63,813 nt of DNA. Origin: a virus. Taxonomy: Duplodnaviria > Caudoviricetes. The notes under the pieces are model-generated. The model did no database searches. It was not told the DNA's origin and saw only the letters and a list, made by a program, of their open reading frames with translations. Below, piece by piece: positions 1-63,813 of the stretch (within the stretch, counting starts at the first letter, position 1; the number at the start of each line of letters is the position of its first letter). The DNA is taken from positions 1 through 63,813 of the IMG/VR virus record IMGVR_UViG_3300044630_005032. One strand, 5' to 3'. The translations under genes were made by a program, and so were the position numbers.

Positions 1-127
1 GGGGGCGGTGGGGGGCTGTGGAGGTTGTTGGCAATGGCAAAGAGCTTGCCAATATGTAACCCATCGTTCCATCTTTTAGTCAAAGGCACCTCCGCCTGAA
101 CTAGCGCCTCCCGCAGAAAAGCGGCAA
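1..127. repeat. Terminal overlap identical to 63687-63813 (and to internal 62891-63017)
   Basis: Direct sequence identity; 127 bp is a typical assembler k-mer overlap. Confidence 0.95.
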
Positions 128-251
128 AAGCGCGGCGAAAGTCGGCAGGCGAAGAAGGTAGGTCGTCGAGGCTTGTGAAAGTAAGAATTGCCGCATTAAA
201 TGCCGCCCTTGCTTCTGGTATCTCTACCGGGAATTCAACGTGCTTGCTCAC
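1..251 (-). CDS. Hypothetical protein spanning the circular junction (GTG at 251, continues 63686-63587); paralogue of 62791-63138 and 5435-5803
   Basis: Reads MSKHVEFPVE...FAAFLREALVQAEVPLTKRWNDG...ANNLHSPPPPPPT...LGEVDQ across the origin. Confidence 0.7.
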   Translation of the reverse strand, partial: MSKHVEFPVEIPEARAAFNAAILTFTSLDDLPSSPADFRRAFAAFLREALVQAEVPLTKRWNDGLHIGKLFAIANNLHSPPPP

Positions 252-436
252 GCCGGCACCCCCTGCTGCTGGGTGCGGACAACGTGAAGCGCGAAGTCAA
301 GAACATCATCAAACGGGTTGGCTTGACGCCAGGCGTCGTACTCGGCCCGCAGTTGTGCGCGGCTGCTGCGCTCAGCTGGGGTTAGCTCGGGGCCGTCGTC
401 GTGGGGCTCTAGCGAGAGGTGTCGCGCAAGGTCCAT
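248..436 (-). CDS. Hypothetical protein, paralogous to the C-terminus of 63135-63590
   Basis: Shared MDLARHLSLEPHDD...LTPAER.SRAQLR; stop overlaps the next start. Confidence 0.65.
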   Translation of the reverse strand: MDLARHLSLEPHDDGPELTPAERSSRAQLRAEYDAWRQANPFDDVLDFALHVVRTQQQGVPA

Positions 437-484
437 GGTGTTGCGGGTCGTTGGTGGTGGTGCGGCTGTTGCCGTTCCGCAACT

Positions 485-1126
485 CTAAGCCATTGCTTCC
501 GCTTTTGCAAAGCAGGTGCTGCGGTTTCGTAGCGCATCGAGCCAGACGACCGTTTCGAGCCCGGTGACCCAGGGCACGGTGCAGTCGTCCGGGTCGTGCT
601 CGGTGGTAGTGACGCCAAGGGGGCTGGCCCAGATCAGAAAGGGCCGATCGATCACGGTGCGGAGCTGATCGGAGCCCATCACCAGGGCCCCGCCAAGGGC
701 AGCAAGCCAGGGCTCGGGGATGGCTGGGGGCTGGGCCTCAGTGATCAGCAGGGCGATGCCGAGGGCGCCATCAGGGAACCTCAGCAGTAGATCGGCGGTG
801 GTGGCCACCCGGAGGCGGTGGTCAGCTAGGTGGATCGGCGCCGCAATGATCTGCGCCCTTTCCCATAGGCCCCAGGAGGCGAGGTGCGCGGTTGTGCGGC
901 CGATCGGGTCCTTCCCCCCGCTGAAGCGCTCTACACGCCCTCCTGCTGCTCGCTGGCGGGCCATGCGGGCAAAGCTGCGGCGAACGGTGCCGTTGGGCTG
1001 GCTAATGCGCTGCTCGGGGTAGAGGCTGGCGACCACCTCGGCCGCCGTGCGGCGGATCAAAGCGCCGCTCTGGTGTTCGTAGATGCCGGGGATCGGTGTG
1101 GGCTTGCAGGTGGGGGAAAACATCAC
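485..1126 (-). CDS. Hypothetical protein, possibly a degenerate PD-(D/E)XK exonuclease-like fold
   Basis: LADHRLRVATTADLLLRFPDG resembles the phage exonuclease core, but no D-x-K follows; coupled to the methylase stop. Confidence 0.45.
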   Translation of the reverse strand: MMFSPTCKPTPIPGIYEHQSGALIRRTAAEVVASLYPEQRISQPNGTVRRSFARMARQRAAGGRVERFSGGKDPIGRTTAHLASWGLWERAQIIAAPIHLADHRLRVATTADLLLRFPDGALGIALLITEAQPPAIPEPWLAALGGALVMGSDQLRTVIDRPFLIWASPLGVTTTEHDPDDCTVPWVTGLETVVWLDALRNRSTCFAKAEAMA

Positions 1127-2139
1127 TGGCCCCCCATAGAACCGGCCAGCTCCAGCACCCGCGCCAGCGGCACCATCGCCACCTGAGGCACCACGGCATT
1201 GCCCAGCGCCTTCAGGCGGTCCACCCTGGAGGGAACCCCATCATCTCCTCGACGAACGACGGGTTCAGATACATAGGCCCGCCAGTCGGGGTTGAGTCGT
1301 TGCGGAGCAGGTGGCCAGGCAGGCTGGCCCGCCCTCGCTGCGAGGGCGGCAAGGTGCTGTTCTTGCTGTCGTTCACCGTTGGCGTGGGAATCAGACGCGC
1401 TACGACCGTTTCCAGATTCGGGAACCGCGCTGGGTCCTGATTGCCTTCCGTGTCCAGCCGGGCGGCCATCGCCGAGCAGGTGCGCGGTGTTGGCAGCAAC
1501 TGCGCCGCAATCGTCAGCGGCATTCCCATCCCGTTGCCATTGTTGGCAGTCAGCTTCACCCGCTCCCGCCGCGCAAGCCACGTCTCCGGCCTCTCCCCAT
1601 CGTTCGCAACGCACGCCGCGGGCGTCGGCAGCCCCGGCGTCCCGTCCGGTCCGATAAGCAACGCACCACCACCGGTCGCGTCGGTGGCAGGCTCCCAGAG
1701 CGCTCGCCGGAATGCACGCCCATTCACAGTCGTACCCGATCGCGGCCAGTTCCCCGAGAACGGTATTGAGCCCGTTGGAAACAATGGCAGCGACGTTTTC
1801 CAGCACGACGTATCGGGGTCGAACCACGCGAACGACTCGCATGAGTTCGTAGAACAACCCCGAGCGGGTGCCTTCTTTGATGCCGGCTTGTTTGCCGGCA
1901 ACGCTGATGTCGGTGCAGGGAAATCCACCGCAAACAACGTCGGCTGAGCCTGCTGCCGCCTTGAAAGTGCGGATGTCATCGTGAATGGGAACGGAGGGCC
2001 AGTGTTTGGCAAGGATGCGTTGGCAGAACGGCTCACGCTCCACAAACTGCACGGTTTCAATTCCACCCAGCCAGCGAGCGGCGAGGCTGAAGCCGCCGAT
2101 GCCGCTGAAGGTGTCGATCATGCGAAGGGGTGTCATCAC
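1123..2139 (-). CDS. dcm: DNA cytosine-C5 methyltransferase (large subunit; lacks motif IX)
   Basis: Motif I FSGIGG, IV GGFPC, VI ENV, VIII HRRDR, X LGNAVVP. Confidence 0.92.
   Translation of the reverse strand: MMTPLRMIDTFSGIGGFSLAARWLGGIETVQFVEREPFCQRILAKHWPSVPIHDDIRTFKAAAGSADVVCGGFPCTDISVAGKQAGIKEGTRSGLFYELMRVVRVVRPRYVVLENVAAIVSNGLNTVLGELAAIGYDCEWACIPASALGACHRRDRWWCVAYRTGRDAGAADARGVRCERWGEAGDVACAAGAGEADCQQWQRDGNAADDCGAVAANTAHLLGDGRPAGHGRQSGPSAVPESGNGRSASDSHANGERQQEQHLAALAARAGQPAWPPAPQRLNPDWRAYVSEPVVRRGDDGVPSRVDRLKALGNAVVPQVAMVPLARVLELAGSMGGQ
1212..2066 (-). CDS. Nested alternative-frame methyltransferase small subunit carrying motif IX (start uncertain)
   Basis: 284-codon open frame wholly inside dcm, with LPTP repeats and a C-terminal LNPSFVEEMMGFPPGWT (motif IX-like). 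Confidence 0.65.
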   Translation of the reverse strand: MELKPCSLWSVSRSANASLPNTGPPFPFTMTSALSRRQQAQPTLFAVDFPAPTSALPANKPASKKAPARGCSTNSCESFAWFDPDTSCWKTSLPLFPTGSIPFSGNWPRSGTTVNGRAFRRALWEPATDATGGGALLIGPDGTPGLPTPAACVANDGERPETWLARRERVKLTANNGNGMGMPLTIAAQLLPTPRTCSAMAARLDTEGNQDPARFPNLETVVARLIPTPTVNDSKNSTLPPSQRGRASLPGHLLRNDSTPTGGPMYLNPSFVEEMMGFPPGWTA

Positions 2140-2891
2140 CGGAGCCCCCTGGCAACAGGCCCCACCAAGTCAGCCATCAGCCCCTCGGCGGAAGGCTTCG
2201 TAGCCTCGCCCTCTAGGGCTTCCTGCAACATCCGGTCCACGGTCTGGCCATTGCGCAAAACCCAGGCGGCAACGGTTTCGATTTTGGTTTCCGTCAGGAA
2301 CGGGGCGCCCATCAGCACCTGCTTGAAAAAAGAGCGACCCATGTTCAGTTGCAGAGGCGTCCAGGTGCCCGTGTCAACCCCAGCGTCTCGCAAATCCTTC
2401 ACAGCCTTCATCACCTCCCGCAGGTGGGCCCGCCGCTGCTCGTCGGTTTGCTGCAGCCACGGTGGGCCGTTACCACCGGCTCCCTCGGGAAGGCGCGGGG
2501 TCGTATCCAGCCTCACTTCATCCCGGACCGGTGCAGTGTCGTGGAAACAATCACGGCGGGCCATGCGTTGAGCTAAATCAAGTCGCAGCCCCCTGTCCAA
2601 CAAGGGCTGATCGGTAAAAGTCTCCAATCCACGCTGTTCTTTTGTTGTTCGCTTAACCGGATAAACGTAGCGAAGGAGCGCTATGTGAGGCGCAATGTCC
2701 CTCTGTGGCTCTGGGTCAAGCACCCGCTGCTGAACCGCGTACAGCAGGATTTCGTCAGAGAGGTCAATCTTCGCCCGCTCGGGGAAAGTGTCCCACATCA
2801 TCACCAGGGCCGCTGCCGATAACGGCTTCGCCATCGGCAGGATTTGCATCAGCGAGGTGATGGCTACCTGGAACTGCTGAAGGCTGATCAC
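2136..2891 (-). CDS. Hypothetical replication-associated protein (helicase loader/inhibitor-like position)
   Basis: Translationally coupled directly downstream of the initiator; helical N-terminus. Confidence 0.5.
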   Translation of the reverse strand: MISLQQFQVAITSLMQILPMAKPLSAAALVMMWDTFPERAKIDLSDEILLYAVQQRVLDPEPQRDIAPHIALLRYVYPVKRTTKEQRGLETFTDQPLLDRGLRLDLAQRMARRDCFHDTAPVRDEVRLDTTPRLPEGAGGNGPPWLQQTDEQRRAHLREVMKAVKDLRDAGVDTGTWTPLQLNMGRSFFKQVLMGAPFLTETKIETVAAWVLRNGQTVDRMLQEALEGEATKPSAEGLMADLVGPVARGLR

Positions 2892-3928
2892 GCAACCACC
2901 TCAGCGAGCAGGGTTTGCTGAGAGGCGGCAGCAGCGGCTGCCTTGCGGGCATCGCGGGCCTGGATGAACGCGACGGCAGCGGCGGCGTTTTCCTCAGGGG
3001 TTGGGCGGCGGTTGCAGGTGGTGCCCTGCTGCATCCCGAACTTCCGCCAGTTGCCGTAGCTGACCGACAGCCACGGCTTGATCGGGGCTCTGTCAATGCC
3101 GGTCTGAAGCTGGGTGCGGACCATCTCGGTTCCGCCTTGTGGATCCTGCTGGATCAGGCCGAGCTGTTTGATCAGATCATCCCAGGCTTGCTGGGTGCGG
3201 GCTCCGGCTTTCACGGCCCAGAAACCCAGAATCTCGGGATGGACGGGCAGTAGCTCGGCAGGGATCAGGTCGTGTGAGGGCTGGAAGCGCGGCTTCCGCG
3301 CTGGCTTGGTCAGGGCCATGGTCTGCGGTGGTGGTTCTGAAACTTTAGCCGATTTCGGGCTTTTGGAAAGCGCAGCATCAACGGGCAAGGCTTCGACCGT
3401 GATCAACTCGCCCTGCCCCTCGCCCGCGTTCCCCCCACTGGGGGGTAAGGGGGGTTCTAATGCTTTCTTAGAATTGATCTTCTTAGATTTATCTACTTCC
3501 TGTCCGTCTCCCGGACACTCCCTGTCCGTCTCCCGGACACTCCCTGTCCGTCTCCCGGACACTCCTTGTCCGTCTCCCGGACACTCCCTGTCCGTCTCCC
3601 GGACACTCTGGGCGGACTGTTCGGCCTCAACCTGCCAATGCGTTTCCCAGATCGTCAGCCGATAGCGCGTTGAAGTGCTCCGCCCGTTTTCAAGAAATGC
3701 CCGCTCACGCCTGACCCAGCCCTTACGCTCAAGGCCTGTGAGGACCAAGCAAAGCGTGCTCTTAGCCATCCCAGCTTCCTTGTGCAGCAGTTCCAGGCCT
3801 GGGTGAATGTTCGGGTAGTGACTTTGCAGGCACCACATGACCGCCAGCTCCAATGGAGTGGTCTTGCCTCTCAACCAGTTCGGCAAAGCCGTAAATGTGG
3901 GCTTCTGCCCGATGTACTCGGTTGCCAT
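2888..3928 (-). CDS. Phage replication initiator with N-terminal HTH and internal iterons
   Basis: FTALPNWL, PGLELLHKEAGMAKSTLCLVLTGLERKGWV winged HTH, STRYRL; iteron array mid-gene as in lambda O. Confidence 0.8.
   Translation of the reverse strand: MATEYIGQKPTFTALPNWLRGKTTPLELAVMWCLQSHYPNIHPGLELLHKEAGMAKSTLCLVLTGLERKGWVRRERAFLENGRSTSTRYRLTIWETHWQVEAEQSAQSVRETDRECPGDGQGVSGRRTGSVRETDRECPGDGQEVDKSKKINSKKALEPPLPPSGGNAGEGQGELITVEALPVDAALSKSPKSAKVSEPPPQTMALTKPARKPRFQPSHDLIPAELLPVHPEILGFWAVKAGARTQQAWDDLIKQLGLIQQDPQGGTEMVRTQLQTGIDRAPIKPWLSVSYGNWRKFGMQQGTTCNRRPTPEENAAAAVAFIQARDARKAAAAAASQQTLLAEVVA
3499..3608. repeat. Five tandem 22-bp iterons (CCTGTCCGTCTCCCGGACACTC), probable replication origin
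   Basis: 5 x 22 bp with one mismatch; each unit has the dyad TGTCCG-n5-CGGACA; adjacent AT-rich tract at 3460-3497. Confidence 0.85.
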
Positions 3929-3956
3929 GTAGAGTCTTTCCGTTGGTATTGATCTG

Positions 3957-3992
3957 AAAGCCTCCCGAGCTGGCCGCATGGGGGGCTTTTTT
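3957..3992. terminator. Hairpin with A/T tails upstream of the initiator
   Basis: AAAGCCTCCC...GGGGGGCTTTTTT. Confidence 0.4.
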
Positions 3993-4156
3993 GTGCCTGG
4001 CAGGACAAGCCCTCGCCATCACTGCCCCTCATCTTAAGCCAACTGCAACATGCCGCTCCAGTTTCGCAACTGCCATGGCCCATCTTGCCGCATGGTGCTG
4101 TAACGGGCGTGCAGCAGGCCGCAACCTATAAGCCGTTAAAGGCTTACGGTTGCCTT

Positions 4157-5005
4157 ATGAAAGTCACCACCGACCTTCGCCAGTCGCTCGATTGGCCCGA
4201 CCTGCCCCCGCCACCAACTCCGACCGTGCCCGACTCCCTGCCCCCAGGCCGCCAGCTTTCCTCCCGCCGTCACCTGATGGGCCGGCAGCACCTTTCGGCG
4301 GTTTTGAATTTCTGGATGGCCCGTACCGGCCTCTCCCATGAGCAGCTGGGCTCGATTGCCGACTGGGCCCTGAGCGAGAAGGGCTGGCTGTCGTCGCCGC
4401 AGCTCAGTCACCTGCGCAATGGGAGCGTCGTCAAGCCATCCCATCGGAACCTCGACGCCCTCGGCGGTGCCAATGAGGCGATCTGGCTATGGCAGAAGCG
4501 AGGCCCCGAGGTGTGCATGAGGCGCTACGGGCCGCACTCGGCTTACCGGATCGAAGACCAGTGGTTGAACAACGCAATCTGGCTCCATCACCCTCACCAC
4601 ACGGATGAAGCCCTCAACTACGCGGATTTCTGCGATCTGCAGGCGGGCTATCTGGTGCTGCCCTATCTGGGTGAGGTGAACCTGTCACCAAGCGAAGCCA
4701 AGGGCCTCAGCCAGGCCCTGGCCGATCTGTTTGACCGGCTTGCCCAGGAGCGAATGGGGGCAGGGCGATCGATGCGCGAGGCACTCGACGCCGTGTTGTG
4801 TGCCTACCCCTCCTCCGCCTCGCCTGATCGCCGCGATCACCTGCGATCAGTGATCCTCGGCACAGCCGACTACACCAAGACCGAGCTGGAGAAGGAACTG
4901 TTCATGCTGGCTGAGACGGTCAGGCAGCTTCGAGGGCTACCGGAAGGGGACTATGGACCTGCGGAGCTTCACGCAGAGTTGTCAGCATGCCGCCGCCGTG
5001 CCTGA
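4157..5005 (+). CDS. XRE-like HTH transcriptional regulator, putative repressor
   Basis: GLSHEQLGSIA...LSSPQLSHLRNGSVVKPSHRNLDAL; divergent from the replication operon. Confidence 0.6.
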   Translation: MKVTTDLRQSLDWPDLPPPPTPTVPDSLPPGRQLSSRRHLMGRQHLSAVLNFWMARTGLSHEQLGSIADWALSEKGWLSSPQLSHLRNGSVVKPSHRNLDALGGANEAIWLWQKRGPEVCMRRYGPHSAYRIEDQWLNNAIWLHHPHHTDEALNYADFCDLQAGYLVLPYLGEVNLSPSEAKGLSQALADLFDRLAQERMGAGRSMREALDAVLCAYPSSASPDRRDHLRSVILGTADYTKTELEKELFMLAETVRQLRGLPEGDYGPAELHAELSACRRRA

Positions 5006-5434
5006 CCACATGGAACAGGTAGGAGCCGTTTAGCCACACCTCAGCCTCGGTGATGGCTGTCTGCTCGCACAGAGCACGCCAAACGGCATCAGCCTGCTCC
5101 TGATTTGCTGCGTGGATGCGGATCGGGGGGGTTGACATGATGCGAAACGGCGTGATGAAAGTGCACTCCAGCCCCCCCCCCTCCCGCAAGCTTTTGCATC
5201 ATCCTGCTGCTTAAGTGCAGCGAGGATGCAGAGCTAGTCCTTTGCTCTCGCAAGTATGTTACGAAAGCCTAACGAATATGCAGCAAGTGCATAACGCAAT
5301 AGGAGTTGGTGAAGCGGCTGCCGTGGCAATCCTAGCCGTTGCGGTTCCCAAACGGCTTAGGGATGGCGTAGAATTGCAAAGCCAGGGGGCAGCCCCCGCG
5401 GCCAAGCTCTGGCAACACTACCGCCGATCTTCCT

Positions 5435-5803
5435 ATGGCACACGACGAATTTCCGCCGCTGACGGACCGGTCCCTAAGAATCCTGCAATCTGCAAACCTT
5501 GCTAACTGCCGTGACATTCCTGGCGGGGTTCGCCCTTTTGCCGCCGCCGTGATCCGTGAGGCGATAAATCAGGCTGCTCCGTTTCGCATAGGTTTCCACC
5601 TGGTCGTAGAAGTTGCGGACCTTTCACGCATCGCCGACAATCTCCACGCCTTGCCACCACCCCCGCCGACACGGGAGCAGATGGAGGAGGCGCTGCAACA
5701 CCTGATCGATATGTATGGCGCCAGGGTGGCCGGAGAATCGACTGATGAGCTCCTGCAAACCCTGCGGGCCGGCATCGCCCACCACTGCAAGGTGCAGCCA
5801 TGA
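5435..5803 (+). CDS. Hypothetical protein (HxEFP...NLH.PPPPPT family)
   Basis: Motifs shared with 62791-63138; ATGA overlap with the recombinase. Confidence 0.65.
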   Translation: MAHDEFPPLTDRSLRILQSANLANCRDIPGGVRPFAAAVIREAINQAAPFRIGFHLVVEVADLSRIADNLHALPPPPPTREQMEEALQHLIDMYGARVAGESTDELLQTLRAGIAHHCKVQP

Positions 5804-6747
5804 CCGAAGCCTCGGGGCACGCACCGCTCATCCCTCAACACGGGTTTTCACCCGAACAGATCACAGCCCTTTCTGGCCCCCTCGCCCGTGCTCACGTCAA
5901 GCAGCGCAAGCAAGGCGGCAGTAGCGTTAGCTACATTGAAGGTTGGGTAGCGATTGCCGAAGCTAATCGCATCTTTGGTTTTGATTGCTGGCAACGTGAA
6001 ACCATCCTGCTTAATTGTGCCAGCCAGTCAGAGCGTCTTATAGGAAGAGATCAAAAGCAAGGTTGGGGAGTCACCTACGTGGCTCGCGTTCGGATTACTG
6101 TCACAGCAGGTGATCGCCCTCCACTGATCCGAGAGGGAAGTGGCGCTGGCCACGGCATCGATGTTGACCTAGGGCAGGCGCATGAATCCGCCCTTAAGGA
6201 GGCCGAAACTGATGCCATGAAGCGGGCGCTGATGACCTTTGGGAACCCGTTTGGCCTTGCTCTATACGACAAGCAGCAACGGGAAGTAGAAGGAACCTCT
6301 GAGTCTGCTCGGAGCACCGAAAGGCCAGCATCGCAACAGGCTGCGGCAGGTTCACCAGTTTCCCGCCCATCAGCAGCAGCCCCTCCTGTTCGGCGTGGTT
6401 CTCCTGCTGGTCAGGCAGTTCCAGCCGGCCAGGCGAACACCAGGCCGCAACAGGCTGCCCAGCCGCAGCAGCAGGCCGCTAGCGGTGCCCAGCCCACTAC
6501 AGCTGCCATGGCCTACCTGCGCTGCCAGCAGGCGGGGCTAACCGAAGCCGGCATGCGTGCCATGGCCACTGAGATCAGCAAGGGGGCCACGGCCGCCGTT
6601 GCCGCCCTTTCCGAGGCGACTCAGCACAAGCTGGCAACCACAGGAGTTCCCGAGGAATGGGTCCAGAGGTACAACGCTGCCGGTGCTGCCCTGACCGACG
6701 ACGACCCCGATCTGCCGCGCACCTGGGATGCTCCCGCTGCCGCTTGA
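5800..6747 (+). CDS. Rad52/22-family (Sak-like) single-strand annealing protein
   Basis: YIEGWVAIAEANRIFGFDCW, HESALKEAETDAMKRALMTFGNPFGLALYD. Confidence 0.92.
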   Translation: MTEASGHAPLIPQHGFSPEQITALSGPLARAHVKQRKQGGSSVSYIEGWVAIAEANRIFGFDCWQRETILLNCASQSERLIGRDQKQGWGVTYVARVRITVTAGDRPPLIREGSGAGHGIDVDLGQAHESALKEAETDAMKRALMTFGNPFGLALYDKQQREVEGTSESARSTERPASQQAAAGSPVSRPSAAAPPVRRGSPAGQAVPAGQANTRPQQAAQPQQQAASGAQPTTAAMAYLRCQQAGLTEAGMRAMATEISKGATAAVAALSEATQHKLATTGVPEEWVQRYNAAGAALTDDDPDLPRTWDAPAAA

Positions 6748-6782
6748 TCAATCCTTTCCCGTTCACCTTTGCAACAAATCAC

Positions 6783-7166
6783 ATGGCAATGACCAAAAAA
6801 GAGCAAGCAGCAATGCAAGCCGCGATTGACCGCGCCGATACTCTTGCGGCTTTGCGGTGGACAAACCCGGTTGAGCGAGATGTAGACGTGCCTAAGGATG
6901 GCTACAGCGAAGGCTGGGATTACAACGCCTGGAATAAGAATGTGTTTATTGGTTGGAGCAGTCGTGTTTCACATGGAACTGGCGCTGCGCCTGATGCAGG
7001 AAAACACAAGACTGGAAGCCAAATGGCCCGACGCTATTACTCAACCGAAGCGCTGGCGCTGGCTGCGATGCGGCACGAAATTGAGCTAAAGGTAGCGGCT
7101 GATCTGCTCAAGATCGACCGACAGATTGCCGCTGCGTTGGACAAAAGCAGCTCCGAAACCGCCTGA
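6783..7166 (+). CDS. Hypothetical protein
   Basis: ORF fills the gap between recombinase and SSB. Confidence 0.6.
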   Translation: MAMTKKEQAAMQAAIDRADTLAALRWTNPVERDVDVPKDGYSEGWDYNAWNKNVFIGWSSRVSHGTGAAPDAGKHKTGSQMARRYYSTEALALAAMRHEIELKVAADLLKIDRQIAAALDKSSSETA

Positions 7167-7216
7167 TCATCGGCCCGCCGGGGCCAACCCGGCAACCTCC
7201 ACTAACCCAACATCCC

Positions 7217-7594
7217 ATGGCATCCCTCAACGTCTGCAGCTTCACTGGTCGCGCTGGTCGTGACACCGAACTGCGCTACCTTGACAATGGCAACTACGTC
7301 GCCAATCTCACCCTTGCGGTGGACGGCTGGAAACGCGATGCCGAGCCTTTGTGGCTCACCTTGAAGATCTGGGGCAAGACCGCCCAGGTTGCCGCCGACT
7401 ACGTGCGCAAGGGCAGCCAAATTGCCGTCAGCGGGCAACTGGAGAATGAAAGCTGGCACGACAAGGCAACAGGCGAGAAGCGGAGCAAGATGGTACTCAA
7501 CGTCAAGGAACTCACCCTGCTGGGCAGCAAGAAAGACAGCGACAATCAAGACGGCTGGGGTGGCCCCCCATCTGACGAGGAGGTGCCCTTTTGA
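7217..7594 (+). CDS. ssb: Single-stranded DNA-binding protein
   Basis: OB-fold GRAGRDTELRY, YVRKGSQIAVSGQL; acidic C-terminus EEVPF. Confidence 0.95.
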   Translation: MASLNVCSFTGRAGRDTELRYLDNGNYVANLTLAVDGWKRDAEPLWLTLKIWGKTAQVAADYVRKGSQIAVSGQLENESWHDKATGEKRSKMVLNVKELTLLGSKKDSDNQDGWGGPPSDEEVPF

Positions 7595-8025
7595 TGGCCT
7601 ACACCTTCCGAGTCGAGGGCATGGCGCCGGCACCGCAGGGGAGCAAGCGCCACCTTGGTAAGGGGGTGATGATTGAATCCTGCCGCAACGTCAAACCGTG
7701 GCGAGCTCTGGTCACCAGCGCCGCTATTGCCACCGGGCTCCCGATCATCCGGGGGCCCGTTTCTATGTCGGTGGTGTTCCTGTTCTTGCGGCCGAAGGGG
7801 CACTTCACGCCAAAAGGGGCGCTGCGCCCCTCAGCCCCCGAGCATCACGCGGTCAAGCCTGACGGGTCTAAGTTGCTTAGATCGACAGAGGATGCTCTCA
7901 CGGGCTCTCTGCTAGAGGATGACGCGAGGATCGTCTCCTGCACCTGGCAGAAGCGCTACTGCGTGGGGCCAGAGAAGCCGGGCGCATTGATCACCCTGAT
8001 CCCGCTCCAAAAGCAAAGCCCTTGA
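7591..8025 (+). CDS. rusA: RusA-family Holliday junction resolvase
   Basis: PAPQGSKR, KPDGSKLLRSTEDAL, DDARIV...KRY. Confidence 0.9.
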   Translation: MMAYTFRVEGMAPAPQGSKRHLGKGVMIESCRNVKPWRALVTSAAIATGLPIIRGPVSMSVVFLFLRPKGHFTPKGALRPSAPEHHAVKPDGSKLLRSTEDALTGSLLEDDARIVSCTWQKRYCVGPEKPGALITLIPLQKQSP

Positions 8026-8365
8026 CGATCACGCCAAGGGCTTCGCTCACCACCAGGCCGACCGGCCTGATGCAACAGGAACCACCCCGTTGCCTCTGAA
8101 TCATAACAGCAGCAAGGGCTGCGGGTTGCTGCGATTGCCTAAGCGTGTGGGAGTAGTTGGCGCTATGATGTGTGGGTCGGAGCGATCCGGCCCTCGGCCC
8201 TGAGATGAGAGCAAAGGCCATCCCCCCAGAGATGCAGTGCTGGGTTCTCCGCCCTGGGACAAGTGCAGAGGCCGTGACCGTGGGGGACCGTTACACCCCC
8301 GCAACCATTCCATCCAACCGGCGAGGCACTGTGAGGCCCCGGTTGGTTCTACCACCACCAAACCG

Positions 8366-8551
8366 ATGACCACCACCTGCCTCACAGCATGGGCCCTGGC
8401 CCTGCTGCTGCTCCCTGTTCTGCTGCTCACCTGGATCCTCGAAACCGACCGCGACCGGGCCCGCCGGTGGAGGCGTCAGGGACTCAGCCAAGCCCGCATC
8501 GCCGATCGGCTGGGGTGCTCCCGCTGGAAGGTGCGGCAGCTGTTGGCGTAA
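8366..8551 (+). CDS. Small membrane-anchored HTH protein
   Basis: Hydrophobic N-terminus followed by GLSQARIADRLGCSRWKVR. Confidence 0.6.
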   Translation: MTTTCLTAWALALLLLPVLLLTWILETDRDRARRWRRQGLSQARIADRLGCSRWKVRQLLA

Positions 8552-8552
8552 C

Positions 8553-8659
8553 GTGTGACGTTATGTGAACTGGCCAGCTTTGGCGCTGCTGACCGTAACG
8601 CTAAGCGCTACAGTATGTGCATCGGGGGCAAGAGCTTCCACCACCCACCGCCAGCCATG
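8553..8659 (+). promoter_or_regulatory. Repeated early promoter/leader cassette, copy 1
   Basis: TGTGA-n5-TGTGA, GTAACGCTAAGCGCTACAGT (-10-like), GGGGGCAAGAGC, CCAGCCATG; homologous to 9615-9720. Confidence 0.65.
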
Positions 8660-8947
8660 ATCTCCGCCCTCGCCCACGGATCCACCCACAACCGCCCTAC
8701 CGGTTACGAAGTAGCTGTCACCATCAATGGGGGCTTAGTTCTGGCCGGTTACACAGCTCGCAAGACCAAGGCAGCCCTGCTAGCTACCGCAATGGACAAC
8801 GACGCGGTGCGCCAGCAAATGATCAACTCGCTGCCCGCTGACGACGACAGCATCCCTTCCTACAGCCGCGCCTTTGGCTGGACCATGGGCAGATGCATTC
8901 GCATCCACTTCACCGGCGGCACCAGCCTTCACCCAATGGCCGCCTGA
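8657..8947 (+). CDS. Hypothetical protein
   Basis: ATG at the end of the promoter cassette; stop lies inside the boundary repeat. Confidence 0.6.
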   Translation: MISALAHGSTHNRPTGYEVAVTINGGLVLAGYTARKTKAALLATAMDNDAVRQQMINSLPADDDSIPSYSRAFGWTMGRCIRIHFTGGTSLHPMAA

Positions 8948-9003
8948 CCCCCCCCACGGCCCGCCGGAGCCTATCCGGCAACCACCCCACTGCATTGCCT
9001 TCA

Positions 9004-9186
9004 ATGACTGTCCCAACCGTTGACGACGTTTTGGCCCGCACGCACCTAGGCGGCCATTTCCACGAATGGGGCGCCGATGGCGGCGTGATCCGCGTCACCC
9101 GCGACGAGCTGCGTCCGGCCCTTGAGGCTGCTTACGACCCGAACATGCCCAACTGGCCCGCCATGGTGGAGATTGACGATGCCTGA
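9004..9186 (+). CDS. Hypothetical protein
   Basis: ORF after the boundary hairpin, overlapping the next start. Confidence 0.5.
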   Translation: MTVPTVDDVLARTHLGGHFHEWGADGGVIRVTRDELRPALEAAYDPNMPNWPAMVEIDDA

Positions 9187-9391
9187 CCCCACCATGCAAT
9201 CGCCCAAATGGATCCGCGATGCTCTCAAGCAGTATTTTCTTAATCGCCCAAACACATCAGTTGATACCGTTGATCTAATCGGGCATTTTCACGTTGCAAT
9301 AGTCCTTGATGCCGCAGAAGACCTCGTAAGAACTGGATGGCTAGTCAGAACCACTGGCTTGTACCCAAAGCTGCAGCAATTCCATGCCTGA
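9179..9391 (+). CDS. Hypothetical protein, possible winged helix
   Basis: Coupled ORF; begins MPDPT like the next ORF. Confidence 0.5.
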   Translation: MPDPTMQSPKWIRDALKQYFLNRPNTSVDTVDLIGHFHVAIVLDAAEDLVRTGWLVRTTGLYPKLQQFHA

Positions 9392-9620
9392 CCCCACCGC
9401 CGCCGACCGCCAACGCCGCTGGCGAGAGCGGCAGCAGGATGGCACCCCCTGGCAGTCGCCCGTCTGCGCCGCCTGCGGCCGCAACACAAGCGGCGGGAAC
9501 ACCAGCACGCCAACCTACGGGGAGCTGTGCCGTAGGTGTTGGGAGAAGCTCACCCCCGAAGGCAGGGCTGCCAAAGCGAAGCGGGTGCGGCAGACCAGAG
9601 CTCGGCAGCGGGCCGTGTGA
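9384..9620 (+). CDS. Small Zn-finger protein
   Basis: CAAC...CRRC; basic termini. Confidence 0.55.
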   Translation: MPDPTAADRQRRWRERQQDGTPWQSPVCAACGRNTSGGNTSTPTYGELCRRCWEKLTPEGRAAKAKRVRQTRARQRAV

Positions 9621-9720
9621 CGGGTTGTGAACAGGCCTCCCGCTGGCTCGTGTGCTGTAACGCTAAGCGCTACAATATGGAGACCGGGGGCAAGAGCCCC
9701 ACCACCCACCACCAGCCATG
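9615..9720 (+). promoter_or_regulatory. Repeated early promoter/leader cassette, copy 2
   Basis: As 8553-8659, with -10 TACAAT. Confidence 0.65.
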
Positions 9721-9879
9721 ACCGCAACCCAGCGCAAGCAAGCCCTCCGCCACGACATCATGAACGCCATCAAGGCCAACAATTTAGAAGTCACCGGAGA
9801 TTTTTGGCTCATGCTGATTTTCCGCACTGAAGCCGAACTTAAAGAGATCGCTCGGGGCTTCCACATCAAAACCGCCTGA
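9718..9879 (+). CDS. Small hypothetical protein (53 aa, MTATQRKQAL...), not in the ORF track
   Basis: Hand-translated; lies between the promoter cassette and the boundary repeat. Confidence 0.6.
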   Translation: MTATQRKQALRHDIMNAIKANNLEVTGDFWLMLIFRTEAELKEIARGFHIKTA

Positions 9880-9938
9880 CCCCCCACGGCCCGCCGGGGC
9901 CTGCCCGGCACACCACACCACCCCACCGCCTCCGACCA

Positions 9939-10223
9939 ATGCCCGCCACCATCGATCAGCACCTTGCCCACGCCCTGCCCACCATCCACCTGAACGGCAC
10001 CGGGGCCAAGTCCCTAGCCGATGAGTACCACGCCGTCTACCGGGCCATCGGCAGGGCCAGTGATGCCCTCCAGGCCGCCACCTGCAACGCCCGCGACTTC
10101 TACCCCCAGGGTGATGCCGCTTGGCAGCAGGCCAGAGACGAGCGGGCTGAGATGTTCCGCAAGCTGGCCGAGGTGCAGGCTTACGCCGAGGCGTGGATGG
10201 AGCGGGCCAGCGATCACCTCTGA
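9939..10223 (+). CDS. Hypothetical protein
   Basis: PTIHLNGT...NARDFYPQ, a motif pair familiar from small phage proteins. Confidence 0.65.
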   Translation: MPATIDQHLAHALPTIHLNGTGAKSLADEYHAVYRAIGRASDALQAATCNARDFYPQGDAAWQQARDERAEMFRKLAEVQAYAEAWMERASDHL

Positions 10224-10249
10224 CCCCCAGTCACCGTTGAGCCGCTCAT

Positions 10250-10273
10250 AAAAAAGGGGCCAACCACGGCCCC
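10250..10273 (-). terminator. Intrinsic terminator closing the RAMP-like/array unit
   Basis: Minus strand GGGGCC-GTGGTT-GGCCCC-TTTTTT. Confidence 0.75.
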
Positions 10274-10292
10274 CTCGATCTCTGCACCAGTC

Positions 10293-10850
10293 TCACCGGG
10301 CCTTTTGCAATTCGCGCTCCCATGTGCTGCTGACCTGACAGTTGGTGAGCGCTTCGTGGGCTTCATCGAGCATCCCGAACGCCACTCCCAGCACAGCCAT
10401 CGACTTCCGATCGCCCATCCGCTGGGTGCGTAGTTTCAGCTCCTCGACCTTGCGGCGGGCCTCCACCACCAGGCCCACGGCCTCCAGTACCTCCTTAGCC
10501 ATCGGGTCGTAGCGCTCGACCACCGGGGCAGCCGCCTGGGTGACAGGTCGCACCGATGCCACGCGGGGCTCTTGCGGAGCAGCAGGCACCACCCGCACCA
10601 CCTTGATCAGCGTGCTGGCCTGATGCTTGCGCCACTGTTCAGCGGCCACCGGATCGCGCCACTCAAACGCCGGATGCAGCGGTGCCTCCTCCGGTCTGGC
10701 CTCGTCAACCACCGCAGCAGGGCAGATGGTGCCATCACGCCGCCGGATGCGGTCTAGCTCGCTGCCAGCGGTCTGTGCATCGACGCCCATCGCTTCCTCG
10801 CCATCTTCGATTCGGAAGGTGTACTCGGGTTCAGCCTTGATGAAATCCAT
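10293..10850 (-). CDS. Partner protein downstream of the GGY-NN array (185 aa)
   Basis: AAVVDEARPEEAPLHPAFEWRDPVAAEQWRKHQASTLI motif; C-terminal coiled coil; ATG at 10850 after a hairpin. Confidence 0.75.
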   Translation of the reverse strand: MDFIKAEPEYTFRIEDGEEAMGVDAQTAGSELDRIRRRDGTICPAAVVDEARPEEAPLHPAFEWRDPVAAEQWRKHQASTLIKVVRVVPAAPQEPRVASVRPVTQAAAPVVERYDPMAKEVLEAVGLVVEARRKVEELKLRTQRMGDRKSMAVLGVAFGMLDEAHEALTNCQVSSTWERELQKAR

Positions 10851-10899
10851 TTGTTCAGGGAATAGGGAATGAGGGGGCCCATTCGGACCCCCATTCTGC

Positions 10900-11735
10900 T
10901 GCCATTTGGCAACCGCAACACGCCAGTTGAGCCGCATCGTGCCGTGTCTTGCGCCAACAAGCCAGGCCAGCAGCGCCACGCCCGGTCGATCGTCGATCGT
11001 TCCTTGCCTTGCCTGCTATGCCCTTCCATGCCGCGCTTTGCCGAGCCGCGCCGAGCCTGCGACGACGTACACCGCCAGACCTTCCTAGCCAGTCCTGCCG
11101 TGCCTCACCAGACGTTCCGCGCCAGATCTCGCCTTGCCTGCCACGCCTGTCCAGGCCACGCCTTTCCTTGCCTGCCGATCCCTGCCTTCCTGGCCATGCC
11201 TGCCGTCCGATGCCGTGCCTCGATCGCTCCTGGCCTCGTCACTCCGTGCCTGCCAACCCCGCCGTTCAACGCCACGTCGTACCACGCCTGCCGAACCGAG
11301 CCTGTCCTTCAGCACCCTGCCACACCAGACCCAGCCATGCCCTTGTTGCTTCGCCTGCCATGCCCCGCGAGAGGTGCCCACCAGACCTTGCCCGCCGTGC
11401 CTTGCCCTAGCCCGACCACGCCTAGCCAGCCGTGCCTGACCTTCCACGCTTGGCCACACCTTGCCTGCCAGAACTGGCCTGGCCAGGCCGTGCCTACGAA
11501 GCCATGCCTGCCATGCCTGTCCAGTCCAGTCCTCGACAAGCCCCTCGAAGCCATGCCTGCCACGCCCTCCCGGCTTGGCCGTTCCGACCTGTCCGGGCCA
11601 TGCCTGCCGCGTCAACCCTTGCGAGCCCCGGCCACGCCTTCCGCACCATGCCTGCCGTGCCAATCCCGACCAACCCTGTCATGCCAGGCCTGCCAACCCT
11701 TGCCACTCCGCTCGTTGCCTAGCCAGCCGTGCCAA
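10900..11735 (-). repeat. Non-coding GGY-NN pentamer array punctuated by GGCAGGC (~19 units of 28-50 nt); candidate guide-RNA array (VIPR-like)
   Basis: 12 exact GCCTGCC on the plus strand (11136, 11170, 11198, 11248, 11286, 11353, 11463, 11506, 11555, 11602, 11650, 11688) plus 1-mismatch variants (11011, 11055, 11093, 11315, 11390, 11425, 11722); 5-nt periodicity between them. Confidence 0.85.
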
Positions 11736-11736
11736 T

Positions 11737-11889
11737 TCATGTCAGCCGAGGGGCTGCCAAAAAAGCCGCCACCACCAACACAGCCGCTGTGAACCACCCG
11801 GTAGGGTTGAACCACAGGAAGCACACAAACCACGCTGCCACAAGCAGCAGCAGTGCCATGGCGGCACGGTTGGCGGTGGGGTCATCCAT
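11737..11889 (-). CDS. Small hydrophobic protein (50 aa, probably 2 TM), not in the ORF track
   Basis: MDDPTANRAAMALLLLVAAWFVCFLWFNPTGWFTAAVLVVAAFLAAPRLT; GGAAAGCT motif 5 nt upstream. Confidence 0.55.
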   Translation of the reverse strand: MDDPTANRAAMALLLLVAAWFVCFLWFNPTGWFTAAVLVVAAFLAAPRLT

Positions 11890-11924
11890 ACTAGAGCTTT
11901 CCAGCTATACCGAAAAACAGCTAT

Positions 11925-12578
11925 TTAGATAATTTCAAAGAGACCGAAGCCTAAGCCCGCCGATGCTTTGCTATCGGGCCGCCCCTCGCCAATGCCCACC
12001 TGGAGCCCCACCCGGCTGATCAGGTTCACCACGTCGCTGGAGCTGAACATCCCCGCGTCGTAACGAATCCGCAGGATGGCAGCCCACTCCCGATACATCG
12101 GACGGCAGCGCAGATCGACCACACCTGTAGCGTTCCGGGTTTGTGTTACCCACTGCTCAGCCTTCCCTTCGGACAGCCGCACCAGCGGGGCACCATCGAC
12201 CCGATCGAAGCCATCGGCCAGCACGCTGAATGCCAACTTTGCGAAGGTCATTTTGTACCCCACGGTTCGGCAAGCACTGATGGCGCCATTGCGGAATGCA
12301 GCGGCATGGATGCCCTCCCAACCCTCCTCTGAAATGTGCTTGGCGTCCTCAAATAGGGCATCAAAGTTCTTCGGTTCGCGCACTTTCTTGGCCTTAGCGG
12401 TGCTGCCTGCCTCCTGCGTGGCCCGCATCATCTGAAGCGCTTTGGCTGAGAAGCGGTTGACGACTAGGGGGCTGGTGCCTCTGATGTTGATCTCTAGGGA
12501 TTGGAAATTTGGCGCTTTGATGACGATGGCCTCTTCAGGGGCCTGGGCTTGGGTTTTGGCCTTGGTGCTGGTCGCCAT
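11925..12578 (-). CDS. Stand-alone RAMP/Cas7-like protein (Vipr-like), 217 aa
   Basis: N-terminal strand INIRGTSPLVVN, helix GIHAAAFRNGAISA, C-terminal glycine-rich loop GLQVGIGEGRP...GLGFGLFEI; upstream of the repeat array; no other cas genes. Confidence 0.72.
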   Translation of the reverse strand: MATSTKAKTQAQAPEEAIVIKAPNFQSLEINIRGTSPLVVNRFSAKALQMMRATQEAGSTAKAKKVREPKNFDALFEDAKHISEEGWEGIHAAAFRNGAISACRTVGYKMTFAKLAFSVLADGFDRVDGAPLVRLSEGKAEQWVTQTRNATGVVDLRCRPMYREWAAILRIRYDAGMFSSSDVVNLISRVGLQVGIGEGRPDSKASAGLGFGLFEII

Positions 12579-12670
12579 GGTGGTGTTTCGTGATGAATTG
12601 CCGCTGGCCTAAGCCGTTGCGGTTTCAAAATGCTATCGTACGTAGGTCGTTCCGAAACGATCACCACCAC

Positions 12671-13810
12671 ATGACCGCCACCACCGCCAAGGCCAAGGCC
12701 AAAACCGCCAAAGCCACCACCGCAGCATCCCCAGCCGTTACCGCAGAGGTGCTGCCCACCGAGGCCCCCGCCGCTGCGGAGGCCACTGCCGCCCCCCAAG
12801 CCGCCATTGTTCCAGCCGCCGAAGCGCAGGCGATCAGCCGATGGGAAGCCATCGCCTGCGACATCGCCATTGCCGGGGAGAAAGCTCCCACCCAGCAATT
12901 CGACTACGACGACAAGTGGGACAACAAGCGGGCCCGCTCCTGGGTCCATGAGCTGCGTCAGCTCAAGGGCAAGATTGAAAGAGCCCGAAAGGACGCCAAG
13001 GCGGTTCACCTGCAGCGCGGCAAGTCGTGTGACGAAACCGCCAAGACGCTGGAAGCAGCCGTTCAGGGCCTGATCGAGCCGCATGAAACGGCCATCAAGG
13101 CGATTGAGGCTCGGGAAGAGGCCCGCATCGAAGCGCACCGGGCCGTCCTGGATCGCATTGCTGCGCTCACCGAAGGGGTTGAAACCGCCCTTGACGCTTC
13201 CGCCCGCTTGGCAGAGCTGGGCACGATCGACCCCACCACGCTGGAGGAGTTCAGCGAGGCTGGCGCCAACCGCTGCGCCGAGGCCCTGGAGCGGCTGCAG
13301 ATCCTGCACGACACCCTGGCTGCCCAGGAAGCGGAGCGCATTGAGCTGGAGGCTCTACGTGCCGAGAAGGCGGCCCGCGAGGAGGCCGACCGCATCGCGC
13401 AGCTTCAACGAGAGGCAGTGGAGGCCGATCGCCTGGAGCGTGAAGCTGAAACCGAGCGCCAGCGCCTTGCCGCTGAGGAGCAGGCACACAAGGAACGGGA
13501 AGCAATCGCCGCCCGCGAAGCTCAGGCCCTGGCTCGGGTGGAGGCGGCTCGCCTTGCGCAGGAGGAGGCGGAGCGCCGGGCTGAGGAGGCGGTTGCACGG
13601 GAGGAGGCCCGCGTTAAGGAGAAAGCCGAGATGTTAGCGGCCATGCGGGAGGCGGCTGCCAGGGCTGCGGCGGCACAGCAGCAGTTCCGGGATGCGTTCG
13701 TGGCTGCCCTTACCGCGACCCTCACCACCATGGACCCCGGCGCCGCCGCCCGCGCCATTGTCGAGGGGACGCTGCACCCGGCGGTTCGGGTTGATTGGTC
13801 TGAGGTTTGA
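12671..13810 (+). CDS. Coiled-coil hypothetical protein
   Basis: Long E/A/R-rich helical ORF; LKGKIERARKDAK segment. Confidence 0.7.
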   Translation: MTATTAKAKAKTAKATTAASPAVTAEVLPTEAPAAAEATAAPQAAIVPAAEAQAISRWEAIACDIAIAGEKAPTQQFDYDDKWDNKRARSWVHELRQLKGKIERARKDAKAVHLQRGKSCDETAKTLEAAVQGLIEPHETAIKAIEAREEARIEAHRAVLDRIAALTEGVETALDASARLAELGTIDPTTLEEFSEAGANRCAEALERLQILHDTLAAQEAERIELEALRAEKAAREEADRIAQLQREAVEADRLEREAETERQRLAAEEQAHKEREAIAAREAQALARVEAARLAQEEAERRAEEAVAREEARVKEKAEMLAAMREAAARAAAAQQQFRDAFVAALTATLTTMDPGAAARAIVEGTLHPAVRVDWSEV

Positions 13811-13813
13811 GTA

Positions 13814-15289
13814 ATGAGTTTATTTTCTACTGATTTCTACCCCACCCCGCCCGAAGTAGCGGCCACCATGCTCGATTGCCTCGACCTACGGGGCAGGACG
13901 ATCCTGGAGCCCAGCGCCGGTAGTGGGAACCTGGTGCGCGAGTGCCTGAACCGTAGCGCTGCAGAGGTGATTTGGTGCGAAGTGGAGCCCAAGCTGCACG
14001 GCATCCTGACCAGCATCTGGAACGCCACGCCAGCCCACAGCTACGCCGACTTCCTGCAGGTGCATCCGGCCGACGTGTCGCACATCGACATGATCGTGAT
14101 GAACCCGCCCTTCTCGGCGGACGAGGCCCACATCCTGCACGCCTGGGAGATCGCTCCGCCCGGCTGCGAGATCGTGGCACTGTGCAACTGGAACACGATC
14201 GATGAGTACGTGCATTGCCTTACCCAGCGCGGCCCCAAAGGTCTGCAGAAACAGCTAGCCCACTTGATCAACGCCTACGGCAGCAAAGAAGACCTAGGCG
14301 AATGCTTTGCCACTGCCGAGCGGCCTACACGGGTCAATGTCGGCATGGTGCGCCTCCGCAAGCCGGGGCAACGTGTAAGCGCCGCTGATGAGTTCGATGG
14401 GTTCTTCCTCGGGCCCGACGACATCGAGGCCCAGGGCGAAGGGCTCATCCCCTACCGGCGCAGCCGCGACATCGTGAACCGCTACGTGGAGGCCTGCCGC
14501 ATCTACGACGAGCAGGTGGAGGCCGGGGTGCGCCTGCGCAGCGTGCTCGACGGGTTCTTTGGTGGGGAGCTTGGCCTGCAAGTCACGGTCGAGGGGGCCC
14601 CGGTTACCCGCAACCGGTTCCGCAAAAATCTTCAGAAAGCGGCATGGAAACACGTGTTCGGCGAGTTTCTGCCCGCGCAGATGGCCACCAGCAACCTGCA
14701 AAAGGACATCAACGCCTTTGTGGAGGAGCAATCCAAGATCCCGTTCACCGAGCGGAATATTTACCGGATGCTCCAGATCGTGGCCGGCACACAGGAGCAG
14801 CGGGTAGACCGTGCGGTTGAGGAGGCGATCGACAGCCTGACCAAGCACACAAAGGAGAACCGCTGGGGTGTGGAGGGCTGGGTTACCAACTCGGGCTACA
14901 TGCTGAACCGCCGCTTCATCCGCAGCTACATGGCTGAACCAAGCTGGAGCGGCGGTTTTGTCACAGTCGACTGCAGCCAGAGCGATGAGATCCGCGACCT
15001 GATCAAGGCACTGTGCTTCCTCACTGGCCGGTCGTTTGAAGAGGTGGGCGAGCCCCGTAACCCAGGAGTTGAAGGTGGCCGCTACTGCCCCGGCGAGTGG
15101 TACGAGTGGGGATTCTTCCGGTTCCGCGCCTACAAAAAGGGCACGGTGCATTTTGAGTTCCTGGACGAGGAGGTGTGGGCTGCCGTCAATGCCCGCTATG
15201 CACGGATCAAGGGGCAGGTGCTGCCGGAAGCCTTTAGGCGAAAGGCTGCCCGCAGGCCCAGGCGTGAACCGGCGGGGGTAGCGGCATGA
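13814..15289 (+). CDS. SAM-dependent DNA amino (N6A/N4C) methyltransferase, DUF4942-like C-terminus
   Basis: DFYPTP, LEPSAGSG, MNPPF; C-terminal FFRFRAYKKGTVHFEF. Confidence 0.85.
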   Translation: MSLFSTDFYPTPPEVAATMLDCLDLRGRTILEPSAGSGNLVRECLNRSAAEVIWCEVEPKLHGILTSIWNATPAHSYADFLQVHPADVSHIDMIVMNPPFSADEAHILHAWEIAPPGCEIVALCNWNTIDEYVHCLTQRGPKGLQKQLAHLINAYGSKEDLGECFATAERPTRVNVGMVRLRKPGQRVSAADEFDGFFLGPDDIEAQGEGLIPYRRSRDIVNRYVEACRIYDEQVEAGVRLRSVLDGFFGGELGLQVTVEGAPVTRNRFRKNLQKAAWKHVFGEFLPAQMATSNLQKDINAFVEEQSKIPFTERNIYRMLQIVAGTQEQRVDRAVEEAIDSLTKHTKENRWGVEGWVTNSGYMLNRRFIRSYMAEPSWSGGFVTVDCSQSDEIRDLIKALCFLTGRSFEEVGEPRNPGVEGGRYCPGEWYEWGFFRFRAYKKGTVHFEFLDEEVWAAVNARYARIKGQVLPEAFRRKAARRPRREPAGVAA

Positions 15290-15630
15290 TCAGCTGTCCC
15301 GATTGCAGCGCTTTGGGCCATGAGGTCCTTCCCCGTCTTGAACTGATTGAAGCCAGGGTGGAGGCATTGGTTGCCGCCAAGGTGCGGGAAAGCACCCAGC
15401 CAGCCGAAGGGCCTGCCGTGGCATCGGTGCCGATCGAGCGGTTAGACCTCCGCACCCTGCGCGCCTACAACACCCTCAAGCGGGCAGGAGTGAGCACGGT
15501 GGATCACCTGCTGAACCTGACCCCTGCGGATCTGCTGCGGATCAAGCGGTTTGGTGTGACCTCGCTGGCTGATGTGGTGGAGGCCCTGGAGCGGCTGGGG
15601 CTGGAGCTTCCACGGGAGGCCAGCGCATGA
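15286..15630 (+). CDS. Stand-alone RNA polymerase alpha C-terminal-domain-like protein
   Basis: PIERLDLRTLRAYNTLKRAGVSTVDHLL...DLLRIKRFGVTSLADVVEAL matches the alpha-CTD pattern. Confidence 0.85.
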   Translation: MISCPDCSALGHEVLPRLELIEARVEALVAAKVRESTQPAEGPAVASVPIERLDLRTLRAYNTLKRAGVSTVDHLLNLTPADLLRIKRFGVTSLADVVEALERLGLELPREASA

Positions 15631-15690
15631 GCGAGTGAAACAAAGACCACTGCCCCGTAGTTTAAACCCATTCCCTTAACCAATCCAGCC

Positions 15691-15990
15691 ATGCCACTCC
15701 CCGAAAACGCTTTTGAGGCCCAGTATCAAGTTGAAGATGGATACGTTACTGGCCGAAGGCTGCAAACGTTTGAAATCTACGCCGAAGACCTAGAAGATGA
15801 TGCAAGTGATGACGCTCTTAGAGAGTTTTACGACAAAGCGATAGGTGAGGATTTTCGAGAAAGCGGGAAAATCTATCCGTCGTCAAGGAAGGGAGACGAA
15901 TTTGTTGAGTGGGCAAAAGCTCAGATTGCTGAGCGCAAAGCAGTAGAGCTTGACGAGGCCAGGGAGTTCGGCCTGACAGGCCCGGAGTGA
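15691..15990 (+). CDS. Acidic hypothetical protein
   Basis: AT-richer ORF in the operon direction. Confidence 0.6.
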   Translation: MPLPENAFEAQYQVEDGYVTGRRLQTFEIYAEDLEDDASDDALREFYDKAIGEDFRESGKIYPSSRKGDEFVEWAKAQIAERKAVELDEAREFGLTGPE

Positions 15991-15996
15991 TGCTGC

Positions 15997-16100
15997 ACCG
16001 GTAGCCTGACGCTGCCGGGTCGGTCCTATCCGTAAGGACGGACACCGGTGGAAGGTGCTTTCGGTCGCCTTCCTGAAACCGGATCCAACGGCCCGGTGGG
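15997..16100 (+). ncRNA. Candidate structured intergenic RNA
   Basis: Stems CACCGGT/ACCGGTG, GTCC/GGAC, GGAAGGTG/CGCCTTCC, ACCGG/CCGGT. Confidence 0.35.
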
Positions 16101-16101
16101 C

Positions 16102-16128
16102 AGGGGCTGACTTGGGTCAGCCCTTTCT
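16102..16128 (+). terminator. Intrinsic terminator
   Basis: GGGCTGAC-TTGG-GTCAGCCC-TTTCT. Confidence 0.6.
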
Positions 16129-16188
16129 CATGCGCTATGGTTGTGATGTTCGGCGGGGACGCCGGACAAACCGAAGTCCGTATTCACC

Positions 16189-16377
16189 ATGAAAACCCTG
16201 GCTATGCCCGCCTTCCCAGGCGGGTCACCTTTCGCGTCCGCTGTTGACTGCGCCCTTTGGGAGCTGGGCTACCCCAACGACTTTGAGACTGAGGCCGAGG
16301 CCCGCGCCGCCGTTGCAGAGCTGCGCAGCACCTCACCCGAGTTTGCTGCCCTCACCTTCAACTTTGTGGAGGCCTGA
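16189..16377 (+). CDS. Hypothetical protein
   Basis: Small ORF with FETEAEARAA. Confidence 0.55.
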   Translation: MKTLAMPAFPGGSPFASAVDCALWELGYPNDFETEAEARAAVAELRSTSPEFAALTFNFVEA

Positions 16378-16380
16378 GCC

Positions 16381-16656
16381 ATGCGCACAACCTGCGAATG
16401 CTGCGGCGAACCCCTCGCCCTGCCCCCTGCCCGCACCCTGATGCCTGGGGAACCCCGCTACCGCCCCTCTGACCTAGCGCCAGAGCTGGCCGCCACCGCC
16501 CATGAGACCCTTGACCGGGTCGAGGCTGATCTGTCCCTGTTGGCCGGTTGTGAGCTGCCCCCGGCCCTTCTGGAGCTGGCCCAGAAGATCAACGGCACTG
16601 CCGCCCAACTAGCCCAGTTGGCGGAGCGGTTCATTACAGAAGCCGCCGTCGCGTGA
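16381..16656 (+). CDS. Hypothetical protein
   Basis: N-terminal CECCG; follows the previous stop by 3 nt. Confidence 0.55.
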   Translation: MRTTCECCGEPLALPPARTLMPGEPRYRPSDLAPELAATAHETLDRVEADLSLLAGCELPPALLELAQKINGTAAQLAQLAERFITEAAVA

Positions 16657-16963
16657 TTGGGTCTGCCAGCCTCCGATACGAGGTGGCCCTCACCGCCTGA
16701 TCCCTGGCCCTGGCAACCGCCGGGGCTTTTGCTTTGGCGCCCATTGTTACGGTTTCTGAAACGCAACGACGACAGGGCTTTACGAAAGCGCGATTTACGG
16801 CTTATGATTTGTGGACCGGGGCAAAGACCCGGCACCACCACCAACCGACCACTCGCCAGTCATGCCCTAATTCACGGCCCGCTAGGGCCCATGCGGTAAA
16901 CCAAACCAAGGCGCCTTGACCGATAGCGAGTTACGGCGTCACCTCACACTTTTTTACCCTCCA

Positions 16964-17296
16964 ATGTCTACTCCCGATTCCCAAGTCCTTGAGATCAACG
17001 GCGTCAGGTACGTGCCTGAAACCGCCGCCGGCCCCGCTGCGCTACCTGCAGGCGATAGGGCTGTGTTTGTAGTTGATCGCGGCTTCATTTATGCCGGCGA
17101 TTGGAGTTTGACTGATGGAGAGTACACACTGGCTAATGCGGTTAATTTGCGCCGCTATGAATCTATCGGGTTTGAGGGTGTGCTAGCAGACCCAAAGTCA
17201 GACAAGGCCACAATCGTAGCCATGCCTTATCCTGTAATTGTGCCAGCTGGGTCTGTGCTGTTTAGGGTCCCCGTTCCTCAAGGGTGGGGACTGTGA
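16964..17296 (+). CDS. Small beta-rich hypothetical protein coupled to the G-X repeat ORF
   Basis: RAVFVVDRGFIYAG...LANAVNLRRY; GTGA overlap with the next ORF. Confidence 0.7.
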   Translation: MSTPDSQVLEINGVRYVPETAAGPAALPAGDRAVFVVDRGFIYAGDWSLTDGEYTLANAVNLRRYESIGFEGVLADPKSDKATIVAMPYPVIVPAGSVLFRVPVPQGWGL

Positions 17297-17586
17297 CAGC
17301 ATCACTTCAAGCCGTTAGGCCGGTCGGCAATGGCGATGGCTATGGCTATGGCGATGGCTATGGCCATGGCGATGGCGATGGCGATGGCTATGGCTATGGC
17401 TATGGCCATGGCGATGGCTATGGCTATGGCTATGGCTATGGCGATGGCGATGGCGATGGCTATGGCTATGGCTATGGCTATGGCTATGGCTATGGCCATG
17501 GCGATGGCTATGGCTATGGCGATGGCGATGGCGATGGCTATGGCTATGGCCATGGCACCGTTTCAACTGCATTCAGAAGGCGCTAG
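17293..17586 (+). CDS. Gly-(Tyr/Asp/His) repeat protein
   Basis: GDGYGYGDGYGHG... with short unique termini. Confidence 0.6.
   Translation: MTASLQAVRPVGNGDGYGYGDGYGHGDGDGDGYGYGYGHGDGYGYGYGYGDGDGDGYGYGYGYGYGYGHGDGYGYGDGDGDGYGYGHGTVSTAFRRR
17330..17557. repeat. Hexamer tandem repeat (ATGGCN) x ~38
   Basis: Only one position in six varies (G/T/C). Confidence 0.95.
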
Positions 17587-17613
17587 CCCCTCCCCACCAC
17601 TACCCGACCGCCC

Positions 17614-17853
17614 ATGTCCACCCCTCTCGCCGAAGCCCTGCTCACCATCGGGGACCACCCCCTTTGCTCCATCGCCAGTGAGCGGCAATCCGACGATCTG
17701 GCCCCCTGGTTCTACGTCGAAAACGACGACAACAACGACTACACCAACGCCGAAGGCCTAGCCGCTACCCTGGCCAGCTACGACGAGACGCAGGCCCCTT
17801 ACCGCCTCACCGTGCTTCTACCGGCCGAGGAAGATGCTTTCGCGTACGCTTAG
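17614..17853 (+). CDS. Acidic hypothetical protein
   Basis: ORF after a C-rich leader. Confidence 0.55.
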   Translation: MSTPLAEALLTIGDHPLCSIASERQSDDLAPWFYVENDDNNDYTNAEGLAATLASYDETQAPYRLTVLLPAEEDAFAYA

Positions 17854-17892
17854 CTGCTGCGCTTCCCAAACCATACCACTCAGTTTCCCTTC

Positions 17893-18537
17893 ATGGCAAA
17901 CCCAACCACAGTTGAAGAATTGTTGGATTACTGGCCTGGCAACATCCCGTTCAAAGGGAGTCTTGTTAGCGATGATGGCTCTTGCATGTGCGCACAGGGT
18001 CAAGCCTTGCACTTCTTGGATAAATACAATTCAAGTGACTTGCGCTACATTGATCAGGCAACTGCCGACAAAAGAGTAGCAGAGCTTTTTGGTATCAGTC
18101 GCTCACATTCAGTGCTGCTACGAATTGTTAATGACAGACAAGATGGTGCGCCGTCGAATGTCATTCGCAATCCCGAACAGGTTTTAGGTGACCAGGCGCA
18201 TGTAGTACTGGCGTTTTGGCGGAATCTTGACCGCATGACTGCAAATGACTGGGACGCCGCATGGGACGCCGCATGGGCCGCCGCATGGGCCGCCGCACGG
18301 GACGCCGCATTGGCCGCCGCATGGGACGCCGCACGGGCCGCCGCATGGGACGCCGCATGGGACGCCGGACGGGACGCCGCACGGGACGCCTCATGGGACG
18401 CCGCACGGGCCGCCGCATGGGCGACAAACGAAATCCAAGGCGCCGCAGTTATGCGCGCAAAAGGTTTGCCGTTTTTCTTCCTGCCGCTATTTGGTTTTGC
18501 AGACCCAGAAGCTGTATTAGCGGCAGATAAAGCCTAA
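17893..18537 (+). CDS. Hypothetical protein with AAWD/AARD repeats
   Basis: CMCAQGQAL N-terminal domain; 12-bp coding repeat; flanked by an 18-bp direct repeat. Confidence 0.7.
   Translation: MANPTTVEELLDYWPGNIPFKGSLVSDDGSCMCAQGQALHFLDKYNSSDLRYIDQATADKRVAELFGISRSHSVLLRIVNDRQDGAPSNVIRNPEQVLGDQAHVVLAFWRNLDRMTANDWDAAWDAAWAAAWAAARDAALAAAWDAARAAAWDAAWDAGRDAARDASWDAARAAAWATNEIQGAAVMRAKGLPFFFLPLFGFADPEAVLAADKA
18250..18420. repeat. 12-bp coding tandem repeat (GGGACGCCGCAT variants) x ~14
   Basis: Direct inspection. Confidence 0.9.
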
Positions 18538-18579
18538 CCGCTGCGCTTCCCAAACCAAAACGTTGCATTCATTTTTGCC

Positions 18580-19008
18580 ATGGAAAATCTAAACCGCGAT
18601 CCTTATCGCCAAGTTCCCCACCAAGGAAAATTCTTTACAGAAGGAGGAAAAACTTTTTATTGGAATTTTAGCAATGCAAAACCTGGAACAAGACATAAAT
18701 CAAAACAACAAGCTTGGCGAGCTACTGGAATGCCGGTAGTGCAAATGGAAGCAGAACTTTCCGAGCACCCTATGTTTCCCGGTGCAGCACCGGTTTTCCA
18801 GGGGCTAATCTCTAGTCCAGGTTTTTATTTTGAAGTAGATAGCGACGTTACTGCAGTTGAAAACGCAGTAACGCCAGACGGAGTGATTACCAAATGGCGT
18901 GTTAATAATGCTTTGAGTGGGGCCATGCAAACAATGATTGCATGGAGCAGCAATTCTGCTGACGAATACAAAGCGGCCAAGGCTGCGGCCCAGATCTCCG
19001 CAAATTAA
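18580..19008 (+). CDS. Hypothetical protein (AT-rich cassette)
   Basis: ORF following the second copy of the 18-bp repeat. Confidence 0.65.
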   Translation: MENLNRDPYRQVPHQGKFFTEGGKTFYWNFSNAKPGTRHKSKQQAWRATGMPVVQMEAELSEHPMFPGAAPVFQGLISSPGFYFEVDSDVTAVENAVTPDGVITKWRVNNALSGAMQTMIAWSSNSADEYKAAKAAAQISAN

Positions 19009-19045
19009 CAGTCAATCCCCTTTAAGCCAAACTGCTCCATTCCCA

Positions 19046-19303
19046 ATGCCCACGATCACCCACACCCCCCGCCAGCAGCCGGTAGCCACCACCTTGGATC
19101 AACTGCTAGCCGATGCCGAGGCCACCGCCCGCGCCATCGAAGACAACGCCCGCGAAGACGGCATCCCCGTGGATGCCCTGGCCCTTAGCAACTGGCGCAG
19201 CCGCATCTATCGCATCACCTCCGCCCTCACCAACGCATCAATCCCCACCCCCACGCCATTCCTGCCGACCTTCCCCTCCTTCACCGGTAAGGAATTGCTC
19301 TGA
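19046..19303 (+). CDS. Hypothetical protein
   Basis: ORF in operon direction. Confidence 0.55.
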   Translation: MPTITHTPRQQPVATTLDQLLADAEATARAIEDNAREDGIPVDALALSNWRSRIYRITSALTNASIPTPTPFLPTFPSFTGKELL

Positions 19304-19307
19304 TCCT

Positions 19308-19491
19308 CGGGGCATGGCCCGGTGTCATTGCCGGAACACCTGCGCTCCCTGGTGATGCCATCCACTGCTCGGGTTAAGCGGTGGAACACATGGCCTCTCA
19401 CCTGCATCTGGACCCGTCGAGGTCTGCCGTTGATTCCAGGGTCTTCATGCTCCAAGAGAACGGCAGCAAGCGCAGCGCCTGTTAGACCCCG
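19308..19491 (+). ncRNA. Candidate multi-stem structured RNA
   Basis: Nested stems CGGGG/CCCCG, TGCGCT/AGCGCA, GGTGA-GCCAT/ATGGC-TCACC, CCACTGCT/AGCGGTGG, CTGCCGTT/AACGGCAG. Confidence 0.45.
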
Positions 19492-19510
19492 AACCCTTCA
19501 TCACCACCCC

Positions 19511-19714
19511 ATGACCTTCTCAATCACCTACCACCCTCCGACCCGTGCAAATTCCATCCTCCCCAGCATCTTCCAGTCCAGCGACACCAAGCACACCGAA
19601 TGGGTCACGCCTGACGGCTGGAGTGCCCACGACGCCAAACAAGCCTTTGAGGCGCGTCACCCCGGCGCCGTTGTCCTTCGTTGTGACGCCATCCCCTGCG
19701 AGGTTCTCGCTTGA
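19511..19714 (+). CDS. Hypothetical protein
   Basis: ATG after a C-rich leader. Confidence 0.55.
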   Translation: MTFSITYHPPTRANSILPSIFQSSDTKHTEWVTPDGWSAHDAKQAFEARHPGAVVLRCDAIPCEVLA

Positions 19715-19945
19715 GCCGTCCCTTCCCACGGTTTCTGATCGCAGCTCTGCTAGTGCTGCTGATCGCGCAGAGGAGGTGCTCCAAGCCGAGCGCCGCCGCC
19801 GCAGTGAAGCCTCCGATCGCCGAGTAGGGCCCACCTTGCTTGTCATCCTGCTATTGCTGGGGGCTGTCATCCTTGGCCAAGCCCTGGCCCTGCGGGACGC
19901 ACATCAGCAGCTGCTGCACGAACGCCACGTAGCACCGAGGGCCCG

Positions 19946-20275
19946 ATGAGCGAAGCGAATGGCCTGACGCCCTGCTGCGCTAACTGCCGGTTCTTCGTCG
20001 AGCCAGACGATGGGCAAGGCACCTGCAAACGCTACGCCCCCAGGCCAGCGCAAGGCGAGGCCTGGGCTGAGTGGCCGTGGGTGCTGCCTCACGACTGGTG
20101 CGGCGAGTGGGCTCAGCCCCTCAGCAATGACGAGCTGTTTGCCGACTACCTGGCACGCAATGTAGGCGCCAAGCCCCTGCTTGACGGGATCCCGGTGATG
20201 CCCACCGACGACCTTTTGACCAAACCTACCGACCCGTCAGTGATCACCTACGACTTTGAGGATCTCCTTCGATGA
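19946..20275 (+). CDS. Cys-rich small protein
   Basis: CANCRFF...GTCKRYAP...WP.V...DWCGEW. Confidence 0.65.
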   Translation: MSEANGLTPCCANCRFFVEPDDGQGTCKRYAPRPAQGEAWAEWPWVLPHDWCGEWAQPLSNDELFADYLARNVGAKPLLDGIPVMPTDDLLTKPTDPSVITYDFEDLLR

Positions 20276-20439
20276 CCTACCAGATCAGCTGGTATATCAA
20301 ACGCAAGCCCGGCCCCGGCCGCCGCGCACTGGTCGGAACAGAGCGCTTTGAACTGTTCACCGAAGCGTCAACGCGCACCGAATCGTTGTTGGCTGAGGGA
20401 ATGGAGGTGCGCATCCTGCCCCTAGAGGTGAAGGGATGA
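20272..20439 (+). CDS. Small hypothetical protein, not in the ORF track
   Basis: ATGA-coupled at both ends (MTYQISWYIK...). Confidence 0.5.
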   Translation: MTYQISWYIKRKPGPGRRALVGTERFELFTEASTRTESLLAEGMEVRILPLEVKG

Positions 20440-20885
20440 GCAGCTCACTACTGCCTGCAGACCTCGCTTCGCTGCGCAAGGCCGCTGCCGCTGGCTACAC
20501 CCATGCACGGGTGCTCCTGCACCTGCTGGAGCGAGTGGAGGCGCTGGAGCAACTGCATCAGGACAAGCTCGACCGGCTGATCGCGCTGGATCGAGGCGAC
20601 GACGAGCCCACCCCCGAGGCTGCCCATCCCAGCCACGGAAACAGTGAGTACACCGACCAGGAGTGGGCCGAAATTAAACGCTGGAGGCAGCAGCCACCAG
20701 CTTCCCAGCCCGCCCCGCCGGCCGCGCCTGCCGGGGGGTTGCTGGAGAGGGTTTGCGGAGAGATGACCGGGGACGACGATCCATCCATTGATGCCCGCGC
20801 CGCAATCCGCGAAGTGGCGGAGTGGTTGGATCAGCAGGGCCAGCACGGTTGCTCGCTGCTGCTGCGTGAGGAGGCTGGCCGATGA
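20436..20885 (+). CDS. Mosaic hypothetical protein
   Basis: LLERVEALE and ARAAIREVAEWL modules. Confidence 0.65.
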   Translation: MSSSLLPADLASLRKAAAAGYTHARVLLHLLERVEALEQLHQDKLDRLIALDRGDDEPTPEAAHPSHGNSEYTDQEWAEIKRWRQQPPASQPAPPAAPAGGLLERVCGEMTGDDDPSIDARAAIREVAEWLDQQGQHGCSLLLREEAGR

Positions 20886-21061
20886 ACGCCCGAACATTGA
20901 AAGCCGCCATAACCGAAGCCGAGCGCTTTCTGGATCTGGCCAGAGAGCTTCAGCCCGAATTCGCCAACGGCTATTACAACGGCAGCAAAGTTTCAGGCGC
21001 CACCCGCCGCGCATCCATGGACTTGACCCGTGCCCTTGCTGATCTCAGGAGGCCGACATGA
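20882..21061 (+). CDS. Small hypothetical protein, not in the ORF track
   Basis: MNARTLKAAITEAERFL...RRASMDLTRALADLR; ATGA-coupled. Confidence 0.55.
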   Translation: MNARTLKAAITEAERFLDLARELQPEFANGYYNGSKVSGATRRASMDLTRALADLRRPT

Positions 21062-21093
21062 TTGAAATCAACTGCCACCAAAACGGAGGCAAC

Positions 21094-22053
21094 ATGAGCA
21101 CCCCCAGTATCCGCGCCGCCCTGGAGCAATGGCGCGACCTAGCCCAGACGGATCTGCTTTGTCCCGCAAATCCAGCCGAAACTGACTGGGGCGCTGTTGT
21201 CGTCGCTATCGCCGCAACACACGCCGCCCTGGCTCAGCCGGGGGGGGAGGGTCGCTGGTCTGAAGGTGTCTGCGGAGACGGCGCCGCAATTCTTTTTGAT
21301 GGGGCGATGGTTCCGATCGAGGAGGTTGTCCGAGCGCTGAACCGTACCCCCGCCACCCCACCAGCGCCGGAAACAGATGACGGCGATGTTGCTATTGATC
21401 GGTGGATTGAAGGCCGCCCAGATTGGCCCGAAGGCTGGCCCGGTGTGACCCAGTGCCAGCTGACTGCGCTGATCGGCGAGGCGCTGGAGCATTGGGGCCG
21501 TCCCGCCACCTTGCCAGCGCCAGAGGTGCTCGCTGCGGAGGTAAGGGAGTTGGTGACGTGGCTAGGGGAAGGGGTTGCCAAGACCGCTGATGAGTACCCC
21601 GACGCAAGCGCCAAGCTCGCCCGCGCCGCCACGTTGCTTCAGCAGCAGGAATCGCGTGCTGCCTTTCTTCGATATGTTTTGATTGACTGCGGCCAGGCCG
21701 TTGGCGGGCTAGTGAATCAGAGCTGCTCGGACTCGTTCTTACTGGACGTGGCTACCGAGGTTCGCCTGGCAATAGCCAAGCCCGCCCCGGCGGGGGTGCC
21801 GGTGGCGGTAAGTGAGTGGGAAGACGGCTTCATGGGTGGCGTCTGTGTGGCGCTGGCAACGGTAAAGGCGCATGGGGACAATGCTATTTGGAGGGACATC
21901 GTGCGCTCGGTTGGTGTTGACAACGCCCTGAACTATGCGGCTAATGTAAACCCGGAGGATTGGGACTTGGCTGGCTTTAGTGAGTATGCCCAAGCCGAGC
22001 TGGGCAAGGACAGGCCAGCCCCGCTACCCCAGGCCGGGGAGGGGGAGGCGTGA
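21094..22053 (+). CDS. Mosaic hypothetical protein
   Basis: Long ORF with GGAGG upstream; proline-rich linkers between short modules. Confidence 0.65.
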   Translation: MSTPSIRAALEQWRDLAQTDLLCPANPAETDWGAVVVAIAATHAALAQPGGEGRWSEGVCGDGAAILFDGAMVPIEEVVRALNRTPATPPAPETDDGDVAIDRWIEGRPDWPEGWPGVTQCQLTALIGEALEHWGRPATLPAPEVLAAEVRELVTWLGEGVAKTADEYPDASAKLARAATLLQQQESRAAFLRYVLIDCGQAVGGLVNQSCSDSFLLDVATEVRLAIAKPAPAGVPVAVSEWEDGFMGGVCVALATVKAHGDNAIWRDIVRSVGVDNALNYAANVNPEDWDLAGFSEYAQAELGKDRPAPLPQAGEGEA

Positions 22054-22174
22054 ACAACAAGCAACTCTATCTACTCTGCGCCGTGATTCTCTTCATGGTG
22101 AGCAACATATTCCAGCCTGCACTGCTATTCGGGCTTGCGTTGTTTTTCCTTACCCTGTTTTTATTCACAGAAAC

Positions 22175-22609
22175 ATGAGCAAACCACTAATGCCTAAGCG
22201 CCTCCCGGACATTCCCGCAGGCTCAACCATCCGCCAAAACACGGATGGATCCTGGCAATATAAGCGGTGGAACATTGGCCCGTGGCTTCCGATGCCAGAC
22301 CCCCAGGGAGCCGCGCCATGGACCGATGGACCGGCTGTGTCCAAGAACAGGGAACCGGCCTCCGTCGCTGCTGATCTTAGCCCAACCCCCGCCGACCGCC
22401 TGGCCCTGGCGGTGTGCGTTGCCGTCTTACCTGGATCAAAGCCCTGCAACGCCCCGTGCAATGCCTGCCGCGTGAACTCCGCCGCCGTCGCACACGAGAT
22501 TGCCCGGCAACTGCGAGAGCGCTACGGCAGCAGCGCCACAGCCGATTGGCTTGACGGGGTGGGGTGCCACACGTCGGGGGCCGTGCAAACCGTGCAGGAG
22601 GGGCAATGA
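22175..22609 (+). CDS. Hypothetical protein
   Basis: PCNAPCNAC motif; coupled to the next ORF. Confidence 0.5.
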   Translation: MSKPLMPKRLPDIPAGSTIRQNTDGSWQYKRWNIGPWLPMPDPQGAAPWTDGPAVSKNREPASVAADLSPTPADRLALAVCVAVLPGSKPCNAPCNACRVNSAAVAHEIARQLRERYGSSATADWLDGVGCHTSGAVQTVQEGQ

Positions 22610-22875
22610 TCGTCTTTCTTTACAGCCCACCCGCTCCAAGGCCCGAACCACCACCCGCCGACTGCTTCCGCCTTGGCGACATCTGGCGATCCCCTCGCCT
22701 GAAGGATTGGCAGGTGGACAAGGTTGAAGGCGGGACACGCGGAGGGATCGCCAGGCTGCGAGCCCTGCACAACCGGCACTCAACCCAGTGGCGCGGAATA
22801 TGGGAAACCGGCAGGGACATGACCAACGCATGGGAGCGGCTTCAGTCCGCTGCTGATCCGGTTACCTATCTATGA
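22606..22875 (+). CDS. Hypothetical protein
   Basis: ATGA-coupled; FRLGDIWRSPR. Confidence 0.5.
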   Translation: MIVFLYSPPAPRPEPPPADCFRLGDIWRSPRLKDWQVDKVEGGTRGGIARLRALHNRHSTQWRGIWETGRDMTNAWERLQSAADPVTYL

Positions 22876-23038
22876 CCACCACCAAAATCCCCGGCTGGGG
22901 CCTCCGCATCCTCAAGGTCCGCAGCGCCAACGGCACACCCGAGGCACTGATCCTTCCCCCAGGCCACGAGGCCCCGTTCTGGACGGACCTCCGCCAGATC
23001 GCCCAGCACCAAGCCCGCACCATCTACGAACCCATCAA

Positions 23039-23554
23039 ATGACCGTTCTCGCTGACTTCCAGATCCGTGCCCTATGCGAAGCCGGCATGGTCACCCCCTT
23101 TGACCCAGCCCTCCTCAACCCTGCAAGCCTGGACCTTCGCCTGGGCTCGAACATCCTGATCGAGTCCAGCGAGGGGCCCGGCCTTGTGCCTTACTGCATG
23201 GCCCACCACACCGCAGGCGACCCCTACCGCATGGTGCCGGGGCAGTTTGTGCTCGCAGAGGGGGAGCCCATCTTCAACCTGCCAGACAACATCGCCGCGC
23301 AGTTCGTGCTCAAATCGTCCCGCGCCCGCGAAGGCCTCCAGCACCTGCTAGCCGGATGGTGTGACCCCGGTTGGAACGGCTCACGCCTCACCCTGGAGCT
23401 GAAAAACGTGAGGCAGCTCCACTGGGTTGGCATCTACCCAGGCCTCAAGATCGGGCAGATGAAGTTCATGCGCATGGACTCCACGCCCCTTGCGTCCTAT
23501 GCCGAGGTTGGAAGATACAACGGGGATGTGACGGTCACTTCATCGCGTGGTTAG
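23039..23554 (+). CDS. dcd: dCTP deaminase / trimeric dUTPase family
   Basis: NPASLDLRLG, KSSRAREG, AGWCDPGWNG, LTLEL, IGQMKF. Confidence 0.92.
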   Translation: MTVLADFQIRALCEAGMVTPFDPALLNPASLDLRLGSNILIESSEGPGLVPYCMAHHTAGDPYRMVPGQFVLAEGEPIFNLPDNIAAQFVLKSSRAREGLQHLLAGWCDPGWNGSRLTLELKNVRQLHWVGIYPGLKIGQMKFMRMDSTPLASYAEVGRYNGDVTVTSSRG

Positions 23555-23591
23555 CCGTTGCCGTTCCCAAACGGCAATTATGGCTTAGACT

Positions 23592-24095
23592 ATGGGCGAC
23601 CGCAACGCCGCGTTACTCGTGCCTGCTGGCCGCCCAAGCAAGCTCACACCTGAATTGGTGAAAGCGGCCAAGCAGCACGCAGCGGATGGTTTGCCCGTTG
23701 GAATGATCGCCAGCCTTCTCGGGGTTCATCGAGCCACCTGCAGCACCTGGATCAAGAAAGCAGACGAAGAGGAAGAAAGCAGCCTTTATCGCCAATTTCG
23801 CGAAGCTATCTTTTTTGCTGACGCGGAATATTGCCGCACCTTACTGCTTGGCATCAAGAAGCAGGCTGATGGAGGCAACCCTTGGGCTGCAACCTGGCTG
23901 CTGACGCATCATCCCAGGCTGCGTGATCACTTCTCGGATGCTGCCGCAGATCGCCGCGTAGAGCGCAAGACGGTCGCCACCGTGATGGATGCCCTTGCCT
24001 CTGCGGGGCTCACCCCAGACGATGAACGGCGGGTGCTGCTGCAGATCCAGGCCCGTGGCCTCGGGACGCCTCCTGTTGATGAGGGGGAAGAATGA
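23592..24095 (+). CDS. Terminase small subunit-like HTH protein
   Basis: GRPSKLTPE + HTH (IASLLGVHRATCSTW) + WAATWLL; upstream of TerL. Confidence 0.65.
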   Translation: MGDRNAALLVPAGRPSKLTPELVKAAKQHAADGLPVGMIASLLGVHRATCSTWIKKADEEEESSLYRQFREAIFFADAEYCRTLLLGIKKQADGGNPWAATWLLTHHPRLRDHFSDAAADRRVERKTVATVMDALASAGLTPDDERRVLLQIQARGLGTPPVDEGEE

Positions 24096-24748
24096 CCAAA
24101 CCCACAGCACCCCGTGGTCGCTTCATCGCCCTGGAAGGCATCGACGGCTGCGGCAAGAGCACGCAGATCGAGGCCCTGCGCCAATGGCTGCCCACCAGTG
24201 GACTGATGCCCCAAGGCGCCCGCGTGATCGTGAGCCGAGAGCCTGGGGGAACCGCCCTGGGCCAAGCCCTGCGGGAGCTGTTGCTGCATCCTCCCGATGG
24301 AACGGCCCCCGTGCCTCGCGCAGAGCTGCTGCTGTATGCGGCCGACCGTGCCCAGCATGTTCAGACGGTCCTGCAACCGGCGTTGGAGCGGGGGGATTGG
24401 GTGTTGTGTGATCGCTTCACCGGATCAACCGCCGCGTATCAGGGCTATGGCAGGGGATGGGGCGAGCCTCTGTTGCGCACACTGGAAACCGTGACCACAG
24501 GCGGTCTTCAGGCCGACCTTACCCTCTGGCTGGATGTGTCCGTGGCCGAGTCGATCCGGCGCCGTGGCGGGCAAATGGCCGACCGCATCGAGGCGGAAGG
24601 GGAATCTTTCCTGGGCCACGTGAGGGTAGGTTTTAGCTACCTGGCTGAACAGCGTGGATGGGCCGGCATTAATGCAGAACAGCCCGTAGCCGCTGTGACG
24701 GCGGACTGTTGCCGCGCCCTGGCCCGCAGCTTTGGGGGGCGGGCATGA
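24092..24748 (+). CDS. tmk: Thymidylate kinase
   Basis: FIALEGIDGCGKSTQ, REPGGT, LLYAADRAQH, CDRF...AYQG. Confidence 0.95.
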   Translation: MTKPTAPRGRFIALEGIDGCGKSTQIEALRQWLPTSGLMPQGARVIVSREPGGTALGQALRELLLHPPDGTAPVPRAELLLYAADRAQHVQTVLQPALERGDWVLCDRFTGSTAAYQGYGRGWGEPLLRTLETVTTGGLQADLTLWLDVSVAESIRRRGGQMADRIEAEGESFLGHVRVGFSYLAEQRGWAGINAEQPVAAVTADCCRALARSFGGRA

Positions 24749-25023
24749 CCGATCTAGTCCGCACCCTGCTGGCACGACGGCCCTATGTGAGTGAAGGCAC
24801 CCTGCTTGATTGCCTGGAGCTGGCCGAATGGTTGGATATGCGCATCCGGGCAGGCATTGTCCCGGAGATTACTACCGCTGAGATGATGAGCCGGTGGCAG
24901 TGCTCGCAGTCCACCGTGAGCAGGCGGATTGCGGCATTACGTGAACACCAGTTGATTGAGGTTACGGACCACCCAGGGCCCGGCGCCTACTGGGCGGTGT
25001 ATCGCGTGGGGCCGGTGGGATGA
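24745..25023 (+). CDS. Small winged-HTH protein
   Basis: TTAEMMSRWQCSQSTVSRRIAALREHQLI. Confidence 0.7.
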   Translation: MTDLVRTLLARRPYVSEGTLLDCLELAEWLDMRIRAGIVPEITTAEMMSRWQCSQSTVSRRIAALREHQLIEVTDHPGPGAYWAVYRVGPVG

Positions 25024-26474
25024 CCCCCCACCGCGCCCCTGACCCCTCCTCGCGCCTCGCCGTGCTGGAGCTGGAAAGCACCGCAGCGGCGCACATGCGT
25101 CTTGACATCCCCGCCACCCTCGCCCGCATCCGCGACGACCTCCACGGCGGGCAGGTTGAGCTGTTCGATGACACCACCACCCGTGAGATCGGCGTGGCCG
25201 CTGGCTACGGGGCAGGGAAGACCCTGGGAGCCTGTGCCAAAGCCTTTCAGCTCGCGGTGCTGAATCAGGGCTTTATCGGCTGCGTGCTGGAGCCAACTGG
25301 GCCCATGCTGCGGGACATCTGGATCAGGAAGTTTGATGCCTTCCTTGATCACTACGGCATCCCCTACACCTTCCGTGCATCGCCGCTCCCCGAGCACATC
25401 CTCCACCTACCTGATGGTGATACGCCCGTACTAGCCCGGAGCTTTGAGAACTTCAAGCGCATTGTCGGCCCCGACTGGGCATGGGCCCTTGTTGACGAGG
25501 TGGACACCGTTCAGGAGCAGATCGCCGCACGGGGTTACGAGAAGATCCTCGGCCGCATCCGGGTTGGCCATGTCAGCCAGCTTGTCTTCCTTTCCACCCC
25601 TGAAGGATTCGTCTGGCATTACAAGACCTTCGGCACCGTTGAAGCCCAGGCCGATCCTGGTAAGCGGTTGATCAGGATGCGCACGCAAGACAACCCACAC
25701 TTGCCCGAGGCTTACCTGGACAACCTGCGCACCCGATACACCAGCAATATGCTAAAGGCTTACATGGAAGGCATCTACATCAACCTGAAGAGTGGCCAGG
25801 TTTACGACCGCTTCAACCGTGATTATCACGTCAAGCCGCTACCTGATGGCCTACAGCTCACTGATCAGATCCTGATCGGCATCGATTTCAACGTAGGTAA
25901 TATGTCAGGCATCCTGCTAGTGGTCCGCAAGGGTATTGCCCACGCCTTTGGCGAGATCATGGGCGCCCATGACACCGATGACCTGTGCCGCAAGGTCCGC
26001 AAGCGATTCCCCGAGCGTTCGATCTGGGCCTATCCCGATGCCAGCGGCGCCAACCGCAGCACTAATGCCAGCCTGTCGGACATCGGGATCCTGAAGTCCT
26101 ACGGCTTTGCCAACTACGCCCCTGATGCCAATCCCCCGGTGCGCGATCGGGTGAACGTGGTGCAGGCTCTGCTGTTGAACGCCAAGGGTGAGACAAGGTT
26201 CTGGATCAGCCCAGAGTGCCCACGGCTGATCGAGGCCCTAGAGCGACAGCCCTACAACGAGCAGGGCGAGCCGGACAAGAAGACCGGCTACGACCATCCC
26301 AATGATGCCGTTGGCTACCCGCTGCATCGCCTGTTTGCTGCAGAGCTGGGCTACGGGCCCGGCGGCCCCATGCGGATCACCACCGCCACTTACGGCCACG
26401 GTTCTACCGCACTGCTGCAGCAGCCGGAGCCCCCACCACCCCGGCGGCGGTCCGCTATCCCCGGCTTCCGATGA
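25020..26474 (+). CDS. terL: Terminase large subunit
   Basis: Walker A AGYGAGKT, Walker B ALVDE, LSTPEG; nuclease GIDFN, DASG, DHPNDA. Confidence 0.93.
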   Translation: MTPHRAPDPSSRLAVLELESTAAAHMRLDIPATLARIRDDLHGGQVELFDDTTTREIGVAAGYGAGKTLGACAKAFQLAVLNQGFIGCVLEPTGPMLRDIWIRKFDAFLDHYGIPYTFRASPLPEHILHLPDGDTPVLARSFENFKRIVGPDWAWALVDEVDTVQEQIAARGYEKILGRIRVGHVSQLVFLSTPEGFVWHYKTFGTVEAQADPGKRLIRMRTQDNPHLPEAYLDNLRTRYTSNMLKAYMEGIYINLKSGQVYDRFNRDYHVKPLPDGLQLTDQILIGIDFNVGNMSGILLVVRKGIAHAFGEIMGAHDTDDLCRKVRKRFPERSIWAYPDASGANRSTNASLSDIGILKSYGFANYAPDANPPVRDRVNVVQALLLNAKGETRFWISPECPRLIEALERQPYNEQGEPDKKTGYDHPNDAVGYPLHRLFAAELGYGPGGPMRITTATYGHGSTALLQQPEPPPPRRRSAIPGFR

Positions 26475-27385
26475 CTACCACTCTCACGCCACAACCCACC
26501 GACACCCTCCCGGAGCTCCCCAAGCGCAGGCGACGGGAGCGCAAAGGTGCGCCGCTGGAGCAACCGACCAAACCTGGAGCACCACCGCGCACTGAGCTAT
26601 CCGAGCGGCTGATTGTGGAAAACCAGGGGCTAGCCGAGGCAGCCGCTGCTAAGTGGTCCCGCCGCTGCTCCCGCCCTTTTGAAGACTTCATCGGCCCTGC
26701 CCTAGAGGGGCTGATCAACGGGTGCCGTCGCTACGACCCGCACAGGATCAACCCCGCCACAGATCGCCCCTATGCGCTCTCAACCTGCGTGTGCATGTTT
26801 ATCGAGGGGGCCATCAAACACCACATTCGGGACCACGGCTACGACGTGAAGATGCCATCGAAGTGGCGCGAGCACTACCCCAGGGTGCGGCGCCTGATAG
26901 CCGAAGGTCAGACCCTTGCGCAGATCGTTGAGGCCCTGCCCTGCTTCACCGAGGAGGAGATCACGGAGATGCTTGGCGGCATGGTCGGCACGGTGGAGCT
27001 GGAAGACGAGCTGACCCTGTTCAGTTTGCACCAGCCACAGGCCACCGAGGCAGCCCTTGCCCCCGCGCTCTATGCCCTCACCGATGCAGCGTTCGCCAAC
27101 CTGCGCCCCGCTGATCGTGGCCTCCTGGAGCGGTGGGCAGCTGATCCATTTAAACGGGCCTACCCCTCGGGGCCGATGATTCAGTTCCACAACCGTCTGA
27201 AGACGCAGCTGCGTGGACGCACCCTGGAGCAGTTCCGCCAGGGGCTCCTAGGGCTCGACGTTGCCACCATTGCCCCTGCACCCCGTGAGCGGCGCCCCCG
27301 CCAGCCCAGGCCCGCACCGGCCGAGGTGGTACAGCCGTCCCTGTTCGCCCGCCGCAAGCCGCATCCCAAGGCGGTGAAGCTCTAA
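26471..27385 (+). CDS. Phage sigma-70 family factor, SigF/SigB-like (late sigma)
   Basis: Region 2 LIVENQGLA...PFEDFIG...GLINGCRRYDP...IEGAIKHHIRD...VKMP. Confidence 0.85.
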   Translation: MTTTLTPQPTDTLPELPKRRRRERKGAPLEQPTKPGAPPRTELSERLIVENQGLAEAAAAKWSRRCSRPFEDFIGPALEGLINGCRRYDPHRINPATDRPYALSTCVCMFIEGAIKHHIRDHGYDVKMPSKWREHYPRVRRLIAEGQTLAQIVEALPCFTEEEITEMLGGMVGTVELEDELTLFSLHQPQATEAALAPALYALTDAAFANLRPADRGLLERWAADPFKRAYPSGPMIQFHNRLKTQLRGRTLEQFRQGLLGLDVATIAPAPRERRPRQPRPAPAEVVQPSLFARRKPHPKAVKL

Positions 27386-27387
27386 GC

Positions 27388-27395
27388 GGAAAGCT
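27388..27395 (+). promoter_or_regulatory. Late promoter motif GGAAAGCT (representative of ~20 oriented copies)
   Basis: Lies 29 nt before the portal start; other copies are listed in findings. Confidence 0.7.
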
Positions 27396-27424
27396 CAGAT
27401 ACGAGGCTGAGAGTACGGGCGGCG

Positions 27425-28939
27425 GTGCAATCTGAACATCCTGGAACCGACCCGAAGTTGCCATCGTTCCGGCATCCGATCTTGCGGGAGCACGCCGAGG
27501 ATCTGGAGCGAGCCTATGACGCCTGGTATTGCCTGAAGGGTGAGGCGACCAAGCGGAAGTATCTGCCGCCCGAACCAGCAGAACCACCGGCTGCCTATGA
27601 GGGAAGGCTGGGTCGTGCGGTGTTCGCCGATTTCTTCCGGGCTGGTGTCGAAGCCTTCGCAGGGGTGCTATCGCGCAGCAACCCAGTGAACCCACCGCCG
27701 ACCTTTGAGAAGGCGATGGACAACATTGATCTAGAGGGCAATAGCCTTGAGGCGTGGTGGCTCACCGTGGATGCCCTGTGCCTCCGCGATGGTGGGGTGC
27801 CGGTCCTGGTGGAGATGCCTGATGGTCAACCCACTGACGGGGCCAGCGAGGCTGCACTGAAGCGGCGCCCGTACCTGGTCAGCCGCACCCGTTCAACGTG
27901 CTTGAACTGGCGGACCGCCATCGTCAATTCGGTGGAGGTGGTGACCCGCTGCACATTCCTGGAATGGGCTGAGATTGATTCCCCCGATGGCGACTATGGG
28001 GTGATCTACGAGGAGCGCTACCGGGTGATTGAGGCAGGGAAGTGGACGCTGTACAAGTTGACCAAGCAGGCAGACGGCAGGCTGACTATTGGCCAGGTGG
28101 ACAAAGGCCAATACCTGGACGCCAGACAAAAACCGCTGCCGATCTGCCCGGTGGTCTGGTACCCAGCCGAGAAAGCCGGGTTCGGCAAAGGTGGGCAGCC
28201 ATTGCGGCAGGTGGTGGAGCACTGCTTCCAGCATTTTCGGAAGTCCAGCGATCTGGAGGAGAAGACCCACAAGTGCGCCATGCCGGTGCCGGTTGAGGAG
28301 GGTGGTATCCCAGTTGGGCCAGGCCAACCGGAAAGGCCTCTGGTTATCGGTCCCAATAGCGTCATCCGGCTGGAAAAAGGTGGGAAGTTCTATTGGTCAG
28401 AGCCCGAAGCCACATCCCTAGCCGAACAACGGGAACAGATCAAGGAAGTGGTTGAGCTGATCAATCAGCAGCTACTGGGATTCCTCAGTGGTGATAGCAA
28501 GATCACCAAGACTGCCACTCAGGCGCAACTGGAAGGCGGCAGGACGCAGGTGAGCATCAAAGCTATGGGCGAGCGCAAGAAAAGCGTGATGCAGTCCATC
28601 CTGGCGATCTGGTGCCTCTATACCGGGGAGGAGCTGCCTGTAGGCGCTGGCCTCACGATGGACGAGAACGCCTTTGTCCCGCCGCTCGATGCGCAGGGCG
28701 CCAAAGCGCTGATGGATTTAACCGGTGGTGAGCCGCTGATCAGCCAGGAGAGCGCGGTGGAGGAGCTGCAGCGCGGTGGCTTCAACCGGGCAACGAGCAG
28801 CGTGGAGGATGAGATGGAGCGGATCCGGCGCGAGCGGCCGACGCTGGGGGCGCCAACACCAGGGCGGAACGACACGACCACGCCGCTGGATATGAGCACA
28901 CCGCTGGATGAGGTGGAGCCGACGGTGGCGGAAAGCTAA
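27425..28939 (+). CDS. Portal protein (DUF4055-like)
   Basis: YLPPEPAE...YEGRL.RA, IDLEGNSL, KTATQ; size and position after TerL. Confidence 0.85.
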   Translation: MQSEHPGTDPKLPSFRHPILREHAEDLERAYDAWYCLKGEATKRKYLPPEPAEPPAAYEGRLGRAVFADFFRAGVEAFAGVLSRSNPVNPPPTFEKAMDNIDLEGNSLEAWWLTVDALCLRDGGVPVLVEMPDGQPTDGASEAALKRRPYLVSRTRSTCLNWRTAIVNSVEVVTRCTFLEWAEIDSPDGDYGVIYEERYRVIEAGKWTLYKLTKQADGRLTIGQVDKGQYLDARQKPLPICPVVWYPAEKAGFGKGGQPLRQVVEHCFQHFRKSSDLEEKTHKCAMPVPVEEGGIPVGPGQPERPLVIGPNSVIRLEKGGKFYWSEPEATSLAEQREQIKEVVELINQQLLGFLSGDSKITKTATQAQLEGGRTQVSIKAMGERKKSVMQSILAIWCLYTGEELPVGAGLTMDENAFVPPLDAQGAKALMDLTGGEPLISQESAVEELQRGGFNRATSSVEDEMERIRRERPTLGAPTPGRNDTTTPLDMSTPLDEVEPTVAES

Positions 28940-28959
28940 GCCGTAACCACAGAGTCACC

Positions 28960-29118
28960 ATGACTTCAGCGGAACAGCTTTACGAACAGATCAGCCTCGC
29001 CATCTCACAGTCGCTCTGCAGCCTGTTCGAGGTGGTTGGTGTGCTGGAACTGGCCAAGCAGGAGTTGGTGCTCGCCAGCTTTGACGAGGATTCCGACGAT
29101 GAGGAGGAAGGCGAATGA
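28960..29118 (+). CDS. Small acidic protein, not in the ORF track
   Basis: MTSAEQLYEQ...VVGVLELAK; late motif at 28930. Confidence 0.55.
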   Translation: MTSAEQLYEQISLAISQSLCSLFEVVGVLELAKQELVLASFDEDSDDEEEGE

Positions 29119-29258
29119 AGGCCGCGTCAAATTGGAGCCTTGTTGTAGTGGGCTGCTTTTATCTGTTTGCAAGGAATGCAAACATACTTGACCATGCAGT
29201 TGCCATTGGGATGATTATTGCGGGCACTTGCTTTTTGATTGGCTCGCACACCGCCTAA
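29115..29258 (+). CDS. Small hydrophobic protein, not in the ORF track
   Basis: MKAASNWSLVVVGCFYLF...; ATGA-coupled. Confidence 0.4.
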   Translation: MKAASNWSLVVVGCFYLFARNANILDHAVAIGMIIAGTCFLIGSHTA

Positions 29259-29261
29259 TCA

Positions 29262-30392
29262 ATGGCCCAGGGCGACCGCATCATCAGCCGCGTAGACAGC
29301 TACGCCGCCATCCTCGATGAGCTGGAGAGGCGGATGGTGGAGAACACCACCGCCATGCTCCGCACCGCCCTGGATCGCGTCCTAGGCGACCTGAAGCGGC
29401 ATTACAGCGCCTACCTGAACGCCGTGGGCCCCGAGGCCCTGGATCCCGAGGGGAACCCGATCAGGGCCCCCGGTGCTTACAGCTCCGGCGAGGCGACAGC
29501 GAAATACCAGGCCATCCTCAGGGATGCTCAGCAGTTCCTACCGCCTGAGGAGATCGCAACTTGGCAGCGGCGGTTCACCACCGATCTAGTCGAGGCCCTA
29601 TCCGTTGGTGGTGAGGCGGCTGCCGCCCTGCAGACCATCGTGACCGGCGCCACCGCCACCTATGCCGGGGCCAACCCACTCGCGGTCCGTGCTGCCACGC
29701 AGGCGGCCACCGCCTTCATGCAGGGCGAAACTGCCCGGTTCCGTGATCAGATTGCCCAGATCGTCAGCGAGGGGGTGGCCCGTGGTTGGGGCTCCAGGCG
29801 GCTGGAACGGCAGATCGTCGCGGCACTGGAGGGCACAACCGATCCCACGGGCAAGACGGCCCGCATGGGGCTACGGCAGCGGGCTGAGGTGATCGCTCGC
29901 AGTGAGCTGGCCAATGCCTATGTGAAGGGGGCCATAGATCACAATCTGAAGGAGGGCTATGCGTTCATCCGGTGGGTCGCTGCCACCGATGAGCGGGTCT
30001 GTCGATGGTGTCTCAGCCGTCATGGGCAGATATTCCCGGCCGATCAGGTGGTGATCCCTGCTCACCCGCAGTGCCGCTGCACACCGGTTCCGGTGCCTGC
30101 CAATGAGGTGGAGGAGGATGATCCGGTGATTCGTGACACCCTGCTCGATGGTGAGTTCTGGCGGGAGGAGCAGGCGGCAGGCGTGAGGGCCCTGGCCAAG
30201 GCCGAGGGGATCAGTGAAGAGAAGGCGCGGGGGCTGCTGCAGCGGGCACTGACGACACCAACTGCCAGCGAGCGGTATCTGTTCCCCGATCGCAAGCGCA
30301 GCATCCCGCCCTCGGCGCCGTTGGATGCCCCGCAGGATGGGCGGACGTTCAGCGAGGCGATAGGGGAACTGGCGGCTAGGAGGGGTGGCTAG
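29262..30392 (+). CDS. Minor head morphogenesis protein (Mu gpF / SPP1 gp7 family)
   Basis: RAEVIARSE, W.A..DERVC..C...HG, PAHPQCRC. Confidence 0.88.
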   Translation: MAQGDRIISRVDSYAAILDELERRMVENTTAMLRTALDRVLGDLKRHYSAYLNAVGPEALDPEGNPIRAPGAYSSGEATAKYQAILRDAQQFLPPEEIATWQRRFTTDLVEALSVGGEAAAALQTIVTGATATYAGANPLAVRAATQAATAFMQGETARFRDQIAQIVSEGVARGWGSRRLERQIVAALEGTTDPTGKTARMGLRQRAEVIARSELANAYVKGAIDHNLKEGYAFIRWVAATDERVCRWCLSRHGQIFPADQVVIPAHPQCRCTPVPVPANEVEEDDPVIRDTLLDGEFWREEQAAGVRALAKAEGISEEKARGLLQRALTTPTASERYLFPDRKRSIPPSAPLDAPQDGRTFSEAIGELAARRGG

Positions 30393-30401
30393 GAGGGGTG
30401 G

Positions 30402-30731
30402 CTAGGGGGGCGATGAACCTTGCGAGCCGTTAAACTTTTTTGTTTCCTTATTCATGCCTATGTTGCGAATTGCCCCAAATTCAGAACTCCAAATAGAAAC
30501 GCTTTTGCCGTTGACAAAAACAATAATTACTTCTGTTGAGCCAATGTCTATCTCCGGTTCAACTTTTTTGAATGAGTTAGTAACAAGTCTTTTTTCAATT
30601 TCGCCGCCTTCAGAATTACCATAATCATATGTCGTGATAAAAGCATCTGCCACAATATCAGCTCCAAAGATGTTACAAGCCATGATGTAAAGGTTTTGAT
30701 CCCTTCTGAAAATACTTAAATCGAGATCCAT
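30402..30731 (-). CDS. Hypothetical protein (AT-rich insert)
   Basis: Low-GC ORF flanked by GGCGGCTAGG repeats. Confidence 0.6.
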   Translation of the reverse strand: MDLDLSIFRRDQNLYIMACNIFGADIVADAFITTYDYGNSEGGEIEKRLVTNSFKKVEPEIDIGSTEVIIVFVNGKSVSIWSSEFGAIRNIGMNKETKKFNGSQGSSPP

Positions 30732-30769
30732 GGGTTGGCGGCTAGGGGGTGATGGGTGGAGGGTTGGGG

Positions 30770-31033
30770 TTAGCGATAAACCACAAAGGAATCCAAGGGG
30801 AAACGTTCAATAAAATCTCGCACATCTGCTGCTGTCCTCAGCCCACCGCTTTCCAATAACTGGTTGCCCCAAGCAAGAAATTCGTCCCTTGTGGCCAAGC
30901 ATACTGCCCTTGTAGTGTCATTAACCATTGAAGCCAAGGCTCCCAATGTGTCACCCCTATCGCAAAAATCAAAGGCGCGTTGCTTGCACCATTCTAGGTA
31001 CTGCTCAGGTGTTTGCATGGTGGTGGTTGACAA
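30770..31033 (-). CDS. Hypothetical protein
   Basis: YLEWCKQRA...ALASM. Confidence 0.6.
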   Translation of the reverse strand: MSTTTMQTPEQYLEWCKQRAFDFCDRGDTLGALASMVNDTTRAVCLATRDEFLAWGNQLLESGGLRTAADVRDFIERFPLDSFVVYR

Positions 31034-31053
31034 TGTGGTTGATAAAGCGGGGC

Positions 31054-31338
31054 TCAGTGGTTGTCAAACCCGATGTGAAGCCACTGCCGGGGCTCAATCG
31101 TCAGCGGCGCGGGCCAGAAGCCGTGGCGGCGGAACTCAGCCGGAAGATCCCATTGCTGCTGGCGGCCCCTGGCCATTCTCAGGATTGCACCCACTATGCG
31201 GCTCTCGCCGATGCGGATCACCTCTCCGGTCTTCGGGTCGAAGGCCACCACGCCGCTGATCCTGCGCCCGGTGCGGTCGTAGACGGTGGCGCCGTTGGGG
31301 TATTGCTCGCGGAAGGCGGGGTCGTTGGCGTCAAGCAT
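31054..31338 (-). CDS. Hypothetical protein
   Basis: MLDAND...FDPKTGEVI; overlaps the upstream stop. Confidence 0.55.
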   Translation of the reverse strand: MLDANDPAFREQYPNGATVYDRTGRRISGVVAFDPKTGEVIRIGESRIVGAILRMARGRQQQWDLPAEFRRHGFWPAPLTIEPRQWLHIGFDNH

Positions 31339-32458
31339 GGGGGCTGGGGGTGATGGGTGGGCTGGGGAGGGGTTGCCAGTGGGTTGGCTCGGGGAACCAA
31401 GTACCCTTTTGCCCATGCCAGTAGTGCATCGGAAACCTGATCGTGCCATCAGGCGGCGCGGCGATGGGGGAAATTGACTTTGCTGCCGTGATGTAAGGAC
31501 CCGTGAACTCGTTGTAGGCGATGAAATCAGCCCCATCCCTAGGCGCCGTTTCAATCGGCTGCCAGGCGCTGCGCTGGTTCCAATCCGCCAGTGCCTGCTC
31601 TGCTTTTTCAGTGTCGATCTGTGCGGTTCCGTCGCATGATTTAACCTGTGACAACAGATCGGCAAGCGCTGATTGAACTCCCACGGGGCCATCGTGGCAG
31701 CCGCTGAACCCAGGATGCGCCAGGATCGCCTCAGCGTCTTCTGGATAGGTGTCGTACCTGCCATCCACTTCTTCGAGGATCTGGGCCAGCCTCAGGACGC
31801 GCTCCGCCTCGGGCTCTTCCGGTGCAGGAGTGGTGGTTAGGGTTTGGCACAGATCACGAAGCCGTTGGATCTCGATCAGGGCCGCCATCAGCTCCAGGTT
31901 CACTTCCCCCTCCACCGGCTGAGCGGCGGGCTGGGTAACCGGAGCACGCCAGCGGGTGATAGCGGCGGTGATCATGTCGCGCAGCATTGGAAGGGGGGTA
32001 AATGGTGGTGCGCGGAAGACATCAGCCGCAAGCAATGCGCCGTTGTTGCCTGGTACAAACCCAAACTCTTTGCACAGCTCGGCAACGTCGTCAAGGCTTG
32101 GCCCTTCTGTTTGATCAGCCCGAGGATCCGGCCCACCACGCAGCACGTCAAGGTGCTGGCTTGCAGTCAGGCCGTCGGAGAAGCCGGGGTCGTGCAGCTC
32201 GGCTAGGTTTACTGGGTTGGCTGCGGGCTTGGCAGAAGACGGCGGGGTAACCAGCCCATCCCTCAACAGGCGGGCAGCAGTGCTAATCACCAGATCAGCG
32301 TCGTGGTAAGGCTCAGCAGGAACCCGCATCACAAAGTTGCGGCGGACGCAATCAGCGCCCTGCGTCACATAGTCGGCCAACTCGTCCAGTCTGTCGGCGA
32401 GACGCTTTACATCAATCCCGTGGCCCCAGGGGTCTGATTGTGTCGTGCGGTCCTTCAT
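31331..32458 (-). CDS. Mosaic protein with C-terminal DUF551-like domain
   Basis: WQPIETAPRDG...PTHWQPLP. Confidence 0.7.
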   Translation of the reverse strand: MKDRTTQSDPWGHGIDVKRLADRLDELADYVTQGADCVRRNFVMRVPAEPYHDADLVISTAARLLRDGLVTPPSSAKPAANPVNLAELHDPGFSDGLTASQHLDVLRGGPDPRADQTEGPSLDDVAELCKEFGFVPGNNGALLAADVFRAPPFTPLPMLRDMITAAITRWRAPVTQPAAQPVEGEVNLELMAALIEIQRLRDLCQTLTTTPAPEEPEAERVLRLAQILEEVDGRYDTYPEDAEAILAHPGFSGCHDGPVGVQSALADLLSQVKSCDGTAQIDTEKAEQALADWNQRSAWQPIETAPRDGADFIAYNEFTGPYITAAKSISPIAAPPDGTIRFPMHYWHGQKGTWFPEPTHWQPLPSPPITPSPHA

Positions 32459-32608
32459 TGTTGGTGGTGGCAAGTGGGTTGGTCGCGTGGTGTCACCGCT
32501 GGCATTCAATACCAACATACTCAGCGGCTTCTGAGTCGCTTTTGGTTACCGGAAGGCCGTGGAAAAGGCCGTGGTCTTGTACTCTGGGGAAAGGCCCATC
32601 CTTGCGCA

Positions 32609-32899
32609 TCAACTTAAGTTAAGCGCTTTGCGCACTTCCCTGCGCAGTAACTGTAAAGCTCTAGTACCGACAACAATCTCAACTGGAACAAGGTCCCTTT
32701 GCTCAACCTCAGCCAAAAGCTCCACAATGCGCTCGCTGACCAGCTTCCCGGACGACAGCCGCTCGCCTTCCTCGGCGGCCTGCAGCAGCTTGCGGGCGTG
32801 ATCCATGGCGATGGCCAGCGGGTCATCCTTTGCGGGGTCCATCTCCCACCCGTCAACAGCATCAGCAAGCTGCTTCAGGGCGGCGCGAAAGTCGGTCAT
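32609..32899 (-). CDS. Hypothetical protein (MTDFRA family)
   Basis: Start and leader shared with 35165-35902. Confidence 0.6.
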   Translation of the reverse strand: MTDFRAALKQLADAVDGWEMDPAKDDPLAIAMDHARKLLQAAEEGERLSSGKLVSERIVELLAEVEQRDLVPVEIVVGTRALQLLRREVRKALNLS

Positions 32900-33038
32900 G
32901 GTCGGTTGGCGGTGGTGGTGAAGGGGTGCCGGAGGTACAACGGTCCCTGCGCAGAACAGGAAACCCTCCGGCCCGCCCATCATAATCCATTGCAGTTTCC
33001 TAAGCCACCACGGCAAGCTAAGGAAACGCAACGGCCCC

Positions 33039-33227
33039 ATGCCTCTTGATCTACGTGCGTTCCTGACTCTGCACGCCACCGTTGGCGCCAGGGATGAGGA
33101 GGCCACCCGCCAGGTGCTGCGTGATGTGGCCCTGAACCTGCCGCAGCGGACCGCTCACAAAGTGGTCTCGATGCTGGAGCGGTCCATTGGCGTGGGTGCT
33201 CGGGTCTGGCTGCAGAGGCTGGCCTAG
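33039..33227 (+). CDS. Hypothetical protein
   Basis: GGCAAGCT motif at 33012. Confidence 0.55.
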   Translation: MPLDLRAFLTLHATVGARDEEATRQVLRDVALNLPQRTAHKVVSMLERSIGVGARVWLQRLA

Positions 33228-33539
33228 GTGTCCCGCCACCGAATTGAGGGATCAGAGCTGGTCCCCAAGCGGGTCACAATGAGCAGCTTCAGACGCGAGA
33301 TCAGCAACGCCTGGGATGGTGCCTGCGCCTACTGCGGATGCAAGCCGGAGAAGATCACGCTTGACCATGTAACGCCAAAGGCGAAGGGGGGCACGACCGA
33401 TCGCGCCAACCTTGTCCCGGCTTGCGCAGAATGCAACGTGTCAAAGAACCACTGCGACGTGTGGACCTGGTATCACGCGCAGCCGTTCCACTCTGCCGCG
33501 AGGGAGGAGCGGATCAGGAGCTGGCTGGCCCCTGATTGA
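33228..33539 (+). CDS. HNH endonuclease
   Basis: CAYCG...LDHV.PKAKGG...NLVPACAECNVSK. Confidence 0.9.
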   Translation: MSRHRIEGSELVPKRVTMSSFRREISNAWDGACAYCGCKPEKITLDHVTPKAKGGTTDRANLVPACAECNVSKNHCDVWTWYHAQPFHSAAREERIRSWLAPD

Positions 33540-33656
33540 TCACTTCGCCTTCATGCCCCCGCCCTTGGCAGGCTTGGGCTTCTTCGGCATGGCCTTTCCC
33601 TTGCCCTTGCCAGCCTTGCCCATTGCCATGCCCTTGCCTGCTTTGCCGTTGTACAC
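33540..33656 (-). CDS. Small Lys/Gly-rich basic peptide
   Basis: MYNGKAGKGMAMGKAGKGKGKAMPKKPKPAKGGGMKAK; minus-strand late motif at 33678-33685. Confidence 0.5.
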   Translation of the reverse strand: MYNGKAGKGMAMGKAGKGKGKAMPKKPKPAKGGGMKAK

Positions 33657-33677
33657 GGGGTCACCGCTGACTGCCTG

Positions 33678-33694
33678 AGGTTTCCTGGAAACCT
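33678..33694. promoter_or_regulatory. Back-to-back late promoter motifs AGGTTTCC-T-GGAAACCT
   Basis: Perfect dyad between divergent ORFs. Confidence 0.65.
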
Positions 33695-33714
33695 GGGCTA
33701 GATCGTGCGACGCC

Positions 33715-34209
33715 ATGACCATCCCCGTCCTGAACAGCCTATGGCGGATCACCCCAAGGGATGACCGTGAGTTAATCAGGAGCTACGCGGGCTGGCCCTT
33801 GTCGGTGACCAACCTCACCCAACTAACGGCGATCCTCAACCGGGTGGCGATCACCTCCACTGCTGCCGTAACCCAGGTGCAACGATGGATCGACGAGATC
33901 GAGAACCTGGAGGCGGACTACGCGGATCAGGTGGAGAGCGGCAAGGCGCACCTCAACAATGCGGCGAGCTACGAAGGCCCAACCCCTGGAAAGACCCTGA
34001 GCCGCAACGACCTGAAGAAGAAGGCCGACGTACTGGAATGGGACACCAGCCTGTTGCTCGTGAAGTACGAATCGGGCGGCGCTGGTGGGACGGCAGGCGC
34101 CGTGCTCGGCGGACGTATGGCCGACTTAAAAGGGCGGATCTTCCAGACGCTGGGGATCCAACCGGTCAGCGGCAGCGGCAGCGGAATGGCAACGCTGGTG
34201 CGTAGCTGA
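33715..34209 (+). CDS. Putative head-tail connector / adaptor
   Basis: KKADVLEW motif; first of three late ORFs; positional call. Confidence 0.5.
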   Translation: MTIPVLNSLWRITPRDDRELIRSYAGWPLSVTNLTQLTAILNRVAITSTAAVTQVQRWIDEIENLEADYADQVESGKAHLNNAASYEGPTPGKTLSRNDLKKKADVLEWDTSLLLVKYESGGAGGTAGAVLGGRMADLKGRIFQTLGIQPVSGSGSGMATLVRS

Positions 34210-34676
34210 TGGCTACCGACTTCGCCGAATACGCGAATCTGCGGATGCTGTGGCAACCGCCGGGGACGATCACGAACTTCCGTGCGGGGGTGCCCGCTGC
34301 TGGCCCTGCGGTAGTGGTCGAGGCGTTTGCCAAGCCGCAAGGCAGGAGCGAGCAGGATCTACCGGGGGTGAAGGCAGGCTCGCTGATGCTTGAAGGGTTT
34401 ATCACTCGCTGGGCGCTGCTGGGCTCCGCAAGCTGGCTGGCGGCCGGTGCTTCCCTCACGTGGGATGAGACGGGCTACAGGCCTGCTGGGATGCTGCCAG
34501 GGGCCACAGGGCAGGCGGTGCTGAGCGACCTCACCGTGCTGCCCACACTGGCCGATGGTGCCGAACAGGGGCAGCTGCGCATCCTGGAGTTCCCTTTTGG
34601 TGTTGGCGGGATCGGCAGCGAGCTACGCGAGGCACTGGGGGACAAGTTCAAGGCTGCCCTGTTCACTGCGATCTGA
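34209..34676 (+). CDS. Putative head-closure / neck protein
   Basis: Positional call; coupled to the previous ORF. Confidence 0.45.
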   Translation: MATDFAEYANLRMLWQPPGTITNFRAGVPAAGPAVVVEAFAKPQGRSEQDLPGVKAGSLMLEGFITRWALLGSASWLAAGASLTWDETGYRPAGMLPGATGQAVLSDLTVLPTLADGAEQGQLRILEFPFGVGGIGSELREALGDKFKAALFTAI

Positions 34677-34679
34677 ACC

Positions 34680-35168
34680 ATGAGCATTCGAGTAGAAACC
34701 ACGGTCACCGGCCCCGGTCCTGGGGAGATGAATCAGATGCTGGCGGCAGTCGTTCAAAACACATTTGTTGAGCTGATCGGTCGCTATCAGGCATCGTTCA
34801 ATCCACCGGCTTGGCAATGGCCACGGGAAACCAAGCGTTACAAGGGAAGGAAAGGCGGTAAATCAGGGAAGACAAAGCGCACCTTTGTAGTAGTCGGCAG
34901 CCCGCGTAACCTCAAAGATCGGGGCACGCTTAGCCAATCGTTCTCTTATTCCTCCCCCAATCCTTTTGTCCTAGAAGCCACCTGGAGCGCCCAGTACGCC
35001 ACCGCCGTGCATGAAGGAGCCCGCCTGCGCAACGGCACCATTCTCCCGGCCAGGCCCTGGACTGATGCGGTCAGGGGCACGGTGCAGGCATCGGCATCGG
35101 GGATCCCGGTGTTCCCGCTTGGCCGGAAGCTGCAGCAACGCATCCAAAGGGCGGTGGCGGGGTCTTAA
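34680..35168 (+). CDS. Putative tail-completion / neck protein (HK97 gp10-like)
   Basis: DRGTLSQS, YATAVHEG, PARPW. Confidence 0.6.
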   Translation: MSIRVETTVTGPGPGEMNQMLAAVVQNTFVELIGRYQASFNPPAWQWPRETKRYKGRKGGKSGKTKRTFVVVGSPRNLKDRGTLSQSFSYSSPNPFVLEATWSAQYATAVHEGARLRNGTILPARPWTDAVRGTVQASASGIPVFPLGRKLQQRIQRAVAGS

Positions 35169-35902
35169 GTCGGTTGGGCGGGATCTACCGTCGTCGGCAG
35201 GAACCGAGTTGACGCCGGCAGCCAGTAAGTGAAAGGCAAGTCCAGCTTCAAGGCCGATGTCGGCTTGAGTTCCCAGATCAATAGCACCTGGCCGCAGTGC
35301 CTGAACTCCTTAGCCAGGTAGCAGTAGTGTTCATCAGAGCTGCTAGTCCCATCGTATGCCGTGATAACCAGGCAATCGGCATCCTCCGGCAGCCGCTCGC
35401 TCACCGGGATGGGCTTTGGCGCGAGTGCCGCATGGCAACCCCAGCGGGCGAGGGCAGCGCGAAGCAAGCCCAGTAACTCAGGGACGTACAGGGGGTCTGG
35501 CAATTCCTGATCATCGGAAGGGAGATCCGTACAACCCATCCATAGCATTATTTGCGCCCTTAAATCATCGTCTGTCGGCCCATCGCTTTCCGGTGGCACT
35601 GCAGAGCGGCCCCAACGGGCAAGGATGATCTCAGCCGTGTTCAGCGAGTGCGTGCGAGCGTCTGAATTGGGCAAATCAGCCCAGCTTGGCCAATGCGGCT
35701 TGGCGTGATCGGGTGCAGTTGCAAGCATTGCATTTTCGTAGACGATCTGAGCTACTTGCTCAACGCTCGCCCGCGTCCCTCTTGTCTCGTCCAGTTCTGC
35801 GCAGGCTCGATTTACAAGGGATCTGTCGTGCATGGGGTTCGCTACTTTGTAGCCAAACAGTTCGCTTACAAGCTCAGCACACAAGGCGCGGAAGTCGGTC
35901 AT
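35165..35902 (-). CDS. Mosaic hypothetical protein (MTDFRA N-terminus, DUF551-like C-terminus)
   Basis: GPTDDDL, ARWG x2, PIPVSERLP...TYWLP. Confidence 0.65.
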   Translation of the reverse strand: MTDFRALCAELVSELFGYKVANPMHDRSLVNRACAELDETRGTRASVEQVAQIVYENAMLATAPDHAKPHWPSWADLPNSDARTHSLNTAEIILARWGRSAVPPESDGPTDDDLRAQIMLWMGCTDLPSDDQELPDPLYVPELLGLLRAALARWGCHAALAPKPIPVSERLPEDADCLVITAYDGTSSSDEHYCYLAKEFRHCGQVLLIWELKPTSALKLDLPFTYWLPASTRFLPTTVDPAQPT

Positions 35903-35941
35903 GGTCGGTTGGTGGTGAATGGGTGCGATGCTTTGGTTGAG

Positions 35942-36220
35942 TCAGGTGGCGGGAAAGGGGGAGATGGACACGTACCATTCAACCCTTACCTTCATTAGTT
36001 CATTGTTTGCTTCATCTATCCATTCAACCGTTACGCCACTGATAGGCTCTTGGCCTTTGAAGTCAATTCGCCGTTCTTGCTCAGCTTGGCGCAAGGCAGC
36101 GGCAAGGGGTAGAAGATTTTCTTTTGTAAGGTAACTGTTTACACAAGAAGCAATCCCCAGCAATCCTTTGCGGATCTCTGTGTCGTCAGGGGTTAAGCCC
36201 GCTCGGCAGTTTGAATCCAT
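35942..36220 (-). CDS. Hypothetical protein
   Basis: Same CACCAACCGACC-type leader as its neighbours. Confidence 0.55.
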   Translation of the reverse strand: MDSNCRAGLTPDDTEIRKGLLGIASCVNSYLTKENLLPLAAALRQAEQERRIDFKGQEPISGVTVEWIDEANNELMKVRVEWYVSISPFPAT

Positions 36221-36379
36221 GGTCGGTCGGTCGGTGTTGGTGAATGGGTGCCGGGGGAAGAGCAGCGGTCGTAGCGTCAGACGCTCGCCCACGCCAGCGC
36301 AGCCCCCAGCCCCCATATCATAAGCCATTGCGCTTCCCTAAGCCACAATGGCAAGCTGAGAAAACACAACCGCAGCACC

Positions 36380-37087
36380 GTGCCGCTTCCCTTTGTCACC
36401 GCGCCGGAAGTCAAGGTCGAGCAGGTGGGGGATTCCCTCACCGGCATCCTGGAGTTCCCCGTCTTCAACAGCCTGCTGGCTGGGGAGCGGATGATGCTCG
36501 ACGAGATCGACTACCAGAGCACGGTGAACGAGCAGACCCACCGGCTGGCCCGCATCATCCAAGATATGGACGAGCTACCAGAGGAGGACGCCAAGTTGGT
36601 GGCCGCACGCCTGATGGCCAAGCACATCGGGATCCCCGTGGTACTGGAGCCGAAGGAGGACTATATCCGCCAGCGCGAGCACCGGCTGATCCGCGACATT
36701 GACAACCGCCTGTCAGCTCAGAACGAGGCCCAGGTCACCCGACTGGTCACCGCTGCGATCGTCTACCGGCTGGGCAAGGTCGATCCCGACTGCGCGAAGT
36801 GGACCGACGACGAAACCCGCAACCTCACCGAGGGGCTGCGCAATGCCATCTATGCCTTCATGTTGCGCGAGCAGCGCGGTGGCGGCGCACCAGCTGATCC
36901 CGCGGCAACGTTGCAACTGATGGCCGCAAGCCTGGGAAAGCCCAACCTGCCCCAACCGACTGGGGAGCCATCTTCTGGCAGCTCAACGACCTCTGGCCCG
37001 GTCACCACGCCTTCACCAGCGAGCACTTCGCCTGGTGCCCGGAAGTCACCATCTGGGAAGCGCTCGACCAAGGAACCCGCCTCCTGA
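36380..37087 (+). CDS. Tail assembly chaperone (gpG-like)
   Basis: Contains G GGA AAG slippery site at 36934-36940; near the tail tube gene. Confidence 0.7.
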   Translation: MPLPFVTAPEVKVEQVGDSLTGILEFPVFNSLLAGERMMLDEIDYQSTVNEQTHRLARIIQDMDELPEEDAKLVAARLMAKHIGIPVVLEPKEDYIRQREHRLIRDIDNRLSAQNEAQVTRLVTAAIVYRLGKVDPDCAKWTDDETRNLTEGLRNAIYAFMLREQRGGGAPADPAATLQLMAASLGKPNLPQPTGEPSSGSSTTSGPVTTPSPASTSPGARKSPSGKRSTKEPAS

Positions 37088-37632
37088 GGGAACGGCTGCA
37101 CGCGGCAGAGCGGCCGATCGCCAATTTCCATGCCTGGTATGCCAGCGCTCACCGGGACTCCGAGAAGCGCCGCGAGCCGTTCACGATGGAGGAGTTCTGC
37201 TGGTTCCTGCCGCCGAAGGATCAGGACGCAACCGAGGGGCCGCCTGCTGTAGCCGGTGCGGCGATGCTGGCCCTCTGCGAGGCGAGGCAGGTGCCAGGGT
37301 TCGCCATGGCCTTCTACGACGCTCTGGCCACCGCCGGGGAGGGGACGCCACCGCCATCACTGCTGGCCCTGCTGGCAGATGATGCCATCCTGCTCGCCCC
37401 GGTGGAGCACCAGGACGGCTGGCGGGGGCTACTGCTGGCGGAAGACACAGCAGCGGGGCAGGAGCGGGTCTTCAGGCTGGCGGATGATCCGCAGCGGGCA
37501 GTGACCCTGTTGGTGCCGATCGCTCCCGATGCTGCAGCGCCAGCATGGGCGGCGGCAGGTTCATGGCTGCCCATCGTTCGATCTGGCGATAGCAATCCTC
37601 CACCGCCTGCGCTGCAGCCTGAATCGATGTGA
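36934..37632 (+). CDS. -1 frameshift extension of the tail assembly chaperone (gpGT-like)
   Basis: -1 frame is open from the slippery site (AQPAPTDWGAIFWQL...) through the 37186-37632 ORF. Confidence 0.7.
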   Translation, partial: GKAQPAPTDWGAIFWQLNDLWPGHHAFTSEHFAWCPEVTIWEALDQGTRLLRERLHAAERPIANFHAWYASAHRDSEKRREPFTMEEFCWFLPPKDQDATEGPPAVAGAAMLALCEARQVPGFAMAFYDALATAGEGTPPPSLLALLADDAILLAPVEHQDGWRGLLLAEDTAAGQERVFRLADDPQRAVTLLVPIAPDAAAPAWAAAGSWLPIVRSGDSNPPPPALQPESM

Positions 37633-37735
37633 AGTAGCCCAGCGACCACCGCCTTCCAGCCCACCACACGCGAGCCTGATACGGGCGCCGTGCGTTATGG
37701 GGACAGTGGGAAACGCCGCGAGGGTAAGAAGCCAT
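37472..37735 (-). CDS. AP2-domain DNA-binding protein
   Basis: YPRGVS...YQARVWWAGRRWSLGYFTSIQAAAQA; GGAAAGCT 5 nt upstream. Confidence 0.7.
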   Translation of the reverse strand: MASYPRGVSHCPHNARRPYQARVWWAGRRWSLGYFTSIQAAAQAVEDCYRQIERWAAMNLPPPMLALQHRERSAPTGSLPAADHPPA

Positions 37736-37822
37736 GCCCCAGCTTTCCCACCTAAGCCGCTGAGAAGGCTTAAGCCGTAGCGGAACCCTGCGAGGTAACG
37801 CACCGGCAGCGCCGGCAGGATC

Positions 37823-38656
37823 ATGACTCAGGCATGGGAACAGGCCTACGGCTTTAGGTTCTTCTTCACCCCCCTCAAGTCTTCGGCGGTTGACCTCAAC
37901 CGCATCAACCTCGGCGGGCTTGGCACCGGCAGGTTCATTGACAACACCACCCTGCAAAGCTCCACCGCCAAGGTGATCACCGCTGGCACGGGTGACACGT
38001 TTGCCGTTGGTGTTGGCACCAAGGCGGTTACCAATGCCGTGAGCACCAGCACCACCGCAACCCTGACCTTTGCTGATGCCCATGGCATCACGGTGGGCAA
38101 GCGGATCGCGGTGAAGGACTTGCCTGCCCCCTTCACCACGCTCAACGGGTCTTTCGTGGTGACAGCAGTTACGACCACCTCGCCGCACACCCTGACCTAT
38201 GCCCTGACCGGTTCGGCGATCACCACTGCCGCCGTATCTGCTGGTGTGGTGGCCCCCTCACTCCTGCTCGACGGCACCGATCCCCCGTTCCGCCTGCTGG
38301 GTCTGACCAATATCCAGCCCAGCAACAGCACCACCAAAGAAAGCGTCACCACCTACGACGACGAGGCGGGCAGCTACAACACCCCGATTCCTACCGCCAG
38401 GGACAAGACCTGGAGCCTGTCCGGGGCGATGAACTTCGCCGATCCTGCGTGGCGTGCCATGCGGATCTGTGAAGAGTTCAACGTGAGCGAGAAGTTGATG
38501 GTTGAGTACGCCGTCATCGGCCCGAACAACGGGAAGCAGGTGGAGTACGGCTATGGCTTCTTCGAGAGCTACCAGCCTGAGCAGGCTGCTGGCACGGTGA
38601 TCAAGTTCCAGGTAAGCCTGGCCGGTTACGGCAAGGTTGGGCTGGATCTGCTCTGA
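37823..38656 (+). CDS. Major tail (tube) protein with inserted beta-rich domain
   Basis: PTARDKTWSLSG, GYGFFESY, IKFQVSLAGYG; internal TFADAHGITVG...LNGSFVVTAV insert. Confidence 0.75.
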   Translation: MTQAWEQAYGFRFFFTPLKSSAVDLNRINLGGLGTGRFIDNTTLQSSTAKVITAGTGDTFAVGVGTKAVTNAVSTSTTATLTFADAHGITVGKRIAVKDLPAPFTTLNGSFVVTAVTTTSPHTLTYALTGSAITTAAVSAGVVAPSLLLDGTDPPFRLLGLTNIQPSNSTTKESVTTYDDEAGSYNTPIPTARDKTWSLSGAMNFADPAWRAMRICEEFNVSEKLMVEYAVIGPNNGKQVEYGYGFFESYQPEQAAGTVIKFQVSLAGYGKVGLDLL

Positions 38657-38658
38657 TC

Positions 38659-38931
38659 ATGGCGATCACTGTTCGGGGGGAGACGTTTCAGGGCTATAAC
38701 CAGCCCAAGCGGACCCCCCAGCACGCCACTAAGAGCCATGCGGTGTTGGCGAAGGAGGGTGAGAAGGTCCGGCTGATCCGGTTCGGTCAGCAGGGGGTGA
38801 GTGGTGCGGGGAAGAACCCTCGCACCGACGCCCAGAAGGCCCGCCGTGCGAGCTTCAAGGCCCGCCATGCTGAGAACATCGCCAAGGGCCCGATGAGCGC
38901 CGCTTACTGGGCAAACAGGGTGAAGTGGTAG
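38659..38931 (+). CDS. Small basic phage protein (DUF6321-like)
   Basis: LIRFGQQG...RRASFKARH...SAAYWA. Confidence 0.7.
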   Translation: MAITVRGETFQGYNQPKRTPQHATKSHAVLAKEGEKVRLIRFGQQGVSGAGKNPRTDAQKARRASFKARHAENIAKGPMSAAYWANRVKW

Positions 38932-38969
38932 CCAAGCAAACAACGGAAATCCCGGTGTTTGAGTTGATG

Positions 38970-38993
38970 GCCCCGGTAGTGCCGGGGCTTTTT
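38970..38993 (+). terminator. Intrinsic terminator
   Basis: GCCCCGGT-AGT-GCCGGGGC-TTTTT. Confidence 0.8.
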
Positions 38994-39001
38994 ATTGCCC
39001 T

Positions 39002-39220
39002 TTACGCTTCAGCGCTAAACGGCTGGCTGACCCTCTCCATGCGCTTGGCCCAGGTGTCGCCACCTTCGCGGCCCCGGCACGGGTTGATGCAGGCGGGGTC
39101 GTTGACCATGTTGCAGACCAGGCCCGCCAGATCAAGCTCAGAGGCCTTCTTACCGGTTGCCCAGTAAAGCTGTTCGCCTAGCCAGAGGGCGCCGCAGCGT
39201 GGGCAGGAGCGGGCTTCCAT
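39002..39220 (-). CDS. Small Cys-rich hypothetical protein
   Basis: CPRCGALW...LYWATGK...DLAGLVCN...CINP; late motif at 39243-39250. Confidence 0.65.
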   Translation of the reverse strand: MEARSCPRCGALWLGEQLYWATGKKASELDLAGLVCNMVNDPACINPCRGREGGDTWAKRMERVSQPFSAEA

Positions 39221-39228
39221 GGCGGGCT

Positions 39229-39732
39229 GGCAGTGTTGCGGCAGGTTTCCGGGTGCGTCAGCCGCCCTGCTTGGATTTGGTCAGAACAAACGGCGTCAGC
39301 GATTCGACTACGCCTTCTTCGCAAAGGGCTTCAATGAACTTTGGGTTGTCTTGTATTAGTGCTGCAAGTTTGGGTGAGCAAAAAATTGCTACCGTATCGC
39401 CTTTTGCATGAGCTTCCGCTCCCACTAAAAGAAGATTGAGGCCCACTGGGAAGCTGTGATACCACTTGTCAAGCTCTAGCAGCGCTGCAATCCGCTCCGC
39501 TTTTTTCTTTTCACTATCTGGAAAAATGATGCTGTTAGTGTGTTCAATCTTGTCTTTCATGGTGTGGCCGGAGGCGGTGGTAGTGAATCAGTGGAAAGGG
39601 CCTGGCGGGCGGGCAGTGTTGCGGCAGGTTTCCGGGTGCGTCAGCCGCCCTGCTTGGATTTGGTCAGAACAAACGGCGTCAGCGATTCGACTACGCCTTC
39701 TTCGCAAAGGGCTTCAATGAACTTTGGGTTGT
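39229..39732. repeat. 121-bp direct repeat (39229-39349 and 39612-39732)
   Basis: Identical 3' ends plus downstream sequence of two tandem genes. Confidence 0.9.
39258..39560 (-). CDS. Hypothetical protein, tandem paralogue 2
   Basis: C-terminus NPKFIEALCEEGVVESLTPFVLTKSKQGG shared with 39641-39940. Confidence 0.7.
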   Translation of the reverse strand: MKDKIEHTNSIIFPDSEKKKAERIAALLELDKWYHSFPVGLNLLLVGAEAHAKGDTVAIFCSPKLAALIQDNPKFIEALCEEGVVESLTPFVLTKSKQGG

Positions 39733-39940
39733 TGTTTAGGACTTCTGCTAATTTGGGCGTGCAGCAAAGTACCATTGTATAACCCCTTGCGTGATCTTTC
39801 GCACACCTTAGTGCAAGTTCTGCACTGAAAACAGTAGCTTGATTCCAGTCTTTAAGTTCAAGCAAAGCTGCAATTTGCTCAAATTGTCTTCTGTGGGCAT
39901 CGGTGAAGAATAGCGAGTGAGGATAACTTTCTTTGCTCAT
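39641..39940 (-). CDS. Hypothetical protein, tandem paralogue 1
   Basis: As above; IAALLEL also shared. Confidence 0.7.
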   Translation of the reverse strand: MSKESYPHSLFFTDAHRRQFEQIAALLELKDWNQATVFSAELALRCAKDHARGYTMVLCCTPKLAEVLNNNPKFIEALCEEGVVESLTPFVLTKSKQGG

Positions 39941-40109
39941 GGCGTGTTCGGGGGGGGTGGTGTTGATTCAGTGGAAAGGGCTTGGCGGATCAGCTCCCGC
40001 GCCCATACGGTTACTGGCGTGTCCTGCCGTTTGCAGTGGTCGCGCACGGCTGCATAAAGGTCTGGCGCCATCGTGAGCTGAATCATGCAGCGGCCGTCTT
40101 TGCGGATGC

Positions 40110-40928
40110 TCATGCTGCTACAGGAGTAGACACAAACTTGTCAAGACTTTCTCGTATGTACACCATTGCAATAAATCTGGTTTGCGGTTCGACTACAATC
40201 CTGCTGACACGTGATTTAGCGGGGTCAAAAACAACCAATGCTCGGGCAAAGACGTCAATTTTGTCGTGAGTACGTAGCGGAGTTCCCGTTGTTACCCGAC
40301 GAGTTAAAGCCTTTGATGCAACAGTCATTTCATCATAACGTGCCATCACTAAAGCTCTGTACTGAGAATAAACAAAATCAACATCGACATTGTTAATAAT
40401 TTGCACGGCAGCGGCTAGCTTAAAAGGTGCGCAGCTAAAGTAACTCACTTTTGTAGGGCAGAAACTTATTAATGCTTCAATTACGTTTTGCAAGCCTCGA
40501 TCTATTAACGGCTGAATTTCGCGAGCTGTTGGGCGTGTGTTGTTCACTATCAATGTTCCAGCCAGCCGAAGTACTTCGGCTACCGGCCTAGAGCAGTTTA
40601 GTATGTCGCTGTAGCTACGTGATAAACCTCTATCAGTAACTTGATAGGCTTCTTTGGGAAGACCCCAAACAACTGTCGATTGAAATGCAGTATCGGCAAG
40701 TATGCAACCGTTCAACCTGTGGTGCGCATCTCTCAATCGACCTTCAGTGTCTATTCCTATTCCTTGACTGGTTACCAACCAATCCCCGCGCTTCATGGCA
40801 ATGGAGAGAAGTCTGACGTAGTGGGGGCGAATTGGCCTGTTGCCTGGGCTTGTTGCGAGCAACTCTCTCGCCATATCTGGCGTAATGGTCACTATTGCGC
40901 TTTGCGGAACTGGGCTGACAAAATTCAT
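40110..40928 (-). CDS. ParB/Srx-like N-terminal domain protein
   Basis: ITPDMARELL...NRPI...M..GDW...QGIGID..GRLRDAHHRL (DGQHR-like); AT-rich. Confidence 0.65.
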   Translation of the reverse strand: MNFVSPVPQSAIVTITPDMARELLATSPGNRPIRPHYVRLLSIAMKRGDWLVTSQGIGIDTEGRLRDAHHRLNGCILADTAFQSTVVWGLPKEAYQVTDRGLSRSYSDILNCSRPVAEVLRLAGTLIVNNTRPTAREIQPLIDRGLQNVIEALISFCPTKVSYFSCAPFKLAAAVQIINNVDVDFVYSQYRALVMARYDEMTVASKALTRRVTTGTPLRTHDKIDVFARALVVFDPAKSRVSRIVVEPQTRFIAMVYIRESLDKFVSTPVAA

Positions 40929-41108
40929 GAGACAATGCCGGCGGCTATGCCGGGCGATGGGTAGTTGAGCCCGGCCGGTGGCCAGGAGCGGGCGGGGGGT
41001 GCAACCCCGCTTGTTCCGCATGATCGGATCCTAAACGATCGTAAGCCGTTTGGAAAGGGCAACGCCACCCGGTTGCCAGATCGGCCCGCCCGCCGGGAAA
41101 GCTGAGGC

Positions 41109-41555
41109 ATGAGCCTGCCTACCACTGCACAGGAGCTGTACGACCTACTGGCGGGCGATGCGGAGGTCAGCGCAGCCTTAGGCGCGTACACGCCTCGCGG
41201 CCAGAGCCCTGTCCCCGCCATCGCCGTGGTGCGCCGCAATGAGCAACTACCCGAGGGGGTGGCCGTGGCTGGCCTGGAGGTGGTGATCCTGAACAACCCC
41301 GACTACAGCCCTGAACCGATGCTTACCGGGGAGACGGGGCTGAACCCACAGTTCCGGCTGTACGTGAGTGAGTGGTCACCCTCGACCGACTTGACGGCCC
41401 TGCAGGCGCTCACCCAGCGGATCATCAGCCTCCTGCCGGGCTGCCGTGCGGTGCCGATCGGTGGTGATGCGCCGGGGCAGGGGCTCGGGGTGCTGGATCA
41501 GTACGCCATCAGCTGGACAAACCCCACTCAGTACGTCGTGACACCGGAGAGCTGA
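41109..41555 (+). CDS. Putative tail terminator / completion protein
   Basis: LYDLLAGDAEVSAALG N-terminus; directly before the tape measure; late motif at 41096. Confidence 0.5.
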   Translation: MSLPTTAQELYDLLAGDAEVSAALGAYTPRGQSPVPAIAVVRRNEQLPEGVAVAGLEVVILNNPDYSPEPMLTGETGLNPQFRLYVSEWSPSTDLTALQALTQRIISLLPGCRAVPIGGDAPGQGLGVLDQYAISWTNPTQYVVTPES

Positions 41556-41556
41556 T

Positions 41557-44421
41557 ATGGCAGGGAATGAGTGGGTCGTTAAGGTCACCGCCGATGTAAA
41601 GGGTGTGCTCGATGCCTCGCGGCAGATCGGGCAGGCGGGGAAGCAAGCGGGGCAGAATTTCCAGGACGGGTTTAACGGGACCGACAAAACTCTCTCAGGC
41701 TTATCTACACAGCTTAGGGAGACGACAGGCGGAGTAAAAAGCTTTGGCGAATCACAACAAACCATCGTCAAAAATCAAGGGGATGTTAATTCCGTATTGG
41801 GTAAAGGCAATAGCATTCTGGGCAGCTTGACTGATGGTGTAAAGAGCTTTGCGCTGCAAGCTGGTTCGGTTCTTACGGTTGGCGCAGCGCTTCAGTTTGC
41901 TGGCAAGCAGATTATGGATCTTGACAACGCAAGCGCTGCGGTGCGGACCCTTGGCGTTGACTCAAAAGCACTTAGCAAAGAACTACTGAAGTTATCAACA
42001 GAGCTAGACGGTAACGTAAGTCGTGTTGAGCTGATGCAAGCATCTTACGATGTAGCATCAAGCGGCTTTACCAAAACCTCAGAGATTGTCGATATTCTGC
42101 GAGCTTCAGCACTAGGCGCTACCGGGGGATTCTCGGATCTTGCCACTGTAGCCGATGCTGTAACATCCGTCATCAATTCTTACGGGCTTGAAGCTTCAGA
42201 CGCTACGTCTATTGTAGATAGCTTTATCCAAACACAAAATGACGGCAAGATAACAGTTGCGCAATTTGGAAAGCAGATCGGTAACATTGCAGCCGTTGCG
42301 GCTGCAGCAAATATTCCCTTAAGCGAGCTAAGTGCTGCAATCGCCGACGCTACAGCAAAAGGAGTTCCTGTTGAGCAAACATTTACAGGACTTAGGCAAG
42401 CCATCAGTTCAATCATAAAACCTTCAGAACAAGCCAAGGATGAAGCAGAGAGGCTCGGAATAGAATACAACTTGACTGGCCTAAAAGCGCGTGGGTTCGC
42501 TGGATTCCTAGCCGATGTAGTTACAAAAAGCAAAGGTTCAGCTGATAGCATTGCAATCTTGACCGGTAGTGTAGAAGCCCAAGCTCCCATCCAGCAAATT
42601 GCAAACGATAAATTAAAAAATTACAACGAGTTCCTGGATAATCAAATCACGAAAACCGGCCAGGCCAAGGCAGCCGCTGAAATTGCTTCGGCAACCATTG
42701 TCGGTGGAATTGAGAAAATTACTAACGCATCTAGCAATCTTGTTACAGTATTGGGAGCATCTGGAGGAGGATCGGTAGGGGAATTTTTAAGTCGTCTTGC
42801 AACAGGCATTTCGCTCGTTCAAGCATTAACAGTGAAAGCCGTTGAAGCTGCCGGGGCCATTAAAAGCGTTTTTACTTTCACCCCACCAGCAAAGGCGGTT
42901 TACGATCTAAAAGAGGGGTTTGATAATCTTATTATATCTGGCGCAAAATGGATAACCTCACAACTTACTGGGACAACACAGCTAACGGTAGCGCAAGAGA
43001 AGCAAATCAAGGCAATAGCACAAGGAAACCAAGATCTTCTAGACCTTGCAAAAGCATATAACAAAGAGCAGCTAGAGCGACTTGAATACGATCAGAAGAT
43101 AGCGGATGCTCAGGGCAAGCTAGCCAAGGCGCAGTCTGACTCTCAGCTGCAAATTGGCCAGGCCAGCATTAACCTTGGCCAGGCATTGATCAGTCTAGAA
43201 GATTCCCGCTTTGGCATCATCAAAAGTCGCAACGACTTTGAGTTGAGAGATGCTCAAGAGCGCAAGGCAAGCGAACGAGAACTGGATGAAATTAAGCGCC
43301 GGGGTGAAGAGATAGAAGCTGCCGCCATGAGCGCCAAGTTTCAGGGATTGGTGGCACAGCAGGGACTAGAAAGAGATCTGCTGGCATTGAAGCAGCAACA
43401 GGCACTTACAGAGGCAAACAGTGAGGTAAGGAAAGCAAATGCAGAGTACAAAAAAGCAGAGCTTGAGGTAACAAAAGCAATCAACGAAAACAACAAAGAA
43501 GCGGAAGCCTCGGCAAGAGCAAACCTAGAGATCAAGGATATTGACAGGCAGATTGCCAATGAAAACCTAGGGATCCTTCAGCAAATCCAGCCTATACAGG
43601 GCAGGATCGCTGATGCCACCAACGAAGAGGCGATCAATAGGGCCCTTGCTGCCGCCGAGGCCAAGGGCCTACAGCTTGCCGCTGACGGCACGTTCAAAGC
43701 TGCCAAGGGCACCGCCGACCAGTTCAAGAGCGTGGGGGACAGCCTGAAGGTGCCGCTAGCGCAACAGGGTGCCTTTGCCCAGTTGGCCAAGGATGTGGGC
43801 CTCCGGGTGCGTGATACCGGCAGGGGCTACTACGAGATCGGACAGGCTCTGGGCAAGGGGGTGGGGCCCGCTGCGAACGACATCAAGGACTTCATGGGCG
43901 TGGCATCCAAGGCCACCGCTGCAGCCAAGGGCCAGGCGGCAGGGCTTAGCACCAACATGGGCAATGCAGCCAACGCTGCAGACAGGTTCTACCGCTCCCT
44001 GGCAGCAGCCTCCGGCTTGCCCCCTGCCCGATTCACGGGTGGCCCTGTGGATGCCGGCCAGACGTACCGCATCAACGACGGCCCCAGCGGCATGAGCCTG
44101 GGCCAGGAGGCGTTCCTATCAGCCTCTGGCGCCCTGTCCCTGATTAACCGGCCCGCCAACAGCCTGTGGTCGCCCCCCTCCAAGGGCACGGTGATCCCTG
44201 CTGCTATCACCAGCCGCCTGAAGGAATCCGGGGCCCTCGGCGGCGGTGCTGGTGTGCTGCGTGGTGGGTCCGATCCGGCAGTAGCCCATCTGGCCCTCGC
44301 GGTTGGAAACCTGAGCCAAGAAGTGGCCGAGCTGAGGCGAAAAGCGTGGAATGTGTCGTTCACGGGACGCTCCGATGGATCCGGCTTGAGGCTGGCGAAG
44401 ACGACAGCGCGGATGTTCTGA
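41557..44421 (+). CDS. Tail tape measure protein (TP901-like)
   Basis: YDVASSGF, ATGGFSDL..VADAVTSVINSYGL, GLRQAISSIIKPS; RFTGGPV C-terminus. Confidence 0.92.
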   Translation: MAGNEWVVKVTADVKGVLDASRQIGQAGKQAGQNFQDGFNGTDKTLSGLSTQLRETTGGVKSFGESQQTIVKNQGDVNSVLGKGNSILGSLTDGVKSFALQAGSVLTVGAALQFAGKQIMDLDNASAAVRTLGVDSKALSKELLKLSTELDGNVSRVELMQASYDVASSGFTKTSEIVDILRASALGATGGFSDLATVADAVTSVINSYGLEASDATSIVDSFIQTQNDGKITVAQFGKQIGNIAAVAAAANIPLSELSAAIADATAKGVPVEQTFTGLRQAISSIIKPSEQAKDEAERLGIEYNLTGLKARGFAGFLADVVTKSKGSADSIAILTGSVEAQAPIQQIANDKLKNYNEFLDNQITKTGQAKAAAEIASATIVGGIEKITNASSNLVTVLGASGGGSVGEFLSRLATGISLVQALTVKAVEAAGAIKSVFTFTPPAKAVYDLKEGFDNLIISGAKWITSQLTGTTQLTVAQEKQIKAIAQGNQDLLDLAKAYNKEQLERLEYDQKIADAQGKLAKAQSDSQLQIGQASINLGQALISLEDSRFGIIKSRNDFELRDAQERKASERELDEIKRRGEEIEAAAMSAKFQGLVAQQGLERDLLALKQQQALTEANSEVRKANAEYKKAELEVTKAINENNKEAEASARANLEIKDIDRQIANENLGILQQIQPIQGRIADATNEEAINRALAAAEAKGLQLAADGTFKAAKGTADQFKSVGDSLKVPLAQQGAFAQLAKDVGLRVRDTGRGYYEIGQALGKGVGPAANDIKDFMGVASKATAAAKGQAAGLSTNMGNAANAADRFYRSLAAASGLPPARFTGGPVDAGQTYRINDGPSGMSLGQEAFLSASGALSLINRPANSLWSPPSKGTVIPAAITSRLKESGALGGGAGVLRGGSDPAVAHLALAVGNLSQEVAELRRKAWNVSFTGRSDGSGLRLAKTTARMF

Positions 44422-44431
44422 GGGTGAACTG

Positions 44432-45202
44432 ATGAGCATTCAGCTCGTCTACGGAGCTTCCACCCTGACACTGCGTTACCTGCAGGCTCAGCCGATCGGG
44501 TATGCGGAGACAGAGACGGAGCAGGGGCTGACGGCAAGGCGGTTCAGCGTGGCGGGCCTCTGCACCCCGACGCAGTGGGTGACCACCTGCACGATCTTTG
44601 ATGCGTGGCAGGCGGCCAAGATCCTGGAGTCGCCCACCATTGCCAGCCGGGCAGTGGGGGGCACCGTGGCGCTGACTTGCTCCGCCCATGGCCGCAGTGT
44701 CACCAGCCTGGCGTGCTGGTTCACCGGGGCGCCGGTTGGCGAGACGGTGCAAGGCGGGGCATGGGTGAAGGTGTCGTTCACCCTGATCGATGCAGCGCAG
44801 CAGCTGGCGGTGCTGCTACGGCAGAACGAGAAGGCCCGCCTAGGGGGTGATGCCTTCCTGCCCGCCTACGGCACCATCACCCTGGGCACCACCACGCTGG
44901 CGCTGCTGGATCAACCCGAGGGCTTTGAGGATGGCCCGACCCTGGAGCCCACTTCTACCGGGGGGTTCGTGGCGCGGGGGCCCCTGGTGGCCAGTGAGGT
45001 GCGCACCGTTCGGGGGGTCACCAATTCCGCCGGCTGGACTGCGGTAAAGGCATGGTTTGCTGCCACGATCGCGGCCCGTCCCGGTGCTAGCGAGTTCTGG
45101 CCGGTGGGTGAGCTGGGCCTGGAGCGTGATCAGATCGTGTCAGGTGGCGCGGTGGTCGAGCGCTACATCGTGACCGTGAAGCTCAAGCGGAGGGCTGCCT
45201 GA
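44432..45202 (+). CDS. Putative distal tail protein
   Basis: Position after the tape measure; beta-rich. Confidence 0.55.
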   Translation: MSIQLVYGASTLTLRYLQAQPIGYAETETEQGLTARRFSVAGLCTPTQWVTTCTIFDAWQAAKILESPTIASRAVGGTVALTCSAHGRSVTSLACWFTGAPVGETVQGGAWVKVSFTLIDAAQQLAVLLRQNEKARLGGDAFLPAYGTITLGTTTLALLDQPEGFEDGPTLEPTSTGGFVARGPLVASEVRTVRGVTNSAGWTAVKAWFAATIAARPGASEFWPVGELGLERDQIVSGGAVVERYIVTVKLKRRAA

Positions 45203-48200
45203 TGCCGGCCGCACCGGTTGATGTTCGCGCACAGGTATTCAGCAACCTGGGCCCTGTGATCAGTGGGCAGCTATCGGATGATCCGATTGCGCCGGGGGTG
45301 GGCCTCCTGCGCACGCAAGGGGAGGTGGTGATCAGCGGCCTAATCCAGCCTGCTCGGGGGACTGAGCTGCTGCTGGGGGTGCGCTCACCCGGGGGGAAGC
45401 TCACGCGGTTCCCCAGGCGCCTCCGGGTGATCAAAGCTGATAGCGACCCGATCAACAATGAAACAACCTTGACGGTCGGGTGCCTGCTGGCCCTGAAGTG
45501 GGATCTGGTGCAACCGGAGATTTACTACGCCACCGACTACCCAGCCTGGACACCGGTTGATACGGCAGCAGGCTCGACGCCAAACATCTGCTTCTTGAGC
45601 AGCGTGGTAGCCGTTGCGCTCGACCGGTGCGGGATCACCCAGGCCACGGGCAACCCTGGGATCACGTTCGCCAAGGCGGTGGCCAGCATCGATCTATCCG
45701 GGGGCTACCTGGAGATCGCCAGCCGGATCATTGCGGAAGCGGGCTTCTACGGCTTCATCGATGCTGCCGACAAGCTACGGCTCCGCCGGGTGCTGGTTCC
45801 TGCCACTAAGGGGCCGTTCCTGACGATCAACGAATTGCTCACCATCGAGGCGATCGGCAACCCGCCGCCGCCGGAGGAGATCACGATCAGCAATGGTCAG
45901 TTGGGCTTGCCTACTGTTCAGGCTTCGCCTAACTACCTGCCGCTCCCAAGTGGAAGCGAGCCTTACACGTGGCTACGTGGCGATGACGGCTATTACGGCG
46001 GCGGCGGTACTGGGGGCGGTGTCGGTGCTGGGGGCGGTACTGGCGGTGGCGGCAACGACGGCGGCGGCGGTGGTGATGATGGTGGCGGTGACGGCGGTGG
46101 TGATGATGGTGATGACGACGAAGGTACGGGTGGAGGCCCACTTAGGGACTGGATCTTCCAGCAAACGATTAGTCCTGCCGAAACTTTTGCAGTTGAGTAC
46201 AGGTTTAGAATTGCAGGCCCGCCCGTAAGGTTTGAGACAAGATCTGATTCAGTGAGCTTTGTTTCTGTATCCGAGGTAGTTACCGAGTACGATACAATCA
46301 AATGGTTTGATAAGGACAACAAACTACAAAATCAAGATGTAATTAAGGGTACAATATCAACTACTACAACCTGCGTCGGTGCTGCTAACCCTACCCGGTG
46401 GAAGTCGAAGCTTGAAGCGGGAAGTCCGGCATTCCCAAGTGCCGTATTAACAAAAATCACTCAAACTTACTATGGCTACCAACTTACAGAGGATGGCCCC
46501 ATAGAAACAATGGTAACAACGGATGAATACGAACCACGCATTGCCTTTGCCGGTGGCTTGTCGATTGAAAATTACAAAAACATTGACCTTGGAACCGGCA
46601 ACATCCTGCTTCGCAGAACAATAGTAGAAAAGGAAGGGAATGTAGCTGCTGGACTAACAAAGCAAGCCACGGTCATTTATGAAGCCTGGGGGGCTACTGC
46701 GGCCGGGAAGACGGTTGCGGCCTCGATTATGGCTGGCCTAAAAAGAGCAGAGGAGGCCGACCGGATCAGCGGAACCTACACCCTCGTTGATCGCATGAGC
46801 GCTCTGGTCTGTCGCGGGGTTGAGAAGACAATCAACATCGGGCGTGGTACGGCCCCGGCCCAGCCGAACAAACTAGACCAGGAGAATGAAAGGCTGCAAG
46901 GTGCTCAGGAAAGGCTGAGCACCAACGGTAGCTGGAATCAGTCTGGCCCATTAGGCAAGCCCTATGAAAGCCAGTATGTAGATATGTCGTTTGGCTCCGC
47001 TGGAACGAATAGCACAGATAAATATGATATGCAGTTTGCCCCTGATAGCTACCTGCGACCCGCTACGGATGCTGGCGACAATAACACGGGGTTAAAGTAT
47101 GTCTACGTTTCTAGCGCAACTGCCGCCTACGAATACGGCAGGGCGATCCACTACATCCTGTCAGGGATGGCCAATGGCAAGAGCATCACCACCGAGCTGC
47201 GCAACATCCCCAGCGAACCCATGGGCACCCTCTACCTGGAGGCGGCCGGCACCGTGGGCAGGTTTCGCGCCAACGGCACCACCTTCGCCTGGGACGCTCA
47301 GGGGCTGGTCGTGGGTTGTGATGCCATGCTCGACGGCGGGGCGGGCTTGGTGACCGGTGCTAGTGGTGATGACTGGTTCCCGATGATGGTTGCCGCAACC
47401 AACCTGCCGACCGTTACCGCCACGGTCAACAGCACCCCAGCCCTGGCGAACACGATCACAGCGCCGGGTGGGTTTGACCCGATGGCACCGGGGAACGTCT
47501 GGGCCAGCTTTGGGACAACTGGTGTCGAGGGGGATGTGTACGCGGCTGATCTGACCAGGGCCAGTGTGGTGGGGGCTGTGGCGGAGAATGTGCAGCGGGA
47601 AAGCGTGAGCCGCTCGCTCACCTGGGTCTTGGAGGCTCCTTATAGCTTGACTGCAACAACCGAAAGCCTTGTCAGCGTAACGGTGAACTACGGGACCGCC
47701 TCGGTTGTGAATGAGATGTTTGCAGGCAGCGGGTCTGGCGTTATCGCAGACCTGTCAGCCGAGATCACCCCAGAGCGGTTGTATGCAGGCAGCGGGTCTG
47801 GAGTTATCGCAGATCTCTCGGGTGAAGTATTCATAGAGCGGTTGCTTGCAGGCAGTGGGTCTGGAGTTATTGCGGACCTGTCGACTGAAACCCTTGCATT
47901 GTTTGCAGGCAGCGGGTCTGGGGTTATTGAGGGAGACAATGGAGCCGATCCCTACTTCTCATCCGTGATTCTGCTTTGCGGGTTTAACGGATCCAACGAG
48001 TCTACGACTATTGTTGATGAAGGCCCGCTGGGACTCACGCTAACAGCATCGGGAAGTGCTCAAATTTCTACAGCGCAATCCGTATATGGTGGCAGCTCGC
48101 TAAGTATGGCGGGCACCGGAGGTGTAAGCCTGCCCAGCGATTCTAGACTAGTCTTGACCGGCGACTTTACTTTAGACGCGAGATGTTGGTTTAATGTTGC

Positions 48201-48564
48201 CAATAGAAAAGACATGATACTAGGCGGGCGCTCATTAGCTGCTAATATGCAACTTGCAAGAGAAAGCGGAACGGAGCTATCGATGTATAACGGCGCGCCT
48301 CGGGCAGCTTCCTTTGCAACTAGCGCTAATACTTGGTATGCACTGCGTTGGGCACGAAGCGGCTCAACCGTGTATTTCTTTGCAGATGGAACACTTCTCG
48401 GCACAGGGACGCTAACAGGCGACTTTGACTTCTCAGGCGGCGCTATTGGGAACTTGTTTGGCAATGACATCCTTAATGGCTTTGTTGATGAGCTTCGTCT
48501 CACGGCCGTCTGCCGATCCACCGCCAACTACACAGTTGACTCCGCACAATTCCCAAGACTATAA
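45202..48564 (+). CDS. Tail tip / host-recognition protein with C-terminal LamG/ConA-like domain
   Basis: 1120 aa; DPYFSSVILL...GDFTLDA...NGFVDELRLT; Gly/Asp linker. Confidence 0.75.
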   Translation: MPAAPVDVRAQVFSNLGPVISGQLSDDPIAPGVGLLRTQGEVVISGLIQPARGTELLLGVRSPGGKLTRFPRRLRVIKADSDPINNETTLTVGCLLALKWDLVQPEIYYATDYPAWTPVDTAAGSTPNICFLSSVVAVALDRCGITQATGNPGITFAKAVASIDLSGGYLEIASRIIAEAGFYGFIDAADKLRLRRVLVPATKGPFLTINELLTIEAIGNPPPPEEITISNGQLGLPTVQASPNYLPLPSGSEPYTWLRGDDGYYGGGGTGGGVGAGGGTGGGGNDGGGGGDDGGGDGGGDDGDDDEGTGGGPLRDWIFQQTISPAETFAVEYRFRIAGPPVRFETRSDSVSFVSVSEVVTEYDTIKWFDKDNKLQNQDVIKGTISTTTTCVGAANPTRWKSKLEAGSPAFPSAVLTKITQTYYGYQLTEDGPIETMVTTDEYEPRIAFAGGLSIENYKNIDLGTGNILLRRTIVEKEGNVAAGLTKQATVIYEAWGATAAGKTVAASIMAGLKRAEEADRISGTYTLVDRMSALVCRGVEKTINIGRGTAPAQPNKLDQENERLQGAQERLSTNGSWNQSGPLGKPYESQYVDMSFGSAGTNSTDKYDMQFAPDSYLRPATDAGDNNTGLKYVYVSSATAAYEYGRAIHYILSGMANGKSITTELRNIPSEPMGTLYLEAAGTVGRFRANGTTFAWDAQGLVVGCDAMLDGGAGLVTGASGDDWFPMMVAATNLPTVTATVNSTPALANTITAPGGFDPMAPGNVWASFGTTGVEGDVYAADLTRASVVGAVAENVQRESVSRSLTWVLEAPYSLTATTESLVSVTVNYGTASVVNEMFAGSGSGVIADLSAEITPERLYAGSGSGVIADLSGEVFIERLLAGSGSGVIADLSTETLALFAGSGSGVIEGDNGADPYFSSVILLCGFNGSNESTTIVDEGPLGLTLTASGSAQISTAQSVYGGSSLSMAGTGGVSLPSDSRLVLTGDFTLDARCWFNVANRKDMILGGRSLAANMQLARESGTELSMYNGAPRAASFATSANTWYALRWARSGSTVYFFADGTLLGTGTLTGDFDFSGGAIGNLFGNDILNGFVDELRLTAVCRSTANYTVDSAQFPRL
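47722..47929 (+). repeat. Four coding repeats (AGSGSGVI), 63/63/57-bp spacing
   Basis: GCAGGCAGYGGGTCTGG at 47722, 47785, 47848, 47905. Confidence 0.85.
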
Positions 48565-48620
48565 AGCAGGTGCTTGAGATCCCGCTGAACCGGGAAAACT
48601 GAAGCAGATACGGAAAACCC

Positions 48621-49064
48621 ATGCCTGCCGCAATGCTCCAGACCCCCTACGAGGCCGAGCGGTTGTTTGCCGGGGACTATGCCGGCAAGAAAGCCCGCCT
48701 GTGCCTGGCAACGACCACTTCAGGATCCCCCAACCTCAGTTCAAACACGGCGGCATGGGATGCCGTAGAGCGCAGCGGCTCGGGCTATGCACGGTGCGAG
48801 TGGACAATTCCAGCAGGCAGCTTCAACACCACCACAGACCGCTTTGAGGCGGGCTCGTACACCTGCACGTTCACCGCTTCAGGCTCAGCGCTTACCTGGA
48901 ACGCTGCCTATCTGGTGATCGGCACGATCAGCGGCAGCACCGTGACATGGGGCACTGGCGTGTCGTTTGTGCTCACCGAGAGCCCCAGTATCAGCCTCGC
49001 AGCGGGATTGAGCCGCATCTACACGGTCCAGTTGTTCACCGATGGGTTCACGGTAACCGCCTGA
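48621..49064 (+). CDS. Virion structural protein (minor tail)
   Basis: SGSGYAR, FTASGS; similar to the next ORF; late motif at 48593. Confidence 0.55.
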   Translation: MPAAMLQTPYEAERLFAGDYAGKKARLCLATTTSGSPNLSSNTAAWDAVERSGSGYARCEWTIPAGSFNTTTDRFEAGSYTCTFTASGSALTWNAAYLVIGTISGSTVTWGTGVSFVLTESPSISLAAGLSRIYTVQLFTDGFTVTA

Positions 49065-49094
49065 TCGGGAAAGCTCCTGTAAGCGGTTGCTGCA

Positions 49095-49493
49095 ATGGAC
49101 GTTCTAATCTCACCGGATGCGCTGGCCAAGCAGGCGCAGCTCACCTACGAAGGCAAAACCTACAAGCTGATGCTGTGCTTCCGCGATGGCGAGGTGCTGA
49201 CGCAAGCCAGCCTGATGAGCGCCTGGAATGCGGTGAAGCTGGCGAATGGTAACGGTTACACAGAGAAGACCGGCACCATCGGGACCGGCAGCTTCAATAG
49301 CGGCAATGCCCGCTACGAACTTCCGCAGTTCACGCTGTCGCTAACGGCATCAGGCAGTGGCTTCACGTTCGATGCGATCGTGCTACAGGTGGACAACCGC
49401 ACCTATCCCGATCGGGTGGTGCTACTGCCGACGCCTGAGACGCTGCAATCAGGGCAAAGCAAGAGCTTCGTGCTGTTGCTGGCCCAGGGATGA
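49095..49493 (+). CDS. Virion structural protein (minor tail)
   Basis: GNGYTE, GSFN...RYE, LTASGSG; late motif at 49068. Confidence 0.55.
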   Translation: MDVLISPDALAKQAQLTYEGKTYKLMLCFRDGEVLTQASLMSAWNAVKLANGNGYTEKTGTIGTGSFNSGNARYELPQFTLSLTASGSGFTFDAIVLQVDNRTYPDRVVLLPTPETLQSGQSKSFVLLLAQG

Positions 49494-50338
49494 GCCTGAT
49501 CGTTGACATCAACCCGGTACCCTGGAAGATCCTGGATCTTGTAAAAGCTCGGATCCTGAAGAACCGGGCGAAGAAGGCAAAGAAGGGGCTGGACTGGTCT
49601 AAGGAAACGCTGAGGCGGGAGATGGCCTTGTCTCCGGCGCCGTTGATAAGCAGGAAAAGGGATGAACCTAGTTTTGTGCCTTCAGGAAGGTTTGTAACCT
49701 ACACTATTGAAGGTATAAGAGACTTTGATGTTGATGGCGACGGCACTGGTGCAATTACGGCTACCATTGTTGACGAATGGACAATCTACGCAGAATGGGA
49801 TGGATACGAAAAACAGGTCTGGGCAAAGCTTTATCATACCGACATTAGAGGTTCAGGGTTTGAAACTGTGCCCAGAAGCGCAATGTATATTTCAACTTTT
49901 ATAGATCCTCAGTCTGGGGACGAATCACCGCCACTTATATCTTATGTGCGTTATGGCGGATTTGCTATTATTGGGGGCCCTTTTGCAGGAAACATTGCTA
50001 TTGTTATGGCAATGACACTAGAAAACCCAATACCGTTTGACGATTTTCCAGAAACAACCACTGATAATTTCGGCAGGCTCATAAACCCTGCAATTATACC
50101 CGCATCAGGAACAGACTTACTTGCGGCCGGGCAAAATCCCTTGCATGCCTGGACACCAGGGGGGCCCAGTTCCGCGGTACTTGGCTACCCTTTTATTTAT
50201 GGAGTAACTGCAGCCAATCCCCTAGCCAACGAATACGACATCTCTAGGATTGAGCTTGCTGCAGGCTACAACAAAACTTCATCAGTAGCGCTGACAGAGG
50301 AGGCTTCTTACAGCGTCTCCATCACTGTTGACCCATGA
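49490..50338 (+). CDS. Hypothetical protein with GC-rich N-terminus and AT-rich remainder
   Basis: Composition shifts after RKRDEP. Confidence 0.6.
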   Translation: MSLIVDINPVPWKILDLVKARILKNRAKKAKKGLDWSKETLRREMALSPAPLISRKRDEPSFVPSGRFVTYTIEGIRDFDVDGDGTGAITATIVDEWTIYAEWDGYEKQVWAKLYHTDIRGSGFETVPRSAMYISTFIDPQSGDESPPLISYVRYGGFAIIGGPFAGNIAIVMAMTLENPIPFDDFPETTTDNFGRLINPAIIPASGTDLLAAGQNPLHAWTPGGPSSAVLGYPFIYGVTAANPLANEYDISRIELAAGYNKTSSVALTEEASYSVSITVDP

Positions 50339-50517
50339 ATACCCCCCAACCCTCCTCCATCGAGACCCTCCTAGAGACGGTGCAAACCCGGCAGCTCGCC
50401 AACCGCATGGCCGCTGCCGAACGCGAGCAGGAGCGACGACAACGACCTAAGCCACAGGGCAAACGCTAAGCCGGAAAGCTGCGCTGTAGTTGCTCGCGGG
50501 CGTGATGCCCCGACCAA

Positions 50518-51336
50518 ATGAACAAGCGATGGTTTGAACAGTTCATCCTCCAGAGCCCCGAGGGTGGCAGCGAGGGTGGCGGCGGTGCTGGTGCAGGTGG
50601 TGGTGCAGTTGCTGGAGCCGGTGCAAGCCAGGGCGCTACCGACCCTGCTGCCGGCGCTGGTGATGGCGAGGGGACCGGTGATGACGACCTATCCCGCGTC
50701 AAGCACACCCTTGACCGTGAGCGTGAAATCAACCGTGCAAATCAGCGCCGCATGGGTGCCCTGGAGGCCCAGTTACGGGAGCTGAGCAACACCAACCCTG
50801 AAGCGGTACGGGCGGCGGAAGCTAAGGCCCAGCAGGAGCAGGCGCGACGCGAGCTGATCGAGCAGCAGGCGGCCCTGGAGCGCCAGCAGATCGAGGCCAA
50901 ATACTCGCAGCAACTGGAAGCATCCACCACTGCCCTTCAGGCCGAGCGGGAAGCCCGCCAGCGCGAGCTGGTTCGGCAGCTAGCCGAGAAGGCCTTCATC
51001 GGCGCCAAGGGATCCACCGAGGTATCCGAAATCGACGGCAGCACCCCCTTCGATTCGGTCTGGAGCCGCTTTGGCCCTCAGTTCCGCAATGAAGACGGCG
51101 CACTTGTGGTCGTTGATGCCAACGGCAGCCCAGAGATCGACCCGGAAACCGGCAAGCGCTTTGAGCCCGTCAAGTGGCTCCGGCGGCTGCAATCCGATCC
51201 CGTGTGGGGGCGCAACTTCGAGCCCGCCATGGGAACCGGCAGCGGGGCGCGTAGCAGCCGTGATGGTCGCGTTTCCAGTGGCACTGACCTTCTAACTATG
51301 CCCTCTGGCCAGGCGATTTCCACGGTCTTTGGCTGA
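50518..51336 (+). CDS. Capsid scaffolding protein
   Basis: Gly-rich N-terminus, coiled coil, GTGSG C-terminus; upstream of the capsid gene. Confidence 0.75.
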   Translation: MNKRWFEQFILQSPEGGSEGGGGAGAGGGAVAGAGASQGATDPAAGAGDGEGTGDDDLSRVKHTLDREREINRANQRRMGALEAQLRELSNTNPEAVRAAEAKAQQEQARRELIEQQAALERQQIEAKYSQQLEASTTALQAEREARQRELVRQLAEKAFIGAKGSTEVSEIDGSTPFDSVWSRFGPQFRNEDGALVVVDANGSPEIDPETGKRFEPVKWLRRLQSDPVWGRNFEPAMGTGSGARSSRDGRVSSGTDLLTMPSGQAISTVFG

Positions 51337-51370
51337 ACGGCTTAGGGATCGGGGAAACATCGGACAACAG

Positions 51371-51456
51371 GGATCGACCGATGGCGTGATGCCTAGGTCG
51401 ATTCCAAATCAATCAGCTCGGCGTGATGCCTTGCGGTGTTCTTTCGGCGTGATGCC
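51371..51456 (+). promoter_or_regulatory. Capsid 5' leader with three GGCGTGATGCC hairpins
   Basis: Copies at 51383, 51420, 51446; fourth copy at 50499 in the scaffold leader. Confidence 0.65.
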
Positions 51457-51488
51457 ACCCCCCTTGACCTTCACCTGGATTTCCCCCA

Positions 51489-52403
51489 ATGGGACTTACG
51501 ATTTTGGAGGCCGCCAAAACTGATACCAATCAGAAGCGGGTGGCCATTGTTCGCGGTCTTGCTGAAAGCGAGATGATCAGCCTTGTGCCCTTCGCCAATG
51601 TGATGGGTGGCTTGGACTACGGCACCGAGGAAGAGCTGCCAGGCGTTGGTTTTCGTGCCCTAAACGAAACCTACGACCCCAGCTATGGTGTCATCAATCC
51701 GCAGTATGAACGGCTGAACTACTTCGGTGGAGACATCGATGTGGACATTCAGATCCTCAAGAATAAAGGGCGTCAGGCGAGGGCTGATCAGATCACAATG
51801 AAAGTGCGCTCAATGCGCCTTACATTTGAAGATGTCATGATCAACGGCGACGCAGCGGTCGACCCTCGCGCTTTTGATGGCCTCAGGAAGCGTCTTCCTA
51901 CCGACTGCTCACAAGCGGTCAACATCAACGGAGCCCTTTCGCTCACTGGACTTGATGAGCTGATTGATGCCGTAGATGGTGACAACAAGATCCTGCACAT
52001 GAACAAAACGATGCGTCGGCGCCTTACGGCTGCCAGTCGCAACACTGCCATCGGCGGGTTCATTACTTACGAGCAGGATGCCTTTGGTCGTAGGGTTACT
52101 TACTACAACGATGCTCGCATTGTAGTAACAGACACCAACGCCCAGAACGTGCAGATCCAGGGCTTCACGGAAGATACCAACCGCACCAGTATTTACTGCG
52201 TGTCCTATGGCGATATGGAGGTCACCGGCATCCAAGGCCCTGATTCTGCTGGTGGCTACGGAATCGACATCAAGGAGTTCGGGGAAGTCTCTGATGCTCC
52301 TGTTGATCGGACCCGGATTGACTGGTCAATCGGCCTGGCAATCAAGAACGGCCGATCTGCCGCCCGCGCCTACGGCATCACCAATGCTGCGGTAACCGCC
52401 TGA
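51489..52403 (+). CDS. Major capsid protein
   Basis: LTILEAAK, LPGVGFRALNE, GGDIDVD, INGD...FDGLRKR, TSIYCV. Confidence 0.88.
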   Translation: MGLTILEAAKTDTNQKRVAIVRGLAESEMISLVPFANVMGGLDYGTEEELPGVGFRALNETYDPSYGVINPQYERLNYFGGDIDVDIQILKNKGRQARADQITMKVRSMRLTFEDVMINGDAAVDPRAFDGLRKRLPTDCSQAVNINGALSLTGLDELIDAVDGDNKILHMNKTMRRRLTAASRNTAIGGFITYEQDAFGRRVTYYNDARIVVTDTNAQNVQIQGFTEDTNRTSIYCVSYGDMEVTGIQGPDSAGGYGIDIKEFGEVSDAPVDRTRIDWSIGLAIKNGRSAARAYGITNAAVTA

Positions 52404-52441
52404 TCATCGCTACACCTATCCACTTTCCAAGGTACTGATTC

Positions 52442-52912
52442 ATGGCTCGTTCTACTGGTCTTGCCCGCCGGCAGGGCTATCAACTGGATGCTGAGACCAT
52501 CCTGCTCGGTCTGGTCAAGGCGGGGGCCCGTGGCCGCGCTGCTGAGACCCGCACTGGCGCCGCTCGTCTGCTCAGCACCAATCTGGCCGCCCAGAACATG
52601 GTGAAGATCGAAGGCTTTGGCCAATCCAGCACTTCGGCTGGCGGCTACCTGGTGCAAGCTGCCCACGTTGCTGAAGGTGCTGCGATTGGCACCGCCTCGG
52701 CCTACGCCACCATCGGCGTGATCAGCTTTACCGCTGGTCGGATCAACAAGGTCGCCCTTTCTGGTGAGCAGATCCGAGAAGCGGTAAAGGCTGCCGGTTC
52801 GCTGACCGGTGACATCCGGGTGGTGGCAGTTCGGCTGACTGCAGGAACCGGAGCCAATGGTGCTGCGGTTCCTGCGGGCACGAACACCGTGGCGATCTGC
52901 CCAGCGGAGTGA
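52442..52912 (+). CDS. Putative capsid decoration/cement protein
   Basis: Small beta-rich ORF directly after the capsid gene. Confidence 0.55.
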   Translation: MARSTGLARRQGYQLDAETILLGLVKAGARGRAAETRTGAARLLSTNLAAQNMVKIEGFGQSSTSAGGYLVQAAHVAEGAAIGTASAYATIGVISFTAGRINKVALSGEQIREAVKAAGSLTGDIRVVAVRLTAGTGANGAAVPAGTNTVAICPAE

Positions 52913-52936
52913 GCCGAAAGCGGCTTGTGATGACCT

Positions 52937-52957
52937 GGGGGCCCTTTGGGGCCCTTT
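52937..52957 (+). terminator. Putative terminator after the capsid operon
   Basis: GGGCCC-TTTG-GGGCCC-TTT. Confidence 0.45.
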
Positions 52958-52973
52958 CCACTATGGAGGCCCC

Positions 52974-53222
52974 ATGAACATTTCGGTAGGCGTTGGCGTT
53001 GACCTGGAGCAGCTGCAGCAGGCCGTCAACGAGCCAGGTGAACCCCAGCAATCAGCGGCTGAGCCCGAGCACCAGGAGCCCGTTCAGGAGGCTGCTGAGC
53101 AGGCCACCGAAGAAGCGGTGGCGTGCCCCACCCCAAAGCGCAAGAGAGCGCGGGTGACAGGCGGGCGGTTTGCGGCTGACGACCCGTCCACCGCTGCAAA
53201 TGAGGCGTGGTCGGAAAGCTGA
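52974..53222 (+). CDS. Hypothetical protein
   Basis: GGAGG upstream; KRAR..GRFAADDPST..NEAW. Confidence 0.6.
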   Translation: MNISVGVGVDLEQLQQAVNEPGEPQQSAAEPEHQEPVQEAAEQATEEAVACPTPKRKRARVTGGRFAADDPSTAANEAWSES

Positions 53223-53270
53223 GGCAGTGATCAAGCGGTCTGCCGCTAAACACCACCCCAGGAGACTTGC

Positions 53271-53672
53271 ATGGCCTTTCAGTTTTCAGTAGGAGCACGG
53301 AACGCCGCCCTTGATGCAATCGAGACGGCAGCGGGTACGGCGCCCACGCTGACCATTCGCACTGGCTCTGTGCCGGCCAACTGCGCGACCGCTAGAACCG
53401 GCACGGTGCTTGCAACGCTGACGCTTCCATCCGATTGGCTAGCGGCGGCATCAAACGGATCAAAAACCCTCGCCGGCACCTGGCAAGACCTATCAGCAGA
53501 CGCTGCCGGCACAGCGGCTCATTTCAGTATTGATCAAGGAGCCACTTGTCATATTCAGGGCACGGTGACTGCAACCGGCGGCGGCGGCGACATGACACTT
53601 GACAACACCTCGATCGCCACGGGTCAGCAAGTGAACATCACGGCCTTCACCCTGACCGCTGGAGGTGCCTGA
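53271..53672 (+). CDS. Virion structural protein
   Basis: RNAALDAI, GTVLATLTL, GTAAHF, GGGGDMTLDNTSI; late motif at 53213. Confidence 0.65.
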   Translation: MAFQFSVGARNAALDAIETAAGTAPTLTIRTGSVPANCATARTGTVLATLTLPSDWLAAASNGSKTLAGTWQDLSADAAGTAAHFSIDQGATCHIQGTVTATGGGGDMTLDNTSIATGQQVNITAFTLTAGGA

Positions 53673-53710
53673 TGGCGGTTCCTTGGCCGCGCCACTTATG
53701 GGGGTAAGAA

Positions 53711-54175
53711 ATGGCAACCCGAGAACAGAAAATCGCAGCGAAGGTGGCAGAGGCGCAGTTTGCCGGGATCGCAGAAGCGGATGTTGCCGCCGCGCTCAAT
53801 GCACCAGATAGCAACCTACCAACCAAACGGAGTGATGTGGCCACTTATGACGCCAGGGAAGTTCTGCTTTCTACGGGTGAATGGGGAGCAGTAGTTCTCG
53901 CTGCCGAGAATGCTGCAGTTCCTGAACAGGTGCGCGGTGCGTGCATTGTTCTGCGTGACGCAATTATCCAAACCTCGACAATCAGGATCAGTATGCCAAC
54001 GATATACAGCGCAACGGCCAACCTGCTTGGCGTTCTAGTTTCTGCCGGAATTTTGACAAATGCAACCCGCAATGCACTGATGGCACTCGCAGACGTAGCC
54101 CAATCCTGGGCGGAAATGGAAGGGGTGGGTGTTGTCACGATCCGTGACATTGGAATCGCAAGGGGGAGCATCTGA
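53711..54175 (+). CDS. Hypothetical protein
   Basis: VAAALNAP...SWAE; in late operon. Confidence 0.6.
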   Translation: MATREQKIAAKVAEAQFAGIAEADVAAALNAPDSNLPTKRSDVATYDAREVLLSTGEWGAVVLAAENAAVPEQVRGACIVLRDAIIQTSTIRISMPTIYSATANLLGVLVSAGILTNATRNALMALADVAQSWAEMEGVGVVTIRDIGIARGSI

Positions 54176-54606
54176 TGGCCGTCGCAAAATGGGCAGCGCC
54201 CGCTACTCGCGGGTCTAACATTGCCGGAAACGCGATCAATTCCCTAGCGAATGGATCGGAGACAACTTCTGGTAACGCAATCGCTTACGACAACGGCACC
54301 AGTAGGGATCTTTATGCAGCGGTTACCATCAAGCTAGCTTCTTTTACACCGACTGCGGGCGGGTCCGTCACGCTGCGCGTTTATAGCGGTGACGGCACAG
54401 ATGTTCCAGACATCGGCGGAGGCCCTTTTGACAGCTATGTGGCAGCACTAACAGTGACCACAGGTGCCAAGGTCGCAGTGTTCCCAATGGTGCGGCTATA
54501 TCCTTTTTCAAACATGCGATTCACGGTCGTAAACAACGCAGGCGTCTCAACGGCATCAAGCGGACACGAACTTTACATCCGCCCGTTCAACGAGGATGTC
54601 AGCTAA
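54175..54606 (+). CDS. Virion structural protein
   Basis: Beta-rich; coupled ORF. Confidence 0.55.
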   Translation: MAVAKWAAPATRGSNIAGNAINSLANGSETTSGNAIAYDNGTSRDLYAAVTIKLASFTPTAGGSVTLRVYSGDGTDVPDIGGGPFDSYVAALTVTTGAKVAVFPMVRLYPFSNMRFTVVNNAGVSTASSGHELYIRPFNEDVS

Positions 54607-55469
54607 TGCCTCGCGGGGTGTCGCCACTGGATGAGGCGCGGTTACAGGGGAGGCTCTGGACGCCGGCCCAACTGCGCACCGCCTTGTGGCTTGATGCTGC
54701 CGATTTGTCCACCATCAGCACGGCCACGGGCGTCAGCGAATGGCGGGACAAGAGCGGGAACGCAAGAAACTTCACGCAAGGGACTGGCGGTACACAACCC
54801 ACGCTCACGCCAGGGGCGCTGAATGGCAGAAACGTACTGGCCTTCAACGGGTCGCAATGGCTGACCTCTGTGAATACAGTGGCAACATGGAACTTCCTGC
54901 ACAACACCAACGGATCGAGCATCTTTGCCGTCTGGAAAGCCGGAAACATCAGCGATCCCAATGCAATCTATGGTTTGATGGGGAGCAATGCGGCTACATC
55001 GGCCAATATCGGCGCCTATATCGCCTATGACGACAGGGCTAGTGCTCCCAGAAACAATACCATTCTCGTCCAGGTTTCGGGTGGTGGCAGTACGTCTGTG
55101 GCGGCTGCGTCTGCCGACGGTCTGATGCCTGCCAATACGCCTGTCATTCTTTCGCACATCGCCGATCCCAATAATGGCACTGCCGCCAACAGGTCATTTG
55201 TTCGGGTCAACAAGACACTGAGTCAAATCAACGCCTCACCGGCTGCTCCCTCTGCGTCCAACGCATCCTTTGCTTTGCAGATCGCCGCGCTTGGCAATAA
55301 CACACTGCCGCTTGTCGGCTACATTGCTGAAATCATCGTCCTTGCATCTATTGCGAGCGCCAGGGTTCGGCAGCAGATCGATGGCTATCTGGCGTGGAAG
55401 TGGGGTTTGCGAGACGCCCTGACCACCGGCCATCCCTTCGCTAACCGCCCGAACCTCATCGGAGACTAG
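54606..55469 (+). CDS. LamG/ConA-like fibre or spike protein
   Basis: LWLDAAD...VSEWRDKSGN...GYIAEII...GYLAWKWG. Confidence 0.7.
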   Translation: MPRGVSPLDEARLQGRLWTPAQLRTALWLDAADLSTISTATGVSEWRDKSGNARNFTQGTGGTQPTLTPGALNGRNVLAFNGSQWLTSVNTVATWNFLHNTNGSSIFAVWKAGNISDPNAIYGLMGSNAATSANIGAYIAYDDRASAPRNNTILVQVSGGGSTSVAAASADGLMPANTPVILSHIADPNNGTAANRSFVRVNKTLSQINASPAAPSASNASFALQIAALGNNTLPLVGYIAEIIVLASIASARVRQQIDGYLAWKWGLRDALTTGHPFANRPNLIGD

Positions 55470-55471
55470 CC

Positions 55472-56767
55472 ATGCTGCGCCTTAGAGTTCCGTCGCTGGG
55501 GACAGGCGTTAGCGGTAGCGCAGTTGCAGGCACGGCCAGCGGGACGATCGCCTTTACCGGGACCGCGACTGGCGCCGTCATTACTTCCGGCACCGCCAGC
55601 GGCACCCTGCCGCTTACGGGGACTTCGGCGGGCAGTATAGGCAACGCCCCGGCCACCGCAACCGCGTCGGGCACGCTGGACCTCGGCGGGGCGGCAGCGG
55701 GCGCGGTCGTTGTATTTGGGGTCGCTGCAGGAACCCTGCCCCTCGGCGGGGCGGCTACAGGAGCGGTCATTACATCTGGCTTGGTCAGTGGCACGCTACC
55801 CCTGTCCGGCATCGCTGCAGGCAACATCGGCAATGCGCCAATCATTGGCACGGCCTTTGGGTTACTGGGCTTAACCGGTGCGGGGGCAGGTGGAGTAGTT
55901 GCATCGGGCATAGTTGCCGGCACGTTTCCGCTGGTCGGGACTGGGGTTGGTGCTGTTCGCCTAGTTGCCGCAAGCAGTGGCACCCTGCCTTTGTCTGGTG
56001 CCGCAACAGGCAACATCGGCGCCACTCCAATCAGCTCCACTGCGTCGGGCTCCCTACCAGTTTCCGGGTCTGCGACCGGCAAGGTCAGCGTCAGCGGCGC
56101 AATCAATGGCGTTCTGTCGCTCACTGGCACCGGAACGGCTCTTGTTCGCGTGTCCGGCACCGCCAGCGGCAACCTGCCGCTCGTTGGCGCCGGGGCGGGC
56201 ACCGTGGGCACGTCAAGCGTCTCTGGTACAGCTGCAGGCTCATTGCTTTTTAGTGGGACAGCTACAGGCGCCGTTCAAGTTTCCGGCTTTGCGGTCGCCG
56301 TTTTTGGCATCACCGGTAGTGCAGCAGGAAGCGGACCAATTCAAATTGCCGCCCGCTTCGCATTCCCTGGTGATCCAGCGAATGGGGGAAAACTCCTTAT
56401 GTCACGCCAGGGCGGGCAAAGTCTCGCCGAGGTTTCAATGAGTACGTTTTACCTCAAGCTGGGCGACACTTCCCCAGCGCTTCGATACGCGATAACGCCA
56501 AAATCAGTGGTGCTGACCGGCGCATCCGTTCAGTTTCAAGTGCGACCAAGGCGACCAAAAGGTGCGGCTGCCGTAATTGACGCAGCGGCCGTGGTGGTGA
56601 TTGCAACGGGCACGCCAACAGTGGAATACGGCGAGTGGCAGGCAGCCAACATTACTAGCCCTGGCCTGTATCAGGCGGAGTTCCGGGTGACCTATGCCGA
56701 TGGCAGTGTTGAGACGTTCCCTAATGACGATTTCATTTTGGTAAAGATTTCGGAAGACATTCGATAA
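55472..56767 (+). CDS. Gly/Ala/Thr repeat fibre protein fused to a BppU-like domain
   Basis: Repeated SGTLPLxG; C-terminal FYLKLGDT...YQAEFRVTYADG..ETFPN. Confidence 0.65.
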   Translation: MLRLRVPSLGTGVSGSAVAGTASGTIAFTGTATGAVITSGTASGTLPLTGTSAGSIGNAPATATASGTLDLGGAAAGAVVVFGVAAGTLPLGGAATGAVITSGLVSGTLPLSGIAAGNIGNAPIIGTAFGLLGLTGAGAGGVVASGIVAGTFPLVGTGVGAVRLVAASSGTLPLSGAATGNIGATPISSTASGSLPVSGSATGKVSVSGAINGVLSLTGTGTALVRVSGTASGNLPLVGAGAGTVGTSSVSGTAAGSLLFSGTATGAVQVSGFAVAVFGITGSAAGSGPIQIAARFAFPGDPANGGKLLMSRQGGQSLAEVSMSTFYLKLGDTSPALRYAITPKSVVLTGASVQFQVRPRRPKGAAAVIDAAAVVVIATGTPTVEYGEWQAANITSPGLYQAEFRVTYADGSVETFPNDDFILVKISEDIR

Positions 56768-56863
56768 CCTAGCCCCGCTCCCTGGGGTCACCGGATCAGC
56801 CGCCAATCTGATTTAGTGGGAGCGCTGCGGGAGTGGGAAAACTGAGGCAGAGCGCGATACCCC

Positions 56864-57121
56864 ATGGAAAACGGCGATCAGCACCAGCAAAAAGCTCAGT
56901 TCTGGGGCGAGGTAACACCGCAAGTCGCCAGCGGACTGATTATGATGGCAGTGGCAGGGATTATCTATATCGGAGTCACAGTCCCCCGCCAGCTTGATTT
57001 GGTCCTTGAGAACCAGAAAGCCGTCCTCACCCGCCAGCTTGCAGCAGAGAGTCGGATTGAAAGGATGGAGGAGAGCGTCGGCGGAATCGACCGGCGGCTG
57101 ACACGGCTGGAGGCGCGATGA
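56864..57121 (+). CDS. Membrane/coiled-coil lysis-region protein (holin-like)
   Basis: One TM segment plus IDRRLTRLE; late motif at 56836. Confidence 0.5.
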   Translation: MENGDQHQQKAQFWGEVTPQVASGLIMMAVAGIIYIGVTVPRQLDLVLENQKAVLTRQLAAESRIERMEESVGGIDRRLTRLEAR

Positions 57122-57354
57122 ACTGCCGGGAGGTCATCATCAACACTGTGGCCTTGTGCCTGGGCCTTGCTGCTGCCGGAGGCTTCAGTGGGGCGATCTA
57201 CTGCCAGTCACAGGGCGGGGAATGCGTGGAAATATGGAAAGCTGCAGGCACCGGGGCCCTGGCAGCAGCCACGACAGGCGGCACCTTGCTGGCGCAGTTG
57301 GATGGGCGGCGGCGGCAAGACCCCGAGGATCCCCAGGAACCGCCCACGCCCTAA
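57118..57354 (+). CDS. Small membrane protein (holin-like)
   Basis: Two hydrophobic segments; coupled. Confidence 0.45.
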   Translation: MNCREVIINTVALCLGLAAAGGFSGAIYCQSQGGECVEIWKAAGTGALAAATTGGTLLAQLDGRRRQDPEDPQEPPTP

Positions 57355-57641
57355 GCGGGTTGGGTGTGGAAGGCTTCTAGCAGCTCTTCCCGCCATTGCT
57401 CTAGGTCTTTCGGATCGGTATCTTCCCAGGCCATGATCACCGGCTCAAAGTTGATGATCTCAGCCTTTGTGCTGCTGACAATCTTGACGGTCACCCCAAC
57501 GATTCCGCGCAAGATGCAGGGGGCCGAGAACATTGTGCCTCCCGGTAGAAGATCAAAAGCACGTCCCATGATGCCTAGTCCGCGCTTGCCTTCCAGGGGG
57601 AAGACCCTCTGAAGATCCCAGGCGATGACAGCGGTAGGCAC
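57351..57641 (-). CDS. Hypothetical protein
   Basis: Minus-strand GGCAAGCT at 57661-57668. Confidence 0.5.
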   Translation of the reverse strand: MPTAVIAWDLQRVFPLEGKRGLGIMGRAFDLLPGGTMFSAPCILRGIVGVTVKIVSSTKAEIINFEPVIMAWEDTDPKDLEQWREELLEAFHTQPA

Positions 57642-57698
57642 GGCACTAGGCGTGTGCCTCAGCTTGCCGGGAAACCTGGGGGAGAACCTGACGTGACC

Positions 57699-58439
57699 AT
57701 GGCCAACACTTCCCCTATTGCCCTGCCCCAGTTGTTCAGGTACTGGCGGGCTCTACCCCATCAGTCGGCGGCGGTTGTCGAACTGGAGGCAGATCTTGCC
57801 GCCAATGGGCACGCGGTGGCCATGCGGCGCGATCGACCGTGGTTTGCCACCTGGAGCCAGGACGGCAAGCAGGCTGAGCCTGTGGAACCGCCAGCGGCAA
57901 GACCGACCAACCCGCTAACAGGGTTCCCCTATTTTTCGCAGCTCGACAATGAAGGCGGCACCGGATATAGGGAATGCCAGACCAGCGCGATCGCCATGTG
58001 CCTGGCCTACCTGGGTGTCGGTGGGATCACCTCGGATGACGAGTACCGGGCCGTCGTGCGGCGCCACGGTGACACCACCGACCAAGCGGCACACCAGGCG
58101 GCGCTGAAAGAGCTGGGGGTCCGGGGGCGGTTTGTGACCAGATGCTCAGCTGCTCAAGCCCAGGCCGAGATCAAAGCTGGGCTGCCGCTTGCGATGGGCT
58201 TCTATCACAAGGGCCCGGTTGGAGCCCCGTCTGGCGGCGGCCATTGGCTGGCGTGTTGTGGGTTTGACCCGTTTGGCTGGTATGTGAATGATCCACAGGG
58301 GGAGTTGGATCTGATCACCGGGCGCTGGCTGCGGACCGGCGGCAACTCTGGCCGAGCACTCCGCTACAGCTACAAAAACTTCAACCCTCGCTGGCAGGCT
58401 GAGGGGGCCGGATCGGGCTGGGTCTGGCTGTTCAGCTAG
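57699..58439 (+). CDS. Peptidase C39-like endolysin
   Basis: PYFSQLDN, RECQTSAIAM (Cys), GGHW (His), VNDP (Asp). Confidence 0.8.
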   Translation: MANTSPIALPQLFRYWRALPHQSAAVVELEADLAANGHAVAMRRDRPWFATWSQDGKQAEPVEPPAARPTNPLTGFPYFSQLDNEGGTGYRECQTSAIAMCLAYLGVGGITSDDEYRAVVRRHGDTTDQAAHQAALKELGVRGRFVTRCSAAQAQAEIKAGLPLAMGFYHKGPVGAPSGGGHWLACCGFDPFGWYVNDPQGELDLITGRWLRTGGNSGRALRYSYKNFNPRWQAEGAGSGWVWLFS

Positions 58440-58657
58440 ACCCCTGGATCCGGCAACGGAGGGGGCCCCACGCTGGGCCCTGTGATGTGCCTGGCCGCCA
58501 GGGTGACCCCTGCACCCCGGCAGAGCTGCTGAAGCTGCTCCCAGGCCTCGGGGCCGGACTTGGCCTCGACGCAATGATCCCCGGCGCAGATGCGCCAGAC
58601 CAGATCACCCCCCTCGGCGATCACTGCCTCCTGGACCGGGATGAGAGGATCGGGCAC
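58436..58657 (-). CDS. Hypothetical protein
   Basis: VWRICAGDHCVE; minus-strand late motif at 58680-58687. Confidence 0.5.
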   Translation of the reverse strand: MPDPLIPVQEAVIAEGGDLVWRICAGDHCVEAKSGPEAWEQLQQLCRGAGVTLAARHITGPSVGPPPLPDPGV

Positions 58658-58962
58658 CGGGCTACCGCTGTGGTTCCGAAGGTTTCCGGGTCGTGGCGGT
58701 GATGGGCAGTTTATGCACCACCGCCGAGAACTCTTGCGGTGACTGGGTTTGGAATACGACATCCGCGAGATTGACGAGGATTTGTATCTTGCAGTTCTGG
58801 CCTGCCGTTTGGGGCAAAGAGCAGGCGCTGAGGGCGATCTGGCCGGATGCAGCGGTGCTGCCTTAGGTGACAGGAAGGGACAGGAAGGGACTGGTAGAGC
58901 GTAGTTTATGCACGGCCCGTGCATCGGGTGCAGCTCTGCTTTTTCGCCGCGTCGTATTCCCC

Positions 58963-59967
58963 ATGGCCTCGATCAACACCCAACGTGGGCGGCTCTACCT
59001 GCTGGCCAGGGTGCCTAGGCGTGACGGGGCCCCAGGGCTGCAGCAGTCCCGCATCGCCCTGAAGCTGGACGACACGCCGATCAACCGCCGCACCGCTGCG
59101 AAGCAGCTCCAGACACTGGAGCAGCAGCTCAGCACGGGGGCATTTGAGTGGGGGTACTGGCTTGACCAGGCCTCGGGAGCGATCACCTGGCGCGAGGCCA
59201 TCGCCAAGCTCTACCGGGCTCGGGTGGTGCTGGGGCGCACGGGCGAGAGCACCTGGCAGGTGAACTATCTCGGGCGCCTACGGCAGGTTCCACAGGGGGG
59301 CGCCTGCACGACCGCCAGCATGGCCAAGGCGCTGGAGCGGTACGACCGGGCCACCTGCAGCTACAAGGAGCTGTACTACCTCCTGCGGCACCTGTCGCGG
59401 TTGGTAGCGGTGCCGTTCCCAGAGGTGCCATTGCCCACCTACAGCCAAGCGGAGTTGGTGGCGGTGCCGACCGATGCCGAGATCATCGAGTGGGTGGAGG
59501 GGGCGCCCGATCCGGTGCGCTGGTACTGGGGAATGATGGCCTGCTACGGGCTCAGGCCCCACGAGATTGAGGGGGCGGCGCTGATCGATCGTGACTTCTG
59601 CCAGGTGGCGGATGGCACCAAGACCGGGTTTCGCACGGTGGTGCCCCTCCCCCGCGAGTGGGTCGAGCGGTTCAGACTGCGGGATCGGCGGTTGCGGCCG
59701 CGCCTGGAGGGCAGCGCCGATCGGCCGGATGCGGTGAGCAAGTGGCTCTCGAAGGAGCTACGGCGGCAGCGGTTGCCGTGGCGGCCCTATGCCCTTCGGC
59801 ACGCCTACGGCGGGAGGCTATGGCGGGAGGGGGGCAGCAGGCTGGATGTTTATACCGCGGCGAGGTTGATGGGTCATACTCCGGCGGTTCACGCTCGCAC
59901 TTACCGCGCTCACATTCAGCCGTATCAGGTGGCAGAGGCGGCGGAGAAGGCGTTAGGGGGAGGCTGA
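58963..59967 (+). CDS. int: Tyrosine integrase
   Basis: YGLRPHE (R), KTG.R (K), YALRHAY, MGHT (H), TY (Y). Confidence 0.9.
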   Translation: MASINTQRGRLYLLARVPRRDGAPGLQQSRIALKLDDTPINRRTAAKQLQTLEQQLSTGAFEWGYWLDQASGAITWREAIAKLYRARVVLGRTGESTWQVNYLGRLRQVPQGGACTTASMAKALERYDRATCSYKELYYLLRHLSRLVAVPFPEVPLPTYSQAELVAVPTDAEIIEWVEGAPDPVRWYWGMMACYGLRPHEIEGAALIDRDFCQVADGTKTGFRTVVPLPREWVERFRLRDRRLRPRLEGSADRPDAVSKWLSKELRRQRLPWRPYALRHAYGGRLWREGGSRLDVYTAARLMGHTPAVHARTYRAHIQPYQVAEAAEKALGGG

Positions 59968-60183
59968 GGGCTGCCCCACCCCCGGCGCCACCGCCGCAAC
60001 ATTCACCCGCACGCAGCGCCTGCTGCTGCCCACGGGCGCCAAATCGATCAGCTCCCGGCCCCAGCGCCAGCGGGATTTGCGGTTGGCATCGGCCTCAGCA
60101 ATCAGGCGCTTGATGTGCCGATCTGAAACCTTAAGGGCTTCGGCAGCTTCCGCAACGGTGAGCAGCACGCGAGCGGCGGCCAT
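59953..60183 (-). CDS. Excisionase-like HTH protein
   Basis: LLTVAEAAEALKVSDRHIKRLI; convergent with the integrase. Confidence 0.75.
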   Translation of the reverse strand: MAAARVLLTVAEAAEALKVSDRHIKRLIAEADANRKSRWRWGRELIDLAPVGSSRRCVRVNVAAVAPGVGQPSASP

Positions 60184-60518
60184 CAGCAACGAGCCTCCGA
60201 GTCACCCTGCAGTTGCTCGCGCTTGGCCAACCGTTCCGGCAGCAGCGGCAGCGGACCGGCCATGCCGTCCAGGGTGGCCCAGAGGTAGACGCCTTCCACC
60301 ACCTGGCTGTCGTGGCCCTGAAGGTTCCAACGCACCAGGCGCCTGACGGCCTCCCTGGCTGTCGCCAGATCGCCCCGCAAGTATTCGGCTTCCCGCCGCA
60401 GCTCTACGGCGCTGTCGCCAAGCTCTTGAGATAGCCGCCGATTCTCCTCCTCCAGTCGCCGGATCGTGCGCCACGGGGCCAGCAGGCGGGCCAGGGTGCG
60501 GAGGGTGGGGTGGTTCAT
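60183..60518 (-). CDS. Hypothetical coiled-coil protein
   Basis: Coupled ORF; start MNHPTL resembles its neighbour MNRPTL. Confidence 0.6.
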   Translation of the reverse strand: MNHPTLRTLARLLAPWRTIRRLEEENRRLSQELGDSAVELRREAEYLRGDLATAREAVRRLVRWNLQGHDSQVVEGVYLWATLDGMAGPLPLLPERLAKREQLQGDSEARC

Positions 60519-61168
60519 ACTGTTACCCCCAGCCTGCGGCGCGGTCTGCGCGAAGCGATGCGTTTTGCGTAGAGCGTATTGCGTCGTGAGCGCCGTAAAC
60601 CCTCAAGCCTTTTCATCTCTCGTAGTCTCCAAAGAAAATGATTTAAGTCAAGCAACTCCATTTCAGCTTTTCTAAGTTCTTTTTGGTGTTCATTAAGTTT
60701 TTCCCAACCTCTAGAAACACACTCGCGAAAGCATTCATCGGGGAACCTTCTAGCTTCAAGTGCAAGCCACGAAGCGGGATGGCAATTCATAGCGCGAGCC
60801 ATTTCGCTTGAGAAAAACCAATCCCCTTCGTGGAAGGCTCTTGAGATTATTGCAGCACGCAGCAAGTGGGAATAGCCAGAAAATAAACACAGCTTTTGGG
60901 CCAGCTTTAGCTCTAGCTCCAGTAAATCATTATAAAGCAACTGGAGCCCTTTCTCCCTGCCGATGATTTGCCCCCATGCAATGTTTGCGCTGGTATGGCA
61001 ATAGCCTATTGATAAAGGCTTATCGTGGTGGAACCAAAACAGCCCTTTGTCGCACATTGAAAAATATGCGCTTGGCCGAAACACGTTAAATCTAGTGATG
61101 ATGTCTACCACTGGGCCCAGTCGTTTTGACACGCCTTGACCAAGGATTGGGAGGGTGGGGCGGTTCAT
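60515..61168 (-). CDS. Hypothetical protein (AT-rich)
   Basis: Coupled at both ends. Confidence 0.6.
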   Translation of the reverse strand: MNRPTLPILGQGVSKRLGPVVDIITRFNVFRPSAYFSMCDKGLFWFHHDKPLSIGYCHTSANIAWGQIIGREKGLQLLYNDLLELELKLAQKLCLFSGYSHLLRAAIISRAFHEGDWFFSSEMARAMNCHPASWLALEARRFPDECFRECVSRGWEKLNEHQKELRKAEMELLDLNHFLWRLREMKRLEGLRRSRRNTLYAKRIASRRPRRRLGVTV

Positions 61169-61785
61169 GGCATCGCCTCTTCTAGCAACGACTGCAGATC
61201 AAGTAGCCGCACCTGCCTCCCGTCGTCATCCCACCCAAGCCCATGGCCGGGGCATTGGCGAACCCCAGGGGCCACGTAGCGTCCGCAGGCGATCGGGATG
61301 CCGCGATGGGGACACAGGCCATCAACCACGTGGCAACCTGCGTGGGCCTTTTGTATCTCGCCCGCCCACCTTGTCTGAGGAAAGACAGGAGGCACCGGCC
61401 TGCGACACTGCAGCCGGCGTAGCTCAAGCACAGCGTTGCTGGCTATGTCTAAATAAAGACCATCATGTGCGCCATTCCATGTACCGCCATCCGAGAAGGA
61501 TACAGGCTGCGCTAGTGCGCGGCTTTCAGCGTAAAAGTCTCTACTGTTAATCGTAATAAACCTTGTATCGACGTGAATATGCCAAGGCTTGAATCCAATG
61601 TGCTCTTGATCTTCATGTAAAGTCCCAATTAAGGGGATCCAGTTTCCCCAGCCAAAGAGTTTGCGGCTCAGTCTGGGATGACTGATGCACGGCACCATGT
61701 AACGGCGCCCAGCTATGCAGCGCTCGGGGGAAGAATGCGCGGCCATGAAGTCGGCGAAGCGCTGGAGATTGGCGGGGATGTTCAT
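61165..61785 (-). CDS. Protein with C-terminal Rieske-type [2Fe-2S] motif
   Basis: CPHRG...CPGHGLGWD (CxH-x17-CxxH); N-terminal HED...WHIHVD. Confidence 0.7.
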   Translation of the reverse strand: MNIPANLQRFADFMAAHSSPERCIAGRRYMVPCISHPRLSRKLFGWGNWIPLIGTLHEDQEHIGFKPWHIHVDTRFITINSRDFYAESRALAQPVSFSDGGTWNGAHDGLYLDIASNAVLELRRLQCRRPVPPVFPQTRWAGEIQKAHAGCHVVDGLCPHRGIPIACGRYVAPGVRQCPGHGLGWDDDGRQVRLLDLQSLLEEAMP

Positions 61786-62483
61786 GGCTGCACCCTCCGA
61801 AACTCCACAACCCACACCCACGGGTTGGCGGCCCATGATCCGGGGCCGTTGATGGATTCAAAGAGAGCGCAAAACGCCTGAACAGGCGTATCCCACTTTC
61901 CGCCAACTATCCAAGAGCCATCCCACCATTTCCCGTTATACAGCGTTACACCCTCTGCCCTTGCGTCAGCATAACTGATGCTCTGCAGCCGCTCCACCCG
62001 AACGGCGGTGATCTCCAGGTCGATGCGGCTGGCCCAGCGGGGCATGAAGATTGATGGGCGCCATTTGACACCCGGATCACCTGTGCCAACTTCCAGCTCT
62101 GGCGTTGGGTCCGTGGCCCGGTAGTGCGGCTGCTGCCACCACGGGCCCCAGTGTTCATCGTTGTGATGCCGAATTGGGCGGCCATCGTCGAACGGCGGCT
62201 CGTAGGTGACTTCCCTGCTGCTTTCAATGCAGAAAGTTTCCCGGACCCAGAGCATGTCTCCGGGCTTGCCGTAGGGGCAGCGCACTTTTGCATCTTCGCC
62301 ATCGGCTTCAGTAGCGTAGGAGAGCCAGTAAGGGCCATAGGTTGGGTCATTTACATCAAACTCCATATCTCTTTGACGCTTAACAATCCGCCGCGTTTGC
62401 TTTTTCTGGTCTTTCAGGATGGCGCGAACCATCGGACCGCTGAACAGGATTGGCCGCTCCTTTGTTGCTGTAGTGGTGCTCAT
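61782..62483 (-). CDS. ASCH/PUA-like phage protein
   Basis: ERPILFSGPMVRAIL, QTRR, GDMLWVRET, MPRWASRI, VRVERLQ, NPWVWVVEF. Confidence 0.8.
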   Translation of the reverse strand: MSTTTATKERPILFSGPMVRAILKDQKKQTRRIVKRQRDMEFDVNDPTYGPYWLSYATEADGEDAKVRCPYGKPGDMLWVRETFCIESSREVTYEPPFDDGRPIRHHNDEHWGPWWQQPHYRATDPTPELEVGTGDPGVKWRPSIFMPRWASRIDLEITAVRVERLQSISYADARAEGVTLYNGKWWDGSWIVGGKWDTPVQAFCALFESINGPGSWAANPWVWVVEFRRVQP

Positions 62484-62794
62484 GGCTGCACCCCCTCCCC
62501 CAGAGTCGCTAGGAAGGCGGCGTGCTCCGGCGGGGTCTCAATTCGCTCCCAATCTCGGTTGTGCAGATCCAAGCCTGTGGACTCATAGAGGCATGACCAG
62601 CCGCTCTTGAACCGTGAACAGTTTGTGCGACCGCTGACAATCCAAACAGCTTGTGTCGTTCCCAACCAGAGCAGAGTGATTCGGTTCTCGATCCAGCCTT
62701 CGCCAAAGTCCTGGCGGCCTTGAATTGTGTCACCGACCTTCAGGCCCAACTCGCGGGCCTGATCGGCGGTAGTAGCAAATTCAGTAGCTTTCAT
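62480..62794 (-). CDS. Hypothetical protein (MKATEF family, copy 2)
   Basis: First 27 aa identical to 63135-63590. Confidence 0.7.
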   Translation of the reverse strand: MKATEFATTADQARELGLKVGDTIQGRQDFGEGWIENRITLLWLGTTQAVWIVSGRTNCSRFKSGWSCLYESTGLDLHNRDWERIETPPEHAAFLATLGEGVQP

Positions 62795-63138
62795 TGGTCT
62801 ACCTCCCCCAGCGTCGCCAGGAAGTCGCGAACCGCGGCTTTGCCCTCTGGCGTGTCTAGATCAGCCTCCCGAGCCTCAGCCAGGGTCGGCGGGGGCGGTG
62901 GGGGGCTGTGGAGGTTGTTGGCAATGGCAAAGAGCTTGCCAATATGTAACCCATCGTTCCATCTTTTAGTCAAAGGCACCTCCGCCTGAACTAGCGCCTC
63001 CCGCAGAAAAGCGGCAAGATATCGGCGATCTTTGTTTGTTAGTGCCACCTGCGGGACCACAGCAGCTCTGCAGCCAGCTTGAAACGCGGCTTGGGTCTGT
63101 TGTGTCAGCTCTGGAAACTCTTCATGCTGAGTGCTCAC
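62791..63138 (-). CDS. Hypothetical protein (HxEFP family)
   Basis: C-terminal half near-identical to the junction-spanning ORF. Confidence 0.65.
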   Translation of the reverse strand: MSTQHEEFPELTQQTQAAFQAGCRAAVVPQVALTNKDRRYLAAFLREALVQAEVPLTKRWNDGLHIGKLFAIANNLHSPPPPPPTLAEAREADLDTPEGKAAVRDFLATLGEVDQ

Positions 63139-63590
63139 GCTGCCACCTCTAAAACACGGCTGCTCTTGAGGAGGTGCAGGCTCCAATCCAGAACATCAGA
63201 GAATGGATTATCACGGCGCCAGGCTTCGTACTCAACTCGGAGTTGGGCACGGCTGAGCCGCTCGGCTGGGGTCAGGTCCGGCTCGTCGTCGTGGGGCTCT
63301 AGCGAGAGGTGTCGCGCAAGGTCCATAGCGTGCTCCGGCGGGGTCTCGGTGCGCTGCCATTCGCGGATGTCTAGTTCCCAATTTGCGGACTCGTAGGGAG
63401 GTGACCAGGGACACCTGTTGTTGCGACCGCTAACAATCCAGATGGTGTTTACTTTGCCCAGCCAAAGGAGGGTGATCAGGGCATCGTGCCAGCCGTCACC
63501 GATCTCTTCACGGCCTTGAATCGTGTCACCAACCTTCAGGCCCAACTCGCGGGCCTGATCGGCGGTAGTAGCAAATTCAGTAGCTTTCAT
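63135..63590 (-). CDS. Hypothetical fusion protein (MKATEF + MDLARH modules)
   Basis: N-terminus matches 62480-62794; C-terminus matches 248-436. Confidence 0.7.
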   Translation of the reverse strand: MKATEFATTADQARELGLKVGDTIQGREEIGDGWHDALITLLWLGKVNTIWIVSGRNNRCPWSPPYESANWELDIREWQRTETPPEHAMDLARHLSLEPHDDEPDLTPAERLSRAQLRVEYEAWRRDNPFSDVLDWSLHLLKSSRVLEVAA

Positions 63591-63813
63591 TGGTCTACCT
63601 CCCCCAGCGTCGCCAGGAAGTCGCGAACCGCGACTTTGCCCTCTGGCGTGTCTAGATCAGCCGCCCGAGCCTCAGCCAGGGTCGGCGGGGGCGGTGGGGG
63701 GCTGTGGAGGTTGTTGGCAATGGCAAAGAGCTTGCCAATATGTAACCCATCGTTCCATCTTTTAGTCAAAGGCACCTCCGCCTGAACTAGCGCCTCCCGC
63801 AGAAAAGCGGCAA

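What the first reader, a model, noticed from the sequence alone, without database searches (positions are those of the whole stretch)
10250..12578. Candidate RNA-guided system: stand-alone RAMP/Cas7-like gene + GGY-NN pentamer array + partner gene
Seen: a self-contained minus-strand unit set against the plus-strand early genes. It comprises a 217-aa gene, an ~830-nt repeat array, a hairpin (10867-10896), a 185-aa gene and a terminator. The 217-aa protein has RAMP-like hallmarks: first strand IRGTSPL, helix AAAFRNGA, and terminal glycine loop GIGEGRP...GFGLF. There is no cas1/2/3/5/6/10 and no repeat-spacer CRISPR. Established: Cas7/RAMP proteins polymerise along a guide RNA at a fixed nucleotide step. 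Inference: one subunit binds each conserved GGY and displays the variable NN, so concatenated dinucleotides specify a gapped target, perhaps in competing phages. From memory this matches a recently reported architecture called VIPR (viral interference programmable repeat); I cannot verify that here, so the novelty may be family-level rather than absolute.
Basis: partly seen in the sequence, partly recalled or inferred. Interest (0 to 1): 0.96.

Follow-up and report, generated by a model that had tools for sequence, protein, structure and literature searches.

The report
Cyanophage VIPR guides matching host genes
A freshwater cyanobacterial phage carries a VIPR system (a small CRISPR-related, RNA-guided DNA silencer first described in 2026), and two of its guides match conserved genes of its host, a global regulator and the main DNA polymerase, which some rival phages also carry, so it may act on the host as well as on competitors.

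Summary
The 217-aa protein folds as a RAMP (Csm3, Z 11.4), and its family profile hits the solved SUSP1 Vipr (E 3.6e-6). The five-base array is far beyond chance. Gene, array and partner recur in 41 of 43 related loci that reach the partner. This is a published system (VIPR) with a staggered array, in a complete temperate picocyanobacterial phage. This scan has reported VIPR systems on other DNA before.

New here: under the published one-base-skip rule, two of seven guides tested decode to targets, both skipping the wobble base. The first matches the cyanobacterial AbrB-like regulator motif (50 of 61 host-related genomes). The last matches the DnaE OB-fold motif (42 of 61; control 2 matches). 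The phage lacks both genes. Both genes also occur in other cyanophages (94 and 4 contigs), so the selected target may be the host, rivals or both. I found no host core-gene target in the parts of three VIPR papers I read. Expression, binding and silencing are untested, and the other guides stay undecoded.

The parts
11925..12578 (-). vipr gene: stand-alone RAMP (RRM core, thumb, glycine loop), 217 aa
   Evidence: AF2 pLDDT 94; best structural match Csm3 9g9a_D, Z 11.4, rmsd 3.9, 145 aligned; family profile hits SUSP1 Vipr 36pp_D, E 3.6e-6; 3059 homologues
12579..12670 (.). Intergenic stretch between vipr and the divergent plus-strand gene; presumed promoter region
   Evidence: Position only; no sigma-70 consensus found; inferred
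11737..11889 (-). 50-aa hydrophobic ORF between vipr and the array; optional insert, role unknown
   Evidence: tblastn finds it in 4 of 53 related loci; no Pfam, PHROGs or NCBIfam family
10929..11733 (-). Staggered vrRNA array: about 19 segments of 4-14 GGY-NN units, joined mostly by a recurrent four-base unit (GGCA) that shifts the register by one base
   Evidence: same layout in relatives
11691..11733 (-). First guide: under the 1-nt skip rule it reads antisense to the codons for L-N-F-T-A-F-Y of cyanobacterial AbrB-like regulators (PF14250)
   Evidence: Six-unit core matches 50 of 61 genomes; 20 of 30 loci examined are AbrB-like; seven units match 14/14 in 36 of 80 viral loci
10929..10968 (-). 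Last guide: reads antisense to the codons for E-A-V-V-F-P-K(-S) in the OB fold of DNA polymerase III alpha (DnaE)
   Evidence: Seven-unit core matches 14/14 in 42 of 61 genomes, control 2 matches; 28 of 30 loci examined have the DnaE context; Pfam on one of them
10897..10928 (-). Conserved 3' tail after the last guide, with a possible stem-loop
   Evidence: Conserved in 9 aligned loci; the fold is no better than shuffles (z -1.0) and shows no two-sided covariation
10867..10896 (-). G+C-rich hairpin closing the array, just before the partner gene
   Evidence: conserved in relatives, one pair with a two-sided change
10293..10850 (-). Partner (vap-like) gene, 185 aa: conserved N-terminal domain of unknown fold plus a C-terminal helical hairpin
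   Evidence: phrog_15946; downstream of vipr in 43 of 53 loci, and the other 10 end within 800 nt of vipr
10247..10276 (-). Terminator-like hairpin with U run ending the unit
   Evidence: z -2.0; visible

Best explanation
This is a working VIPR locus of a temperate phage of freshwater picocyanobacteria. vipr, array and partner are probably one transcript (inferred from layout). The array is cut or initiated into short guides at the one-base register shifts (inferred from the published staggered arrays). One Vipr subunit binds each GGY, the NN pairs read double-stranded DNA with every third base skipped, and the filament blocks transcription (shown for SUSP1 VIPR, inferred here); the partner is an accessory factor. 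Two guides are decoded here by sequence. The first reads a conserved motif of cyanobacterial AbrB-like regulator genes and the last a conserved motif of dnaE, both with the skipped base on the codon wobble position. Both motifs occur in the host chromosome and in other cyanophages, but not in this phage. If these guides are loaded, the complex should bind the host genes whatever selected the guides.
For: Fold and homology. SUSP1 residues needed for silencing (R138, D177) align to R159 and E198, and R179 aligns to the invariant R200. Architecture conserved. AbrB match: 36 of the first 37 genomes listed have a match, against 6 of 37 for the reversed control. dnaE match: all 11 genomes nearest the host MAG, one copy each, with 2 control matches in 61 genomes. 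The guide's next unit also fits the Ser codon in 15 of 29 loci. The host group comes from an 87%-identical Vipr in a Synechococcaceae MAG. The phage itself lacks AbrB and dnaE. Orthologous copies of four guides show 2 extra alleles at read positions and 47 at scaffold positions (biased, see evidence against).
Against: No RNA, binding or silencing data. Five of seven guides tested gave no signal in host relatives and two gave none in viral contigs. In 1.6 Mb of one reference genome the skip-1 reading was only slightly above controls (3 windows with at least 15 matched bases, against 1, 1 and 0). The dnaE guide was picked from 650 windows, where the control readings also gave 4 and 6 exact 14/14 hits. 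The ortholog sets were chosen by read-position similarity. The unbiased array-wide test shows only a trend (30 of 258 against 66 of 387 variable columns, p 0.07). SUSP1 W178 and H17 are not kept (G199, N41). About half of the four-base units lie inside segments and may be decay.
Confidence: 0.8

Rival explanations
1. Sub-reading A (host-directed). The two outer guides were kept because they silence or road-block host genes, the AbrB-like global regulators and dnaE, as a form of host takeover or growth arrest that also denies rivals the host polymerase.
For: The host sites are present in nearly every close genome. Extended over 19 read positions, the dnaE guide fits 18-19 of 19 in 21 of 30 loci examined but 16 of 19 in the phage dnaE. 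Cyanobacterial-type phage dnaE was found in only 4 contigs of one clade. Thirteen AbrB-carrying phage genomes (most of each held) showed no second guide target, and the dnaE phages showed none for the one other guide tested.
Against: The phage has an integrase and no DNA polymerase family among the ORFs scanned, so it should need host Pol III, and lasting dnaE silencing should harm a lysogen (inference). The 19-position extension was defined after seeing the target and crosses a junction. The other guides tested do not match the host.
Confidence: 0.4
2. Sub-reading B (rival-directed). The guides aim at host-derived copies of abrB and dnaE carried by competing cyanophages, and the host matches are collateral, tolerated because expression is brief.
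For: It fits all published natural targets of complete VIPR operons. 94 viral contigs encode AbrB-like proteins, and the first guide matches at least 13/14 in 63 of 80. None of 15 such phages has Vipr. A complete 94-kb cyanophage carries dnaE beside tail genes with the 14/14 core.
Against: No convergence of further guides on those phages. The dnaE phage clade is rare and fits the guide less well than the host does.
Confidence: 0.4
3. The locus is a VIPR, but one or both decoded targets are chance hits on conserved peptide motifs, and the array is partly decayed.
For: Any gapped pattern that happens to spell a conserved peptide matches many related genomes, so the reversed control does not model this. 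Many windows were tried. There are many irregular units. In one case a four-base unit corresponds to a five-base unit in relatives.
Against: Two independent guides, first and last in the array, both wobble-aligned. Both matches extend beyond the searched core. My rough estimate of chance is below 1% each; this is inference, and no empirical null with random guides was run.
Confidence: 0.12
4. The repeat is not a guide array (simple repeat, or a coding sequence such as the 307-codon plus-strand frame 10869-11792), and the RAMP is an orphan or a Cas7-like anti-CRISPR.
For: A long open frame covers the array on the plus strand.
Against: The period is five, not three. Unit gains, losses and one-base shifts differ among relatives. 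The array always sits between vipr and the partner. The protein's only clear solved sequence relative is Vipr.
Confidence: 0.03

Closest known systems
VIPR systems with staggered vrRNA arrays (bioRxiv 10.64898/2026.04.26.720920; whole text read; fig. S18 legend only, figures and Data S1-S4 not seen)
   Same: Lone RAMP plus one accessory gene in a phage; GGY/NN repeats; one-base overlaps between segments; 1-nt skip rule with wobble-aligned targets; no self target.
   Different: About 19 short segments (4-14 units, against the 9-16 stated). Many irregular units inside segments. The two decoded targets are also host core genes, whereas the paper reports satellites, prophages, viruses and other VIPR loci. 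The type (I-VII) could not be assigned.
SUSP1 type II VIPR (PDB 36pp; bioRxiv 10.64898/2026.04.26.720927, parts 1-2 of 6 read; 10.64898/2026.10.15.759431, parts 1-3 of 8 read plus a term search)
   Same: Homologous protein (E 3.6e-6 by profile); thumb Arg and G-loop acidic/Arg residues align; short footprints on conserved codons (SUSP1 vrRNA4 reads six units).
   Different: No pseudoknot tail after each guide here, only one tail at the array's end. W178 and H17 are not kept. The host matches described there are REP decoys read by satellite solo guides, not genes read by a complete operon.
Class 1 CRISPR Cas7-group RAMPs (Csm3, Cmr4)
   Same: RAMP fold; the top structural matches.
   Different: About 10% identity; no cas operon and no repeat-spacer array; gapped instead of contiguous pairing.

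Membership tests
VIPR | RAMP fold with RRM core, thumb and glycine loop | tested here: met
   the top 34 rows by Z are all CRISPR RAMP entries; best Z 11.4, rmsd 3.9, 145 aligned
VIPR | Homology to a characterised Vipr protein | tested here: met
   Profile of 128 relatives against PDB sequences: SUSP1 Vipr E 3.6e-6, the only hit below E 0.4; single sequence E 0.36
VIPR | Minimal locus (vipr plus accessory gene), no cas genes or CRISPR array | tested here: met
   partner in 43 of 53 related loci, the rest truncated
VIPR | Adjacent GGY/NN pentamer repeats | tested here: met
   50 of 53 related loci pass the density cut, 2 are weaker and 1 is cut off
VIPR | Targets follow the 1-nt skip rule, wobble-aligned, and are absent from the own genome | tested here: met
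   Met for 2 of 7 guides tested in host relatives; own genome lacks both genes; 5 guides undecoded
VIPR | 9-16 repeats per guide with a conserved structured 3' tail (type II layout) | tested here: inconclusive
   Segments have 4-14 units; one terminal tail with weak folding support; true guide ends are unknown
VIPR, staggered-array form | Successive guides overlap by one base | tested here: inconclusive
   The recurrent four-base junction is consistent with it; processing ends need RNA data; only the figure legend was seen
VIPR | Accessory gene of class vap1-6 | tested here: inconclusive
VIPR | vrRNA is expressed and bound by Vipr; the complex silences its targets | not testable with these tools
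   Needs small-RNA sequencing, pull-down and a reporter assay
Class 1 CRISPR-Cas | cas operon and repeat-spacer array | tested here: not met
   No cas family among the ORFs scanned; no spaced-repeat array seen at the locus

The most novel reading that the evidence does not exclude
A temperate cyanophage uses its VIPR complex as a programmable regulator of its host: natural guides, conserved across the phage clade, silence or road-block the chromosomal dnaE and both abrB-like regulator genes. That would be a phage-borne CRISPRi-like host takeover or growth-arrest mechanism. The guides also show that Vipr tolerates four-base units, that is, a relaxed code.
Probability: 0.35. Interest if true: 0.85.

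Novelty: new variant of a known kind. Interest (0 to 1): 0.62.

Why it matters
In the VIPR papers read here, VIPR is a weapon between mobile elements, and host DNA appears only as decoy REP sites. Here a complete operon carries guides whose perfect sites lie in a single-copy host replicase gene and in global regulator genes. If they act there, RNA-guided silencing is also a phage route to host control. If they aim at phage copies, they point to an arms race over host-derived abrB and dnaE genes in cyanophages, and show that collateral host binding is tolerated. Either way the locus gives two defined natural guide-target pairs for testing staggered arrays and four-base units.

Tried and rejected
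Pfam, NCBIfam and Rfam gave nothing for Vipr, partner or array. The partner's fold is unresolved: the model is weak (pTM 0.35) and only the helical hairpin matches, non-specifically; ESM Atlas gave only unnamed clusters.

Self-targeting and targets in related VIPR phages: no excess of skip-1 over skip-0 or skip-2 readings in 1.7 Mb. A 14/16 match in the own genome near 17125 and a 16/16 match of a relative's guide (which needed an assumed base) were set aside as chance. Exact scans of viral contigs for two middle guides gave 59 hits, mostly low in G+C and none with homology to the window, and 1 hit. Host-relative scans for five other guides were at control level. Decoding guides as peptides against 390 Vipr and partner homologues found nothing.

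A promoter (-10 box) reading of the first guide was dropped once the AbrB match appeared. The idea that every four-base unit is a pentamer sharing its last G with the next unit fits the base composition and the end of the first guide. It does not fit the inner four-base unit of that guide, where only the first read base matches, so single-base loss is at least as likely. The wobble statistic follows from selecting by peptide motif and is not used as evidence.

No RNA holder was listed. No complex prediction was obtained. Literature: 'VIPR'+'vrRNA', 'AbrB-like'+'cyanophage', 'cyAbrB'+'phage', 'cyanophage'+'dnaE' and one search listed nothing on host-gene targeting or on these phage genes. Subscription papers and the VIPR data tables (Data S3 lists targets) were not visible and could hold such cases.

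Full report
OBSERVATION. GGY pairs five bases apart number 49 in the array region, against 5.9 +/- 2.4 in 1000 shuffles. The window is a complete phage genome with direct terminal repeats. It encodes integrase, terminase, portal, capsid, tape measure and a sigma factor, and no cas or DNA polymerase family among the ORFs scanned. An 87%-identical protein in a Synechococcaceae MAG points to a picocyanobacterial host.

PROTEIN. The AlphaFold model (pLDDT 94) matches Csm3/Cmr-type RAMPs best (Z 11.4, rmsd 3.9, 145 aligned; Foldseek agrees). A profile of 128 relatives finds one clear solved sequence relative, SUSP1 Vipr (E 3.6e-6). R138 and D177, which the structure paper reports as needed for silencing, align to R159 and E198, and R179 to the invariant R200. 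W178 and H17 are replaced by G199 and N41. The family is large (3059 proteins; 2442 clusters at 50% identity). The partner is conserved (127 relatives; phrog_15946), but its fold and class stay unknown.

ARCHITECTURE. Of 53 related viral loci, 43 reach the partner gene and 41 of these have a clear periodic array between the two genes. The other 10 end within 800 nt of vipr, and 9 of them show the array. The window's array parses into 130 five-base, 35 four-base and 3 six-base units. About half of the four-base units are a recurrent junction that shifts the register by one base and cuts the array into about 19 segments of 4-14 units. This fits the 'staggered' arrays of the VIPR paper (legend of fig. 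S18). The others lie inside segments and are shared with close relatives. They may be tolerated single-base losses or overlaps; I could not decide. Across the array, read positions vary somewhat less than scaffold positions among six relatives (30 of 258 against 66 of 387 columns, p 0.07). In four guides whose orthologues were picked by read-position similarity the count is 2 against 47 extra alleles. That selection inflates the contrast, and off-array matches and diverged variants of the last guide were dropped before the count.

TARGETS. I applied the published rule of two read bases and one skipped base. The own genome and related VIPR phages gave nothing above controls.

First guide (11691-11733). 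Against genomes related to the host MAG, its six-unit core matched 50 of 61 genomes. It matched 36 of the first 37 listed, usually two or more times, while the reversed control matched 6 of those 37. Of 30 loci examined, 20 are the motif L-N-F-T-A-F-Y of AbrB-like regulators, read antisense with the skip on the wobble base (PF14250). The match continues into the junction unit, and a relative's copy extends two units further upstream with one mismatch.

Last guide (10929-10968). It first appeared in a scan of 650 windows and then matched 14/14 in 42 of 61 genomes, including all 11 nearest the host, with 2 control matches. Of 30 loci examined, 28 are the motif E/D-A-V-V-F-P-K in the DnaE OB fold, again wobble-aligned. 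The eighth unit fits the following Ser codon in 15 of 29 loci. A post hoc extension across the upstream junction gives 18-19 of 19 in 21 of 30 loci.

The phage encodes neither gene. Five other guides gave no host signal, and a scan of 1.6 of 2.41 Mb of one reference genome found no third target. The reversed control does not model a chance hit on a conserved peptide. My estimate that each match has under 1% chance probability is a rough inference, and no empirical null was run.

HOST OR RIVAL? Both genes also sit in phages. AbrB-like genes occur in 94 viral contigs; the guide matches 14/14 in 36 and at least 13/14 in 63 of 80; none of 15 such phages has Vipr. A cyanobacterial-type dnaE occurs in four contigs of one clade, one of them a complete 94-kb phage. 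There the core matches 14/14 and the extension 16 of 19. Of 38 viral contigs with the core motif, 7 are DnaE-like: these four and three distant ones. No further guide converged on those phages. So the host fits at least as well and is always present, but silencing dnaE looks costly for a temperate phage without its own polymerase (inference). I put host-directed and rival-directed selection at about equal odds. In either case a loaded complex should bind the host sites.

MECHANISM. Shown here: fold, homology, layout, and the sequence match of two guides. Taken from the papers for SUSP1: one subunit per repeat, a gapped R-loop, transcriptional silencing, and a need for the accessory gene. Inferred: co-transcription, processing at the junctions, and silencing of abrB-like and dnaE genes. 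That AbrB-like proteins are transcription regulators in cyanobacteria rests on Pfam and passages of PMC8066212; their global role and the essential role of DnaE are my own knowledge.

COMPARISON AND NOVELTY. The system is a VIPR, described in 2026 (10.64898/2026.04.26.720920, whole text read.720927, parts 1-2 of 6; 10.64898/2026.10.15.759431, parts 1-3 of 8 and a term search; 10.64898/2026.10.21.760802, passages only). The targets reported there are satellites, prophages, viruses, other VIPR loci and, for satellite solo guides, host REP decoys. The third paper has no mention of dnaE, AbrB, cyanobacteria or staggered arrays. I could not see the figures or the target tables (Data S3), which may hold host-gene cases. 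Earlier notes of this scan describe VIPR systems in other genomes, some with guides against integrase, ParB or phage polymerase genes (unchecked). None came up for host dnaE or AbrB or for look-alikes of this locus. Verdict: a real, well-supported member of a known family, and a new variant in its predicted host-gene targets. Interest 0.62.

Noticed in passing
L446:112-3708 (G348, 94,461 nt, direct terminal repeats); also L444, L445, L447: A cyanophage clade carries a full-length cyanobacterial-type dnaE (about 75% identical over 611 residues to the host MAG's) beside tail/baseplate-like genes.
   Followed up: partly
L199-L278: At least 94 viral contigs, many of 45-80 kb, encode cyanobacterial AbrB-like regulators; two literature searches listed no paper on this.
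   Followed up: partly
window 11605-11652: The third guide matches the same abrB motif on the opposite strand at 11 of 14, and the vipr gene of relatives L016, L039 and L040 at 14 of 18. Both are near chance level; the true target is unknown, although the read positions are invariant in four orthologues.
   Followed up: partly
L007, L010, L011, L012, L014, L015, last one or two guides: These relatives keep the 5' half of the dnaE guide but change the 3' half, so they would spell other variants of the V-F-P-K-S motif; no target was found.
   Followed up: partly
window 11737-11889: A 50-aa hydrophobic ORF is inserted between vipr and the array in this phage and 4 of 53 relatives; L042 and L051 carry a different, A+T-rich insert there.
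   Followed up: no
window 15286-15630 and 26471-27385: A stand-alone RNA polymerase alpha C-terminal-domain-like protein and a SigF-like sigma factor suggest further means of steering host transcription.
   Followed up: no
window 3495-3608, 17326-17556, 18250-18421: A 22-nt iteron-like tandem repeat inside the replication-initiator-like gene, a 6-nt repeat (Gly-Tyr-like if coding; frame not checked) and a 12-nt repeat.
   Followed up: no
L054 (Cyanophage Cy-LDV1 g34) and L055 (Mycobacterium phage Donkeykong gp49): Annotated phages carry Vipr homologues labelled hypothetical: 57% identity in Cy-LDV1, 30-36% in Mycobacterium and Gordonia phages. Their arrays were not analysed.
   Followed up: no
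window 17125-17148: A 14 of 16 match of the first guide in the phage's own gene 16916-17296, under an alternative reading of its four-base unit; judged chance.
   Followed up: partly
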